DNA from: Spirochaetaceae bacterium
Lineage (GTDB): Bacteria; Spirochaetota; Spirochaetia; DSM-2461
Assembly: GCA_965224705.1 (NCBI GenBank)
Contig: OZ245056.1
Location: 1,504,001-1,568,000 of the forward strand
Reading direction: 5' to 3'
Length of the DNA: 64,000 nucleotides
The notes under the pieces were generated by a model that searched no databases, was not told the DNA's origin, and saw only the letters and a program-made list of their open reading frames with translations. Shown here piece by piece: positions 1-64,000 of the stretch (position 1 is its first letter; every line of letters begins with the position of its first letter). A program made the position numbers and the translations under genes.

Positions 1-322
1 ACTGTCCTTCTCAGAAGTTTGCCAATCAATCTGTGTAAAGCTCCACGCAGTAGCTTGTTGTAGCCTGGTTTTGTTAGAATCCAGCCAGATATAGACTCCC
101 TGTCTGGTATAGTCATTGAATACTGAGTGATGGATGTGATTCGGCGCTCACTCTCTGGAACGGCGGGAACCCTTATCGGTGAGAACCATTGTAAATGCTT
201 ATCCTGTAAGATATAAATTTGATAATGAGAGCAGCCGGTCTATTTAACAAGCTTCCTGACACAGCATAAGGGCTCACAAACGAACTGGAATCGGAGCAAT
301 ATTCCCTACAACCTGACCATCG

Positions 323-739
323 TTAATCAATCCAGTTACCTCTTATTTCATTGTGTATTTCTTCAATCTCAGCTGCTGATAGTTTCAAGAATTCAACATC
401 ATGCTTGTGAGTATCCTTTTTTTCTACAATGTAAACCGATGAATTTTTTTTCATCAAAAGGTGATGCCAGACTCCTTTCGGAATATTATAAATAGTTTCT
501 TCCTCCAATATTGAGTAATCAATTCTAGACGGCTTTTCATTCCTGTCCATAGTAATTAATATCGATTTTCCCTTCAGGTGGATAAAAACTTCATCCGTAT
601 GAATATGACGCTCCATCTGAGTTATCTGTTCTACAGGAGGAGCATGATTCAAAAAAGCGATCTGCCATTCACCACTGCCTTTCGAAGAGAAGAAAACAGG
701 CTTAAACCATGGTTCGGTATTGGGAAATTTCTCAATCAT
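323..739 (-). CDS. Cupin-fold hypothetical protein
   Basis: HxHTDEVF and NIPKGVWHH cupin motifs; ATG at 739 preceded by AAGGAG. Confidence 0.7.
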   Translation of the reverse strand: MIEKFPNTEPWFKPVFFSSKGSGEWQIAFLNHAPPVEQITQMERHIHTDEVFIHLKGKSILITMDRNEKPSRIDYSILEEETIYNIPKGVWHHLLMKKNSSVYIVEKKDTHKHDVEFLKLSAAEIEEIHNEIRGNWID

Positions 740-842
740 ACAAACTCCTTTGCTTACAGAATCATCAATACCTGGCTGCGACAACAGAATGGATCGGGAA
801 CTGTCAATAAAAGCCGTCACGCCCTTACCGCAGATCTTTCCC

Positions 843-1715
843 TTATCTGCCATCATGAACAATCAGATCATAGATTCGTTCCAGATCGTCCTGATTATAC
901 CAGGATATTTCTATTTTTCCTTTAGACAGGGTTCCCTTCAATTTCACCTTCGTTCCCAGCGAAGAAATAAACTGTTCTTCCAATCTTGAGATTTCCGGAT
1001 CCTTACTATTTGCTGTTGAATCCGTCCTGCGCTTACCCGTGCTTCTATGACCACGATTCATGTCAACCGCAGCCACTTCGGCATCTCTAACCGATAATGA
1101 ATCTGCCATTATCCTTGAATAAAGGGTTTCCTGATCCGCCGGGTTGGTTACGGCCAGAATAGCCCGTGCATGTCCAGCACTCAGTTCCCCATTTTCCATT
1201 GCATTTTTCATTCTTGCAGGAAGCTTGAGCAGCCGCAAAAGATTGGCTACTGTCGATCTTTTTTTGCCGACTTTGTCTGCAACATCCTGCTGGGATAGGT
1301 TAAGTGAATCCATCAGGTGATAGTACGCCTTCGCCTCTTCCAGCGGAGTAAGATCTTCTCTCTGAACATTTTCAACGAGCGTAATTTCAAGCCTCTGTTC
1401 CGGGCTGAATGTTTGAACAATGACTGGAACTTCGGCTAAACCAGCTTCTCGACTGGCTCTCCATCGACGCTCTCCAGCAATAATCATGTATGTATCATTC
1501 AGACTTTTTTCTGCCAGAATGGGCTGTATAACGCCCTGTTGTCTGATTGACTCTGCAAGCTCTTTCATCGTTTCCGGGTTAAATCTTTGCCGGGGTTGTT
1601 CCGGGTTGGGAACAAGGCTGTCAATCGAGATGCTCATTACATCCTGTATTGACATATTGAAATCATCGCCTAATAGAGCATCCAATCCCTGACCAAGAGC
1701 TTTTTTTTTAGACAC
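843..1715 (-). CDS. parB: ParB/Spo0J chromosome partitioning protein
   Basis: ALGQGLDALL N-terminus, NPEQPR, IIAGERRWRA, HTH; directly after parA. Confidence 0.96.
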   Translation of the reverse strand: MSKKKALGQGLDALLGDDFNMSIQDVMSISIDSLVPNPEQPRQRFNPETMKELAESIRQQGVIQPILAEKSLNDTYMIIAGERRWRASREAGLAEVPVIVQTFSPEQRLEITLVENVQREDLTPLEEAKAYYHLMDSLNLSQQDVADKVGKKRSTVANLLRLLKLPARMKNAMENGELSAGHARAILAVTNPADQETLYSRIMADSLSVRDAEVAAVDMNRGHRSTGKRRTDSTANSKDPEISRLEEQFISSLGTKVKLKGTLSKGKIEISWYNQDDLERIYDLIVHDGR

Positions 1716-2475
1716 GATCCATAACCTCTTTTGCTAATGCTGAATAACTTCTGGCACCAATGCAGCCTGGATCATATAAATTGATTGGTTTCCCATGACT
1801 GGGTGCTTCTGAAAGTCGCACATTTCGTGGAATAACTGTTTTAAATAGATATTCCGGCTGTCGTTTGAATGCATTCTTCATCTGTTGAATTACCTCATGT
1901 GATAATCTTGTTCTGGCATCAAACATTGTGAAAACGATTCCACCAATTCTCAGCCTCGGGTTTAAGTTCTGTTGAATACGCTTAATTGTTTTGAACAGCA
2001 TGTTAAGGAAACCCACCAATGAAAAGTATTCGCATTGAAGTGGTACTATCACTGAATGAGCGGCCACAAAACCATTAATTGTAAGGATTCCAAGCGATGG
2101 GGGGCAATCTATAAAAATATAGTCATATTGATCCAGAACAGGCTGTAAGGCATTTCTCAAATATTGTTCCCTCTGTTCCGCATTCGCAAGCTCAACGGTT
2201 ATTCCTGATAGACTTATGTTTGCTGGCAGAAGATCCAAACTCGGTTGTGGTGTTGACACGATGGCTGAAAAAATTTCTGCTTCCTTAATCAGCACTTGAT
2301 AAACTCCGATCAGAGGGTTCTGAACTCCAACACTGCTGCTGAGATTTCCCTGAGGATCAAAATCAACCAGCAGGACTTTTTTTCCAGATTCTGCTATGCA
2401 GGCGGCAATATTAACCGCTGATGTTGTCTTCCCAACACCGCCCTTCTGGTTTGCAAAGACAACCACATGACCCAT
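1708..2475 (-). CDS. parA: ParA/Soj ATPase
   Basis: NQKGGVGKTT deviant Walker A, DFDPQGN, IDCPPSLG, IPRNVRLSEAPSHG; start trimmed to MGHVVV. Confidence 0.96.
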   Translation of the reverse strand: MGHVVVFANQKGGVGKTTSAVNIAACIAESGKKVLLVDFDPQGNLSSSVGVQNPLIGVYQVLIKEAEIFSAIVSTPQPSLDLLPANISLSGITVELANAEQREQYLRNALQPVLDQYDYIFIDCPPSLGILTINGFVAAHSVIVPLQCEYFSLVGFLNMLFKTIKRIQQNLNPRLRIGGIVFTMFDARTRLSHEVIQQMKNAFKRQPEYLFKTVIPRNVRLSEAPSHGKPINLYDPGCIGARSYSALAKEVMDRV

Positions 2476-2703
2476 TCTTCTATAATAACACCTGTTTGCT
2501 GATTGACCAACCCAAATTGCACTTTCAGACCTGTTCTCATGGGCAATTTCACCGGGACTACTCAATTAATACAAAATTGACATTTTTTTCATTTTAGGTA
2601 TCGCTTATGGTAGTCTAAACCGATTATACTAGTATAACCTGTTTAAGGGAATTAAATCTGTTTTCTATTTTACATCGGGTTTCCAATTGGACAAACTAGT
2701 ATT

Positions 2704-3768
2704 ATGAAATCAAAAAGTATGAAACTAAATCGTGCAACCCTCTTGAAAATGCCAAAGATTGAGGTCCATCGCCATTTGGAAGGAACATATCCAATCCAGT
2801 CATTGTTCAAAATGGCTAAAAAAAACAAGCTTGACGTCCCTGGCGACATAGAATCCTTTAAGAAAGCATTTCAATTCCCAAAAAACCATAAGCCCGATTT
2901 TCTTCTGTTCCTCAGTAAATTCAAAAAATTCTGGTACAAGAGTATGGAGGACATCTCATCCATAACTTATGATTCGGTATTGTCACTGGCAGATGAGAAC
3001 TTATTCTACATTGAGCTTCGCTTCAATCCACTTCATTTCACAGAACTCACAGGACTGGATCCCTCCGCTGTCACCCAGACAATTATCAACTCAAGTAAGA
3101 ATGCTGCCAGTAAAACCGGCCTTCAAATACGGTTTCTTCTAACGTTTAACAGGGGAGTACAAACGGCCAAAGAGATGATTCAGACGTATCGTGAGCTTCA
3201 AAAAGTTGACCTGTCCAGTGTCGTCGGAATTGATCTTGCCGGAGATGAAATAAACTATCCTCCTGAATTATTCATTGAATTCTTTGATGTCATTAAAAAA
3301 GATGGACATTTTAAAATTGATATACATGCGGGAGAGGTTACAGCTTCAGATGGCATCTGGGTATCAATTGATCAGTTGCATGCTGATCGCATAGGTCATG
3401 GTATTTCCGCAATTCATGATCCGAAATTACAGAAAGTACTGAAGGACGAAAGAATATTCCTTGCGCAATGCATCTCAAGTAATTACCAGACAGGTTCATG
3501 GGTCGATGAGTCTACCCATCCCATGAAAAGGCTTTACGAATCGGGTATTCCAATAACAATGGCATCTGATGATCCAACAATACAGGATACTGATTTAACC
3601 GATGACTACGTGAAAGCTGTTACTAATTTTGGATGGACAGCGGATACACTGGTTCAACTGAACCTGGATGCGATTGAGTCCTCATTTCTAACAGATGCAG
3701 AAAAAGCATCCATCAGTAATGAATACCTTATGGCTGTGAATTCATACCGGAGCAATTTTCGGATATAG
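2704..3768 (+). CDS. add: Adenosine/adenine deaminase
   Basis: HRHLEG, GIDLAGDE, HAGE, RIGHG, SDDP motifs. Confidence 0.88.
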   Translation: MKSKSMKLNRATLLKMPKIEVHRHLEGTYPIQSLFKMAKKNKLDVPGDIESFKKAFQFPKNHKPDFLLFLSKFKKFWYKSMEDISSITYDSVLSLADENLFYIELRFNPLHFTELTGLDPSAVTQTIINSSKNAASKTGLQIRFLLTFNRGVQTAKEMIQTYRELQKVDLSSVVGIDLAGDEINYPPELFIEFFDVIKKDGHFKIDIHAGEVTASDGIWVSIDQLHADRIGHGISAIHDPKLQKVLKDERIFLAQCISSNYQTGSWVDESTHPMKRLYESGIPITMASDDPTIQDTDLTDDYVKAVTNFGWTADTLVQLNLDAIESSFLTDAEKASISNEYLMAVNSYRSNFRI

Positions 3769-3791
3769 GGCTTGCGGTCGTAATTGCGGTA

Positions 3792-5402
3792 TTATTGGGG
3801 AACCTTTCCTACCGTGGTGATGGACAGTATCGCTTCTCCCACCCGTTCGTCGGTCTGTCCGGCCCGCTGCTTCTTCTTCAATCCCCGGTTACGGGCGATT
3901 ACCGCTCCCATCCCCTTGTAAACGTGATACCGTTCGCCGTCGATCACGGCGATTTCGGTGATGGCCTCCCCGGGTTCTTCCGAATAGGCGGTAACAACCA
4001 ACTGTTCCACCCCCAGGGGAGGAACCACCTCAAATAAAAAGGGAAACCTGACCGCCCGGGCCACCCGGTCTATCCCGATGTAGTAGGAGGGCTCCAGAAG
4101 AACATACTCCCCGGTGGCAAGCCGGTAGGTTATTCGTAAAAAGGCGGGCTGGTTCACCCTCAGGTAGAACTGAAACTCCTCCTCTTCTTCAAAGACCAGG
4201 TTTTCTCCGGCCCGTCCCTTCTGGCTCCACACCTCCACATTGATGCCGCCATCGGTAATCGCCTCTTCGGAAAACTCCCTCAGGGCCGCCACCGCCTGGT
4301 CGTATCCCCGGGGCTCCAGGTTAAACCGACTCTTTACGGCGGCCGCCGGAAAGGTAACGGTGGTCATGCCTGCAATTTCTTCATCCTCCAGGGCGATGAT
4401 ATTGAGCCGGACTTCCGGTAATTTCTCCCAGTATACTCCCTTTATCCGAAGTTCTCCCCTCTTGCGGGGAAGGAAGGAAACCAGCCTTTCCCGCAGGGCT
4501 TCGGCGGCGTAAACTCCGAACTCGCTGGAGAGCATACTTTCTCCATAGGTGAGGGGAGGGCTGATTGCCGGGGTACCCTCCACCCCCTGGCTTTTGAGGG
4601 CGATGGCAATTTTCTCCAGAGCTTCTTCAAAGGTGGCCGCCCTGGTACCGCCGGTTTTGTCAAGGGCCCTTTTGATTTTTGTTTTCAAGGCCTCAAAGGC
4701 GGATTCATCAATTCCTATCCGGGAGTAATAATCCTTCCTTTTTCCCACCGTAAGATAATGGTTGGCCGTCTTTTCGATTGCACCGATTACAGGAAGCCCC
4801 TGGATGACAATATCATACAGGCGGGTCAGATCGCTGCTGCTCCGGTCCATTTCCTCCTCAATTTCCTGGAGTTTTGTCAGTGATTCTTTACCCTTTTGAA
4901 CATAGAACTCCAGCAGGTGAGACCGCTTGATGACGGCCAGGACATAGAGGTTCTTCTTCTCTGCTTCAATGACGTAGTCTATCCCGGCCACTTCCATGTC
5001 GGTGGTGGTTACGGTTTCCGTGTCAACTTCTGTGAACGAGTCACCTCTCCCTCTGGAAAAACCTTTTTCACGAATAATGGTCTGGCTTCTTATATGAACC
5101 ATTATCCGCTGGACCAGGTCGGTCAGTGCCGCTTCCCTGGCACGACTGAGGGCTTCCGTTTCTCGAACTTCGCCCCCCGACCTCCCCGTATTGCCTTCGG
5201 TCTGTTGAACCATGGCAAACCCGGTCAGGTACAGGGCGTCCGGGTACTGGGGGTGCCGTAATCCGTAAGTTCGAGACCATTCAGAGAGGGCCGTAAGAGG
5301 ATTCAGGGATATCAGAGCCAGAACAGTAACGCCCATGGATCGTCGCATGAAGTCCATGCTATTAAACCCGGCAGGTTTAGTCAACTCAGCCGCCTTGATC
5401 AT
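3792..5402 (-). CDS. Secreted protein, LPP20-like N-terminus and DUF4384-like C-terminus; start uncertain
   Basis: 536-aa ORF with hydrophobic leader, AREAALTDLVQRI segment and beta-rich C-terminus (VVPPLGVEQLVV); co-oriented downstream of caspase copy 1. Confidence 0.5.
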   Translation of the reverse strand: MIKAAELTKPAGFNSMDFMRRSMGVTVLALISLNPLTALSEWSRTYGLRHPQYPDALYLTGFAMVQQTEGNTGRSGGEVRETEALSRAREAALTDLVQRIMVHIRSQTIIREKGFSRGRGDSFTEVDTETVTTTDMEVAGIDYVIEAEKKNLYVLAVIKRSHLLEFYVQKGKESLTKLQEIEEEMDRSSSDLTRLYDIVIQGLPVIGAIEKTANHYLTVGKRKDYYSRIGIDESAFEALKTKIKRALDKTGGTRAATFEEALEKIAIALKSQGVEGTPAISPPLTYGESMLSSEFGVYAAEALRERLVSFLPRKRGELRIKGVYWEKLPEVRLNIIALEDEEIAGMTTVTFPAAAVKSRFNLEPRGYDQAVAALREFSEEAITDGGINVEVWSQKGRAGENLVFEEEEEFQFYLRVNQPAFLRITYRLATGEYVLLEPSYYIGIDRVARAVRFPFLFEVVPPLGVEQLVVTAYSEEPGEAITEIAVIDGERYHVYKGMGAVIARNRGLKKKQRAGQTDERVGEAILSITTVGKVPQ

Positions 5403-5407
5403 GACTA

Positions 5408-7565
5408 CACCGAAAACTATCGCCCCACAACCCCGCTAGAACAAAAATCCGGTCTGGATCTGGAATATGCCGGTGGGCATGAATTCAGAAAAGCTAGGGT
5501 CAAACAAAATAGAAAGCGCACCGCCGATGTCGATGAACCAGCGTTTCTCCGGAGCTACCCGCACACCCAGCCCTAAATCAAAAGGAAAATAACCAACTTC
5601 AAGAAAGTGGGCCATTCCAAAATCAAAACATCCATACACATTCACCGGTATGGCCCAGGCGGTTTTGTAGCGAACACCTGTAGATAATTCCACCCACATG
5701 TCGGTGCTGTTGGTGCCTGCTGAGAAACCCATAGTCCAGGCCCAGTTCCGGCTGAAGTTGCGGGCGTAATGGATGCTACCTCCAACGATGGATGAGTATG
5801 ATAATGAGTATAAGGAGAAATCACTTCTGGCGACAAAGCCTGCAGACAGCTCATGGGACTTGCTGCTTCCCACCAGTCCGCCGGATTTGCCTTTCTCCTG
5901 CCTTACCTCCCCGGTGAAGCTGCCCTCCGGCAGGGAGGTGCGGGCCTCGCCCACCGCCGCTCCCACTTTTTTGCGCCCCTCCACATACACGTCCTCCAGA
6001 ACAATGTCTGTTATGCGGGCCTTATTGCCGGTTCTACCGAACAGCCCCACGTGGTCTTCGGCGGGGCGGGAGATGTAGAGGCGGCTGATTCTGTGGCCGC
6101 TGCCGTCAAAGGTGCCGGTGAATTTTTCTCGCACCGATCCGGCTATGGGCTGGAAGTTGTGATCGCCCAGGCCATCGCCATCGGCATCGGGGAAGCTGAT
6201 ATCGGCCATCTGGGTGTAGGCTCCTGCCGTGTTCTGCCGCATGGCCTGTAGGTCCTGCCAGGCATATATCTCCGATGGGCGGTAGGAAAGCGTGAATTCG
6301 CGGCTGTCGGAGCCGCGGGATAGGACAAGCACCACCGCACTGCGGCCCTGCACCGTGGAGGTGAAGTCCGTTATGTCTTTTGCAAAGAGCTGAAACCGTC
6401 CATCCAGAATTGTCTGGGAGCCGCTTGCACCGCCCATCTGCCACTGATAGCTGCCGCCGGGTACCGGGGCTGCCATAATCACGGGTGTTCCGGCGAGAGA
6501 GGGGTCTTTTATTGCCTGACCCAGGATGCTGTGCTCGCCGGAGTAGGTGCTTAAAACCGCCTCGTCCAGCGATGAGGCGGCGGTGTAGGCGGGCAGATCC
6601 GGCCTGTTGCCGTCCAGGGCCGCTGCCGCGCTGGGTGCACCCGCCGGATCGCCAAAGAAGAAGTTTGATGTCATGCTGGAGTTGCGCCAGGGCACCTGAT
6701 TGCGGTTCATCCTGGTGGTTTCGGCAGTAACCAATTTCATCAGATCGTCCACTTCCAGCCCCGGCTCGCGGATGTAGCTCAGCAGGGCGGCAGTGAAAAA
6801 ACCGTTCCTGCCGGCGGGATTGTCGCCTGCCGTCTTGCCGGGCGAGGTGGAATAGATGATCATGGACTCGGGCGGCTGAACACGGACGATGGCCAGGCCC
6901 TTTTCGCCGCTGCGGGCATAGCCGGGGTAGGGATTGTCGCGGCAGGAATCCAGGATGATAATGTTCTTCTGGTTTCTGGACTGCTCCATCTTGCTCATCA
7001 GCAGATCCACCGGCACGCCAAAGTACTCCAGCTCGTCCTGGCTTTGAATGTCGGCATCAACCGGGATGATGTAGTTCTGGCCGCTTACCTGGGCACCGTG
7101 GCCGGAGTAGTAGAACAGGCCGGTGGAATCCCTGTTCAGGCTGTTGCCGAAGTCACGTACTGCCTGGATGGTTTGCCTCTTGTCGGCATCCACCAGAGTG
7201 GTAACGCTGAACCCCAACTCCGTTAAAACCGCCGACATGTCGGCGGCATCGTTGACGGGGTTCTTCAGCGGATTGGAGGTGTAGGCACTGTTGCCTATCA
7301 CCAGGGCCAGCCGCTCCTGGGCGAACAGGGCTGTGCACATCAGAGACAATAATGTCAGTAAGAAGCATTTTTTCATCATAGCAATCCTTTTGTATCGCAA
7401 TTCACCTGAACGGAACTGGTTTTCAGCCACACCCCAATTCTTACACATTGTTGAAGAACTGTTATAGGAGGCCGCTAAAAACAGTTTTGTGTCCCGAAGA
7501 ACTATAATCATGCATCAAATAAAATTATTACGCAACCCGGAATCTCTCTTCGTCCAGGGGCAATC
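5408..7565. repeat. ~2.2 kb direct duplication, copy A (copy B about 9553-11757)
   Basis: Near-identical DNA covering the caspase gene and ~190 bp upstream; both copies end at a CAGGG(G)CAATC MITE terminus. Confidence 0.9.
5436..7379 (-). CDS. Secreted caspase-like (peptidase C14) protein with GLUG-type region and C-terminal outer-membrane beta-barrel, copy 1
   Basis: Signal peptide MMKKCFLL..ALFA; LALVIGNSAY, YYSGHG, ILDSCR; FTGTFDGSGH..VGLFG; alternating aromatic strands ending in F. Confidence 0.8.
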   Translation of the reverse strand: MMKKCFLLTLLSLMCTALFAQERLALVIGNSAYTSNPLKNPVNDAADMSAVLTELGFSVTTLVDADKRQTIQAVRDFGNSLNRDSTGLFYYSGHGAQVSGQNYIIPVDADIQSQDELEYFGVPVDLLMSKMEQSRNQKNIIILDSCRDNPYPGYARSGEKGLAIVRVQPPESMIIYSTSPGKTAGDNPAGRNGFFTAALLSYIREPGLEVDDLMKLVTAETTRMNRNQVPWRNSSMTSNFFFGDPAGAPSAAAALDGNRPDLPAYTAASSLDEAVLSTYSGEHSILGQAIKDPSLAGTPVIMAAPVPGGSYQWQMGGASGSQTILDGRFQLFAKDITDFTSTVQGRSAVVLVLSRGSDSREFTLSYRPSEIYAWQDLQAMRQNTAGAYTQMADISFPDADGDGLGDHNFQPIAGSVREKFTGTFDGSGHRISRLYISRPAEDHVGLFGRTGNKARITDIVLEDVYVEGRKKVGAAVGEARTSLPEGSFTGEVRQEKGKSGGLVGSSKSHELSAGFVARSDFSLYSLSYSSIVGGSIHYARNFSRNWAWTMGFSAGTNSTDMWVELSTGVRYKTAWAIPVNVYGCFDFGMAHFLEVGYFPFDLGLGVRVAPEKRWFIDIGGALSILFDPSFSEFMPTGIFQIQTGFLF

Positions 7566-7674
7566 GCATCTCGGGGTCCTGGCATGATATATTTTCCAGT
7601 CCGTCTCGCATTAACCCGGTTGGATTTCTGCTATTGCTTCCATTCCCCATAGCATTTCGCTATAATGCAATACT

Positions 7675-9432
7675 ATGCAAACCTTGCAACTGGGTATATC
7701 GGATTTCAAGAAATTTATTGACGAAGGCTGCTACTTTGTCGATAAGACCCATCTTATCCGTTACCTTATTGATAATCCCTGCGAAGTCCATCTTATAACC
7801 CGTCCCCGCCGCTTTGGCAAAACCCTGAACCTGAGCATGATTCGCTATTTCCTGGAGGCTCCATCACCGCCAAAAGAACGAAAGGGGCCAAAATGGCTTG
7901 CCCGGCTTCGCTTGCGCCGAGCCCTTCCCTCCAATGCCTATTTGTTCAAAGATCGTTTCATCGCCTCCCATCCGCGCTGTGCCGAGTTTATGGGGCAGTA
8001 CCCGGTCATCCATTTGAGTTTTAAGGATGCCAAGGGTGCTTCATTCAATGAGTGCATGGAAATTATCAGAAAAATGCTTTCCGCAGAATACCAGCGGCAT
8101 GGGTATCTACAGGGTTGCGGAATGCTGCACGAAGCCGATAAAAATTTATTTTCCAGAGTATTGAACAGAAACGGCACGGATCAGGACTGTGCCCAATCCA
8201 TTGAATACCTTTCATCCTGGCTCCACCGCGCCTACGGCAAACCGCCATACATCCTTCTGGACGAGTACGACACACCCCTGCATTCGGCCCATGTGGATAA
8301 GTATTACGACCAGATGATCGCCTTCATCCGCAGCTTCATGGTGCAAACCTTTAAGGACAACCCCCACCTGAAGCAGGCTGTGCTTATCGGCATACTGAAG
8401 ATTGCCCAGGAGAGCATCTTCAGCGATTTCAACAACCCCAGAGTAAGCACATTGCTGGATCCGGAAATTGAAGACACATTCGGGTTCACAGAATCCGAAG
8501 TGGAAGCCATGGCCGCTCATTTTGGTCTGGAAAGCACCATGGACGGCATAAAACAGTGGTACAACGGCTACCTCTTCGGCGGGGAAACCGTCATCTACAA
8601 TCCCTGGAGCATCGTTAGCTTTCTTGGCCGCCCCAGAGCCGGGCTGAAACCTCACTGGATAAGCACCAGCGACAACAGACTCGTCAAGGAGGTCATCAAA
8701 CTCAAGCGCCGGGATGCGAAAATGACAACAGAAAAACTCCTGCGGAAAGAGGAAGTGCGCAAGCCGCTCTTAACCAACATTCCCTACACTCAGATAGAAA
8801 ATGATCCGGATGTGGTATGGAGCTTCCTTCTCCACAGTGGCTACCTCAAGGCCTCCGAAATGCACCAGGAAGAACTGGGAACTAGCTGGCGGCTCTCCAT
8901 ACCCAACAAAGAAGTGGAGACGGCCTGGAAAACCGTGGTGCTTAACTGGTTGAAGGAGGATCTGTCCGTCAACGAGGATTTTACGGACTTTGTCAGTGGC
9001 ATCAGAGAAGCCAATCCCAGGCTGATTGAACGCGGCCTGAAGCGAATCCTGTTCGGCCTGGCCAGTTATTACGATAGCGCATGGGACGAGGAGGACAGAC
9101 GGGAAAACTTCTACCACGGCCTGGTGCTGGGTCTTCTGGCCTATCTTGGTTCGGCTTATACCGTGGACAGCAACCGGGAGTACGGGAGGGGCCGCTCGGA
9201 CATTGTGGTGGTCAGGAAGGGGAGCGATCCCGCTCAGGCCGAAGAGGCTTTTGTGTTTGAGTTCAAGCAGGGAAACAGTGCCGCTGATACCGCACTGGAA
9301 ACGTTGGCCCAGGCCGCTTATGCCCAGGCAGTGGAGGGATACCTTGACGGGGTTAAGGAGAAATGGCATCCGAAGGAATTGTTGGTTCTGGGAATTGGTT
9401 TCCGGGGGAAGGAACTTGTCTCTGCATTGTGA
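7675..9432 (+). CDS. AAA-ATPase-like protein with C-terminal PD-(D/E)XK nuclease domain
   Basis: YFVDKT, RPRRFGKT, LLDEYDTP, WYNGY, YNPWS, SNREYGRGRSDI..FEFK. Confidence 0.9.
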   Translation: MQTLQLGISDFKKFIDEGCYFVDKTHLIRYLIDNPCEVHLITRPRRFGKTLNLSMIRYFLEAPSPPKERKGPKWLARLRLRRALPSNAYLFKDRFIASHPRCAEFMGQYPVIHLSFKDAKGASFNECMEIIRKMLSAEYQRHGYLQGCGMLHEADKNLFSRVLNRNGTDQDCAQSIEYLSSWLHRAYGKPPYILLDEYDTPLHSAHVDKYYDQMIAFIRSFMVQTFKDNPHLKQAVLIGILKIAQESIFSDFNNPRVSTLLDPEIEDTFGFTESEVEAMAAHFGLESTMDGIKQWYNGYLFGGETVIYNPWSIVSFLGRPRAGLKPHWISTSDNRLVKEVIKLKRRDAKMTTEKLLRKEEVRKPLLTNIPYTQIENDPDVVWSFLLHSGYLKASEMHQEELGTSWRLSIPNKEVETAWKTVVLNWLKEDLSVNEDFTDFVSGIREANPRLIERGLKRILFGLASYYDSAWDEEDRRENFYHGLVLGLLAYLGSAYTVDSNREYGRGRSDIVVVRKGSDPAQAEEAFVFEFKQGNSAADTALETLAQAAYAQAVEGYLDGVKEKWHPKELLVLGIGFRGKELVSAL

Positions 9433-9580
9433 GGAATAACCCACTGATAGGCCGGACAGCTTGCTGTAAAAAACATAGTGCCTTGAAGAATGTGGAACTC
9501 TCCCCGCCGTGCGCGGCAGGCAGGCCAATCTTCAGGGGTGTGCCGCCCCGGTCACTGAAAACTATCGGCTCGCAATCCCG

Positions 9581-11572
9581 CTAGAACAAAAAGCCGGTCT
9601 GGATCTGGAATATGCCGGTGGGGATAAATTCAGAATAGCTAAGGCCATACAAAATAGAAAGCGCACCGCCGATGTCGATGAACCAGCGTTTCACCGGGGC
9701 TATCCGCACACCCAGCCCTAAATCCAAAGGCACAGACATAGAAAAACCTCCCCCCGAAAAGTAGGCAATTCCAAGATCCGAATATCCATACACATTCACC
9801 GGGATGGCCCAGGCGGTTTTGTAGCGAACGCCTGTAGAGAATCCCACCCAGGGGTTGTCGGTGTAGGGGTAGGAGAATCTGGTGTCGGTGTAGGTGGAGG
9901 TGCCTGCTGAGAAACCCATAGTCCAGGCCCAGTTCCGGCTGAAGTTGCGGGCATAATGGATGCTTCCTCCAACGATGGATGAGAATGAGTCTGATGTGTA
10001 TGAGAAATCACTCCTGGCGACAAAGCCGACAGACAACTCATGGGACTTGCTGCTTCCCACCAGTTTGCCGGATCTGCCCTTATTCTGCCTTACCTCCCCG
10101 GTGAAGCTGCCCTCCGGCAGGGAGATGCGGGCATCGCCCACCGCTGCTCCCACTTTTTTGCGCCCCTCCACATACACGTCCTCCAGAACAATGTCTGTTA
10201 TGCGGGCCTTATTGCCGGTTCTACCGAACAGCCCCACGTGGTCTTCGGCGGGGCGGGAGATGTAGAGGCGGCTGATACTGTGACCGCTGCCGTCAAAGGT
10301 GCCGGTGAATTCTTTCGCACCGCTCCGGCTATGACCTATGGGTTGGAAGTTGTGATCACCCAGGCCATCGCCATCGGCATCGGGGAAGCTGATATCGGCC
10401 ATCTGGGTGTAGGCCCCCGCCGTGTTCTGCCGCATGGCCTGCAGATCCTGCCAGGCATATATCTCCGATGGGCGGTAGGAAAGCGCGAATTCGCGGCTGT
10501 CGGAGCCGCGGGATAGGACAAGCACCACCGCACTGCGGCCCTGCACCGTGGAGGTGAAGTCTGTTATGTCTTTTGCAAAGAGCTGGAACCGTCCATCCAG
10601 AATTGTTTGGGAGCCGCTTGCACCGCCCAGCTGCCACTGATAGCTGCCGCCGGGTACCGGAGCTGCCGTAATCACGGGTGTTCCGGCGAGAGCGGGGTCT
10701 TTTATTGCCTGACCCAGGATGCTGTGCTCGCCGGAGTAGGTGCTTAAAACCGCCTCGTCCAGCGATGAGGCGGCGGTGTAGGCGGGCAGATCCGGCCTGT
10801 TACCGTCCAGGGCCGCTGCCAGGCTGGGCGTACCCGTCGGATCGCCAAAGAAGAAATTTGATGTCATGCTGGAGTTGCGCCACGGCACCTGATTGCGGTT
10901 CATCCTGGTGGTTTCGGCAGTAACCAATTTCATCAGATCGTCCACTTCCAGCCCCGGCTCGCGGATGTAGCTCAGCAGGGCGGCGGTGAAAAAGCCGTTC
11001 CTGCCAGCGGGATTGTCACCTGCTGTCTTGCCGGGCGAGGTGGAATAGATGATCATGGACTCGGGCGGCTGAACACGGACGATGGCCAGGCCCTTCTCGC
11101 CGCTTCGGGCATAGCCGGGGTAGGGGTTGTCGCGGCAGGAATCCAGGATGATAATGTTCTTCTGGTTTCTGGACTGCTCCATCTTGCTCATCAGCAGATC
11201 CACCGGCACGCCAAAGTACTCCAACTCGTCCTGGCTTTGAATGTCGGCATCAACCGGGATGATGTAGTTCTGGCCGCTTACCTGGGCACCGTGGCCGGAG
11301 TAGTAGAACAGGCCGGTGGAATCCCTGTTCAGGCTGTTGCCAAAGTCGCGCACTGCCTGGATGGTTTGCCTCTTGTCGGCATCCACCAGAGTGGTAACGC
11401 TGAACCCCAACTCCGTTAAAACCGCCGACATGTCGGCGGCATCGTTGACGGGGTTCTTCAGCGGATTGGAGGTGTAGGCACTGTTGCCTATCACCAGGGC
11501 CAGCCGCTCCTGGGCGAACAAAGCCGTGCACATCAGAGACAGTAATGTCAGTAAGAAGCATTTTTTCATCAT
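9581..11572 (-). CDS. Secreted caspase-like (C14)-GLUG-beta-barrel protein, copy 2
   Basis: Caspase domain identical in protein sequence to copy 1; differences cluster in C-terminal barrel loops. Confidence 0.8.
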   Translation of the reverse strand: MMKKCFLLTLLSLMCTALFAQERLALVIGNSAYTSNPLKNPVNDAADMSAVLTELGFSVTTLVDADKRQTIQAVRDFGNSLNRDSTGLFYYSGHGAQVSGQNYIIPVDADIQSQDELEYFGVPVDLLMSKMEQSRNQKNIIILDSCRDNPYPGYARSGEKGLAIVRVQPPESMIIYSTSPGKTAGDNPAGRNGFFTAALLSYIREPGLEVDDLMKLVTAETTRMNRNQVPWRNSSMTSNFFFGDPTGTPSLAAALDGNRPDLPAYTAASSLDEAVLSTYSGEHSILGQAIKDPALAGTPVITAAPVPGGSYQWQLGGASGSQTILDGRFQLFAKDITDFTSTVQGRSAVVLVLSRGSDSREFALSYRPSEIYAWQDLQAMRQNTAGAYTQMADISFPDADGDGLGDHNFQPIGHSRSGAKEFTGTFDGSGHSISRLYISRPAEDHVGLFGRTGNKARITDIVLEDVYVEGRKKVGAAVGDARISLPEGSFTGEVRQNKGRSGKLVGSSKSHELSVGFVARSDFSYTSDSFSSIVGGSIHYARNFSRNWAWTMGFSAGTSTYTDTRFSYPYTDNPWVGFSTGVRYKTAWAIPVNVYGYSDLGIAYFSGGGFSMSVPLDLGLGVRIAPVKRWFIDIGGALSILYGLSYSEFIPTGIFQIQTGFLF

Positions 11573-11747
11573 AGCAATCCTTTGTATCGCAATTCACCTG
11601 AACGGAACTGGTTTTCAGTCACACCCCAATTCTTACACACTGTTGAAGAACTGTTATAGGAGGCCGCTAAAAACGGTTTTGCGCCCCGATCAATCTATTA
11701 GCATGCATCAAATAGAATTATTACGCAACCCGGAATCTCTCTTCGTC

Positions 11748-11969
11748 CAGGGCAATCTCATTCTATCCCCACAAGGATAAAAAAACTGATTCTGGGGGAT
11801 CGAATGAAGTTTTCTTCAATAGTAGGAGTTTGTCAACTTTTCGTTATCGTTGTGAGGGGAATAATCACCTTGAACACTCTGCGCTCTCTGCGTCCTCTGC
11901 GGTTAAAAAACCATGGTAAGAAATTACCTTAAACACTCTGGTTAGTGGATTTCAGATGCGATTGCCCTG
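11748..11969 (-). mobile_element. ISAs1-type MITE, diverged and inverted copy
   Basis: CAGGGCAATC...GATGCGATTGCCCTG termini; reverse-complement homology to 22701-22914 and 34263-34476; no TSD. Confidence 0.75.
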
Positions 11970-12024
11970 GCCCGGTGAAGAAAAGCGCACAGCACGCGGC
12001 CAATTCCTCCTTCCCGGCGATCTG

Positions 12025-14850
12025 TCAGTCCTGCTTGCCGGGCGGGATATTGGCCGTGAGATAATCGTGTATTCTGCGGTGAACCCGGGCCTCATTGAGC
12101 TGATATCCGAGGGACCGTATCTCCTGTTCGTCTTTTCTGTGGCGTGCGAGAATAACGGACAACTGAGCTTCCAGGGCCGTTCGTCTCCACATAGGATCGT
12201 CCATCCGTGCATTCAGCTCCGCAGCCCGGTTTTTTTCGTTTTCAATGTCTTCTGCAGTTACATAATCTGTGTATGGGTATGCCCCAAAGTCTTCTCTATA
12301 GTGGGGTGTCTCCAGAACCACATCCATGTCTGGTATGACTGTCCTGTTGTTTTTCTCTACCTGAAGCTTCAGCGTGAAAATCTCTTTGGATTTCACCTGG
12401 AATTCTACGAATCCTTTGTTGACGGGCAGGGAGACGAGATCTTTTTCCATGAAGTCAGTCAGGGAGGCCTTCTCGGCGGCATAAGAGGTTTGGAACGCGA
12501 CTTTCGTCGTTTTGTCGGAGAGATTCACGCCCCGAACGATCAGCCCACTGCCGTCTTCGCTGCGTTTGATGCCGGTGACTTTGACACATCCGGCACTGTC
12601 TTTCAGGCTAAACCAGGACTGCTCGCTGCCCAGAGGTCCATCGTGGGCAACGGAGGATATCACGATCACATCGTTGTTGAACTCATCCGCCTGGGCCGTA
12701 ATCCCGGAGTAGGCGTCCCCGGTATGGGGACAGACGGCGTATTCGAAGGTCATTTCCCGCAGACACTGGGCGTCGGGGGTGTAAATCTCGGGGCCGGCAT
12801 CTCCAATTCTTGTGTTGATTTTTTTGGCAATCCAGCCAACGGAACGGAACAGGGTAAGAGCTGCAGTGCCGCCGTCGACAATCTGATACTCCGGCAGACC
12901 TTTGCTGAAGACAGCCATTCCCTCCCGGCCATCGTTCAAGTCCAGAAATTCCCTTGTGTGGAAATAGGTTGACGGCTCGGATTCCCGGGCCCCCACAATC
13001 ACTTTTGCCACATGTTCCGGGACTTCTTCGCTGTATTGGGTTCTATGAATCGGCCGTTCGGTAATGTCGAAGGGGCTGGCGGCAAAGGCCGTTTCCGCCT
13101 TGAATCCCGTCGGAAAGAGAGTCCTCACCCGATGATCTTTCACGGTATTCTTGAGACAGGTGCGGCATTTCACCACCGGGGAATCCGCTTCAACGGTGTA
13201 GTAGCTCACCACGGGCATTGCCGCAGTTTCACGGCTCCGTTCCGTGTGGCTGTTGGTATCCGAGACCGGAAGATCCATCTGGTAGGATACTTTGAAACAA
13301 GCTTCCCACGGGGTATCCCTCAGCAGCGAAATCCGGGCCTTTGCACATTCCGTGGTAATCACCCGGTCTTTATCGGGATAGGAGTAATTGTATTCGTCCC
13401 CGGAATCACCCATGTCCTCCAGAATCCCGAGATTTCGATAACTTCGGTGAGTCTCCTTGAAATAAAGGTTGAATGAGCCGTTGTCGTTCAAGACAAAGCG
13501 AATCCGGCTGTTTTCCGAGAATCGGGGGCCGGTTTTCAGCGGTTCATTGACTGAATCCTGTTCAGTCACCACCTTGAAGCCCATGGCCGGAATGTTTCGG
13601 ACGAAGCGCGACTCGCCCTTCCACTGGACAACGGCACTGCGCTGCCGAAGCATTGTGTTGAAGACGATCATGGCTTCATGCCCAGAGGCCGAGGAAGTAT
13701 CCGCCAGGGCGGCAATGGTGGAGAGCTTGTCCTCCAGCAATGAGTGGGCAAGTTGGTGAACCTGACGGTTTCGCTGCTCCATATCGAGGTGAACGTTGTC
13801 AATGCTAACCCCGCAGATGCTGTCATGGGGGTGGTTTTTCAATAGGAGTTTCCAGGCCTGATCAATCTGGTTTTTTCCGTAGTCATCTCCCAACTGACTG
13901 GCGAGCAGAGCCAGGGGTTCCACCCGCTGTTCAAGCAATTTCTGCATCTGGTCGTTCTGGATTTTCAGGTACATCCGGGAGGACATGACACCGGGAAACA
14001 CCGATATGAACCGGCCATCGTAGAGGGCCCCCGTCAGAACCGGTAGATCCGGCTTCTCGGCGGCAATGGCGCGAATGTAACTGTCGGGGTCGTTCTGAAT
14101 GGTTTCGTAGTTCTCGCCGTTGAGTTTGCCGGTTCGGATATAGGGCTGAATATCATCGGGAATCATCTCCTGATCGTATCCGTTCATCATCAGGAGATTG
14201 GAGGTGGTGGCAAAAGGTTTGAGTTTTTTCACCTCCATCTCCATCCGCTTCTGCATGATGTCGCCGTACTCTGCCAGTCTCATGACATTGCGATAGCTGT
14301 TCAGCAAGTAGATTGCAAGTATCTGGGTGCCATCGGGAGATTCCCAGAGGAATTCCGAGGTTACGTGCTGAGGATCCATGGCCACGCCTCTCCAGACGAA
14401 GAGTCCTTCGAGACCGGCCAGCTTATGGATTTGTGCCGTTTGGGAAATCTGGCCGAAGTTATCCAGCAGCCATCCCGATTTCATGCCTCCGCCGAGGGAG
14501 TCGGCAAGCTTCCCACCGATCAGAAGATTGCGTACCAGAGACTCCTCACTGAGAAGCTGCCAGTCGGGCTGCAGGTAGTAGGGGCCGATGAATAGAGCTT
14601 GCCGCTCAACATGGAACCTGAGTGTCCGTTTGGCATCGGAAACCGACATGCCGTTTTTTGAGAGTTCCTCGAAGTAGTCTTCAACCATGGACAATTGGCC
14701 GTCGAGGACAAACTTATAATCCGGTTCCTTCTTGAGCATGGAAAACAAACTGTCGAAGAATGGGATCAGCCATTCATTTGTGTAGGGACTGTTAAGATAC
14801 CACTCCCGATCCCAATGAGTGTGGGAAAGAATATGAGCTGTGTAGTTCAT
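12025..14850 (-). CDS. GH38 alpha-mannosidase / mannosylglycerate hydrolase-like
   Basis: SHTHWDREWY, FVLDGQ, DNFGQ, HPHDSICGVS. Confidence 0.9.
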   Translation of the reverse strand: MNYTAHILSHTHWDREWYLNSPYTNEWLIPFFDSLFSMLKKEPDYKFVLDGQLSMVEDYFEELSKNGMSVSDAKRTLRFHVERQALFIGPYYLQPDWQLLSEESLVRNLLIGGKLADSLGGGMKSGWLLDNFGQISQTAQIHKLAGLEGLFVWRGVAMDPQHVTSEFLWESPDGTQILAIYLLNSYRNVMRLAEYGDIMQKRMEMEVKKLKPFATTSNLLMMNGYDQEMIPDDIQPYIRTGKLNGENYETIQNDPDSYIRAIAAEKPDLPVLTGALYDGRFISVFPGVMSSRMYLKIQNDQMQKLLEQRVEPLALLASQLGDDYGKNQIDQAWKLLLKNHPHDSICGVSIDNVHLDMEQRNRQVHQLAHSLLEDKLSTIAALADTSSASGHEAMIVFNTMLRQRSAVVQWKGESRFVRNIPAMGFKVVTEQDSVNEPLKTGPRFSENSRIRFVLNDNGSFNLYFKETHRSYRNLGILEDMGDSGDEYNYSYPDKDRVITTECAKARISLLRDTPWEACFKVSYQMDLPVSDTNSHTERSRETAAMPVVSYYTVEADSPVVKCRTCLKNTVKDHRVRTLFPTGFKAETAFAASPFDITERPIHRTQYSEEVPEHVAKVIVGARESEPSTYFHTREFLDLNDGREGMAVFSKGLPEYQIVDGGTAALTLFRSVGWIAKKINTRIGDAGPEIYTPDAQCLREMTFEYAVCPHTGDAYSGITAQADEFNNDVIVISSVAHDGPLGSEQSWFSLKDSAGCVKVTGIKRSEDGSGLIVRGVNLSDKTTKVAFQTSYAAEKASLTDFMEKDLVSLPVNKGFVEFQVKSKEIFTLKLQVEKNNRTVIPDMDVVLETPHYREDFGAYPYTDYVTAEDIENEKNRAAELNARMDDPMWRRTALEAQLSVILARHRKDEQEIRSLGYQLNEARVHRRIHDYLTANIPPGKQD

Positions 14851-15013
14851 AGGCACCTCTAAAAAACCCGATTTCGGAATCTGGCGCAGAGATTTTTCAC
14901 TGATACAAGGCGACAAAAGCGGAGCGTAGCTGGGCTACGTGAGCATTTTGGCAACGCAGTAGCAGTGGTAAGGATCAAGCCAGAAACGGAATAGGTGTTT
15001 TTTAGAGGTACCT
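14851..15013. mobile_element. 163-bp MITE with AGG(C/T)ACCTCTAAAAAAC inverted repeats
   Basis: 17-bp IRs with one mismatch; 4-bp TSD TCAT at 14847-14850 and 15014-15017. Confidence 0.8.
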
Positions 15014-15022
15014 TCATATGCT

Positions 15023-15973
15023 TTAGCCCTTAACTCCACCTTCGGATAGTCCGGAAACCATGTTCTTCGCCAGCATGAAGAAGAAGAGGATGATTGGAGC
15101 GAGGGTCATGGTGGATGCCGCCATGATGCGGTCCCAGATGCTGTTCTTCGAGTGAAAAAGGGCCTGAATGGCGACCGAAAGAGTCCGCATGTCGCTAAAG
15201 GGCTTGAGGAAGACCGATGCGTAGAGGTACTCGTTCCACGCAATAATGAAGCAGTAGACAAATACGGTGATCAACACCGGCCTGGAGAGAGGAACGACAA
15301 TCTTCACGATTATCTGCAATCTCCCGTATCCGTCGATCAGTGCCGCCTCTTCAATGGACTTTGAAATACCGCGGAAGTAGTTACCCAGCATATACAGTGC
15401 GAGGGGGAGGGTTTGCATAATGTAGATGAGAATCATGTAAATGAAGACACCTACAGGACTTTTTGTGAATCCCAGAGACGTTCCCATTTGGTAGAGGGGA
15501 ACCATGAGAATCACTCCCCCAAGGAGATAGACGAATAAGGTGCCCCGTCTGAGCAGGGCTCGGCCCCGGAATTCCAGTCGGGCCAGCGCGTAGGCCGCAA
15601 ATACCGCGAGAGTCATAGAGAACATGGTCGCGGCGATAGAAAGGACGAAGGAGTTCAGCATGTAGCGGGGGAAGGGAAAAGGATTCTTGTCCTGGTATTT
15701 CTCCATAAGGAGCTGCCGCTGTTCCTCCGTTAGCCTGGGATTGTCCAGTATTGCCTTGATCGCCTCGTTCTGGGCTGCGTCGATTGGTTTAAATCCCAGG
15801 ATTTCCTTGTATGAATCCCATCTGACTTTTGAGGGTATCAGCGAAGGATTGGCCATGTCCTGAACATCTTTCAGGGAAACCGAGATAATCTGCAGGAACG
15901 GGAAAAGGCAGAAAAGGACGATGGCGATGACGGCCGCTCCCACCAGCGTGTTATTGACAATTCTTTTCATCAT
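15023..15973 (-). CDS. Carbohydrate ABC transporter permease (MalG-like)
   Basis: EEAALIDG EAA motif, AWNEYLYA, TM segments. Confidence 0.92.
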   Translation of the reverse strand: MMKRIVNNTLVGAAVIAIVLFCLFPFLQIISVSLKDVQDMANPSLIPSKVRWDSYKEILGFKPIDAAQNEAIKAILDNPRLTEEQRQLLMEKYQDKNPFPFPRYMLNSFVLSIAATMFSMTLAVFAAYALARLEFRGRALLRRGTLFVYLLGGVILMVPLYQMGTSLGFTKSPVGVFIYMILIYIMQTLPLALYMLGNYFRGISKSIEEAALIDGYGRLQIIVKIVVPLSRPVLITVFVYCFIIAWNEYLYASVFLKPFSDMRTLSVAIQALFHSKNSIWDRIMAASTMTLAPIILFFFMLAKNMVSGLSEGGVKG

Positions 15974-15977
15974 GTGC

Positions 15978-16847
15978 CTACCACTTCAGAATCTTTTTGA
16001 TGTAATAAACGATGCCGATACCAACCAGCGCCAATTGAATGAACGCGGCCGCAGCGGCCAATCCCTGATCAATCACACCCGCGAATGCCTGCTCATAAAT
16101 GAATACCGATAGAGTCTTGATTTGGGGCGAAAGGAGGTAGATATCCTCGAAGCGATTCAGGTTCCAGATTATTCTCAAAAGAATGGTTGTCCCCAGAACG
16201 AATTCGATTTCCGGCAGGGTGATTTTCCAGAAGCACTGCCACGAGTTGGCCCCATCAATTCTCGCCGCTTCGTACATGCTCTTGTCGATGATTTGTAATC
16301 GGGAAAGGACGAGCAGGTAGGTGATGGGGAAGTATTTCCACGTTGTAAATGCGATCAAAACCCAGAGGACCGATTCGGGATCTCCGATCAGATTCGTATC
16401 CGGGCTGATCAGGTGCAGCTTGTCGGCAAAAATGAAATTGAAAATTCCATTCACGGGGTCGAAAATAAACTGCCATCCAAACACCATGGAGATTACCGGC
16501 GCGAAGTAGGGCAGTATAATGAGGGTTCGGGCCAGGGAGCGCAGGGGAAAGGTCCTGTTCATCAGAAGTGCTGTCCCCAGCCCGAGGAGTGTCGATCCCG
16601 CTACCGATCCAAGGAGGAACAGAAGTGTCGTCCAGAGCGAACCGTAGTATCTGGGGTTCGACAAAAGGTTTTTGTAATTACTCAGCCCGATGAAGGTTCG
16701 AGTTCCGTCGAGTTTGACATCGAAAAAGCTCAGGATGAAATTAAGAACTGTCGGGTAGGCGATGAGAATACTGACGACCAGAACGGCTGGCGCAACCAGT
16801 CCCCAGGCCATTCTTTCGTCTTTTCTTCCTGCTGTCCCGACAGTCAT
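15978..16847 (-). CDS. Carbohydrate ABC transporter permease (MalF-like)
   Basis: FIGLSNY, YEAARIDGA; start trimmed to MTVGTAG. Confidence 0.92.
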   Translation of the reverse strand: MTVGTAGRKDERMAWGLVAPAVLVVSILIAYPTVLNFILSFFDVKLDGTRTFIGLSNYKNLLSNPRYYGSLWTTLLFLLGSVAGSTLLGLGTALLMNRTFPLRSLARTLIILPYFAPVISMVFGWQFIFDPVNGIFNFIFADKLHLISPDTNLIGDPESVLWVLIAFTTWKYFPITYLLVLSRLQIIDKSMYEAARIDGANSWQCFWKITLPEIEFVLGTTILLRIIWNLNRFEDIYLLSPQIKTLSVFIYEQAFAGVIDQGLAAAAAFIQLALVGIGIVYYIKKILKW

Positions 16848-16857
16848 CTGCTTGCTC

Positions 16858-18243
16858 CTATTGTTCGAGTAGGCGGGCCATTTCTTTCGCGGCGGCGGCA
16901 ATTTCAGCGTCGATGTCTTTGTTCTCAATTGTAATACTGTAAAGCATCTGAGCCAGAATATTTTTGGAGAGAATGGTTGCGGATTCGGGTAAGACGATTC
17001 CATCTTTCTCCAGGAAGTCCTGGATGTTTCCCAGGCCGCTGGCAATCTCCATGATTTTGTCTCTTCCATAGCGGGAGTACACGCCCTTGGGGTCGTCCAG
17101 GAACGCATCCGACTTCAATACGGCGTTTGTCGTCGGCAGGAGTCCGCCGGGCTGAATATGAACATAGGGGATGTAATTTTCCTCGGCCATGAAGTACTCG
17201 GCAAGTCTCTTGGCAGCGGCGGTTTTCGCTTCGTCCCCGGTCTTCAGCACACTCAGCGACATTATCTCGCCGTATCCTGTACTGTCGGAATTGGAAATAG
17301 TGGAAATGAAACCGGTGTTGTTCACGAGATTCTCATCAAACTCGCCGCCTTCAAGGTCGGAAAAATTCTCGGAAGAGAGGGACGAAGCGGCGACTTCGGC
17401 GATGGACAGATCGTCCATGATGTAGGTGGAGTAGTAGAACATTGCCATCTTACCCTGAAGGTAGTAGTCCCGGGCTCTCCAGGTTTGGGGACCCGGCGGG
17501 GTATACTGAGAGAGTTCTTTGTAGTATTCGACAGTTTCCCGAAATTCCGGTGAAGAGAGGGCAAGATTGCCTTTAGAATCGAACAGATGGGCACCGTTGG
17601 CGGTGGCCAGATGGGTGAACACTTGCTGCGTGTAGTTTTCGGGTTTTGTGCCGATGAGGATGCCGTACTGTTTTTTGGCCGGATCGGTGAAGTATTCCGC
17701 GGCCTTGAGGATGGCATCCCAGGTGGTGGGCGGTTCAAGGCCGGCATCTTCAAACCAGTCGGTTCGGTACCAAAAACCCTGGGCCGTGAAATGGAAGGGG
17801 ATGCCGAAGAGGCGTCCGTCACCCATCCGCATCTTATCCACTGAACCGGGATAGAACGCGTTCTGACCAACGCTCTTGACGACTTCAGCGTTTGCCTCGG
17901 CGTTGACCAGGCCCTCTTCCAGGAAACTCATCGCGTAGAAACTCTGGATTTCAACCAGGTCGGGACGATTGGCTTCACCGGCGGCAGCCAGTTGGGCGGT
18001 AAATTCATTCTCTTCAACCGGCAGCATGGTGACTTTGATGTCGGGATTGAGAGTCTCGAAGACATCCAGGATCAGTTGAATTTGTTCCTGGCGTTCACTT
18101 TGGGTTTGTCGGGTCCAGAACTGGATCTCCACAGGCTCCTGGGCCTTGCCCGCATCTTCCGACGTGCCATTGCCGAACAGCATGCCCTGGATGGTGAGCA
18201 TGATAAGAGTCCAGAGAAAAGTGACCTTCATAAAACGTTTCAT
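16858..18243 (-). CDS. Sugar ABC transporter substrate-binding protein
   Basis: Spirochaete-type leader (LFGNG), YRTDWF..PPTTWD; AGGAGG RBS. Confidence 0.9.
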   Translation of the reverse strand: MKRFMKVTFLWTLIMLTIQGMLFGNGTSEDAGKAQEPVEIQFWTRQTQSERQEQIQLILDVFETLNPDIKVTMLPVEENEFTAQLAAAGEANRPDLVEIQSFYAMSFLEEGLVNAEANAEVVKSVGQNAFYPGSVDKMRMGDGRLFGIPFHFTAQGFWYRTDWFEDAGLEPPTTWDAILKAAEYFTDPAKKQYGILIGTKPENYTQQVFTHLATANGAHLFDSKGNLALSSPEFRETVEYYKELSQYTPPGPQTWRARDYYLQGKMAMFYYSTYIMDDLSIAEVAASSLSSENFSDLEGGEFDENLVNNTGFISTISNSDSTGYGEIMSLSVLKTGDEAKTAAAKRLAEYFMAEENYIPYVHIQPGGLLPTTNAVLKSDAFLDDPKGVYSRYGRDKIMEIASGLGNIQDFLEKDGIVLPESATILSKNILAQMLYSITIENKDIDAEIAAAAKEMARLLEQ

Positions 18244-18260
18244 TAGAACCTCCTTTAATT

Positions 18261-18385
18261 AATGCAAATTGCATTCAAATTATGCAATTAAGATAGTAGC
18301 GGGCAAGTTTCTTGCTGTCAAACAAAATATAGGAATCTGTTGCAAATTTTTCCGAAATGCATTAAAATTGTATGCAATTTGCATA
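18261..18385. promoter_or_regulatory. Two palindromic operator-like sites (AATGCAAATTGCATT 18261-18275; TATGCAATTTGCATA 18371-18385)
   Basis: Related palindromes in the divergent gap between the ABC operon and a LacI regulator. Confidence 0.65.
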
Positions 18386-18411
18386 AAACAGTCGTGCCGA
18401 GGAGTTTTTTC

Positions 18412-19380
18412 TTGATAACCATATCCGATGTTGCCCGTCACTGCGGCGTCAATGAATCAACCGTCTCCCGGGTCCTCAACAACAATCCAACGATCAGCCG
18501 GGATACCGCTCAAAAGGTCCGCCGCGCCGTTGAGGAACTTGGCTATACCCCAATCCGGAAGCACAAGAATAGACGGAAATCCGATGAGATCATGCTGGTA
18601 ATGCCGAACACATCCCTCTACACGCTGGGATCCACCGTGAAGGAGATGGCCCTCACCCTCGATGAGCTGAACTACGATATCCGCATTGTCAATCTCCACC
18701 AAAAACGCCGAATTGATCCCGAAACGGCCAGGGAACTCTGCTCAAAGGGGACGGCCGGTATCATTCTCTATGGGTGCATCGTTCCCGAGGAGACGGCCCG
18801 GGTTTTCTACAACAGGAATATGCCGGTGGTTGTCCAGCAGGGTCAGACAAAGCATCTGGTTTCGGTGTGCGTGAACAATTACAACGGAATGAGAGACGCG
18901 GTAAGTTATGTCTTATCCCGGGGGTATGAAAATGTCGGATTCATCGCCTGGGAGCCATTGGATTACAATGTCAGAACCCGATTTGACAGTTTCCGGAATG
19001 TTCTTGAGGAGAGCGGCCTGAGCAGCGGCATGAACGCATTTGGTCAATTGAATCTCGACGGCGGATACCAGGCGACGATGGATCTTCTGGATGCTCATCA
19101 GGTGGATGCCATTGTCTATGCCACAGACATCATGGCGTTCGGCGGTATCAAATACCTGAATGAAGAAGGTATCCACTATCCCAGGGACATAGGCCTGGTG
19201 GGGTTTGACGATTCCTACATGTCCGAGATTCTCGGGCTGTCATCCATGTATCAGCTTCTGGATGAAAACGCCGACCTGGTTATCGAAAATCTTCTCTGGA
19301 TGATAGAGAATCAAACCGTCAGCCCGGCGAAGGAAATACTTCTGACACCGAAGCTGGCGGTGAGGGATTCGCTGCGGTGA
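18412..19380 (+). CDS. LacI-family transcriptional regulator
   Basis: TISDVARHCGVNESTVSRVLN HTH, LVGFDD; TTG start after GAGGAG. Confidence 0.92.
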   Translation: MITISDVARHCGVNESTVSRVLNNNPTISRDTAQKVRRAVEELGYTPIRKHKNRRKSDEIMLVMPNTSLYTLGSTVKEMALTLDELNYDIRIVNLHQKRRIDPETARELCSKGTAGIILYGCIVPEETARVFYNRNMPVVVQQGQTKHLVSVCVNNYNGMRDAVSYVLSRGYENVGFIAWEPLDYNVRTRFDSFRNVLEESGLSSGMNAFGQLNLDGGYQATMDLLDAHQVDAIVYATDIMAFGGIKYLNEEGIHYPRDIGLVGFDDSYMSEILGLSSMYQLLDENADLVIENLLWMIENQTVSPAKEILLTPKLAVRDSLR

Positions 19381-19384
19381 TAAT

Positions 19385-20131
19385 CTATCCGTCCATGAGT
19401 ATACGCAGCATTTTTTCATGATTATTCAGAAAATACTTCGCAACCGAAAAGTGTTCCGTCTCTTCATATTTCACGACATTTATCTCATCATCACCTAATT
19501 GGTATAATACTGCATCAGGGTATGCCATTATAATAGGCGAGTGAGTGGCGATAATGAACTGCGATCCCTTTGAAACAAGATCATTTATGCGCGTTAACAG
19601 TGCCATTTGCCTGTTAGGAGATAACGCCGCCTCCGGTTCATCCAGAATATAGAGGCCCTGACCACCGAACCTTTTCGTCACAAGAGACCAGAAAGATTCT
19701 CCATGGGACTGCTCATGAAGTGATACACCGCCATAGGAGTTAATAACGGGCGGCCCGAAGGAAAACTCTGCATCAAGCTTTTCTATTTCTGTAGCAACAT
19801 TAAAAAAACTCTCTGCCCGCAAAAAGTAGCCATCTCCCGGTCTTTTAACGCCTCGCGAAAGGCGAAGGTATTTCCAGAGGATTGAATGTGATTCACGAGT
19901 TCCGAATCTGAAATTTTTTGTTCCACCCTCTGGATTGAATCCCCAGGCTACTGCAATCGCTTCCAATAAAGTTGATTTACCATATCCGTTTTCACCAATA
20001 AAAAATGTAACTGCTGGATTCATCTCAAGCGACTCCAGCGATTTAACAGCGTTCAAACAAAAGGGGAATCTGTCAAATGACTCAATTTCATCACGTTTCA
20101 ACTTGACTTCAACCAGGTAGTGGTCTTCCAT
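19385..20131 (-). CDS. Stand-alone ABC/AAA_21-type ATPase
   Basis: GENGYGKST, SHGES, ILDEPEAALSP, IIATHSP. Confidence 0.88.
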   Translation of the reverse strand: MEDHYLVEVKLKRDEIESFDRFPFCLNAVKSLESLEMNPAVTFFIGENGYGKSTLLEAIAVAWGFNPEGGTKNFRFGTRESHSILWKYLRLSRGVKRPGDGYFLRAESFFNVATEIEKLDAEFSFGPPVINSYGGVSLHEQSHGESFWSLVTKRFGGQGLYILDEPEAALSPNRQMALLTRINDLVSKGSQFIIATHSPIIMAYPDAVLYQLGDDEINVVKYEETEHFSVAKYFLNNHEKMLRILMDG

Positions 20132-20143
20132 TACTATCCTCCC

Positions 20144-20521
20144 CTACGTGTCAAGAAGCATGATCAAGTTTCCGCATGTGTCCTCAAACAGGTTTTGAAT
20201 TTCCCATTGAGGCCTGGCAAGATCATCGCGAAATTTCACACCCCGGGATTCCAGCTTCCTTCTTCCCTCTTCCACACTGTCAACACTGAAGACGATGATT
20301 GGCAATCCAGCAGCATAAACATTTTCCTGGTAAGTCTTTGCAAAAGAATCACCGCGCGGCTCAAGGAGCAGCGAAGTTCCATCCGGCTCCTCCGGGGAGA
20401 CAACAATGGCGAGCTGCGCATCTGGGTCGAACTCTTTGGTTTGGAATCCGAGAACTTCCGTGTAAAATTTGTGCGCTTTGACCGGATCATCAACAAATAC
20501 GCTTGTCAATGCAATTTTCAT
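20144..20521 (-). CDS. VOC (glyoxalase/bleomycin resistance) family protein
   Basis: AHKFYTEVLGF, FEDTCGNLI. Confidence 0.88.
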   Translation of the reverse strand: MKIALTSVFVDDPVKAHKFYTEVLGFQTKEFDPDAQLAIVVSPEEPDGTSLLLEPRGDSFAKTYQENVYAAGLPIIVFSVDSVEEGRRKLESRGVKFRDDLARPQWEIQNLFEDTCGNLIMLLDT

Positions 20522-20544
20522 TCTTCCTCCAGGTACACAGAATG

Positions 20545-20563
20545 AAGTCCGACAGGCTCCTAG
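20545..20563. mobile_element. Solo IS1182-type terminal repeat
   Basis: AAGTCCGACAGGCTC followed by CTAG, which contains the stop codon of the nucleotidase gene. Confidence 0.6.
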
Positions 20564-22557
20564 TACATAATGCGCCTATCTTCGTTCCGGTCGGTTTCGG
20601 CGATGTTATAGCCTTCTCCCTCAGAGGGATGGAATGCCGCCAGGTATTCCGCCATGGCATCCTGTTCGCCGCCTGTGTAGCTGAAAGAGCTGTTCTTGCC
20701 GGGATCGGCGGCCAGATTTTCATCGGGATAGTCCGTTTCTTCGCCGTAGCCCTTACCTTCGTAGAGGTTCCGTCTTTCTGGATTGCTCAGTTTGTCGTAG
20801 GGGTAGGCATCGCCGCCGCCGGCCAGGAAGTTGAGAGTGACCAGTCGGAATACCCGGTCTTTATCGCCCTGGAGAGCGCCGCCGGAGACAACCGTGTCCC
20901 GCACCGCGCCGCTGCTGTCCAGAATTTCCAGGCTGGTGATGCGGCTGTCCGCTTCTCTGGACACATCAAAGGCCATTCGCATACCGCCGATCTGGGGGAA
21001 TTTGCCGGGAGTTTGGCCTTCGGCTGTTTCCGATATGCCATGTTCCAGAAGCATCACCAGCTCTTCGGCGGTGGCGTTGAGCGTACAAAGGCCGTTGTCA
21101 AAGCGGAGAGTGGCCTTCAGATGACCTTCGGAGATGCCTCCTCCCCTGGGAGCGGAGTATACCGCTTCGGAGTAATCGGTGGAACCCGGGGGAACCACGG
21201 CGGAACCGATTTCGGTTCGGATACCTCCGCCGTTCTTGAGGGAGATATCGACGGGAACATCGGAGAACAGGTTGGCATACCAGAGGTTGGCATCGGTGGA
21301 CAGGTTACCCAGGTTGGTCTCCTGGGTTCTCACCTGGGAACGGCGGCCGTCCAGATAGACTTTGGTGTAACCCACGATGTTGCGGAACTGGGCGTTGATG
21401 ACACTGTTTAGGGCGTCCCTGACGGCGACGAGCTTCTCATCGGGTGTGCCCCCCGCGGCCGCGGTGTTTTCCGGGGTGGAGGCGTAAGCGCCGTTCACTT
21501 CGCTGTCCAGGCTGTCCCGAACGACATACCCGTCCTCGTCGAAGGAAACGACCAGCCGTCCCAGGTATTTGTAGTCGCCATCCACATTGACCACCAGGGT
21601 GGGCATGCCGGCGGCGTCGGTCGTTTCGTAGGGGTAGTCCATGGTGAACGCATCGTCACCGGGGAAGAGGACGTCGGTCTTGTCGCCCATGCGGGTGTTG
21701 GAACCGCCGCCCACGATGATGTCCACGCCGGTGAGCAGTTCGGCCAGAGCCATCTCCACCTGGAGCTGCTGCATGTGGGTCAGAAGAATAATCTTGTTGA
21801 CCCCCATGGCGGTCAGCCTGTCAACTGACTTCTGAATAATCGCCGCCAGGGCGGCGGGGGATTTGTCGGATACGGGATTCACTTTGATGCCGCCCACGCT
21901 GGTTATCGTATCCAGAATGGGGGTGGAGGCCCCCACGAGACCAATTTTCTCGCCATTCACCTCAACAAAGGTGTAGGCGGCCACTTTTCCTTTCAGGTCG
22001 TCGGCGGAAGCCCCGTTTTCGCCCATGAGTTCTTTCGTGTCGTCATCGGTGCTCCAGTCCAGATTCGCGGAGAGGTAGGGGAAGAGGGCACCGGGGAATT
22101 CCACGCCGTCTTTGGATTCAGCTTTGATGGCATCGGCGAATTCGCCGGGACCCGCGTCCAGATCGTGGTTGCCCATGGCGGAAGCCTTGACACCCAGGTA
22201 ATTCATAAAGGCGATGTCCGCGTGTCCCGGTTCGTTGCTTCCGGTGACGGCACGGACGGCGCCCTGTTCAGCGGCGTAGAAGCGGGGCCCCGGAATCAGG
22301 TTGTCTCCGGTGCTGACCACCAGGGTGGATCCGCCGTATTCCGGATGGGCCTTGAAGCCGTTTACCAGGGCTGAAAATTCGTCAACAGCATCCAGGGCGG
22401 TTTCCTCGCTGCCGTCGATATCGGCGAAATGGAGCAGCTGCAGGGTGTAAGCAGCCGGTCCGGCCTTGTAGGAACTGACTTCAGCCCTGGTCTGACAACC
22501 GGCAAGCAGCAGGGCGGCCAGAGCGGCGGTCCAAAGAGACAGGTACCTTGTTTTCAT
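20560..22557 (-). CDS. Lipoprotein metallophosphatase/5'-nucleotidase
   Basis: Lipobox LLAG-C; HFAD, GD, GNHD, ETNLGNL, NGGGIR, FLAGGGDAY. Confidence 0.9.
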   Translation of the reverse strand: MKTRYLSLWTAALAALLLAGCQTRAEVSSYKAGPAAYTLQLLHFADIDGSEETALDAVDEFSALVNGFKAHPEYGGSTLVVSTGDNLIPGPRFYAAEQGAVRAVTGSNEPGHADIAFMNYLGVKASAMGNHDLDAGPGEFADAIKAESKDGVEFPGALFPYLSANLDWSTDDDTKELMGENGASADDLKGKVAAYTFVEVNGEKIGLVGASTPILDTITSVGGIKVNPVSDKSPAALAAIIQKSVDRLTAMGVNKIILLTHMQQLQVEMALAELLTGVDIIVGGGSNTRMGDKTDVLFPGDDAFTMDYPYETTDAAGMPTLVVNVDGDYKYLGRLVVSFDEDGYVVRDSLDSEVNGAYASTPENTAAAGGTPDEKLVAVRDALNSVINAQFRNIVGYTKVYLDGRRSQVRTQETNLGNLSTDANLWYANLFSDVPVDISLKNGGGIRTEIGSAVVPPGSTDYSEAVYSAPRGGGISEGHLKATLRFDNGLCTLNATAEELVMLLEHGISETAEGQTPGKFPQIGGMRMAFDVSREADSRITSLEILDSSGAVRDTVVSGGALQGDKDRVFRLVTLNFLAGGGDAYPYDKLSNPERRNLYEGKGYGEETDYPDENLAADPGKNSSFSYTGGEQDAMAEYLAAFHPSEGEGYNIAETDRNEDRRIMY

Positions 22558-22700
22558 GATGTTTCCTCCTATCGGAATTATTGATCAATTTCGTTCATAG
22601 TAGGGGAAATTATGCGTCCTGTCAATCCAGTATCCTTTCATGAGCAGGGCGGTCTCCCCGCATTCGATTCCGATTTTTTGCAGAACTCACAGGCCCATAT

Positions 22701-22914
22701 TAGGGCAATCGCATCTAAAATCCACTTATGAAAGCCTTATTCATGATTCTTAACCGCAGAGGACGCAGAGAGCGCAGAGTGATCAAGGTAATTATTCACA
22801 TCACAACGATAACAAAAAGTTGACAAATTCCTCCTATTGAAGGAAACTCCATTCGTTCCCCCAAAAATTAGTGTTTTTCATTTTTTTGGGATAGAATTAG
22901 ATGCGATTGCCCTG
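22701..22914 (+). mobile_element. ISAs1-type MITE (214 bp)
   Basis: AGGGCAATCGCATCTAA / TTAGATGCGATTGCCCTG IRs; almost identical to 34263-34476; degenerate TSD GGCCC(T)ATAT. Confidence 0.85.
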
Positions 22915-22964
22915 GGCCCTATATCCCCTTACATTTCCCCTCCAATTTCAATAGTATACGCTAG

Positions 22965-24569
22965 GAGTTTGTCGGACTTTAAGAGAATGCATAAAACGGT
23001 TACACTCAAAGTCATGTCATCAAAATTCGTCACTGTAGACAGGGAAACGCCCATGCTGTTTCCCCCGGATCTCCGGGAGTGGGTAAAGAAAGACAGTCTG
23101 GCCCATTACATAATAGATGCCGTGGATACCATAAACATACACAGTTTCTCTATTAACCAGAGAGACAGCGGCGATGCCCAATATTCACCGCGAATGATGC
23201 TGTGCCTGCTCATTTATTGTTATGCCACCGGGCGGTTCTCATCGCGCATGATAGAGGAGGCTACCTACAATGATGTGGCCGCACGCTATATATGCGGGGG
23301 AGACCATCATCCGGATCACGATACAATATGCACATTCAGGCGAAAAAATGGGGAGGCCATCAAGGAGGCGTTTGTCAAAGTCCTGATGCTGGCCAAAGAG
23401 ACGGGCATCATGAAGAAAGTGGGCGGCATCAGCATAGACGGGACGAAAATCAAGGCTAATGCAAGCAAACATTCGGCGGTCAGCTACAAGAGAGCGGGGC
23501 AGACGATCCGCCGATTGGAGCGGGAAATCGAAGAATTGATGAAAAAGGCGGAACAAGCCGATAGTACACCGCTGGAAGACGGTTTGACCATTCCTGAAGA
23601 GCTTTCAAGGCGAGAGGAGAGAAAGACGAAACTGAAAGAGGCCCAAAGAATAATAGAAGAAAGGTATGAACAGGAAAAAAAGGATAAAGAGGCAGAATAC
23701 GGGAAGCAGGTGGCGCACCGGGAGGAGATGAAGAAAGTCGGCAAGAAGGTGGGACGCAAGCCTGGGAAGCCCCAGGATGAAGAAGATCACCTTGATGGGA
23801 TGCAGGTGAATTTCACCGATGAAGAGAGCCGAATTATGAAGTGTGGAGGCGGCAATCACTATGAGCAATGCTACAATGCCCAGGCGGGGGTGGACACCGA
23901 GGGAAGCATGCTCATTCTTGGATCCTATATAACTAATCATACCAATGATAAGAAAGAACTTAATCCTGCTATCGATTCGGTTGATGCGGAAATCAGAGAG
24001 ATTGAGAGTGTCTGTGCTGATACAGGGTATTATAGCGAATATGCCGCAAGCACAGCCGAGAACGATGGAAAGGGTCCCAGGATATACTGCGCTGTTGAAA
24101 GAACCAAGCACCACTATGGCATTGAAGATGTTGAGAAAAAGGACGAGAAGGGACTTGATGAAGAGAATTGCACCACACAGGAAATAATGAAGCGCAGGCT
24201 GAAGTCCAAAGAGGGTAGGAAAAAATACAAAAAGAGGAAAGAAACCGTGGAGCCAGTCTTTGGCATAATTAAAGAGGTGATGGGATTTAGAAGTTTTCAC
24301 TTAAGAGGCCTGGAGAAGGTCAATCTGGAATGGCAGCTGGTAAGCCTTGCATACAATTTCAAGCGGATACACAGGATAGCTATGCCCCAAGCAGTGTAAA
24401 AAAGGAGAAAAGAGGTCTTTTTCTTCTGAAACCAGAGCAAAAGGCAACTGTTTTTGCCTGGATTAGGGGCAGCTACAGCCTTGTGCCAGATTTTTTTCAT
24501 AACGAATGAAGAAATGAAGAGAACTGGTTTAGCAGGCGGTTTTATTGAGAGCCTAAGTCCGACAGACTC
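22965..24569 (+). mobile_element. Complete IS1182-family insertion sequence
   Basis: IRs GAGTTTGTCGGACTT / AAGTCCGACAGACTC; CTAG on both flanks (22961-22964, 24570-24573). Confidence 0.9.
23014..24399 (+). CDS. IS1182-family DDE transposase
   Basis: SSRMIE, PDHDTICTFR, IDGTKIKANAS, ADTGY, RKETVEPVFG; uninterrupted ORF (alternative ATG at 22987). Confidence 0.92.
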   Translation: MSSKFVTVDRETPMLFPPDLREWVKKDSLAHYIIDAVDTINIHSFSINQRDSGDAQYSPRMMLCLLIYCYATGRFSSRMIEEATYNDVAARYICGGDHHPDHDTICTFRRKNGEAIKEAFVKVLMLAKETGIMKKVGGISIDGTKIKANASKHSAVSYKRAGQTIRRLEREIEELMKKAEQADSTPLEDGLTIPEELSRREERKTKLKEAQRIIEERYEQEKKDKEAEYGKQVAHREEMKKVGKKVGRKPGKPQDEEDHLDGMQVNFTDEESRIMKCGGGNHYEQCYNAQAGVDTEGSMLILGSYITNHTNDKKELNPAIDSVDAEIREIESVCADTGYYSEYAASTAENDGKGPRIYCAVERTKHHYGIEDVEKKDEKGLDEENCTTQEIMKRRLKSKEGRKKYKKRKETVEPVFGIIKEVMGFRSFHLRGLEKVNLEWQLVSLAYNFKRIHRIAMPQAV

Positions 24570-24618
24570 CTAGGTCCCCGCGGGATTTTTCCATTAGAAG
24601 CGTGGGTCCGAGGAGTTC

Positions 24619-24936
24619 CTACTCAGTATATAGGGTCCATCTATAACTGTCGCCATTACTAACAGTCACACTTCTTGAGGCGAACTCACTGTCCCAAGAA
24701 TCTCTCGCCGACATTGAAACAGTATAATCACCAGAACCATTCCATTCGATAGTCCAAGTATCTGAAGTATTGCCACTCATTATCCGACTGTTCCCATCAA
24801 TCGTCACAGTCAGGGCCCATCTAGTCTCATTCTTCACCTCAATTGTTGCCGACTTCTGAAAGAATTCACATCCTGAGAACAAGATCGCTACCATTACTAC
24901 CAACACAAAAAAGCAAAGATTCCGTTTTGATTTCAT
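24619..24936 (-). CDS. Small beta-rich lipoprotein
   Basis: Lipobox LFSG-C after a hydrophobic leader; AGGAG RBS. Confidence 0.7.
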   Translation of the reverse strand: MKSKRNLCFFVLVVMVAILFSGCEFFQKSATIEVKNETRWALTVTIDGNSRIMSGNTSDTWTIEWNGSGDYTVSMSARDSWDSEFASRSVTVSNGDSYRWTLYTE

Positions 24937-24994
24937 CTTCCATTCTCTCCTTGTGCCTAAGATACTTGGTTTAAAAAAAATATCAACAGGGTAC

Positions 24995-26674
24995 TAGACC
25001 GAAGTTTTGCCGAAGAAGTTAGTAATTCGCTATCAAGAAAAGATTTACAAATAAATTCTGTGTTGTTTACTACTTACACCTCCCTGTTCGCATGGGATTG
25101 TACTGTATGTTTAGCAACTCAAATACCTTTGTATGAAAAGGATTTAACTCACTTCCCTGCGAGTAGCAGGGGGCGTTATCCACGGCAGGTCGAATGTCGA
25201 TGATGGCTACAGCCGAAAGAGAATCAATAAGGGATCGAAAGCTCATCACGGGATATCCTTCTTCGTTGACTTTACGTTCTGCTTTGTGATTGCCATGAGG
25301 TGAACGCAAAGCCTTCCTGACAGGTGAGCTTTGCCTGCTCTTGTCTTGATACTCATCCATAAACAGCAGAGGTTTGAGTTTTTCCCTCATAGCAAACTCC
25401 ACGTAATAGGCAAGCAAGCACAGATAAAAGTGCCCTTTCACCCGACCTGCAAGACGATGATGAATGGGACGGGCCTGTAGTCCGGCTATTTTCAAGCCGC
25501 GAAACACCTCCTCCACTCGTTGAAGATTTTTGTAGTTCTCCACACTTTCTGGTGTTTGCATTCTATCGCTTTCCACATTGGTTCGCAGAATATAAATACC
25601 GTCACAGGCCTCTTCCTGTCCGATAGATTCTTCGTTTCGGGAAAACAAAAAGTCATCGTCCCTGATCTCTACATTGAAATGCTTGCCCATTTTATACTTT
25701 CCAATAATTCGGCCATATCGTTCGGCAATCTTCACTTTGCCCCGTAAAGCTCTTTTTTCCCTTCTTGCGGCTTTCTGGATGGCACATAATTTACCTTCAG
25801 CTGCACTCAACAGTTCCCGCCGTTTGTTCCTGCGTTCCTGAGCAAGATAAGGATTGCGGCACACGATAAGCCGTTCTCCGGGAAAGTCTTCGCTGTGTAT
25901 TTCCCATAAATCCGTTTCATTAAAGAGTTCCGGGGTAATACTCCGGGTACTAACCAGCTTCTTGACTGCTGAAGCACTCAAGGCTCCAAGCCATCTTATC
26001 CAGTCTCCATTGTCAAGCATCTCTTCTTTAATGTTTTTGGCTGTAACCATTCCCCGATCACCGACAAACACTATTGCTTTGCCCAGCTTCCTTAACTTTT
26101 CAAGCTGCTCTGCTACGGTAGTGCCGTCACTTCTGTTGCCCTTAAATACTTGAGCTCCAACCGGAACGTCGTATCGATTTGTCATGACACCTAACTCTAT
26201 TTGCCGTTTATCCCTTTTCCCGTCCCGGCTATATCCGCATTCAGCAAGTGAACAGTGAGAACCTTCATCCCAAAAGGAACTCAAGTCGTACAGCAAGATC
26301 GTATCATCCTTGAGAAGAGGTTTCCTTCGTGAACATTTTCTCCGGAGAGATAATTCTTGCCCCCTTAAGGAGAGCATGAAATCCTTCTCTAATTTCAGCA
26401 GACCAATCAGTGAGATTGGCTATTGTTGTAGTCGTGGGTTTTCCATTGACGCGGGTTGATTTTCGAAGGAGCCAACAGCCTGGAGAGTTTCTATTTTTGA
26501 TATACTGGATATACATATGCTGCATTATAGCATGTATTATTTATATGTCAAGCTATTAGTAATATGAAAATCCGTATTACATGCGTACATTTTTCGTCTT
26601 TTTCAGCGGTATATTCTTGTAACTTTTTTCAGAAAAAGAAATTAACTGGATTTTGCGCAAAAAACTTCGGTCTA
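24995..26674 (-). mobile_element. IS1634-family element, defective
   Basis: IRs TAGACCGAAGTTTT / AAAACTTCGGTCTA around a split transposase. Confidence 0.75.
25070..26516 (-). pseudogene. IS1634 transposase, frameshifted and probably internally deleted
   Basis: N-terminus MYIQ..TIANLT ends at 26304 in a different frame from LYDLSS..GYSRDGK..VGDRGM..YKNLQRVEEVFR. Confidence 0.8.
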
Positions 26675-26980
26675 ATCTATCCGCCAGCCTTTTAGCTTCC
26701 CTGGGATCAAATCTTTCATAAAGAGAGCCCGTGGAATGGGTGTTGAGGTTATCCATAACAAGATAATTTTTTCAGCATCGGGAAAATCACAATCAACAAG
26801 CTCCTTGATCTCTTCCGCCCATTCAACAATTCTTGTTTTCTTCTCTCTGATATTGGCCTTGCGCCAAGCCCCTAACGGCTGAACAAACAAATACGTTGGC
26901 TGTACCGTTTCTTTCATATTCATAATCATACTTGCCTACCTTTCCTGTCCGTATGGCAAAAGGAACTTTTGTCTCTTTTT
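26675..26980 (-). pseudogene. IS630-family transposase internal fragment
   Basis: YDYEYERNGTAN / QPLGAWR..WAEEIKELVD..PDAEKI pieces in shifting frames; cut by the IS1634 end. Confidence 0.7.
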
Positions 26981-27019
26981 TGTCCGTCAACAAGCAGAGT
27001 GTCCATTTGTTTCTGCCTT

Positions 27020-27079
27020 CAGCGCGGGGGGCTCGCGTCTAGCATCGGAGCGCATCAACAGCTCTTATTTGCAAAAACA
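27020..27079 (-). other. Truncated attC-like site downstream of the NACHT gene (inverse core CAAATAAG)
   Basis: TTATTTGCAAAAACA at 27065-27079 is the exact reverse complement of 29506-29520. Confidence 0.5.
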
Positions 27080-27125
27080 ACAATTCAGAAATGTCAATAG
27101 CAACATGGACGTTGATTGGCGTCTC

Positions 27126-29444
27126 CTATTCCTCGTTGATAATTCGTTTATACAGAACCGGATTCTTTCGAATTCTCCTCGAGATTTTCGCTGATAGGCC
27201 CTTGATTTCCTTCCGGTTTGCTTTCTCTTTCTCATCCTCCAATAGCTCGCAACGAAGGAAAAATTCTTCAAGTAATAATATGTCAGGATAGGTCTTAAAT
27301 ACCTCATCATTGTCGGCCAGATAATCTAGCTTGCCGTTATATGCAAGCAGTAAAGATACAACTAATAGGGAAATTGCGACATTTCTGTCAGTAATGTCTT
27401 TCGCCTTCAATGCGTCATGCACAGACTCGTAGATTTCTGTTAAGTATTTTGATCTGTAATGTAATGCGAACACTTCCATTAGCATTATATATTTAAGCAA
27501 CTTGGGTATTTTGAACTCCTCTGGGATGCTCGAAATGAAATCTTCGATACTATTTGCATACTCCGAGATTGACGCCTGCATCAGATCTTTACGAACACTC
27601 GCATCGGTTTTATAGGATGATTGAATTAAGTATCCAAAGTTCAACAGGTGAAGGAGCTTTTTTTCATCATTGAGATCCGACACTCGACCATATACTTGCT
27701 TTAGGAGATCTTCGTTTTCCTTACGAATGCCACAATAGAAATAAACAACCTGATCCCACCATCCCGATGGTAACAATTTTACGATATCGTTGATATCAGA
27801 TTTCAACGATATCTTTTTGGCGAAGAAATATTCTTGAAAGGATAAATGCCTGAACTCAAATTCCTCGTGCTCGTTCTGGCACAAAAGGTTGGTGTGATTA
27901 ACAAGTTCATCAAGCATTTTTTTCGTATCAAATGTTCTTCCGAGACGTTTTGAAGTCGTTCTAAATACCTCTTGAACTTCCTTTTCGGGACACGACAGTA
28001 CATTCTTCTGATGCATAAAAAAAGCCAAATCCTCTAAGAAAGTTTCTTTGTCGTTGGCTTTATAGAAGGATTCTACTCGTCTATCTAGATTCCATTTTCC
28101 TAATAGCAGATCCGTAAACATAGAGTACAATTCGGATAGATTTGACGGTATTTCAACGTTACTATCTGCATCAAAGAGTATAGCAAGTAAAGTAATAACC
28201 AATGGTGTGTTTGGAAGCTTGTCGAGGAGATTGTGATCCTTGAGATGCTCAACAAGTCTCTCTTTTTTGTTGGAAAACCATTTCCTCACGAAAGAACTAA
28301 TTTGCCGCATGGAGAAGTCGCCAACTTTCCAGGTTCTGTATTCTGATAGAGGATTAGTGGTCTGGAATTTATTGTTTCGCGAAGTTACTACTATGGTGTC
28401 AGCTATCTCTTCTATGTATTCAAGCATTGAGAAGAATGCATCCTTCTCGTTTTGTAGTGTTAATTCATCATAACCGTCAAGAAACACAATAATTTTGTTT
28501 TCGTTGAAGAGCTTATCCAATTCAGTAACGGAAATTGATTGCTCTTTGCTTACATACTCTTTGATGTGTTTTTCTGGAGTGCCTTTAAATTCCCGAACTA
28601 GGTTCTTCAATTTTATCAGTAATGGTATACGACCGACATTCTTAATCTCATAATCTGCGACAAGTCGAAGAGTTAGTGACCTCAAAAGTGTAGTCTTTCC
28701 TGCACCGGCATTCCCTTTAACTAAATAGTGTCCAGGTTTCTCAATCAGTTTTACCAAAGTAGATTTTGTATGTTTTACAGCTGGTTTCTTGTTCTCTATG
28801 ACCTCTTCTTTTCTTATTAGCTTAGGTTCTATGAAAATATCGGAAATTTTCCGTTCTTTCCCGTCATACAAAGAGATGTTATTTAATTCGTTTAATGATT
28901 CACACCTTGTCTTTAGTTGATGAAAATATCTTGATAGTGCTCCGCTTGATACTACATATGCCTCCGGCAGATATATGTCTAGATATCCAATAAGTTCATT
29001 CGTGTCAATATATTCTATATTCGAGAATTTTAGTTGATCTGCCATGTTTACAAAGGCTTCCCGTGCGGAATTGCTGATATTTCCGGAAGATGTCACAATA
29101 ATTGAATTAAAATGCACCTTCTTTTTTTCGAGAAGACTGTCATAGCCTGAATTAATCGTCATTCTGATCTGCTTTTCTACGTTAGCAATGATTTCCTTGT
29201 CCTTTGCACTTGTAGCATTGGTAATATCATCTTTCTTAACGATGACCGCCGTATATTCGTGTCGGTTAAATTTGTTTTTCGAAACAAGAACGATATCCTT
29301 TCCTTTTTCATCGTTCCCATGAGTATCAATCACCGCTTGGAATTCCATATTTCTAAAGAGGGGAATTAAGACTTCCTTGCGGAGGTAATTCTCGTTGGGA
29401 ATGTTCTTCAGGAATGCTGCTTTTTGTGATTGATTCAAGTTCAT
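27126..29444 (-). CDS. Restriction-endonuclease-like + NACHT (STAND) NTPase, putative anti-phage protein
   Basis: N-terminal HGNDEKGKDIV..VIVK; GNAGAGKTT, VFLDGYDE, TSR, NTPL, FRHLSFQEYF; AT-rich relative to flanks. Confidence 0.8.
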   Translation of the reverse strand: MNLNQSQKAAFLKNIPNENYLRKEVLIPLFRNMEFQAVIDTHGNDEKGKDIVLVSKNKFNRHEYTAVIVKKDDITNATSAKDKEIIANVEKQIRMTINSGYDSLLEKKKVHFNSIIVTSSGNISNSAREAFVNMADQLKFSNIEYIDTNELIGYLDIYLPEAYVVSSGALSRYFHQLKTRCESLNELNNISLYDGKERKISDIFIEPKLIRKEEVIENKKPAVKHTKSTLVKLIEKPGHYLVKGNAGAGKTTLLRSLTLRLVADYEIKNVGRIPLLIKLKNLVREFKGTPEKHIKEYVSKEQSISVTELDKLFNENKIIVFLDGYDELTLQNEKDAFFSMLEYIEEIADTIVVTSRNNKFQTTNPLSEYRTWKVGDFSMRQISSFVRKWFSNKKERLVEHLKDHNLLDKLPNTPLVITLLAILFDADSNVEIPSNLSELYSMFTDLLLGKWNLDRRVESFYKANDKETFLEDLAFFMHQKNVLSCPEKEVQEVFRTTSKRLGRTFDTKKMLDELVNHTNLLCQNEHEEFEFRHLSFQEYFFAKKISLKSDINDIVKLLPSGWWDQVVYFYCGIRKENEDLLKQVYGRVSDLNDEKKLLHLLNFGYLIQSSYKTDASVRKDLMQASISEYANSIEDFISSIPEEFKIPKLLKYIMLMEVFALHYRSKYLTEIYESVHDALKAKDITDRNVAISLLVVSLLLAYNGKLDYLADNDEVFKTYPDILLLEEFFLRCELLEDEKEKANRKEIKGLSAKISRRIRKNPVLYKRIINEE

Positions 29445-29505
29445 CTCGTTCTCCTACTTATTCAATACTTAAGTTGAGCTAAGGAAGGCGAGGCTGGAAA
29501 GATTC

Positions 29506-29614
29506 TGTTTTTGCAAATAACGACCCAAGCTTATCTGACGCTCAGTGTCCAGTGTAGCTGATCGGCGGCAATTCTGCAACCGCAAAATGGATGACAAAAC
29601 TGAATGTGTGCGAA
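29506..29614 (-). other. attC-like site upstream of the NACHT gene, interrupted by a group II intron
   Basis: Minus strand reads GCGTCAGATAAGCTTGGGTC-GTTATTTGC immediately before the gene leader. Confidence 0.5.
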
Positions 29615-30287
29615 GTGTGCCCAACATGACCAATATCCAGCGGGTGAAAATCCCACAAAGCCCTGATGGGGAGTATTTCAAACTTCATTGAAAAGAAACT
29701 GAAACTCGTTGTCAACGAGGAGAAGAGTAAGACAGAAAAGGCCGATGTTATCAAGTTTCTGGGTATGACTATTGTGGCCGGAATGATCACGATTTCGTCG
29801 GTGTCAATGAGCAGAGCCAATGATATGCTTTGTGAATTGATTCCCAGACGGACGAATCAGTCTATTGAGGCTACAGTGGAAAAGCTGAATATCTGGTACC
29901 GGGGCTGGAGCGGATATTACGGTATGACCGAAGATAAGCGCCAGCTTCAAAGGGTGGAAGCCCATGCCAGAAGGCGATTGAGATCCCGAATAGTGTATGA
30001 GCACAAGAGGCCCCGAAATCTGAAACGCACCCTGTTAAAAAGGGGAGTATCAGAGTATGCGGCCAATCGAATTATCAACAATAAGGGTATCTGGGCGACT
30101 TCAAGGAGTCCGGCTATGCACAAAGCTTTTCCCAATCGCTATTTCATTGAAGAACTCGGGCAGTTTATCTATTCAGCCTGAGACTGAAAGAAATTGGACA
30201 CATGCATGAGGAGCCGTGTACGGACCCGTACGCACGGTTCTGTGAGAGGACGGCATCCCTGCTTTCGCAGGGTGCCTCCTACTCGAT
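29615..30287 (+). mobile_element. Internally deleted group II intron (IIC-like)
   Basis: 5' end GTGTGCCCAACATG..GGGTGAAAATCCC; domain V GAGCCGTGTACGGACCCGTACGCACGGTTC (30211-30240); domain VI ending CCTACTCGAT at 30287. Confidence 0.8.
29666..30181 (+). pseudogene. C-terminal fragment of group II intron RT/maturase (RT7 + thumb/X)
   Basis: LKLVVNEEKS..KFLG..RGWSGYY..RRRLR; no YADD motif or upstream RT domains. Confidence 0.88.
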
Positions 30288-30376
30288 GCGTAGCTGGGCT
30301 ACGTGAGTATTTTGGCAACGCAGCAGCAGGGGAAAAGGGCAAAAATCGAGCCGTGAGGCGTAAGTCCGACAGACTC
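30288..30376 (+). mobile_element. Right half of an IS1182-type MITE
   Basis: Matches 48316-48404 and ends AAGTCCGACAGACTC. Confidence 0.8.
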
Positions 30377-30589
30377 CATGACCGCTGTCTACGCTTCGCA
30401 TGACACCTCACGATGACACACTTAAAGACTCGCTTCTGCCTGCATGGCCAGTGCCTTAACAGATGGGATTGATGCCCATCAGGTTGTAAAAGAAGTTTCT
30501 GTAACTAAAATCCTATTCTCCAGACTTCCTCTCCTTACTAGCTTTCATAGCGCACTTTGTGATAATTTCTTGTTCGTGGGGAATGTCTA

Positions 30590-32350
30590 TTATGAATCAT
30601 AAAAAACCGCCAGTTCCCTGCCCTTAAAACCTGCCCCCAGAACAAGCAGGCGCTGCGGATGCCACTTTTCCCTTACTCCGTCCAGGTATTTTTCTACTGC
30701 CTGGGTATGGGCTTCCCGGGCTAAATCTTCCAGGGCTTTGCCGTCCTTCACATTCCCATGCTTGAATTCCAGCAGGACGGCTTCCTCGGCCTGGGCCGGA
30801 TTGCTTCCCTTCTTGATCACCACGATGTCCGGACGGCCTTCACCGTATTCCCGGTTGCTCTCAACGGTATACGCCGGGCTCAGGCAGGCCAGAAGACCCA
30901 GTACCAGGCCGTGGTAGAAGTTCTCCCGTCTGGATTCCTCGTCCTCCCACTCCTCTTTACTCCTGGCCGTATCATGGTAGCTGGCCAAGCCGCGAAGAAT
31001 TCGGGACAGTCCCCGTTCTATGTGCCGGGGACTGGCTTCCTGTATGCCGGTGACGAAGTCCGTGAAGTGTTCGTTTATCTTGATATCTTCCTTAAGCCAG
31101 CGGGAAATAACGGTAATCCAGGCGGTTTCCACTTCCAGGTTGGGAATGGCAAGCCGCCATGTTATGAGCCTGTGTTCCTGCTGTCTTTCGGAGGCTTTCA
31201 GGTAGCCGCTGTGGAGTAGAAAGCTCCATACAACATCGGGGTCGCTTTCTATCTGAGGGTAGGGAATGTTGGTCAGCAGGGGTTTGCGGACTTCCTCCTT
31301 CCGCAGGAGTCTTTCTATGGTCATTTTGGCTTCCCGGCGGTCTAACTGGATGACATCCTTGATCAGCCTGTTGTCGCTGGTGCCTATCCAGTGGGGTTTC
31401 AGTCCGGCTCTGGGGCGGCTAAGAAAACTGACGATGCTCCAGGGGTTGTAGATAACGGTGTCCTCGCCGAAGAGGTAGCCGTTGTACCATTCTCTTATGC
31501 CCTCCATCTCGTCTTCCAGTCCAAAGTAGGCGGCCATGGTTTCCACTTCGGATTCTGTGAACCCGAAAGTGTCTTCAATTTCCGGGTCCAGCAATGTACT
31601 GACCCTGGGATTGTTAAAGTCGCTGAATATACTTTCCTGAGCAACTTTCAATATGCCGATCACCACGGCCTGTTTCAGGTGGGGGTTGTCCTTGAAGGTC
31701 TGCACCATGAAGCTGCGGATAAAGGTGATCATCTGGTCGTAGTACTTATCCACATGGGCCGAATGCAGGGGGGTGTCGTACTCGTCGAGAAGGATGTAGG
31801 GTGGTTTGCCGTAGGCCCGGTGGAGCCAGGCGGAAAGGTATTTGATGGACTGGGCATAGTCGCCGTCCGCAGCATTTCTGTTCTGAATTTCCGTATAGTA
31901 TTGTATTTTTGATTCATCAAAAAACTCACTTTCAAGAAGATAGTTATGTCTCTCAAATTCATCTGCGATGACTGACTTCACTAAATCCATACTTTCTTCT
32001 TTGCTTGCACTCTTCACATTCTTGAAGCTCAAATGAATGACCGGATACTCCCCCATGAACTCGGCACAGCGAGGGTGGGAGGCGATTGCACGATCTTCAA
32101 AAAGGTAGGCGTTGGGAGTTGTAACCGATGAGTGAGAATCCTGCTGTTTGCGAATGGGTAGGGGGGCCTCCAGGAAGTGGCGGATCATGCTCAGGTTCAG
32201 GGTTTTCCCGAAGCGCCGGGGACGGGTGATAAGGTGAACCTCGCTGGGGTGGTCAATAAGGTAGCCGATAAGGTGAGTTTTATCGACGAAGTAGCAGTCT
32301 TCATCAATGAATTTCTTAAAATTGGTGATGCCCTGTTCCAGCTTTTTCAT
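30590..32350 (-). CDS. AAA-ATPase-like + PD-(D/E)XK nuclease, paralog of 7675-9432
   Basis: Same motifs; long identical peptide stretches with the first copy. Confidence 0.9.
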   Translation of the reverse strand: MKKLEQGITNFKKFIDEDCYFVDKTHLIGYLIDHPSEVHLITRPRRFGKTLNLSMIRHFLEAPLPIRKQQDSHSSVTTPNAYLFEDRAIASHPRCAEFMGEYPVIHLSFKNVKSASKEESMDLVKSVIADEFERHNYLLESEFFDESKIQYYTEIQNRNAADGDYAQSIKYLSAWLHRAYGKPPYILLDEYDTPLHSAHVDKYYDQMITFIRSFMVQTFKDNPHLKQAVVIGILKVAQESIFSDFNNPRVSTLLDPEIEDTFGFTESEVETMAAYFGLEDEMEGIREWYNGYLFGEDTVIYNPWSIVSFLSRPRAGLKPHWIGTSDNRLIKDVIQLDRREAKMTIERLLRKEEVRKPLLTNIPYPQIESDPDVVWSFLLHSGYLKASERQQEHRLITWRLAIPNLEVETAWITVISRWLKEDIKINEHFTDFVTGIQEASPRHIERGLSRILRGLASYHDTARSKEEWEDEESRRENFYHGLVLGLLACLSPAYTVESNREYGEGRPDIVVIKKGSNPAQAEEAVLLEFKHGNVKDGKALEDLAREAHTQAVEKYLDGVREKWHPQRLLVLGAGFKGRELAVFYDS

Positions 32351-32630
32351 GGCGCTTTTCAGCATAGCATGATTTGGCCGCTTTATCTACGCTCGGGCCG
32401 CAGTCGCTCAGGCCGCTGGGCCTGGTCGGAAGCTCCGCTTCCTGCTCGGCCATGCATCCGGGGCCTAAACTTTCTTTTTTTTCGACAAAAAGAAAGTTTA
32501 ACAAAGAAAAATACGACTCAAGGGGGTGTTCTCCCTTGAGAATCCCCCTGCGCTCCGTGAAAAGCGGGTTTTTTGCTCTTTTCAGAAGCTTTGGGGTGGC
32601 TGTGAAGTGTGAAGTGTGGAGTCCAGTACA

Positions 32631-34001
32631 CTAGAAGATTCCAGGGAACACCTTATACTTCACCTGATTCCTATACTCCTGCCAGTATTCACCATATTTC
32701 AGAGCACAGCGTTTTTCATCTCTTCCAGCCCTATCCATGAGAAGTATGAAAAGAAAGATCAGGTAGAACCAGGGCAGCAAGTGCCGGAATCCCGCCGGAA
32801 TCGTCCATGCTGCGGCCAGCATAAGTTCAGGAACATAATGGAAATGCCGCGCCATTCCCCACCAGCCGCTGGCTAACAGTGGGTTTGTATGAGTTTCACT
32901 ATCTGAAGTTGTGTATCGGGCATGGATGATGCGTGGAGTCTTCCCCCAAATCTTCACTTCGGCGCCCTTATCCCGTATCCTCTGCCTTTGTCTGTCCGCA
33001 TCAAAGTTTATTCCGATACTGACTATCCCCAGTATAACGACAACCGCGGCCGCAAGCGGATTGAGGTAACCTCCATGGTCAACGAGATAAAATGCGGCCA
33101 AACAGTATAGGGAGGGAACCCAGACGAGAACCCCCCAGCAGATATAGTAGCCGAATCGATCATGCATGATGTCGGTGGAGTACAAATAGCCGCGTTCCCA
33201 CACGAAAAACTTGAACAGATACACGACCAATATCGCTACCGAAGCTATCATGGAAGGAGTGACAGCTCCATGGATGTCCCATTGGGAGACGAGGAAACTC
33301 AACGCAATAACCGACCAGCCCATCATGGAAACTCGGCAGTTGATCAATTGCTTCAGGGAAGTTCCGGCCATCATAGGATAGAGTTCAATCCCCTGAAAAA
33401 AATCGAAGAGCAAGCTGCCGCTGTATACGGCGTCGGTGCTGCTGGGGATGCACCTTCCCTTTATGTACAGCAAAATACAAACGCACAGTGCTCCCAGGTT
33501 GAGTGTGATGAGAAGAGAGCCGTACAGGGGGTATAATTTGGCCGGATTCAGTATCCCCAGAGGATAGAAAATGCCGAACAGGAGTCCATGGGTCACCACC
33601 CATGAGAATGGCCCATTATACTTATAGGTCGGTCTCTTTCCGGTGGGAGTGATGGGGCCTTCACCTGTTCTTCCGGGAAGATACCGAAGCAAACCCCACT
33701 GTGCCAGCATCCAGGCCAATATGATAATCACCGCCTTCAAGCTGGGTTTGGGGAATCGCGATAACCATTCTCCCGGTCCGGCGCGGAAGAAGGCGAGAAT
33801 TGAGCCGTCGAAATATGCGGCGGTCATCCACATCATGATTGATAGAAAAGGAGTGCTCAGCATGAGCAATAAAGGTCCCAGCCACCTTCGAAACGGATGA
33901 ATCTCCAGGGTACTTTTTACAGGCCGCGGAGGTAGGGCCGCCCCTTTGGGCAAACCGGAAAGAATAGATTGCCAAGCGGAGGATACATGGGGTTGATTCA
34001 T
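32631..34001 (-). CDS. ERG4/ERG24-family sterol reductase, 7-dehydrocholesterol-reductase-like
   Basis: DFFQGIELYP, DIMHDRFGYYICWG, LLASGWWGMARHFHYVPE, RDEKRCALKYG..W..Y; multiple TM helices. Confidence 0.9.
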   Translation of the reverse strand: MNQPHVSSAWQSILSGLPKGAALPPRPVKSTLEIHPFRRWLGPLLLMLSTPFLSIMMWMTAAYFDGSILAFFRAGPGEWLSRFPKPSLKAVIIILAWMLAQWGLLRYLPGRTGEGPITPTGKRPTYKYNGPFSWVVTHGLLFGIFYPLGILNPAKLYPLYGSLLITLNLGALCVCILLYIKGRCIPSSTDAVYSGSLLFDFFQGIELYPMMAGTSLKQLINCRVSMMGWSVIALSFLVSQWDIHGAVTPSMIASVAILVVYLFKFFVWERGYLYSTDIMHDRFGYYICWGVLVWVPSLYCLAAFYLVDHGGYLNPLAAAVVVILGIVSIGINFDADRQRQRIRDKGAEVKIWGKTPRIIHARYTTSDSETHTNPLLASGWWGMARHFHYVPELMLAAAWTIPAGFRHLLPWFYLIFLFILLMDRAGRDEKRCALKYGEYWQEYRNQVKYKVFPGIF

Positions 34002-34262
34002 AACAGACTCCTTTTTTGATAGTTTTCAGTATAGAGAGTGCCGCGAAGCTTGTAGAATCCAGATTATCCGATGCTGTAGTGACCTTGAAAGCAACCTGGA
34101 GGTTGCCACTTTTGCGATTGCAGCAAGCTTCGCGACACTCGATTCAGTATACACCTTTCTCAACAAGCTTGTATCTAAAGGAATTGACGAACCATACCCA
34201 GGATGAGAGTTTTACTGGGAGAATGCTAGTATACTATAAACCTTAATATCACCCATGTTACC

Positions 34263-34476
34263 CAGGGCAATCGCATCTAAAATCCACTTATGAAAGCCTT
34301 ATTCATGATTCTTAACCGCAGAGGACGCAGAGAGCGCAGAGTGTTCAAGGTAATTATTCACATCACAACGATAACAAAAAGTTGACAAATTCCTCCTATT
34401 GAAGGAAACTCCATTCGTTCCCCCAAGAATTAGTGTTTTTCATTTTTTTGGGATAGAATTAGATGCGATTGCCCTG
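34263..34476 (+). mobile_element. ISAs1-type MITE (214 bp) with perfect 10-bp TSD
   Basis: CAGGGCAATCGCATCTAA IRs; CCATGTTACC at 34253-34262 and 34477-34486. Confidence 0.9.
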
Positions 34477-34655
34477 CCATGTTACCTTTGTTAGCTTTGT
34501 TTTGAGAGATTGAGTTTAACAGAGTTCGGTGCTTTTTGTTTTCTTTGTCTCGGGGCTTTAGATCACCCACACAACAGGGAGCCTAAGGTTTTATTCCCGT
34601 GTGCTTACATCTGATGAAGTAGGATTACTGTATAAGAAATAACGGATGAAATCTG

Positions 34656-34730
34656 TTCGTGTTTTTCGTGTGGTTCGTGGTTCCTATTGAGATGAGGTTT
34701 TTTTACCACGAAAGGCACGAAAGACACGAA
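34656..34730. repeat. Inverted pair of triple TTCGTG/CACGAA motifs with ~9-bp period
   Basis: TTCGTG x3 (34656-34680) facing CACGAA x3 (34706-34730). Confidence 0.7.
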
Positions 34731-34745
34731 AATTTGGTGGATAGA

Positions 34746-34946
34746 AGCTGGCTGAATACAGCGGAAATAGAATTAAGTGCCTATAAGCGGCAATGTCTCA
34801 ATCGCCGGATACCAACCATTGAACAACTGGTTCAGGAAACAGAAATGTTAAATTGGGATAGAAATAACTCTGCAAATAAAGTCGATTGGCCGTTTACCGC
34901 CAAGGATGCTCGGATAAAGCTGAAAAGACTTTATCTGCAGGTTTAG
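34746..34946 (+). pseudogene. IS630-family transposase C-terminal fragment
   Basis: SWLNTAEIELS..RQCLNRRI..VDWPFT..DARIKLKRLY. Confidence 0.8.
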
Positions 34947-34963
34947 GGATTATAAGGTACTAG

Positions 34964-35169
34964 GAGTCTATCGGGCTTACGCCTCACGGCTTGATTTCTG
35001 CCCTTCTCTCCAGAGCCGACTTCGTTCGTTTCCGCCGCCATCCGCGGCAGCTTTTCCTCGCATCGCTCGGCACTCTCTTCGTTTTTGCCTGCCTGTCGGC
35101 AGACAGGTCGCCCTGCATCAGGAAAAAATCATCAAAAACCGCCTTGAAGTCTCAAAGTCCGACAGACTC
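34964..35169 (-). mobile_element. IS1182-type MITE
   Basis: GAGTCTATCGGGCTT / AAGTCCGACAGACTC ends, flanked by CTAG and CTGG. Confidence 0.8.
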
Positions 35170-35225
35170 CTGGTGCGGCGGATAAGCACTCCGTACTTAT
35201 CTCAAAAGGTAAAAAGGTAAAAAAT

Positions 35226-35360
35226 TTACGTCCTCCGAACGGGGCGAAAGTCGAGGTTGTTGTTGCTATTGCCAGGCGAATTGTTGTTACGATTGGCAGA
35301 CCGCAAGTTCCTGCCGTTGTTGTTCCAGCTGCCGCCGCGATTCACGCGGTTCAACCCGCT
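35226..35360 (-). repeat. DGR template-repeat (TR)-like sequence
   Basis: 135 nt colinear with 35743-35877; 14 AAY codons (NRVNRGGSWNNNGRNLRSANRNNNSPGNSNNN). Confidence 0.85.
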
Positions 35361-35699
35361 TACGAACCGTTTCCTTTTCTTGTTAGTAAAATATGAAATC
35401 AGAAATTCCGTGTCAGAGGATTGACACGATGAAGATGTTATAGATAATGCTCCTGGTTCTTGGCTCTCATAGCCGCATATTATCATTTAACCATGATAAT
35501 GGCCACACCAAATACCCCAAAATCCAAAAAAAATTTCGGTCCGCCTGCGGCGGACAGACCTGCTGGCACCGGGCCTTCGGCCTGGCACCGGCAGGTAAGG
35601 TGCACGGGCGTAAAGCCCGTGCGTTTTTATTAAAGCCGCCTGACGGCGGCTTTAAAGGTGAGCCTTCGGCTCCTCTTCCTCCATGCCGCTAGCGCGGCG

Positions 35700-35720
35700 G
35701 ATAAGCACTTCGTGCTTATC
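35700..35720 (-). other. DGR target-type hairpin GATAAGCAC-GAA-GTGCTTATC; second copy at 35181-35201
   Basis: Perfect 9-bp stem with GAA triloop 22 nt after the target stop codon. Confidence 0.75.
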
Positions 35721-35742
35721 TCAAAAGGTAAAAAAACAAAAT

Positions 35743-35877
35743 TTACGTCCTCCGAACGGGGCGGAAACCTTGGTTGACGATGCTAAGGCTAGGCGAATTG
35801 TGGCCCCGATCCGCCGACCGGAGGTAACGGGCATCGAAGTACCAACTACCGCCACGGCCCACACGGCGCGACCCGCT
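35743..35877 (-). repeat. DGR variable-repeat (VR)-like 3' end of target gene
   Basis: 12 of the 14 TR AAY codons are replaced here. Confidence 0.85.
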
Positions 35878-37572
35878 AGACGGCCCACTTGGGTCTCTCT
35901 GACTCCCGCGTGAATAATCCCCATACCAATCCCAGCACCATTCCCAGACATTCCCATGCATATCATACAAACCATTCGCATTCGGAGAAAAACTTCCCAC
36001 CGGCATTGTTTGCTCTCGATATACCCCCTTAGACGCTCCTCCATAGGGATAGTTTCCATTAAAATTTGCCTGGCGGCTGTTTAGGCTATTCCCATAGTGA
36101 AACGCCGTCGTTGTTCCTCCCCGTGCCGCATACTCCCATTCAGCCTCCGTCGGCAAGCGGTACCCATCCGCACTCCAGTTCGCCGTTACACGGCTGCCGT
36201 TTATCCGGTACACCGGTGTTCGGCCTTCCTTCTTGCTTAACCAATTGCAGTACTCCACCGCGTCAAACCAGCTAACGCAGGTTACAGGGCTGCTGTCAGT
36301 CTGTGAAAACCCTGGATTCCGCCAATTCGCATTTGGGTCTTTATTCCAATTGCTTCCATTCCAAACATAAGCCCCGCCGTCCCGTTCTGCCTGGGACTCA
36401 TAACCCTCAGCCCGCACAAAGGCTCGAAATTCTCCGACGGTCACCTCGGTCGCCTTCATATAAAACGATCCCACCGTTACGCTGTGCACCGGCCCTTCAC
36501 CGTCATCTCGGCCATCCTCACTGGAAGGGCTCCCCATCCGAAACGTCCCCCCCTCCACTAGAACATAACCATCAGGCACATCAGGCCGCTCCACCCAGCT
36601 AAAGGCCACCGCCAGGGAGCGGTTTTCCTGTACCGTGATGGTTTTGCTTTCGCTTTGGCCCCCGTAGCGCATCTCCAGGTTATGCCGACCGGCGGGAATG
36701 TCGGTGAGCTTGGCCCTGGAACCGGTTGGAATACGGCCCATGGATTTTCCATTCAGGTACAGGGTGCCCGGTGTTTGAACCGATACCTCCAGGCTGCCGT
36801 AGCTCTGCTCCAGGCTGAACGATGGGGCATTGGGGCGGGCAGGCGCGGAACCCGAGGCTCCGGCCAGGTAGATGTCGGTTAAAAGCTGGCTGTATTCGCC
36901 AGGGCTCTGCCTGCCCCCGGAAGAGGCGAGCACGTCTGCACGGGTGCGCTGAAGCACCTGGTTCAGGCTCCAGCCCGACCGGGTAAGGTACTTGAGAAGG
37001 GTGGGTGTGAACAGCCCGTCCCTGGCCGATTCTCCCGCATCGGCGGCGTACACAACCAGGCTGTTACGGGGGGGCTTTATACGGGCAAGGCCCCGCTCCC
37101 CGCCCCGGCCAAAGGGGTTGTTCCGGCAGGCATCCAGTATGATCACGCTGGTGTCCGGACCCGATGATTCAATGGCCGATGTTACCTCCGACACGCTGAT
37201 TCCCCGGGAACGGGCCCGCCGTTCATCGGGAATAGCCGTTTCCGTGGGCAGCAGGTAGTTTTCTCCATCCACCTGCACTCCGTGGCCCCCGTAGTGGAAC
37301 AGGGCAATGCCGCCTCGCTGCTTTACCTTGTTTTCAAACATCTCCAACAGGGCGTAAAAACGGTCCTGGCTCTGCACGTTGTAGGCCCGGATCACCTCGA
37401 AACCGATGCTTTCCAGGGCGTCGGCCATCTTCCTGGCCTCGGGCACCGGGTTGGCCAGTGCGGAAAAGTCATTCTCGTACTGGCCGTTGCCGACGACCAA
37501 TGCGGTTTTGTTCTGGGCCGAAAGGATGGCCGCTGTGAACATCAGGGTGACTACGAGGATGGTTTTTTTCAT
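35743..37572 (-). CDS. Secreted caspase-like (C14)-PEGA-FGE/SUMF1 (C-type lectin fold) protein; DGR-type target
   Basis: Signal peptide; HYGGHG, ILDACR; GGTFRMGS, YRLPTEAEWEYAARGG, GLYDMHGNVWEWC, RGGSW, GFRPV. Confidence 0.9.
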   Translation of the reverse strand: MKKTILVVTLMFTAAILSAQNKTALVVGNGQYENDFSALANPVPEARKMADALESIGFEVIRAYNVQSQDRFYALLEMFENKVKQRGGIALFHYGGHGVQVDGENYLLPTETAIPDERRARSRGISVSEVTSAIESSGPDTSVIILDACRNNPFGRGGERGLARIKPPRNSLVVYAADAGESARDGLFTPTLLKYLTRSGWSLNQVLQRTRADVLASSGGRQSPGEYSQLLTDIYLAGASGSAPARPNAPSFSLEQSYGSLEVSVQTPGTLYLNGKSMGRIPTGSRAKLTDIPAGRHNLEMRYGGQSESKTITVQENRSLAVAFSWVERPDVPDGYVLVEGGTFRMGSPSSEDGRDDGEGPVHSVTVGSFYMKATEVTVGEFRAFVRAEGYESQAERDGGAYVWNGSNWNKDPNANWRNPGFSQTDSSPVTCVSWFDAVEYCNWLSKKEGRTPVYRINGSRVTANWSADGYRLPTEAEWEYAARGGTTTAFHYGNSLNSRQANFNGNYPYGGASKGVYREQTMPVGSFSPNANGLYDMHGNVWEWCWDWYGDYSRGSQRDPSGPSSGSRRVGRGGSWYFDARYLRSADRGHNSPSLSIVNQGFRPVRRT

Positions 37573-37642
37573 TGGGTCTCCTTTTCAATATATGAAAACC
37601 TCTGACGATGATAAATCAGGTTCTGTGATTGGGCAAGACATC

Positions 37643-37730
37643 GGAAAAAAATCATAAAAATCGCCTCGAAGTCTTAAAGTCCGACAGACTCCTGGAAATC
37701 GCCTTGAAGTCTCAAAGTCTGACAGACTTC
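37643..37730. mobile_element. Two tandem IS1182-MITE end fragments
   Basis: AAATCGCCT(C/T)GAAGTCT(T/C)AAAGTC(C/T)GACAGACT twice, first ending at 37691 before CTGG. Confidence 0.75.
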
Positions 37731-37787
37731 TGTTGGATTTTTCCGGGAATCAGAGGAGATTGTTTCGGCGCACTGGAAGAGTGCTAA

Positions 37788-39524
37788 TCAGGGCAGCCGT
37801 ATCTTTTCCAAAACCTCTAAATGATAGGAGGCTGATTTCTCAATCTCGTCGTAGAGGTGTTTTGAGGTATCCAGAGGATCAGTATCACGCCTTGAGGAGG
37901 CAGTTAATTCCAGAATCAGCGGCTGCATCAAAAAGGATGTCACCTGTAGATCCTTGCTCGACATGAGAGCTTCATCCACTTTTGCCATAGCAGCCAATTG
38001 TTTATCGGGATTCCTGCCGTTTCGAAGTTTTGCAGAGGCCTTGATCGCAGCCTTCAGGCCCTCATCGGCCAGCTCTTTGAAGTGTTTCAGGGCAGAGATC
38101 AGCTCAAAGAGAACTCTCTTCAGTTCATTTCGGGCTGATGGAACTGGAGTTGAAGTTTTCAGTTCAGTCAGGTTTTCATCAATAATAAAACGTTTATCAC
38201 TCATGTTGAGAAGGTCGTCAATACTCATTGCTGACATGCCCCTGATGAAACGGCTCTCATCTCCAAGAATACCTGGACTTCTGTCCCTGTGTTCCAATGC
38301 TTTTTCAGCAAACCATGCATGGTAAATATCCATGCGCTGATCGGTGAGAATTAAGCGGCCAGCCATATCTCTGGCTTTATGAAGATTGCCATCACAAAGA
38401 CTGTGGAAAAAAATTGTCTGAGCTGGGAGCAGGCGATTGGAATAGAAGTGAGGCCGTTCCCTGGACAGGCTGCCGACGTAATGGGTGCGGCGGCCGGGGT
38501 ATCCCAGATCCAGACCGGCCGATACTATGGGCTGACAGCCAAAATGCCTGGCCAGGTCCCAGGCGGCTGTCGCCACGGATCCTCCAGCGTTGAGTTCTCC
38601 CCGCAGGCCCACCGCATCTTCCAGCACAGTACCCAGGGGAAACCTGGTCCGCATCATGATACATCTTCCGGTGAGCTTCCGGAACACAGCCGGATGAGTG
38701 GAGGTTTCAGCAAGTATCAGCGGCTTGCTTTCCTCTGTTTCACACCAATCAAGATGCCTGGTGTTCCAGTATTGAGGATCCACGGCAGCAATTACATCCG
38801 GTATTACTCCGGTACGGAGTACGCCCTTGAGAGCCGTATCAACGGCGATAACAACAAATTTCCGTGAGATTTCCTTGAGTCGGGGGAGAATTTTTTCAAG
38901 AGATGGACCACCAGCCAGGATCAGTGCCGGTATTCCTGCAAAAGAGTTTTTTCCAGTATCCACAGAAATGGCATCGGGCAGTAAGGAACAGTTTGCCGCA
39001 AGATTTCTAATCCAGAGTTTACCGAATCGTTCAAGGGTATTGGCATTCACCTTTTTGCGGCGTGAAGTCTCAGCGACCACTTTCTCCAGTTTCCTGTACC
39101 ATTCAGGATTCAATTTTACCGCTGGCAGCCATGGAAGATAATGAATGGAAGAACCAACAGGGCCCCTGATCAGAAAGGATTGAACCTGATCTGGATTACC
39201 TCCGGCCAGCAGACAAACTTCAGGATGATTAAAAATGGATGTAATGCTTCGAATTGTGTTGACCTTTTCCAGTGTCGTTTCATCGGCTTCGGCAATGATA
39301 AGAGGTCGTTCCGGAGCCGCCTTGAGAATGGCTTCCGCAACATAACCAAGGCCAAATCCTGCCAGTACCACAATTCCCGCAGAATCGGGAATGCCGGCGG
39401 CAGCTTTTCCGGCTTCTTTTACCGGATTGAATGTTGAGTGAAGAGCAATTCCATCAACATAGGCGGTGTATTCACCGCTTCGGGATTTCTCAAAAACCCA
39501 CCTGGGCTCTTTGTCCGCATCCAT
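37788..39524 (-). CDS. Motility-associated factor (Maf/DUF115, MptE-like)
   Basis: LHSTFNP..E, GFGLGY, AGGPSL, VDPQ, GGSVAT, GLDLGY. Confidence 0.8.
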   Translation of the reverse strand: MDADKEPRWVFEKSRSGEYTAYVDGIALHSTFNPVKEAGKAAAGIPDSAGIVVLAGFGLGYVAEAILKAAPERPLIIAEADETTLEKVNTIRSITSIFNHPEVCLLAGGNPDQVQSFLIRGPVGSSIHYLPWLPAVKLNPEWYRKLEKVVAETSRRKKVNANTLERFGKLWIRNLAANCSLLPDAISVDTGKNSFAGIPALILAGGPSLEKILPRLKEISRKFVVIAVDTALKGVLRTGVIPDVIAAVDPQYWNTRHLDWCETEESKPLILAETSTHPAVFRKLTGRCIMMRTRFPLGTVLEDAVGLRGELNAGGSVATAAWDLARHFGCQPIVSAGLDLGYPGRRTHYVGSLSRERPHFYSNRLLPAQTIFFHSLCDGNLHKARDMAGRLILTDQRMDIYHAWFAEKALEHRDRSPGILGDESRFIRGMSAMSIDDLLNMSDKRFIIDENLTELKTSTPVPSARNELKRVLFELISALKHFKELADEGLKAAIKASAKLRNGRNPDKQLAAMAKVDEALMSSKDLQVTSFLMQPLILELTASSRRDTDPLDTSKHLYDEIEKSASYHLEVLEKIRLP

Positions 39525-41410
39525 CAATCAAGCTCCAGAAAAATCTGCATTCCTTCTTCAATGGGAGTCCCCGGCGGTGGAAATTGGAACACGACCCAGC
39601 CATTTCCCTTTATTGACCACTTGATATCCTGCCGGGAGAAATAAGGTATAAGCATGCGTTTTGAATAACCGGTCAAATCATGGAGAGTGTCTCCCAGTGG
39701 AGCTGGCACAGGATTGGTAACTCTGACTTTACCCCTGTGTTCTACAACAGTGTTTCCTTCCAGGGGAATCCCCCACAGGGGGGCAAGGGTGGATGCAATT
39801 CTTCGCACAACGGGAGCTGCTGTCTGGGCTCCGTAAATACTTGCACCCCGGGGATTTTCGAGAACAACATACACGATGAGTTCGGGGTCATTTGTCGGAA
39901 AAATAGACAAGACAGAGCTTAGAAATCGGTCTGTGCTGTAACGCCCGGTGTTGGGGTCCGTTATCTGAGCGGTTCCTGATTTGGCAGAAATCCGCAGACT
40001 TGGTACGGCAGTACGCCTGGCTGTTCCTTCGGGATCCACCACGGTCTGTTCCATCATTTCCAGAATAGTACGAGCTGTTCTGGGCGATATAACTTCCCGG
40101 ACTGCAATGCGTGGGTATTCCTTGACCATGGATCCATCGGCGGCTGTAACCTGACTGACGATACGGGGTTGGAGAAGAATACCGCCATTGGTCAAAATAG
40201 TAGCCGCTGCCGCAATTTGAACCGCCGAGACGCCAACTTCCTGGCCGATTGCAATAGTCGGTTTACTCCGAACCGACCACTGGTTCGGGGCTGTGAGGAT
40301 CCCATGTGATTCGCCCGGAAGTGGAAGCCCCGTCGGTGCACCGAATCCAAAGTTTTTCAATCCAGTGTAGAAGGCCGTATTTGTAATCCGCTCTGATGCC
40401 ATGGCCACGGCAACATTACTTGAATGGATAAAAGATTCCCGTAAATCCAATACCCCATAATCTGATAAATCAGTAATGGGGGGAATACCATAATTTCGGA
40501 ACAGTTCCGGCTGGTATCCTCCGCTGGTATTGTAAACATCATTCTCCTTCAGCATTCCTGATTCCTGAAGTATGGACCAGGTGAACACCTTGAAAACAGA
40601 TCCTGGCTCGTAAGCCTCTACAAGAGGTCTATTGATACGCTGGTTTCTTTCGGAATTGATGAAAGTATTGGGATCAAAGGATGGCAAGGACACCCAGGCA
40701 ATGATTTCACCCGTATCGGCATCCATGACTAAAACCATCATGGATTCAGGATTATGCTCTTCCCATGCCTCAGAGGCAATGTTCTCCACCAGATATTGTA
40801 TGTTCATATCCAGGGTAAGCTGAACAGTGTGACCGTAAACCCGTTCTGTGGAATCACTCATGCCCCCTGGAGCCAATACCCGATCAAAGGCATATTCAAT
40901 TCCATCCAGACCAACATTATCGGTACCGACATAGCCAATCAGGGGGGCCGCCAGAGATTTCATTGGATAGTGTCGGCTTAATTCCTCCTGCAGTCCTATG
41001 CCGGGCAACTTCCCATTTTCGATAAGAATGCGGATGGCATCGGATTCTGTTGGAGTTACCTGCCGTTTGATGAAGACGAATCGGGAGGAATTCCCGCCGG
41101 TCAATAAGCGGAAGATATGGTTGGGATCTTCCTTGAGTATCTCTCCCAGTTTATCAGCTGCGGCTTCTGGCTCTTCAATATTCGGTTTCCAGGCCGTTAC
41201 CGACCAGAGTCGAGTCTGAAGAGCAATCAAACGTCCTTTTCTATCGATAACAGGCCCGCGTTCAGCCGGAATGGGTACCTTGACAGATACGGGATCACTT
41301 CGATCAGAGCTGAGCATGATAGCTGCAAACCTGACCAGAATAAGGCATGCCGCTGCAAGAGAAACAGTGATGAGAATACGCATCCGAGAAATATCCGGTT
41401 TTTCAGCCAT
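39524..41410 (-). CDS. ftsI: Class B penicillin-binding protein (FtsI-like) with PASTA-like tail
   Basis: RGPVIDRKG, YEPGSVFK, SSN, KSGTAQ. Confidence 0.85.
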   Translation of the reverse strand: MAEKPDISRMRILITVSLAAACLILVRFAAIMLSSDRSDPVSVKVPIPAERGPVIDRKGRLIALQTRLWSVTAWKPNIEEPEAAADKLGEILKEDPNHIFRLLTGGNSSRFVFIKRQVTPTESDAIRILIENGKLPGIGLQEELSRHYPMKSLAAPLIGYVGTDNVGLDGIEYAFDRVLAPGGMSDSTERVYGHTVQLTLDMNIQYLVENIASEAWEEHNPESMMVLVMDADTGEIIAWVSLPSFDPNTFINSERNQRINRPLVEAYEPGSVFKVFTWSILQESGMLKENDVYNTSGGYQPELFRNYGIPPITDLSDYGVLDLRESFIHSSNVAVAMASERITNTAFYTGLKNFGFGAPTGLPLPGESHGILTAPNQWSVRSKPTIAIGQEVGVSAVQIAAAATILTNGGILLQPRIVSQVTAADGSMVKEYPRIAVREVISPRTARTILEMMEQTVVDPEGTARRTAVPSLRISAKSGTAQITDPNTGRYSTDRFLSSVLSIFPTNDPELIVYVVLENPRGASIYGAQTAAPVVRRIASTLAPLWGIPLEGNTVVEHRGKVRVTNPVPAPLGDTLHDLTGYSKRMLIPYFSRQDIKWSIKGNGWVVFQFPPPGTPIEEGMQIFLELD

Positions 41411-41864
41411 GACGCTTCCAGTATAGGACACGCCCCAGCAGCTTGTTTTTCTTGATATAACCGTATTGCCGACTGTCCCATGAATTAAACTGATTGTCTC
41501 CAATCATGAAAAAGGAATCCGGTGCTGGTTGTTGTGTCTCAACAAGATTCTTCCATTCTTCGCCAGTCAGATACCACTTCCCCCAGGAGGTAATCAGCCA
41601 TCCATGTTTTACCTGTGGTTTTTCAATACCGCTCAAAACGCAGCGTTTAACTGTGAATTGTTCATCATCCGGATTGATGAACAGGGCAATATCTCCATTC
41701 CTTACCTTGTCTGCCCCCTTCCATACAAGTACCCACTGTCCATCGGCGAGAGTCGGAAACATGGAATTTTCCCTGATCCGGACCAGCACGAAATGCCTGG
41801 AGATAATGACGGATACAACTGCAATAAAAACAATGCCAACTAACAGCCTGCGGCGGAACAACAT
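41403..41864 (-). CDS. lepB: Signal peptidase I (S26)
   Basis: SMFPTL, VKR, GDNQFNSWDSRQYG; start trimmed to MLFRRR. Confidence 0.8.
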   Translation of the reverse strand: MLFRRRLLVGIVFIAVVSVIISRHFVLVRIRENSMFPTLADGQWVLVWKGADKVRNGDIALFINPDDEQFTVKRCVLSGIEKPQVKHGWLITSWGKWYLTGEEWKNLVETQQPAPDSFFMIGDNQFNSWDSRQYGYIKKNKLLGRVLYWKRHG

Positions 41865-41922
41865 CTTGATTACAGGGTAATACGAGGGTTCTCTTTTGTC
41901 GATATGAAGGGAGGGGGGAAGG

Positions 41923-42915
41923 ATGAACATCAACACAAGAGAGAAGACACCATACGAACCTGTTACAATCAGCCCCCAGGTCAAAACATATAAGCATGCA
42001 GCCGTTTCTTCAGTCAGAACACATTTTGAGAGTTCATCAAAACTTCCATCATTCCTGGCGGCGTTAATTTTCCTGGCACTCCTTGGATTTGGCTGCCTGG
42101 ATAGTCTGATACTGGAATTGAATCCTGCGGCGGCTGTCAAATTCCATGAAATTGATTTATTGAACATACCAGTGCAGAAAGCCTCCTATGAAATCAAACC
42201 TCCTGACAGGACGATTCAGAATGCTGTCTTCACGGAGCATCGTGTCGCACAGGATGAAACCCTTTCCCATATTGCCTGGCAATATGGGCTTTCTCCAGCG
42301 ACATTGATCAGTGTGAATCGGCTCCAGCGGCCTGAGAATCTGAAGACTGACGCTTTGTTGATAGTACCTTACCGGGATGGTATTCGGCACGCAGTACGAA
42401 ACGGAGAGAGTGCCGGTGATGTGGCAGAGCATTATGGTGTTGAACCTGATTCGATACAGGTACTGCCTGATGGGGACTATTTTGTTTCTGGAAAATCAAT
42501 TACAAATGAAATTCCTGCATCCTTTGCCAGCAATATGTTTCGATATCCCGTTACCGGGCGAGTCATCACTCCATTTGGAGAGGGGGTGGATGAGCTGACA
42601 GACATTCCCTATCAATCCGATGGCATTGATCTTGCTGTCAAATCCGGGACACCGGTGGTGGCCTCACAGAATGGGAAAGTTGTACTCACAGGACATCATG
42701 CCTCCTATGGTCTCTATGTCATCATGGAACACAGGGATGGCTGGAAAAGTTTTTACGGATACCTCGGCCGCATTGATGCAGCTCCCGGCGATTTGCTGGA
42801 TGCTGGAATGGTACTGGGTATTGCAGGCAAGTCCGGCATGGCCCGTACTCCCAGGCTTCACTTCGTCCTTATACGGAATGGGGAAACGGTGAATCCCCTT
42901 GATTACCTTTACTGA
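41923..42915 (+). CDS. LysM + M23 peptidase-family protein
   Basis: Two LysM repeats; GIDLA, LHF, NPLDYL; first two Zn-motif histidines appear substituted. Confidence 0.8.
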   Translation: MNINTREKTPYEPVTISPQVKTYKHAAVSSVRTHFESSSKLPSFLAALIFLALLGFGCLDSLILELNPAAAVKFHEIDLLNIPVQKASYEIKPPDRTIQNAVFTEHRVAQDETLSHIAWQYGLSPATLISVNRLQRPENLKTDALLIVPYRDGIRHAVRNGESAGDVAEHYGVEPDSIQVLPDGDYFVSGKSITNEIPASFASNMFRYPVTGRVITPFGEGVDELTDIPYQSDGIDLAVKSGTPVVASQNGKVVLTGHHASYGLYVIMEHRDGWKSFYGYLGRIDAAPGDLLDAGMVLGIAGKSGMARTPRLHFVLIRNGETVNPLDYLY

Positions 42916-42924
42916 CAGGATGAC

Positions 42925-45654
<2,730 letters not shown>

Positions 45655-45692
45655 AATAACCAAGATACCGTTCTGATGATTATCCAGTCAAG

Positions 45693-45721
45693 TTGACATC
45701 TCTCCGTTAGATGGATAGTAT
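45693..45721 (+). promoter_or_regulatory. Sigma70-like promoter
   Basis: TTGACA-17 nt-TAGTAT, 9 nt before the GTG start. Confidence 0.55.
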
Positions 45722-45730
45722 CCATCTGAA

Positions 45731-46897
45731 GTGATTATCAATAGAGGCAGAACCTTACTTCTCAATCTCATCCTTATAAGTTTGATCATTTCCTCAACAG
45801 GCTGCTTTTTCAGAAGAATTTCCGGCTTTAAACGCCATGATCTCTTCAGTATTCCCCTGGGAACCCTCCCCGGTGAAATTGACTGGTTTTATCGGGATAG
45901 CTTCCGCATGGCCGGTACCGCTGATATTGATTTCAGGGATGGACTGATCTTCATCTCTGGAGGTGAAGCAGGCAAGGTGATGGTGTTTAATTCTTACGGC
46001 GATCTCATCACTTATGTCTATGATCCAAAGAAGAATCCCGGCCCTGTTACAATGGACGATGAGGAAGAGTCTATTTCTGTTTCCACCTGGTCGTTCCGGA
46101 ATCCCAGGGCCGTTGCGGCTTATGACGGCGGTTTTCTGGTTGAGGATGGTGTTGAGGCTGAGCGTCGGGTGGAAGATTCTCAAACAGGTGTTTTTTATGA
46201 CCGGGTTGTGCTTCGTTTCGATATCAATGGGCAATACCTTGGGTATCTTGGCCGGGAAGGATTTAACAGTACTCCTTTCCCATACATCTCGTCGATGGAT
46301 GTAAGAGTTGATGGCAGTCTGGTCGTGAGCTGCCGGATTCCTGGAGTCTGGGAGAGTTACTGGTTCAGTCAATATGGAGATCATATAACCACGACCCGAA
46401 TTGAAGAGGATCAGCTTCCGGGACTGGGAGAAGGCGGCAATGTGGCCGTTTATTCCATTCATCCAGATCCGACAGAATGGACCATGCATATCCGTCTGGA
46501 TTTTTATCCTGATACAAAGACTGGAGATAAGCCGGAAGCAAGGCTCTACACATGGGATCTCGAAACCATGCATTATGGCGACCCCATCATTCTCAACTAC
46601 ATCGAAGGAAGTCCCGAAGATGGAATTCCATCCATTCCGCCCGATTACCTTGGAACCGCATGGAATGGACTGCACTTCATGCTTTCTCCAGAAGGTCCAG
46701 GCCGATATCGCATGATGCTCATTGATGATGAAGGTCGGCTCATTCTTAATAGAGGCCTGAAAGTGAATGAGTCCTCTACCATTTACCGTCGGTTTCGCCT
46801 GCAGAACGATGGCATGCTCACAGGGATATTCTTTGATGACAGGGAAGCGGTCGTTTCATGGTGGAGGGGTGATAAACTGATCGAAAATGAACGTTAG
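45731..46897 (+). CDS. Spirochaete-type lipoprotein divergent from secA
   Basis: Lipobox STG-C; KVMVFNSYGDL and YLGREG motifs. Confidence 0.65.
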   Translation: MIINRGRTLLLNLILISLIISSTGCFFRRISGFKRHDLFSIPLGTLPGEIDWFYRDSFRMAGTADIDFRDGLIFISGGEAGKVMVFNSYGDLITYVYDPKKNPGPVTMDDEEESISVSTWSFRNPRAVAAYDGGFLVEDGVEAERRVEDSQTGVFYDRVVLRFDINGQYLGYLGREGFNSTPFPYISSMDVRVDGSLVVSCRIPGVWESYWFSQYGDHITTTRIEEDQLPGLGEGGNVAVYSIHPDPTEWTMHIRLDFYPDTKTGDKPEARLYTWDLETMHYGDPIILNYIEGSPEDGIPSIPPDYLGTAWNGLHFMLSPEGPGRYRMMLIDDEGRLILNRGLKVNESSTIYRRFRLQNDGMLTGIFFDDREAVVSWWRGDKLIENER

Positions 46898-47375
46898 TCC
46901 CCAGGAGTACAATCGGGAAGAACGCCATTCTCTCTCCTGGCGGCATACCAGGCATCATGGTGGAGGGGATCAGAATGGATCTATACGCCATTCTCGCCGT
47001 ATCACTCTTCTGGATCTGCTATTATTGGTCATTCTGATGGGTGTTCTTGTTCCCTGGATGTTTTACATACGTAAACAGCATACTCTTGGTCCCTACGATC
47101 TTGACATGGATAAACAGAAACTCGATGGAATTACTCTCTACATTTCAAAAATCAGTCTGGCTGAGAACGCATCAGTTGATGAGGATATAACTCAAATCGG
47201 TATCAAGGTATTCAATCGATCCGGCCTTGTTATACATGAATCCAGGGATCTCCCTCCCGACAGCGGGCAGGTAAGGGAATTCATCTACCGAGATACAGAA
47301 GGACAGGCGGCGACCCTGACGGTTTTTGCCGACAGCTACACAACTGTTCTTGAGTTGACGACTGACGATGAATAA
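46887..47375 (+). CDS. Hypothetical single-pass membrane protein
   Basis: Overlaps neighbours in operon fashion; one TM segment. Confidence 0.6.
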   Translation: MNVSPQEYNREERHSLSWRHTRHHGGGDQNGSIRHSRRITLLDLLLLVILMGVLVPWMFYIRKQHTLGPYDLDMDKQKLDGITLYISKISLAENASVDEDITQIGIKVFNRSGLVIHESRDLPPDSGQVREFIYRDTEGQAATLTVFADSYTTVLELTTDDE

Positions 47376-47823
47376 TGTACACTGTTATAAGGAGGAAGGT
47401 GTTTTGCAATTATATCTTTTAACAGTTCTCACCAATGTGTTGGCGGGTCTGACATTGGCCAGTGGTTTTCTCTCCCGGAAGATAGCCCGGTTTTCTGACT
47501 ATTCCGATTTCATGATGAACCCCTTCTACCGGGTAATCCTGGGAGGATTGAGTCTCTTCGTTGCCATCTTCAATCTTATTAATACTCGCCCGGGAGATAC
47601 CGTATTTATCGGAGATCTTTTTCCAAGTTTGACCGGGATTGCTGTCGGCATCATCCTGATCACCGAATTCTGGAATGTGCACTCAGGGAAGAGTTCAGGC
47701 AAGAGTAAAACAATGGTTGAGAAGATTCAAAGCTTTTCCAAGCCTTATTTTACCCTCATTGGTCTGGCTGCAGTGGGGATAGGGATTCTGCATGCTGTAA
47801 TCCCTTCCATGTCACTTTTTTGA
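47368..47823 (+). CDS. Hypothetical four-TM membrane protein (start may be TTG 47404)
   Basis: Four hydrophobic segments; AGGAGG before TTG. Confidence 0.65.
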   Translation: MNNVHCYKEEGVLQLYLLTVLTNVLAGLTLASGFLSRKIARFSDYSDFMMNPFYRVILGGLSLFVAIFNLINTRPGDTVFIGDLFPSLTGIAVGIILITEFWNVHSGKSSGKSKTMVEKIQSFSKPYFTLIGLAAVGIGILHAVIPSMSLF

Positions 47824-48221
47824 GTCCTGACCGCCAATCTGTCGCTGGTGTAGCCTACAACATCAATGGGCAAGTTCTCATCATACACCGACTCCCGGGC
47901 GGATCTTCCGGTGGTCTGTGGGAGTTCCCCGGAGGCAAGGTAGAGCAAAATGAAAGTCTGGAAGAAGCCCTTGTGCGGGAGTGGCAGGAGGAGCTTGGAA
48001 TCAGCATACGTGTTGACAGGCACCTTGTGCAGGGATCCTTTAAAAACAAAGATCAGATATATCATCTCCATGCCTACAAAGTTCTGCTTCCGGATGATGA
48101 AGTGATTCCCAGATTACTGGATCATGACGGGTATCAATGGATCAATCCGGAAGAACTGGACAGAGTTGATTTAGTCGAATCAGATCGCATTGTGGCACGG
48201 GAATTAGTCTCCGGCAGTTGA
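47820..48221 (+). CDS. NUDIX hydrolase, MutT/NudG-like
   Basis: GLWEFPGGKVE..ALVREWQEELG Nudix box. Confidence 0.9.
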   Translation: MSPDRQSVAGVAYNINGQVLIIHRLPGGSSGGLWEFPGGKVEQNESLEEALVREWQEELGISIRVDRHLVQGSFKNKDQIYHLHAYKVLLPDDEVIPRLLDHDGYQWINPEELDRVDLVESDRIVARELVSGS

Positions 48222-48242
48222 TTCCACTCTCTTACAACCCAG

Positions 48243-48404
48243 GAGTCTGTCGGACTTTAAGACTTCGAGGCGATTTTTGATGATTTTTTCCCTGATGCAA
48301 GGCGACAAAAACGGAGCGTAGCTGGGCTACGTGAGTATTTTGGCAACGCAGCAACAGGAAAAAAGGGCAAAAATCGAGCCGTGAGGCGTAAGTCCGACAG
48401 ACTC
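48243..48404 (+). mobile_element. IS1182-type MITE (162 bp)
   Basis: Perfect IRs GAGTCTGTCGGACTT / AAGTCCGACAGACTC between convergent genes. Confidence 0.85.
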
Positions 48405-49162
48405 TAATAATTACCCTCGGCCATTCCACCAGTCATAACTTTGAGGCTTGAGCCAATGCCCAGTCGATTTGCCCCGGCCTCAATCATCGCCACGGCACTG
48501 TCCCAGCTGCGGATACCGCCGGAAGCCTTGACACCCATGTCCGAACCAACAGTTCTCCGCATAAGCCGTACATCCTCAACCGTTGCCCCTCCGCTGGCAA
48601 ATCCTGTACTTGTTTTAACGAAATCAGCCTCTGCTTTCTTCGACAATTCACAGGCAATGACTTTTTCCTCCTGAGTCAGCATGCAGGTTTCCAGAATTAC
48701 CTTGAGAATGGTTCCCTCACGAGTCGCTCTCCGGACAGCACGGATATCCTCTTCCACCCTGGCATAGTCCCTGGCACGCAGGGCCCCCACGTTGATAACC
48801 ATATCGATTTCAGTGGCACCATCGGCAATGGATTCCCGAGCTTCAAAGGCCTTTGTTCTGGAAGTCATGGCTCCCAGGGGGAAGCCGACAACAGCACAAA
48901 CACCAATATCCATATCCTGCAGCTGCCTGGCCACATAACTCACCCAGTGTGAATTGACACAGATTGACTTGAAATTATACTGCCTGCATTCCAGCACCGT
49001 CTGGTCGAACTGGGCAGGGGCCGCCTCCGGTTTCAGTAATGTATGATCTATATAACGAGCCATTTCAGCATGGCTGATGGTGCTGGTATTCTGACTGGGA
49101 GCCGTCTTGAGGCGCCGTATAACCTCCTCAGCGATCCGTTCAATCAACACGTTCTGATCCAT
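48404..49162 (-). CDS. deoC: Deoxyribose-phosphate aldolase with N-terminal encapsulation-peptide-like helix
   Basis: IDHTLLKP, VVGFPLG, FVKTSTGF, VKASGGI; leader VLIERIAEEVIRRL. Confidence 0.95.
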   Translation of the reverse strand: MDQNVLIERIAEEVIRRLKTAPSQNTSTISHAEMARYIDHTLLKPEAAPAQFDQTVLECRQYNFKSICVNSHWVSYVARQLQDMDIGVCAVVGFPLGAMTSRTKAFEARESIADGATEIDMVINVGALRARDYARVEEDIRAVRRATREGTILKVILETCMLTQEEKVIACELSKKAEADFVKTSTGFASGGATVEDVRLMRRTVGSDMGVKASGGIRSWDSAVAMIEAGANRLGIGSSLKVMTGGMAEGNY

Positions 49163-49644
49163 CAAAAACCTCCCCTCTCCAGGGCCATAATCTTATTGAC
49201 CCTCACAAGATGTCTGCCGCCGGAGAACCGTGTTTCCAGCCAGGTTTTTACCATGGTACAGAGCTCTCCTGCATCGTGAAGGGGGCCTCCAAGGGTTAAC
49301 ACGTTGGCATTATTGTGATCTCTGCTGTTGATTACAGTTTGCAGATTGTAACACAGGGCCGCCCGTATTCCCTTGATTTTATTGCAGGCCATGGATGAAC
49401 CTATGCCTGCCCCGTCCAGCATAATACCCCGTTCACAATCCCCTGATACCACCTTGCGGCAAACTGTTTCCGCAATGTCGGGATAGTCCACTTTGTCCCT
49501 GGAGAAGCATCCAGCATCTTTCACAACATATCCCAGAGCCTCAAGATAGCGAATAACAGCATTCTTCTCATCAAGGGCTCCATGATCACAACCAACAGCA
49601 ACTCTCTTCACACTGTCTCTGGCATTCACTTCCAATTCAATCAT
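49162..49644 (-). CDS. rpiB: Ribose-5-phosphate isomerase B
   Basis: GCDHG, DYPD, DGAGIGS..NK..GIRAA, HNNANVL, GGRH..RV. Confidence 0.9.
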   Translation of the reverse strand: MIELEVNARDSVKRVAVGCDHGALDEKNAVIRYLEALGYVVKDAGCFSRDKVDYPDIAETVCRKVVSGDCERGIMLDGAGIGSSMACNKIKGIRAALCYNLQTVINSRDHNNANVLTLGGPLHDAGELCTMVKTWLETRFSGGRHLVRVNKIMALERGGF

Positions 49645-49912
49645 TCTCCGATACAGCATCAATAATCCCGACAATTACCGTTCTGATGGGACCCATGGCA
49701 GGTTTGCCGAGAATCTGCCTTGCCGATCCGCCTTCATCAAGAACCAGCACCCTGTCTCCCACCCCTGCCTGGGCAGAATCAACGGCCAGGAAGGGATCAC
49801 CCGATAATCGACCATCAGGCATCATTGCTCGCAGCATAAGGAGTTTCTCCCCCTCATACATTGGATGCTTCACCGAACAAACCGCCTGACCGATAACTTC
49901 TGCCAGATTCAT
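49637..49912 (-). CDS. BMC vertex protein (EutN/CcmL)
   Basis: A.VIG..V...K; AVDSAQAGVGD; IVGIID. Confidence 0.9.
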   Translation of the reverse strand: MNLAEVIGQAVCSVKHPMYEGEKLLMLRAMMPDGRLSGDPFLAVDSAQAGVGDRVLVLDEGGSARQILGKPAMGPIRTVIVGIIDAVSEND

Positions 49913-50184
49913 CCTGACTTCCCCGGACTCAAGGTATCGACAATGCCGATAATGGCTGCGTCACAGGGATTGAACCAATCCGGCATACTCATTGCCGCTT
50001 CCTTGCCGCCCTCGTACAGAACAGTGTCCCCCTCCCCGGCTCTAACCGTATCAATGGCTACCAGAGGAGAACCTATTTTCTTCCCTGATTCGTTGATGGG
50101 CTGAACCAGAAGAAATGTTTTGCCCAGAAAGCTTTCCACCTTTTTTTCACAAACAACCCGGCCAATCACCCGTCCTGCTTTCAT
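49909..50184 (-). CDS. BMC vertex protein (EutN/CcmL)
   Basis: GRVIGRVV..KK; AIDTVRAGEGD; DAAIIGIVD. Confidence 0.9.
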   Translation of the reverse strand: MKAGRVIGRVVCEKKVESFLGKTFLLVQPINESGKKIGSPLVAIDTVRAGEGDTVLYEGGKEAAMSMPDWFNPCDAAIIGIVDTLSPGKSG

Positions 50185-50186
50185 CT

Positions 50187-51635
50187 CTATACAATCCTGA
50201 ATCTATCCACCAGAGTACAGCGGCGTTCCCTGGTAAAGGTATGGGCCCGGGTTAAACCTTCCCCGGTGGGACTGGCAATGGTAAACGAAGTGAATCCCGC
50301 TCCGCCTTTACCGAGTCCGGCATAGCTTGGCCCATTTTTGACGAATAAAGAGCAATTCATTATGCGAGCCATATCGGAAAGCTTGTCGATGTTCCTTGAA
50401 TGCATGATCGCCGTATGCCGGTAACCATGCTCCAGGTCAAAAGCCAGTTTGATCGCCGTGTCAACATTTTTAACTCGCACAACTGGAAGCACCGGCATAA
50501 GCTGTTCCGTCCATAAAAGGGGATGATGAACAGGAACTTCGCAAAGGAGAATCTTAGTTTTTTCAGGGATGTAAACCCCTATATGAGAAGCGATAAGCTG
50601 GGGGGATTTCCCGACATACTTCTTATTGGCCAGTCCTTCCACACCCGGCCCTCCCGGTTTGGAGATGGTGAGATCGGTCACCTTTTTTATCTCTTCGGGG
50701 GAAAGCTCATACGCGCCGCCGGCTTTCATGGATTCTTTCAAGGCATCAGCAACACTTTCTACAACAATCACTTCCTTTTCACAGATACAGATTATATTGT
50801 GATCGAATCCGGCCCCTTTCACTATATCAGCCCCGGCCTTTTCTATATCAGCGCTTTCATCAACCACGCAGGGAGGATTTCCTGGTCCGGCAGCGATAAC
50901 TTTCTTGTCACTTCGCATGGCGGCTTTTACAACTCCAGGCCCACCGGTCACAACCATGAGGGCGATTCCAGGATGCTTCATCATTGCACCGGCCGTCTCA
51001 AGAGTGGGATTGGCTATGGCTGTAATGAGGTTCTCCGGCCCGCCAGCCTCAACCACGGCTCTGGATAGAAGTGAAACAGCCAGAGAGGAGCATTCTCTGG
51101 CTGATGGATGGGGATTAAACACCACAGAATTCCCGGCGGCAATCATACCTATGCCGTTGCAGATAACCGTTGCCGTGGGATTCGTCGAGGGGATGATGGC
51201 TCCTATTACGCCATGGGGAGCCCGTTCAACCAGGGTAAGGCCATGTTCATCAGTAAAAACACCGGGTTGAACGTCATCAACGCCCGGAGTCTTCTCTGCC
51301 GCCAGTTCATTTTTAATGGTTTTGTCGACGATATTGCCCATGTTGGTCTCACCAACTGCTTTTTCGGCCAGCAGAGCGGCATTTTCAAGGGCCGCTGATC
51401 GCATGGAAGCTATGATTTCCTGCCTCCTGTCCAGACCGCAGGAAACAAGCTCTATCTGGGCCTTCCTGGCCGCCTCTACCGCTGAATCCATTTCATGAAA
51501 CAGACCGCTGTCAGGTGGATCTGCCGGAGAAGATTTCTCAGCAGCAGGGATGCTGTCATTACTTGATTCTGAAAGGTTTAATTCACTGAGGACATCAGAG
51601 ATAATCTGTTTTAATTCATCCTTTTCCAATGTCAT
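50187..51635 (-). CDS. CoA-acylating aldehyde dehydrogenase (EutE/PduP-like)
   Basis: PSTNPT, VTGGPGVV, AGPGNPP, CICEK, TIASPTGEG; N-terminal ELKQIISDVLSEL helix. Confidence 0.92.
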   Translation of the reverse strand: MTLEKDELKQIISDVLSELNLSESSNDSIPAAEKSSPADPPDSGLFHEMDSAVEAARKAQIELVSCGLDRRQEIIASMRSAALENAALLAEKAVGETNMGNIVDKTIKNELAAEKTPGVDDVQPGVFTDEHGLTLVERAPHGVIGAIIPSTNPTATVICNGIGMIAAGNSVVFNPHPSARECSSLAVSLLSRAVVEAGGPENLITAIANPTLETAGAMMKHPGIALMVVTGGPGVVKAAMRSDKKVIAAGPGNPPCVVDESADIEKAGADIVKGAGFDHNIICICEKEVIVVESVADALKESMKAGGAYELSPEEIKKVTDLTISKPGGPGVEGLANKKYVGKSPQLIASHIGVYIPEKTKILLCEVPVHHPLLWTEQLMPVLPVVRVKNVDTAIKLAFDLEHGYRHTAIMHSRNIDKLSDMARIMNCSLFVKNGPSYAGLGKGGAGFTSFTIASPTGEGLTRAHTFTRERRCTLVDRFRIV

Positions 51636-51640
51636 TTCCT

Positions 51641-51928
51641 TTACCGCCTGTAGGTCAATTTACCCTTTTCATCAATGATCTCGACCAATGCAGTGATAAG
51701 AGTATCGACCGGTTTGTCGGCTGTTCTTTTTGTCCAGCGGACACTGCTGCCCTGAGCAAGCATGACAAGGTCTTCATTTCTTGAACCCATTAAATCAAGG
51801 GCAATCAACCGGATGTTTTTTTTTCTCCCATGATGGTCACAGATCTCCACGACACGCCATACTGCTCCGGGAATATTGGCGGCACTTCTGGATGCCACCA
51901 CTGTACCGATGACACGGGCCAGTATCAT
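51641..51928 (-). CDS. BMC vertex protein (EutN/CcmL), divergent
   Basis: LARVIGTVVAS; QGSS; PVD..I.ALVE. Confidence 0.85.
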   Translation of the reverse strand: MILARVIGTVVASRSAANIPGAVWRVVEICDHHGRKKNIRLIALDLMGSRNEDLVMLAQGSSVRWTKRTADKPVDTLITALVEIIDEKGKLTYRR

Positions 51929-52230
51929 GGATTATCTCCAGAAGATGTATAGGTCTGCTGACCCTCGATCTCCACCGAATCAACAATGGCAATGATGGTT
52001 GCATCGGAAGGTTTCCCCTGACTTTCAGAGGTGTACCGGGCACTGCTGCCGGTAACATAGAAAACAATTTCCCCGATATTGGCTCCAACCGCATCCAGCA
52101 CAACTGTGTAAGTACCTGCCCCCTGCATCGTCAGCGGATCAACTTTTTCAACAAGAAGCAGTTTCAAACCCTCCATATCTCTGGCCTTGTGGGTTGATAC
52201 GACTGTCCCGGTCACTCTAGCCAGTTCCAT
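51925..52230 (-). CDS. BMC vertex protein (EutN/CcmL)
   Basis: LARVTGTVVSTHK; DAVGA; GSSAR; DATIIAIVD. Confidence 0.92.
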   Translation of the reverse strand: MELARVTGTVVSTHKARDMEGLKLLLVEKVDPLTMQGAGTYTVVLDAVGANIGEIVFYVTGSSARYTSESQGKPSDATIIAIVDSVEIEGQQTYTSSGDNP

Positions 52231-52235
52231 GGATT

Positions 52236-52859
52236 TTACTTAACCTCACGTCCCGGAAGCACAGCCAGCCGTTCTTCGACAGCTTTTCGTGCCTCAACAA
52301 TTTCCCCCTCGTCACCGGCTATGTATACACGGCCGTATTTTCCAAATCCAGAGACATTGATGATGTTGATTCTGGCGGTTTTCTCTGCTTCATTGGCCGC
52401 ATAGTATGCATAACCGGCAGGTTCCATCTCAAGGACATAGAGGGTATCGCCTCGGACAATCATATTTCCATACCGAACTTTGTTGATGAGCTGGGCCTGG
52501 TGGTCGGCAATGTTTTTAATAAGCTGACTCGTCAGAATCCGCGGCTTCATCGCATTGGCTTCAGTCATTTTAAGCGCTTTGAGAACAGCTTCTCCAGCCA
52601 TTCGAGTATCCCCCTGATTATCCGAGTGAACTTCCAGCATACCAAATGACCGTTCAACTACCTGCAGACCCGGAGTAACATTGGTTGCTTTGAGTGCAAT
52701 GTCTGTCAGTCGGTTTATCTCAATACCCGGAGCAATTTCGATAACACAGGCGGCCTGCCAGGCAACAGGAAAATAGCCTTTGGAAACAGTTGAGATAAAA
52801 GAAGCCATCTGAGGTTGAATAGAATCTAAAAAGACATAGGTTCGAAGGTCAGTACTCAT
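52236..52859 (-). CDS. BMC-T tandem-domain shell protein (CsoS1D/CcmP-like)
   Basis: LRTYVFLDSIQPQ, EIAPGI, VERSFG, AANEAEK, GRVYIAG. Confidence 0.88.
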   Translation of the reverse strand: MSTDLRTYVFLDSIQPQMASFISTVSKGYFPVAWQAACVIEIAPGIEINRLTDIALKATNVTPGLQVVERSFGMLEVHSDNQGDTRMAGEAVLKALKMTEANAMKPRILTSQLIKNIADHQAQLINKVRYGNMIVRGDTLYVLEMEPAGYAYYAANEAEKTARINIINVSGFGKYGRVYIAGDEGEIVEARKAVEERLAVLPGREVK

Positions 52860-52871
52860 CCTGTGCCGTCC

Positions 52872-53165
52872 CTACTCACCTCTTCCAAGAGGCAGTGCAC
52901 TGTCCACCGCATCGTGTGGTCGAGGTATAACGTGTACGGATACGACTTCACCAACTTTTTGAGCAGCACGGCTGCCGGCATCGACGGCTGCCCGGACAGC
53001 CGCAACATCTCCCCGTACGATGGCCGTGACAAATCCGCCGCCTATCTTTTCATAAGAGACCAGGTCAACCTGGGCTGCTTTGACCATGGCGTCTGCCGCT
53101 TCCACCATTCCCACAAATCCTCTTGTCTCAATCATACCCAGGGCTTCAGTATTCTTATCCTTCAT
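52872..53165 (-). CDS. BMC-H hexamer shell protein (EutM/PduA-like)
   Basis: [33 protein letters not shown]. Confidence 0.96.
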
Positions 53166-53224
53166 GATATCCTCCAATTGTTGAATCAGAGTGATTATTC
53201 CTCTTTTCTAAAAGACTGTCAAGG

Positions 53225-53248
53225 AAAATGTTAAATTTTTAACATTTT
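53225..53248. promoter_or_regulatory. Palindromic operator-like site upstream of the BMC operon
   Basis: AAAATGTTAAA-TT-TTTAACATTTT, perfect 11-bp arms. Confidence 0.6.
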
Positions 53249-53544
53249 TACTCCGTGGATTGGAGATTGGGACTGTACTGCAAATCCGGCGAAATCTCCA
53301 GGCATTTTTGCAGTGTCAGAAAGCTTGTAAAGGTCTGGTTTCATTCAGGCACGATCAGGTGAAGTTATTCATCTGGTCCAGTCGGTGAATACTTTCCATC
53401 GCTGTGAATCAGCGAAAGACTGTCTGAAATGATGAGAGATCTCATGGCAGGATGTATTATATAAATTCTTTCCCCGACAGATATTGTTTTTCTGATGGAA
53501 GAACTTTTTTCATTTTATAAGCTTTCGAACACGGCGAAAATCTT

Positions 53545-54975
53545 TCATGCGAGGCTGTTTTTCCTGACTGGCAGGGCATCGGTAATACTGCCTTCCGCTG
53601 TTTCAGCAACAAACGCCAGGGTTTCAGCAAAAGTTGGATGAGCATGTATGGTAGAACCGATATCTGCTGCATCAGCACCCATTTCAATAGCCAGAGCAGC
53701 TTCGGCGATAAGATCTCCAGCACGGGCACCGGTGATGCCCGCCCCTATGATACGGCCTGTTCCCGAATCAAAAAGAGCCTTGCTTATCCCATTGGCCTTG
53801 TCTGCCGACAGAGCCCGGCCGCTGGCAGCCCAATTAAAAGCGGCCTCTTCAAAAGAAATTCCCTCTTCCCTTGCCTGTTTTTCGGTGTAACCAACCCAGG
53901 CTATCTCCGGATTGGTATAGGCCACTGAAGGGATGCACATAGGAGTAAAGGCACTTTTTAATCCGGCAATAACCTCAGCGACAACCTTTCCTTCGTGAAC
54001 GGCCTTGTGGGCCAGCATGGGGTTGCCGATAACATCGCCAACGGCATAAATACCCGGGACACTGGTCTCCATCCTTTTGTTGACCCTGATAAACCCCCTA
54101 TCATCGACATGAATTCCAGGGGTATCGGCCCCAATGCCGCCGCTGTTCGGCCTGCGGCCCACCGCTACCAGGAGGGCATCGGCCTCAATGCTTTCCGGTA
54201 CTTTTTCTCCCTCCAGACTGAGAGTCAAACTCTTCTTTCCGGCCCCTACCTTTGTGAGTTTTGCGGATGTGTAAATCGCTTCATACCTCTTCTTCAGTTT
54301 TATGGCCAGGGGTCGAACAAGGCTGGCATCAGCCGGAGGGATGATTTGATCCAGCATCTCGATGATGGTTATCTTTGAACCCAATGCTGAGTAGATCTGG
54401 GCCATTTCCAGACCGATAATGCCTCCACCCAGAACGGCCAGCCGCTCTGGAATAAAGGGCAGGGCAAGAGCCTCCGTTGAACTCCATATTCTGTCTTCAT
54501 TGTCCGGCAGAAAAGGTAATTCTGTCGGCCGGGAACCTGCGGCAATAACAGCACTCTCAAAAGTAACAGTCGTTACCCCTTTTCCCTGCGAAACAGATAT
54601 TTCTCTGTTGCCGGTGAATCTTCCGCTGCCGTTGACAATCCGAACCTTCCGGGCCGCGGCTAAATGAGATAAACCGCCGGTGAGTTTCTCAATAACACTG
54701 TCTTTTTTACTTCGCAGCACATTGATATCAATGGCAGGCTTCGGAAATGTTATCCCATAAGGTACGGCCTCATCAGCCTCTTCAAGGATCTCGGCTGCGT
54801 GTAGAAGTGTTTTAGACGGAATGCAGCCAACATTGAGACATACACCTCCCAAACGGTCATTTTGCTCGATAATCACAACATCCTTACCGAGATCGGCTGC
54901 TCTAAACGCCGCTGTATACCCTCCCGGGCCGCCGCCAAGAACGGCAACTTCACAATCTACAATTTTTGACATCAT
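53545..54975 (-). CDS. lpdA: Dihydrolipoamide dehydrogenase (E3)
   Basis: GGGPGGY, GGVCLNVGCIPSK, HAHPTFAE. Confidence 0.96.
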   Translation of the reverse strand: MMSKIVDCEVAVLGGGPGGYTAAFRAADLGKDVVIIEQNDRLGGVCLNVGCIPSKTLLHAAEILEEADEAVPYGITFPKPAIDINVLRSKKDSVIEKLTGGLSHLAAARKVRIVNGSGRFTGNREISVSQGKGVTTVTFESAVIAAGSRPTELPFLPDNEDRIWSSTEALALPFIPERLAVLGGGIIGLEMAQIYSALGSKITIIEMLDQIIPPADASLVRPLAIKLKKRYEAIYTSAKLTKVGAGKKSLTLSLEGEKVPESIEADALLVAVGRRPNSGGIGADTPGIHVDDRGFIRVNKRMETSVPGIYAVGDVIGNPMLAHKAVHEGKVVAEVIAGLKSAFTPMCIPSVAYTNPEIAWVGYTEKQAREEGISFEEAAFNWAASGRALSADKANGISKALFDSGTGRIIGAGITGARAGDLIAEAALAIEMGADAADIGSTIHAHPTFAETLAFVAETAEGSITDALPVRKNSLA

Positions 54976-54984
54976 CACATCCTT

Positions 54985-56304
54985 TTAAAGCAGGGCCCGC
55001 CGAATATCCCCGATAATTGAAGCAAAATATGCGGCAAACCGTGCACCCTGAGCTCCATCAATAACCCTGTGGTCGTAGGAAACAGAAAATGGCAGTATCA
55101 ATCGCGGAGTGAATTCTGTACCATTCCACACAGGTCTCATGGCACTCCTGGAGATTCCAAGTATGGCCACCTCAGGAGCATTCACAATGGGTGTGAAGTA
55201 AGTGCCTCCGATCCCTCCCAGACTGGAGATTGTAAATGTGGGCCCTTTCATTTCGTCAGGCTTGAGAGTCCCTGCTCGTGCCCGGGTGCTGAGGTCTGTC
55301 AATTCATCGGCAAGATTGCGAATCCCTCTGGTATCCGCATTTTTTATGACGGGCACAACCAGACCCCCTTCCGTATCGACGGCAATGCCGATGTTCACGT
55401 ACTTCTTATGAGTAATGGAAGCACCATCAGAATTCAATGAACTGTTGAAATCCGGGAATTCCCTGAGGGTGTGAATCGCAGCTTTGAGAATGAAAATGAG
55501 CGGACTCAGTTTTGTTCTTCCCTGCTTTGCACCTTCCCTGTTCAACGACTGACGGAAACTCTCCAATTCCGTTATGTCTGCGTCTTCAAATTGGGTAACA
55601 TGAGGCACTCCCAGCCAATTCCTGTGAAGGCGGGAACCGGAAATCTTTTTTATTCGACTCAAAGCTATGCTTTCAACTTCTCCGAATGCCGCATAATCCT
55701 CTTCCGGAATGGGCGGCAAACCAGAGGCTCCTCCCTGTGCCGCGGATGTACTGCCCTTCATTACTGATTTCACCAGATCTGTAACATCGTCCCTCCGGAT
55801 GCGCCCCTTGGGGCCAGTGCCGGTTACATTGGAGAGGTCTATGCCAAGTTCCCGTGCCAGGCCTCGTACAGATGGGCTTGCATGAGACGGGGAGCCCATG
55901 GCTTGAGCATTGACGGGCAGATTGACTGTTTCTGCTGTGCCTGGAGAAGGCTTTCCCTCTTTCTCTGGCGATTTCCCGGGTTTTGTTTCCACTTCTTCAC
56001 CCTTTTCAACAGGTGACTGCTTTTTTTCTGCTGCGGATTCAGATTTCTCCGGTGATGCCTGTGCTTCATCAACTTCCGCCATGGCAATAAGGTCTCCAGT
56101 ATTGACTGTATCACCCTCAGAAATTTTTACTTCCTTAACCTTGCCGCTGATCGGAGAAGGTATATCCATAACGGCCTTGTCGCTTTCCAGTGAAATAAGC
56201 GGCGATTCAATTTCTATGGAATCACCAACACTTATATAGACTTCTACAACACCAACATTCTCTGCACCATCCAGCGGGGGAACCCTGATTTCCTTTATTA
56301 CCAT
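54985..56304 (-). CDS. aceF: Dihydrolipoamide acetyltransferase (E2), one lipoyl domain
   Basis: ESDKA lipoyl motif, ASPSVR, DHRVIDGA. Confidence 0.93.
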   Translation of the reverse strand: MVIKEIRVPPLDGAENVGVVEVYISVGDSIEIESPLISLESDKAVMDIPSPISGKVKEVKISEGDTVNTGDLIAMAEVDEAQASPEKSESAAEKKQSPVEKGEEVETKPGKSPEKEGKPSPGTAETVNLPVNAQAMGSPSHASPSVRGLARELGIDLSNVTGTGPKGRIRRDDVTDLVKSVMKGSTSAAQGGASGLPPIPEEDYAAFGEVESIALSRIKKISGSRLHRNWLGVPHVTQFEDADITELESFRQSLNREGAKQGRTKLSPLIFILKAAIHTLREFPDFNSSLNSDGASITHKKYVNIGIAVDTEGGLVVPVIKNADTRGIRNLADELTDLSTRARAGTLKPDEMKGPTFTISSLGGIGGTYFTPIVNAPEVAILGISRSAMRPVWNGTEFTPRLILPFSVSYDHRVIDGAQGARFAAYFASIIGDIRRALL

Positions 56305-56317
56305 TGCTGTCTCCTAT

Positions 56318-58981
56318 TTAACTTGTCAGGGGATTGGGTTTCTTGATATCGATTTCGTATTTTTTGATGGCCGTCTTGAGAACGGAAGCCTCCAGACTTT
56401 TCTGGTCAACCAGTCCCTTCAATGACGCCAGCACAATCCAGTATCGATCTATCTCAAAAAAGTCCCTGAGCTTTTCCCGGCTGTCTGATCGGCCAAAACC
56501 ATCTGTACCAAGAATTGTAAGTTTATTGGGTATCAATCGCCGGATCAATTCCGGATACCCCCTTATGTAATCAGAGGAGAACACAGCAGGTCCCTCAAAT
56601 CCCTGCAGAACTTTGGTGAGATATGGTTTTTTCGGAGAAGACGGATTGATGAGATTATGCCGATCACACTCCATTCCATCCTGGTGTAATTGCTTGACAC
56701 CCGGGACACTCCATATATCCGACGCAACCTTCCAGTCTTCTTTCAAAATCTCAGAAGCAGCAATCACCTCTCTGAGAATCGTTCCCGAACCCATGAGTTG
56801 AACCCTGGGTCCCTTGCTTTTACCGGCCTTCTTAAAAAGATATATTCCTTTTATAATACCGTCTTCTACTCCTGCCGGAAGGGCGGGCTGAATGTAGTTT
56901 TCATTCATCACGGTAATGTAATAGAACAGGTTTTCCTGGTCGGTATACATTCGTTTTAAACCATCCCGGACTATAACGGCCATTTCACAGGCAAAGGCAG
57001 GATCGTAGGCTCTGCAGGTCGGATGGGTGGATGCCAGAAGGAGACCCTGGCCATCCTGGTGTTGAAGACCTTCTCCGTTGAGAGTTGTTCGACCCGCTGT
57101 CGCTCCCATGAGGAACCCTCTGGCATGCACATCGCCCGCCGTCCATGCGAGGTCTCCAATACGCTGAAAGCCAAACATGGAATAAAAAGTATAGAAGGGA
57201 ATCATCGGTATCCCATAAGTGGAACCGGCAGTTCCAGCAGCCAGCCAGGAGGCGAATCCGCCAGCTTCTGTTATGCCTTCTTCAAGGATTTTACCCTTCT
57301 CGGATTCTTTGTACCACATCATGGAATCGGCATCCTGAGGCGTGTAGAGCTGCCCGAATGGGGCATAAATGGCCAATTGGCGAAACATCCCCTCCATACC
57401 GAAAGTACGGGCTTCATCAGGAACAATAGGAACTATATACTTACCCAGTTCAGGATGCCGGGCCAGTCCGGAGAGCAGTCTTACAAATGCATTGGTTGTA
57501 GAAATCTTTCTTTCTCCTGAAGACTCCAGAACCGATTTGAAAAGCTTATCGCTCAGGGGAGGAATATCCAGTTTCGGGACATCAAATCGCCTGGAGGGAA
57601 CATCCCCGCCCAGTTTCTTTCGTTGACGCCGAATGAATTCCATCTCTTTGGAATCCCTGGGTGGCCGTATAAACGGAAGCTTTTCCAGATCCTCATCGGC
57701 AATACGCACATGGAATCTGTCTCTGAATTCCTTTAATGAGGCGATATCCATCTTCTTCTGACTATGCGTCTTCATGGAAGATTCACCGGCCTTACCCATG
57801 CCATAACCCTTGATTGTTTTGACCAGGATGACGGTGGGAACACCCTGAGCCTTACTGGCTGCGGCAAAAGACGCATATATCTTCCTGGGATCATGGCCTC
57901 CCCGGGTCATTTGCCACAAGTCTCTATCACTCATATTCTTAACAAGTTCAGAAACTGCCGGATCAGAATCAAAGAATGTCTTTCGGAGATATTCAGGCCC
58001 CTTGGATCGGAGGTCTTGAAATTCACCATCCACCATGGAAGCAAATTTATTGAGGAGAACACCGTCGGTATCTTTCTGCATCAATTTGTCCCATTCGGAT
58101 CCCCAGATCACCTTGATAACGTTCCAACCGGCCCCATTGAATGTTCCTTCCAGTTCATCAACAATTTTTCCATTACCCCGGACAGGGCCATCGAGGCGTT
58201 GAAGATTGCAATTCACAACAAAAATGAGATTATCCAGCTTTTCCCTGGCAGCAAGGCTCAGAGCACCCCTGCTTTCCGGTTCATCGGATTCACCATCCCC
58301 CATAAAGGCCCAGACTTTTCTATCACCAACTTCTATTAGCCCCTGGGCTTCCATATATTTCATGAAACGAGCCTGGTATATGGCCGATAAGGGCCCAAGT
58401 CCCATTGAAACTGTTGGAAACTGCCAGAAGTCAGGCATCAAAAATGGGTGGGGATAGGATGACAGTCCCTTGCCTCCCACTTCACGGCGAAAGTTCAGCA
58501 GGTGTTCTTCATCAAGACGGCCTTCCACGAAGGCCCGGGCATACATGCCGGGGGCGCAGTGGCCTTGAAAGAATATCAAGTCAGGGCCGTATGGAGCATC
58601 ATATCCCTTGAAAAACCAGTTAAAACCAACTTCATATATGGATGATGAAGAGGCAAAGCTGGCAATATGGCCGCCCAGACTATCAGGAGAAAGATTCGCC
58701 TTGACCACCATGGCCATTGCATTCCAGCGCACATAGGCTGCTACATCTCTGGCTATTAAACTGTCGCCGGGAATCTTTTCAGCCAATTCCGGAGGAATTG
58801 TGTTGGAATAGGGTGAAATAGAAGTGTCAGGAGGACGAATCCCGCGTGTTCTAAGATGATTATTGAGTGTGCTCATGAGAAATATCGCTTTCTCATTGCC
58901 TTCAGTGTCAATAACGCCTTCCAGGGAATCAAGCCAGTCCCTGGTTTCTTCGGGATCAGGATCAATGAATGTATGGGGCAT
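56318..58981 (-). CDS. aceE: Pyruvate dehydrogenase E1, homodimeric type
   Basis: DPDPEETRDW, GGHIAS, GDGESDEPE, NGEGLQHQDG. Confidence 0.96.
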   Translation of the reverse strand: MPHTFIDPDPEETRDWLDSLEGVIDTEGNEKAIFLMSTLNNHLRTRGIRPPDTSISPYSNTIPPELAEKIPGDSLIARDVAAYVRWNAMAMVVKANLSPDSLGGHIASFASSSSIYEVGFNWFFKGYDAPYGPDLIFFQGHCAPGMYARAFVEGRLDEEHLLNFRREVGGKGLSSYPHPFLMPDFWQFPTVSMGLGPLSAIYQARFMKYMEAQGLIEVGDRKVWAFMGDGESDEPESRGALSLAAREKLDNLIFVVNCNLQRLDGPVRGNGKIVDELEGTFNGAGWNVIKVIWGSEWDKLMQKDTDGVLLNKFASMVDGEFQDLRSKGPEYLRKTFFDSDPAVSELVKNMSDRDLWQMTRGGHDPRKIYASFAAASKAQGVPTVILVKTIKGYGMGKAGESSMKTHSQKKMDIASLKEFRDRFHVRIADEDLEKLPFIRPPRDSKEMEFIRRQRKKLGGDVPSRRFDVPKLDIPPLSDKLFKSVLESSGERKISTTNAFVRLLSGLARHPELGKYIVPIVPDEARTFGMEGMFRQLAIYAPFGQLYTPQDADSMMWYKESEKGKILEEGITEAGGFASWLAAGTAGSTYGIPMIPFYTFYSMFGFQRIGDLAWTAGDVHARGFLMGATAGRTTLNGEGLQHQDGQGLLLASTHPTCRAYDPAFACEMAVIVRDGLKRMYTDQENLFYYITVMNENYIQPALPAGVEDGIIKGIYLFKKAGKSKGPRVQLMGSGTILREVIAASEILKEDWKVASDIWSVPGVKQLHQDGMECDRHNLINPSSPKKPYLTKVLQGFEGPAVFSSDYIRGYPELIRRLIPNKLTILGTDGFGRSDSREKLRDFFEIDRYWIVLASLKGLVDQKSLEASVLKTAIKKYEIDIKKPNPLTS

Positions 58982-59488
58982 AAGACCTCCTGTTTGATGT
59001 TGCCTGCCAGAAACTGTGTCAGTCATCCTTTCAGTTCAACTTCCAGTCGTTTAATAGAATTTCACTCCCTGAACTTGAACCAGAACTCTGATACAGTCCT
59101 TCCATCCGGATGATTAGTATATTATTGGTTCTACCATTTCGACTCAAGATTGCATCTATGTCATAAAAAGCTCATGTCTGTCCTGAAAATCTCCGGAAGA
59201 AATCCTCTGAGTTGCCCAAATAATGGTCATTTTACCCGTTTTTCTTCTCATATTCCGAAAACAATAACCTGAAATAGAACTCACCAGAGGAACCAGGGGT
59301 GATTCTATACGGAAAAGACAGAGAAGTCCAGGCATTGAGAAGAGAATTCTGACAATGCAGCCAGAAAAATAGGAGAAATCAGATTTTTCGTCGATTTCAG
59401 ATTATACTGGCAGAATTCTACTGGAATTGACAAGAATTCCGGAAAATGATACATATCAGGGCATCATTTGATTAAAAAGGAGAGAAAC

Positions 59489-60604
59489 ATGAAAAAGTTT
59501 CTAGTTGTTCTAATTGCTCTGATGACATGCACCATGCTGTTTGCTGGTGGTGATGGAGAGAAGGGCGAAGTTATCAAAATTGCCGTTGTTGGACCGCATT
59601 CCGGGGATCTTGCTTCCTACGGCATCCCCACCACAAAGGCTGCAGAACTTGTTGCCGCAGACTACAACGCAAAAGGTGGACTTTTGGGCAGGCAAATTGA
59701 GCTTGTGGTTGAAGACGATGTCTGCAAACCGGAAGTTGCCGCCAATACGGCCTCCAAAGTTGTTGGAGATGGCGTTGTTGCTGTTATCGGCCATATCTGC
59801 TCCGGTGCCACAAAGAGTGCCCTGGGCGTATATACCGAAGCGGGCATACCGGCCATCAGTTCGTCAGCTACAAATCCTGCCTTAACCCAGAGTGGTGATT
59901 ATCCGTACTTTTTCAGAACAATTGCTTCTGATGATGCCCAGGCAGAGACTGATGCAAAGTTCATCGCAAACAAATTGGGTCTGAAAAAAGTCGCTGTACT
60001 CCATGACAAGCAGGACTACGGTAAGGGTTTTGCCGATTTTTCAGTACTGTCCCTGGAAAAACTTGGGGTGGAAATAGTGCTTTACGAAGGTATAACAGCT
60101 GAAGCAGTCGATTATTCAGCCATTCTTACCAAAGTGGCGAATTCCAGTGCCGAAGGTATTGTGTATGGCGGATATCACCCGGAAGCCTCCAAGTTGGTTC
60201 AGCAAATGGATCAAATAGGTCTGGATATACCCTTTATTTCAGACGATGGAGTGAAGGATGATACCTTCATCAAGGTAGCAGGTGAATTTGCCGAAGGTGT
60301 TTATGCTTCAGGCCCCATGGACACTTCGTCCAACCCAATGAACAAAGCAGCTGTGGCTGCCCACATGGACAAGTGGGGAGAAGATCCCGGCGCATTTTTT
60401 ATCAATGCCTATGCAGCTGCCATTGCGCTGTTTGAGGCCATTGAAGCAGCCGACAGTACTGATCCGATGGCAATAATGAATGCTCTGCGGACAAACTATT
60501 TTGAGACACCTCTTGGAAGAATCAGCTTTGATGAGAAAGGAGATGCCATAGGAGTCGGTTTTGCTGTCTATCAGGTTCAAAACGGAACCTATGTAGAACT
60601 CTAG
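59489..60604 (+). CDS. Branched-chain amino acid ABC substrate-binding protein (LivJ/K-like)
   Basis: EDDVCKP, VIGHICSGAT, ATNPALT, YGKG; no permease genes adjacent. Confidence 0.9.
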   Translation: MKKFLVVLIALMTCTMLFAGGDGEKGEVIKIAVVGPHSGDLASYGIPTTKAAELVAADYNAKGGLLGRQIELVVEDDVCKPEVAANTASKVVGDGVVAVIGHICSGATKSALGVYTEAGIPAISSSATNPALTQSGDYPYFFRTIASDDAQAETDAKFIANKLGLKKVAVLHDKQDYGKGFADFSVLSLEKLGVEIVLYEGITAEAVDYSAILTKVANSSAEGIVYGGYHPEASKLVQQMDQIGLDIPFISDDGVKDDTFIKVAGEFAEGVYASGPMDTSSNPMNKAAVAAHMDKWGEDPGAFFINAYAAAIALFEAIEAADSTDPMAIMNALRTNYFETPLGRISFDEKGDAIGVGFAVYQVQNGTYVEL

Positions 60605-60629
60605 GACTTCCCGGCAAAGAAGCAGGATT

Positions 60630-60660
60630 CTGGTTCAAATTCTTCAAGAATTTGAACCAG
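60630..60660. terminator. Perfect inverted repeat between convergent genes
   Basis: CTGGTTCAAATTCTT-C-AAGAATTTGAACCAG; no clear U tract. Confidence 0.55.
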
Positions 60661-60680
60661 TCACTCCTGTTATCCGAGGC

Positions 60681-61124
60681 TCAGCCTTGATTCCTCCTGG
60701 CCCTCAGAGTTCTAAGTGCGGCATGGTGCCTGGACCATCCGCCAGCAAGATTATAAACTTCCCTGAAACCAAGAGATTTCATCATTCTCAGAGTAAGGCC
60801 GCTTCTACGGCCTGAGTTGCAGTAGATGAAGTAGGTTTTATTCCTATCCAGCCTATCAAGACGCTGCCGGAAATCCTTCTTGTAAAAATCTATTAAGAGA
60901 GCTCCTGGGGCATGCCCCTGCCTGAATTCATTCTGTGTTCTTACATCCAGAAGAATTGCCTGGTTTCTTATATTCTTTTCTTCCCAGATCTGAACGAACT
61001 TTTTGATATTGACGGTTCTTAGACTGAATTCCCGGGCGATACTCTCCTGTGTTCCATATAGGATGAATAAACCAGCGAGAGTTCCAATAAACAGCTTTTT
61101 TACGATTTGGTTTGATATTAACAT
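60681..61124 (-). CDS. Rhodanese-like protein with N-terminal signal/anchor
   Basis: LDVRT..EF..GH.PGA, YCNSGRRS, NLAGG. Confidence 0.88.
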   Translation of the reverse strand: MLISNQIVKKLFIGTLAGLFILYGTQESIAREFSLRTVNIKKFVQIWEEKNIRNQAILLDVRTQNEFRQGHAPGALLIDFYKKDFRQRLDRLDRNKTYFIYCNSGRRSGLTLRMMKSLGFREVYNLAGGWSRHHAALRTLRARRNQG

Positions 61125-61292
61125 GGTATGGACTCTAAATAATGAGAGTTGTTTTGTCCATTGTTTGTTATCAGACTTTATTTATTGTGAAACCTGTCAT
61201 CGGAAAATCCTGCTTATGAAGATCCATATAATCTCGTATCTTTCCCTTTTTCGACGAATAATCTATCGATTGAACGGCAATTTATGGTAAAC

Positions 61293-63116
61293 CTACTCCA
61301 CCGTGACAGACTTGGCCAGATTCCTGGGCTGATCCACGTCCCTGTCCAGTTCCAGGGCACAGTAATACGCAAACAGCTGCAGAGGAACCACCATCAGGAA
61401 GGGTGAAAACTCCTCACTTACCCTTGGAACAAAAAGTACATCATCTGCAATGGCCGCTGTTTCGGAATCGTCATCCATACAGAGAGCAATCACAGGGCCC
61501 CCCCGTGTCTTAATCTCCTTCATGTTGGAAATTATCTTTCTATGAAGATGATCATCAGGAACAATAAAAAGACTGGGTGTTCGTTCATTGATCAGAGCAA
61601 TGGGACCATGTTTTATCTCAGACGCACTGTACCCTTCAGCGTGGATATAGGCAATTTCCTTGAGCTTCAGAGCTCCTTCCATGGCCACCGCATAATTGAT
61701 TCCCCGGCCAAGGAATAAAAAGTTTCCCACTTTATGATACTTCTTTGCCAGGGCTTGAATTTCCTCAGCCTGTCCAAGGATGCGGCTCAGGTGCCGGGGC
61801 AGGGCCTGCAAGCCTTTGATAAACTGACTTCCTTCGGGCCAGGCCATGTGCCGCATGCGTGCCATTTTCAGTGCAAACAGATAGAGGGCCGTTAACTGAC
61901 TGGTAAATGCCTTGGTGGAAGCAACAGCGATTTCCGGTCCTGAGTGGATGTACACACCGCCATCGGATTCCCTGGCTATTGTTGACCCAACCACATTGCA
62001 GATGCCAAGAACCCTGGCCCCCTTACGCTGAATCTCCCGAACAGCCATGAGAGTATCCAGAGTTTCTCCGGACTGGCTTACAGCTAGATACAGAGTACTC
62101 TCTTCCACCAGAGGATTGCGGTATCGAAGTTCTGATGCCAGTTCGGTAACAGCCGGAATGCGGGCCAGGGATTCCAGAAGCCAGGCGGCTACCTGACCGG
62201 CATAATAACTGGTTCCGGCGGCAATTATTACAATACGTTTTACCCTCAGTAAATCCTGCTGATTCATATTCAAACCGCCAAGAACAGCAGAAGCTTGATC
62301 CTCATCAATACGTCCCTTCATGGTGCTGGGAATGGAGTCTGTCTGTTCGAATATCTCCTTGAGCATGAAGTGTGGAAAATCCCCCTTTTCCATCTCCTCA
62401 AGTTTCCACGAGATACTGTTAATCGTCTTGCTTACCGGACGGTTACGGAGGTCTGTAATCATGTAATCCGAAGAATTCATTTTGACCACTTCTCCATCTT
62501 CGAAATACACAACCTGTTTTGTATGAGCAATCATGGCTCCCACATCACTGGCGACGAATTTCTCATTATCTCCGATTCCCAACACCATGGGCGATCCATT
62601 TCGGGCTCCAATGATTTCTCCAGGATGATCAGCATGCATCACAAGTATTCCATAGGTCCCTTTGATAAGAGTCAGTACATCCTTGACAGCTTTCTCCAGA
62701 TCACCGTCATACAGGGATTCAATGAGATGGGCAATAACCTCTGAATCAGTATCTGAGTGAAATTCATGTCCCTCATCCAACAGTTTTTCCATGAGGCCAG
62801 TGTAGTTTTCGATAATTCCATTATGGCATATTGCAATTTTGCCGCTGCAATCCAGGTGGGGATGGGCATTGATATCGTTGACCGAGCCATGCGTGGCCCA
62901 TCGGGTATGGCCTATACCCCAACTCCCCTGAGTTTCATCCGGTATAATGCCTGTCAAATTGTGCAGCTTTCCTTCTTTCTTATAGGTTGTTAATGAGTTG
63001 TTGTGTCCCAGACATATTCCCGATGAGTCATATCCCCGGTATTCCAGCCGTTTCAGGCCGGATATAAGTACCTCTGAAACCTTTCTCGGACCACAATATC
63101 CAATAATACCACACAT
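61293..63116 (-). CDS. glmS: Glutamine-fructose-6-phosphate transaminase
   Basis: MCGIIG, GHTRWATHG, SQSGET, PRNLAKSVTVE. Confidence 0.98.
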   Translation of the reverse strand: MCGIIGYCGPRKVSEVLISGLKRLEYRGYDSSGICLGHNNSLTTYKKEGKLHNLTGIIPDETQGSWGIGHTRWATHGSVNDINAHPHLDCSGKIAICHNGIIENYTGLMEKLLDEGHEFHSDTDSEVIAHLIESLYDGDLEKAVKDVLTLIKGTYGILVMHADHPGEIIGARNGSPMVLGIGDNEKFVASDVGAMIAHTKQVVYFEDGEVVKMNSSDYMITDLRNRPVSKTINSISWKLEEMEKGDFPHFMLKEIFEQTDSIPSTMKGRIDEDQASAVLGGLNMNQQDLLRVKRIVIIAAGTSYYAGQVAAWLLESLARIPAVTELASELRYRNPLVEESTLYLAVSQSGETLDTLMAVREIQRKGARVLGICNVVGSTIARESDGGVYIHSGPEIAVASTKAFTSQLTALYLFALKMARMRHMAWPEGSQFIKGLQALPRHLSRILGQAEEIQALAKKYHKVGNFLFLGRGINYAVAMEGALKLKEIAYIHAEGYSASEIKHGPIALINERTPSLFIVPDDHLHRKIISNMKEIKTRGGPVIALCMDDDSETAAIADDVLFVPRVSEEFSPFLMVVPLQLFAYYCALELDRDVDQPRNLAKSVTVE

Positions 63117-63165
63117 TTTTTCATCCTTTTCAATAAAAAACCTGTTTCAACCCGTCATATACTAT

Positions 63166-64000
63166 ATGAACATTTTAGATTTATTGAAGCGAAGTCCATT
63201 GATTCTTCACAGAACCAGCGGCTTTACAGCGGTTCTGACATTTTTCATTATGTTTACCGCCTGTACTCCAAGTGCTCATCTTGATGGTCCTCCATACACC
63301 CTGGACATCCTTCCGCCGGTAATCCAGACGGCCGGAGTGCTTGATGAACAGAGGCTGGCATTCGAGTTTGATGAACAGGTTCAAGTTGTTCTTGAAGATG
63401 TTCATGTTGAACCCGAATTGGAAATCGCATCGACAGAATCCATGGGGAAGCAGCTCATTGTTCATTTTACTACAGATCAGGTAATCGGGTTGGCTTATAC
63501 AATCAGATTGAAAGTAGAAGACAATCAGGGAAATTCTCTCTCCTTCCTCTACGAATTTACAGGATGGAACCCCCGTGTGCCGAATCTGATCATTAATGAA
63601 TTCAATCCCAAAGGTTCAAAGACCACTCCCGATTGTGTGGAATTGTACTCCCTCAGCGATGGAAATCTTGGAGGGGTGGAACTTGTTATTGGTACAGAAG
63701 AAGAATACATTGACTCCTTTATTTTCCCGGCGATTGAAGTTCTTTCGGGAAGCTACATCGTCATCCATACGAAACCGGAAGGAACAGCCGATGAGATTGA
63801 TGAGTTGGAAGAGCTGAATATATCGGGCGGACGATTAGCAACGGATAATGCACGGGATTTCTGGATGAGAAACGCTCCAGGACTACCTGGCAGCAATGGT
63901 GCCCTTACTCTGTACAAACAAAGAGGCGGAGATATCATTGATGCGGTTATCTGGTCAAACAGAGAAGATAAACCCGATGATGAAAACCTGGGCTGGACCT
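63166..64000 (+). CDS. Spirochaete-type lipoprotein, truncated at window end
   Basis: Hand translation MNILDLL..MFTA-C.., later LIINEFNPKG..DCVEL lamin-tail-like motif; absent from ORF track because it has no stop in the window. Confidence 0.65.
   Translation, partial: MNILDLLKRSPLILHRTSGFTAVLTFFIMFTACTPSAHLDGPPYTLDILPPVIQTAGVLDEQRLAFEFDEQVQVVLEDVHVEPELEIASTESMGKQLIVHFTTDQVIGLAYTIRLKVEDNQGNSLSFLYEFTGWNPRVPNLIINEFNPKGSKTTPDCVELYSLSDGNLGGVELVIGTEEEYIDSFIFPAIEVLSGSYIVIHTKPEGTADEIDELEELNISGGRLATDNARDFWMRNAPGLPGSNGALTLYKQRGGDIIDAVIWSNREDKPDDENLGWT

Follow-up and report, generated by a model that had tools for sequence, protein, structure and literature searches.

The window analysed here, a 64-kb stretch of DNA (C1:1504001-1568000), comes from a spirochaete genome (G000) of 3.0 Mb in one contig, C1, with 47% G+C and 95.2% completeness. 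It contains a DGR-like pair of repeats at the end of a caspase-FGE gene, and, as the initial annotation stated, searches of the 64 kb found no match to an RT or avd. This raises the question of what wrote the variable repeat (VR) of the gene and whether it is still being rewritten. We consider it quite probable that the locus is a decayed copy of a chromosomal DGR with multiple targets, and that its likely exported caspase-like target has a tip that varies between strains, carries a VR likely from a third template lineage and is likely frozen in this genome.

The repeat pair and its target gene

The template repeat (TR) and the VR, both on the minus strand (Table 1), align without a gap over 45 codons. 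Twelve of the 14 AAY codons of the TR are replaced in the gene, and mismatches fall on 20 of 37 TR adenines as against 19 of 98 other bases (Fisher p = 2.0e-4), with 14 of these 19 at third codon positions. The formal alignment thus reproduces the earlier hand counts exactly, and the adenine enrichment on which the DGR reading depends is present. Yet the pair is not clean, given its 19 non-adenine mismatches.

Table 1. Features of the window locus, positions counted from the first base of the window
Feature	Position	Strand	Basis
Target gene, 609 aa: signal-peptide-like start, caspase-like domain, weak PEGA-like linker, FGE/C-type lectin domain ending in VR	35743..37572	-	ORF, profile searches
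Likely Sec signal peptide, aa 1-19	37516..37572	-	Inspection; hydropathy 2.56 over 10 residues
Peptidase_C14 domain, aa 22-233, MALT1-like, with His97 and Cys149	36874..37509	-	PF00656, E 1.7e-24
PEGA-like segment, aa 270-321	36610..36765	-	PF08308, E 0.019, 15.3 bits, under cut-off 20.8
FGE-sulfatase / C-type lectin domain, aa 335-607	35752..36570	-	PF03781, E 5e-66
Variable repeat (VR), IMH-like constant 3' end	35743..35877	-	Gap-free TR alignment, VR comparison
Perfect hairpin after VR, 9-bp stem, 3-nt loop	35700..35720	-	Folding against shuffles
VR-to-TR spacer	35361..35699	-	Homologous to main-cassette spacer C1:2209903-2210368, BLASTN 86-90%
Template repeat copy, 14 AAY codons, ends in VR-type IMH	35226..35360	-	Repeat alignments
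VR-type hairpin behind TR, one stem mismatch	35181..35201	-	z -1.0
MITE	34963..35173		Same abundant family as MITE inside DGR RT at C1:2211910
C-terminal fragment of DDE_3-type (IS630-like) transposase	34734..34943	+	85% identical to DDE_3-positive copy elsewhere in genome

The constant 3' end of the VR (IMH) is common to four VRs of the genome. The hairpin that follows it, folded in a 66-nt region, has a z of -4.8 that none of 200 shuffles matched, and by analogy with BPP-1 it may be a target-recognition element. Past the TR lie the same elements, namely the last codons of the VR, a stop, a T-tract and the hairpin, for about 50 nt beyond the stop and up to the MITE. In the available text of Wu et al. 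(PMC5758913), donor TRs end in an IMH* without an inverted repeat; the tail of the window TR, in contrast, is a VR end with its hairpin. The best site that a promoter scan found upstream of the TR scores only 9 of 12. Of the MITE and IS630 debris that had been described downstream of the TR, the MITE is confirmed, with more than 100 relatives in the genome. The transposase fragment has no PF13358 match of its own and is accepted through its DDE_3-positive relative, DDE_3 being, as we take it, the IS630 family.

The caspase-PEGA-FGE architecture first proposed for the protein holds for its caspase and FGE parts, while the PEGA segment stays below threshold (Table 1). The protein is likely exported via Sec, judging from its N-terminus: a basic-hydrophobic start occurs, by a hydropathy rule, in 81 of 83 aligned homologs, which were hand-chosen for near-full coverage from 120 listed. 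There is no membrane anchor after the N-terminus (the best later 19-mer has a hydropathy of 0.64), and the first cysteine is residue 149, so the target is not a lipoprotein. The caspase domain has 10 PDB matches, every one to MALT1 (best E 1.9e-6), with which it aligns at the His and Cys motifs. The initial annotation's intact His/Cys dyad is borne out, since His97 and Cys149, together with Asp147 and Arg150, are invariant in 83 of 83 aligned homologs. Glu45, Asp147 and Asp185 are conserved acidic residues to which, after MALT1, we assign a presumed role in the S1 pocket. Two more caspase genes, and a NACHT protein at 27126-29444, are also present in the window.

The FGE domain matches the TvpA structure 2y3c (E 2.4e-26), so that the predicted fold of the C-terminus is the C-type lectin fold (CLec) of DGR targets. 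It is a mosaic relative to its paralogs, with 50-98% identity by 90-nt block. The only cysteines of the protein are at 149, 432, 442 and 546, with none in aa 566-609; the active-site cysteine pair of formylglycine-generating enzymes, which we would expect near the C-terminus, is not there. Among the 83 homologs, entropy is 3.4 bits at the columns of TR asparagines versus 1.43 bits at the other VR columns.

Machinery in trans and the present state of the gene

A search of the whole genome for RT, avd and further repeats, as had been advised, was productive. BLASTN of the repeats finds a second TR at C1:2210369 (the main TR), 92% identical to that of the window, and four more VR-like gene ends. 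The main TR belongs to a paralogous cassette (C1:2208082-2212753), 670 kb from the window locus, in which a 606-aa caspase-FGE gene, a spacer, the TR, a remnant that looks HRDC-like by inspection, avd and an RT follow one another. The avd, at C1:2211243, scores 90.1 bits against an NCBIfam cut-off of 80. The RT, in turn, is split at C1:2211910 by a 165-bp MITE (102 copies at 80% of its length or more in the genome) that puts 5 stops in its frame; another repeat splits the HRDC-like gene, which also lacks a start codon. The 3' flank of the main TR resembles a low-copy repeat, and its first two codons are common to VRs in other assemblies.

A third repeat interrupts a second DGR-type RT at C1:526641, downstream of an HRDC gene (C1:526276); this RT stops at the point that corresponds to position 229 of a 336-aa homolog, and a TR was looked for in its vicinity and not found. 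At C1:1005663-1008089 lies a third TR/VR pair, of a different type, whose avd is broken and which lacks an RT. PF00078 and tblastn searches found no other DGR-type RT in the genome, and another three RTs, in 426-aa frames and with 24-26% identity to the DGR RT, are likely group II intron RTs. Accessory genes (avd, HRDC) are thus present only in trans, and both DGR RTs of this 95.2%-complete genome are interrupted, so the gene is likely frozen here. With neither an intact RT nor a donor-type TR end, the window locus is best regarded as an orphaned target accompanied by a relic TR.

That the gene has been a true target is indicated by its relatives. The window protein clusters with two proteins of other assemblies, P0001 and P0123, putative orthologs by their 94-96% identity and shared FGE subtype, known as proteins without DNA context. 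P0001 differs from it at 15 of 565 body residues versus 19 of 44 VR residues (p = 3e-15), and P0123 at 9 of 194 versus 15 of 44. Such hypervariability between strains, focused on the VR, marks the window gene as a true DGR target. From the main TR, adenine-only change can reach all 39 scored VR residues in P0001 and 38 in P0123, which argues that the gene has served as a true target and been rewritten in trans. In the window VR, three residues cannot be so reached.

The comparison with relatives also yields intact RTs. The RT cluster in other records has five members. P0126 (332 aa, with 95% identity in the C-terminal half) and P0246 (345 aa) are full-length and continue across the MITE insertion site, as do the shorter P0249 and P0247; P0248 is internally deleted. 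The avd cluster has seven members, and the table values suggest one assembly with two avd and two RT copies and another with avd and the start of a window-type gene.

Since intact RT orthologs occur in at least three other records, the gene may still be diversified in the sampled population by cells or strains with an intact RT, the MITE being a recent allele of this assembly only. Broken loci with intact structural variants are described in the accessible part of Dore et al. (PMC10907252), and the window VR retains its perfect hairpin and IMH. Eight of the 12 listed read runs are labelled mollusc metagenome, and the bacterium is likely mollusc-associated; two of these eight cover the gene in pieces. 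The comparison used assembled contigs; 40 of the 315 differences were listed, none of them within the VR. In run X1, the contig with the exact VR has a depth of 11, under the 28-37 of unique gene parts, which leaves room for other alleles below the 85% cut-off, and two joints, in runs X3 and X8, show other VR alleles, which may come from paralogs. However, the VR is covered from end to end by that same X1 contig, with 0 differences over 161 nt, whereas in the gene body other contigs of this run show differences at 5 of 234 and 15 of 437 bases, though the adjoining 176 nt are free of differences too. Moreover, one round of homing from either TR would erase most of the 19 non-adenine differences, all of which are present, and the HRDC-like gene, which has no start, is broken as well. 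We regard continuing diversification as unlikely. The closest named homologs of the window are mostly from Spirochaetia.

Templates and the history of the locus

The origin of the window VR was examined over 118 nt, comprising 33 adenines and 85 other sites of the main TR. VR2205543 forms a clean pair with the main TR, with mismatches at 14 of 33 adenines and 2 of 85 other sites, and VR2209768 and VR2907971 have 5 and 8 non-adenine mismatches. The window VR has 19 of 85 to either TR of the genome. The adjacent TR was thus not its last writer, as the initial annotation had argued, and of the two options then offered, a decayed element or a remote target, both turn out to apply: the locus is decayed, and the gene was rewritten in trans by other templates.

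Between the two TRs, 10 of the 118 bases are different. At sites 81, 87, 90, 105 and 108, the window-TR base is present in VR2209768 and VR2907971; at sites 8, 21, 72, 110 and 114, it occurs in no VR, and all five changes are C>T or G>A. This distribution suggests that the 3' halves of these two distant paralogs were once written by a window-type TR, which later decayed. The window VR itself points elsewhere. In codons 5-24, it has 7 of the 8 bases that distinguish four VRs of the congener G009 from both TRs, while the other three G000 VRs share 0, 1 and 0 of them. The test is partly circular, as the window VR and two of the four G009 VRs supplied the search pattern; just 2 of the 8 sites fall outside it, and the window VR shares both. 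Codon 36 does not fit the G009 family, and codons 25-35 match the window TR at every non-adenine site except one, with 4 of 5 window-type allele sites among the matches. The window VR may thus be a mosaic, and it was likely written by a third template lineage that is neither TR of the genome. VR and TR DNA searches of 38 family genomes matched only VRs and no third template; a metagenome scan with the third-template pattern, and one of JGI metagenomes with the exact TR pattern, gave 0 matches each.

Alternatively, the adjacent TR could have written the VR in cis long ago, the 19 non-adenine differences being drift of both copies. The agreement over codons 25-35 would fit this, as would the mostly silent nature of the differences, which recalls the abandoned VRs of Trichodesmium (PMC4143802, in the text available). 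But private changes in the window TR number only 5, and in orthologs whose bodies are 97% identical the VR fits the main TR exactly, which leaves too little time for about 12 silent changes in 20 codons. In addition, the bases that differ from the window TR coincide with a VR family of another species. We consider writing in cis improbable and prefer a third template lineage.

On this reading of a decayed copy rewritten in trans, the window locus would once have been a full second cassette of target, spacer, TR, accessory genes and RT, whose TR would have written the two distant paralogs before the machinery was lost. Recombination between the TR end and a downstream VR would then have deleted the machinery and given the remaining TR its VR-type tail; MITE and IS insertions and neutral transitions would have accumulated later. 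Since the TR has a VR-type tail where donor TRs lack the inverted repeat (PMC5758913, available text), such a TR-to-VR deletion, removing avd and RT, would be the simplest reading. It is weakened by three observations: IMH and IMH* are sometimes identical (same text of Wu et al., PMC5758913), the TR of the congener G012 runs to the stop codon like that of the window, and the flank of the main TR is repeat-like.

The remaining proposal, that there is no DGR and the TR arose when the end of an ordinary FGE gene was partly duplicated, as its gene-like close (last codons, stop and hairpin as in VRs) might suggest, has practically no chance and is refuted, since its 14 Asn codons face 0-5 in the C-termini of the 92 of 120 listed homologs that carry the VR motif, which excludes the ordinary coding sequence against which the initial annotation had cautioned, since its 92% identical counterpart lies upstream of avd and RT, and since its own upstream flank is TR spacer, not FGE coding sequence.

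Function, congeners and known systems

An avd match occurs in 7 of 41 genomes, five of them in the same genus, G000 included. The congener G012 has an open RT of 336 aa and a TR with 13 AAY codons. Directly downstream lies a 574-aa signal-peptide caspase-FGE gene, with mismatches to the TR at 14 of 32 adenines and 1 of 97 other bases, and a remote 605-aa paralog has 13 adenine and 0 other mismatches. The TR matches 25 other places, some of which are fragments or duplicates; of the 22 examined, 18 show no more than 4 non-adenine mismatches and 11 no more than 1. For comparison, the available texts give seven as the most non-adjacent targets of a DGR (Wu et al., PMC5758913) and at least 12 targets in Trichodesmium (Pfreundt et al., PMC4143802).

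What would such a target do? We propose that the protein is exported and that its variable lectin domain would pick a ligand, by analogy with Mtd and TvpA. Binding would bring the protease to the ligand or cluster it into an active form, which would cut after Arg or Lys, and DGR activity would retarget the protease. Both cleavage after Arg/Lys and activation by clustering are known from MALT1 and orthocaspases. We give an exported, ligand-directed protease about an even chance, and favour it over a periplasmic anti-phage or cell-death sensor, not aimed at host or outside proteins, which seems possible but doubtful. In the available part of PMC10907252, CHAT, TIR and STAND targets of DGRs are read as antigen sensors, some of them exported, and the NACHT protein and the two further caspase genes of the window would suit a sensor. 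However, no adapter, MoxR or effector gene lies beside the window gene in the ORFs examined, the target has no membrane anchor to signal inwards, and among the G012 targets are many proteins that have secretion-like starts but no caspase, as is the case for the surface targets of Treponema. For the genus, we tentatively suggest that one DGR may diversify up to about 18 exported lectin-fold proteins, several on active MALT1-like proteases, in an antibody-like retargeting to host or competitor proteins, with DGR lineages overwriting each other's targets via a shared IMH.

Much of this arrangement has precedents, compared here from the accessible parts of the papers cited. In Trichodesmium erythraeum IMS101 (PMC4143802), one TR serves at least 12 FGE-type targets, including the caspase-FGE protein Tery_2077; the RT is broken in the sequenced strain and intact in wild samples, and some VRs carry mostly silent non-adenine changes. 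The window locus thus shares with it a caspase-FGE target, multiple targets, strain-specific RT loss and silent non-adenine VR changes. Trichodesmium targets, however, are mostly kinases, whereas here the target is a caspase with a signal-peptide-like start and the RT is broken by a MITE. The dyad, intact here, is substituted in one T. erythraeum caspase-FGE protein listed in PMC3501461, perhaps not Tery_2077. TvpA of Treponema denticola (PMC4891356, PMC5758913) is likewise from a spirochaete, with FGE-type CLec targets that have export signals, an HRDC accessory gene, up to seven remote targets and, in isolate SP32, a leftover target matching another TR type. TvpA-type targets are described as lipoproteins, in contrast to the non-lipidated caspase fusion here, whose main cassette also has avd. 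No protease domain is found in the descriptions of TvpA-type targets in the available text of these two papers; two protease-containing FGE target types are mentioned there (PMC5758913), without naming the types.

Cyanobacterial orthocaspase-CLec variable proteins (PMC7517822, available part) also combine a caspase with a diversified CLec, and have remote targets and nearby transposases. They are described as mostly cytosolic, unlike the likely exported target here, and in supplement file 1 (2 of 7 caspase rows) caspase and signal peptide lie in different proteins. Thiohalocapsa PB-PSB1 (PMC10907252, available part) shows, as here, IS/MITE-driven duplication and breakage of DGRs and activity in trans, and it has one invariant target; its targets are STAND/ternary conflict sensors, and its caspase-like CHAT target is predicted to be cytoplasmic. 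A metacaspase-FGE-sulfatase architecture was counted in 33 of 671 prokaryotic caspase homologs (PMC3501461, in part), where the FGE domain was taken as an enzyme, whereas here it is a hypervariable binding domain without cysteine in the VR. No DGR link for proteins with FGE-sulfatase, caspase and signal peptide was found in the literature searched, including the accessible text of PMC3501461.

Trichodesmium and Treponema thus already provide examples of caspase-FGE DGR targets, of remote targets and of an RT lost in a single strain, with Trichodesmium a near-complete precedent; this, and the relic state of the locus, limit the significance of the case. What appears new, on sequence grounds, is the exported form with its intact His/Cys dyad, its function being a prediction, in a likely mollusc-associated spirochaete. 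The literature searched contains no such target from a mollusc-associated spirochaete (the target tables of Wu, Roux, Dore et al. may list one) and no DGR in spirochaete symbionts or mollusc spirochaetes. The literature consulted assigns no established role to exported caspase-like proteins of bacteria. As a DGR target, the signal-peptide caspase-FGE form is recast from a formylglycine enzyme to a protease with a variable binding head. The window protein, P0001 and P0123 form a natural allele series in which the protease is constant and the tip alone changes, which makes the question of the ligand testable.

The fusion is common, with 1,634 homologs at E<=1e-60 among 8,000 scored, and its members are annotated as formylglycine enzyme. 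Among 80 related loci of other genomes, 6 have the caspase-FGE fusion, and 0 of these 6 have an RT in the flank fetched, so that at that range the DGR link is not general for the fusion. An RT and a TR stand beside FGE targets in 4 of the 80.

DGR of a congener and its targets

The DGR of the congener G012 appears intact, and its TR differs from matching VRs by at most four non-adenine mismatches (differences at TR bases other than adenine) at 18 of the 22 matching loci compared. Four loci that fit this TR carry in-frame VR indels of 3 or 6 nt. Three VRs of a second congener, G009, also fit it closely, and since neither a TR nor an RT of the G012 type was found in G009, these VRs are likely to be transferred or orphaned targets.

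Features of the window and of related loci (G000, source genome)
Feature	Location	Strand	Details
HRDC-RT-TR DGR	G012:C2:388120-391262		intact-looking
VR	G009:C1:163162		0 non-A mismatches to G012 TR
VR	G009:C1:418269		0
VR	G009:C1:446686		3
Repeat upstream of main TR	G000:C1:2210185-2210275		7-nt unit, ~13 copies
Caspase-FGE protein	G000:C1:2202573-2205677		1034 aa; coiled-coil-like, Ig-like
Third DGR relic	G000:C1:1005663-1008089		VR type unlike the others
Peptidase_C14 gene	window 5436-7511	-	no FGE domain
Peptidase_C14 gene	window 9581-11572	-	no FGE domain
NACHT-domain protein	window 27126-29444	-	772 aa
Group II intron maturase fragment	window 29666-30181		adjoins NACHT gene
ERG4/ERG24 sterol-reductase-like gene	window 32631-34001	-	E 5e-65

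Main TR and third relic of the source genome

Among the targets of the main TR (the TR in the paralogous cassette), the 1034-aa caspase-FGE protein fits it most cleanly, with 2/85 non-A mismatches. The repeat upstream of this TR may switch expression of the TR by slippage; the spacer between VR and TR in the window has the same unit only in single to double copy, versus the ~13 there. In the third relic, whose VR we take to be DUF1566-like, avd is split by a transposase, and no RT was found for it. MITEs or IS are present in all three DGR loci of a genome rich in MITEs (102 near-full copies of one family), a load that, with the hit DGR loci, would fit a genome in early host-restricted decay.

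Other genes of the window

The two Peptidase_C14 genes in the table come in addition to the caspase-FGE target gene of the window; the whole genome holds seven caspase domains in total. The NACHT protein is possibly a defence gene. Bacteria do not usually carry sterol-reductase-like genes of the ERG4/ERG24 kind, and the presence of one here hints at an association with a eukaryote.
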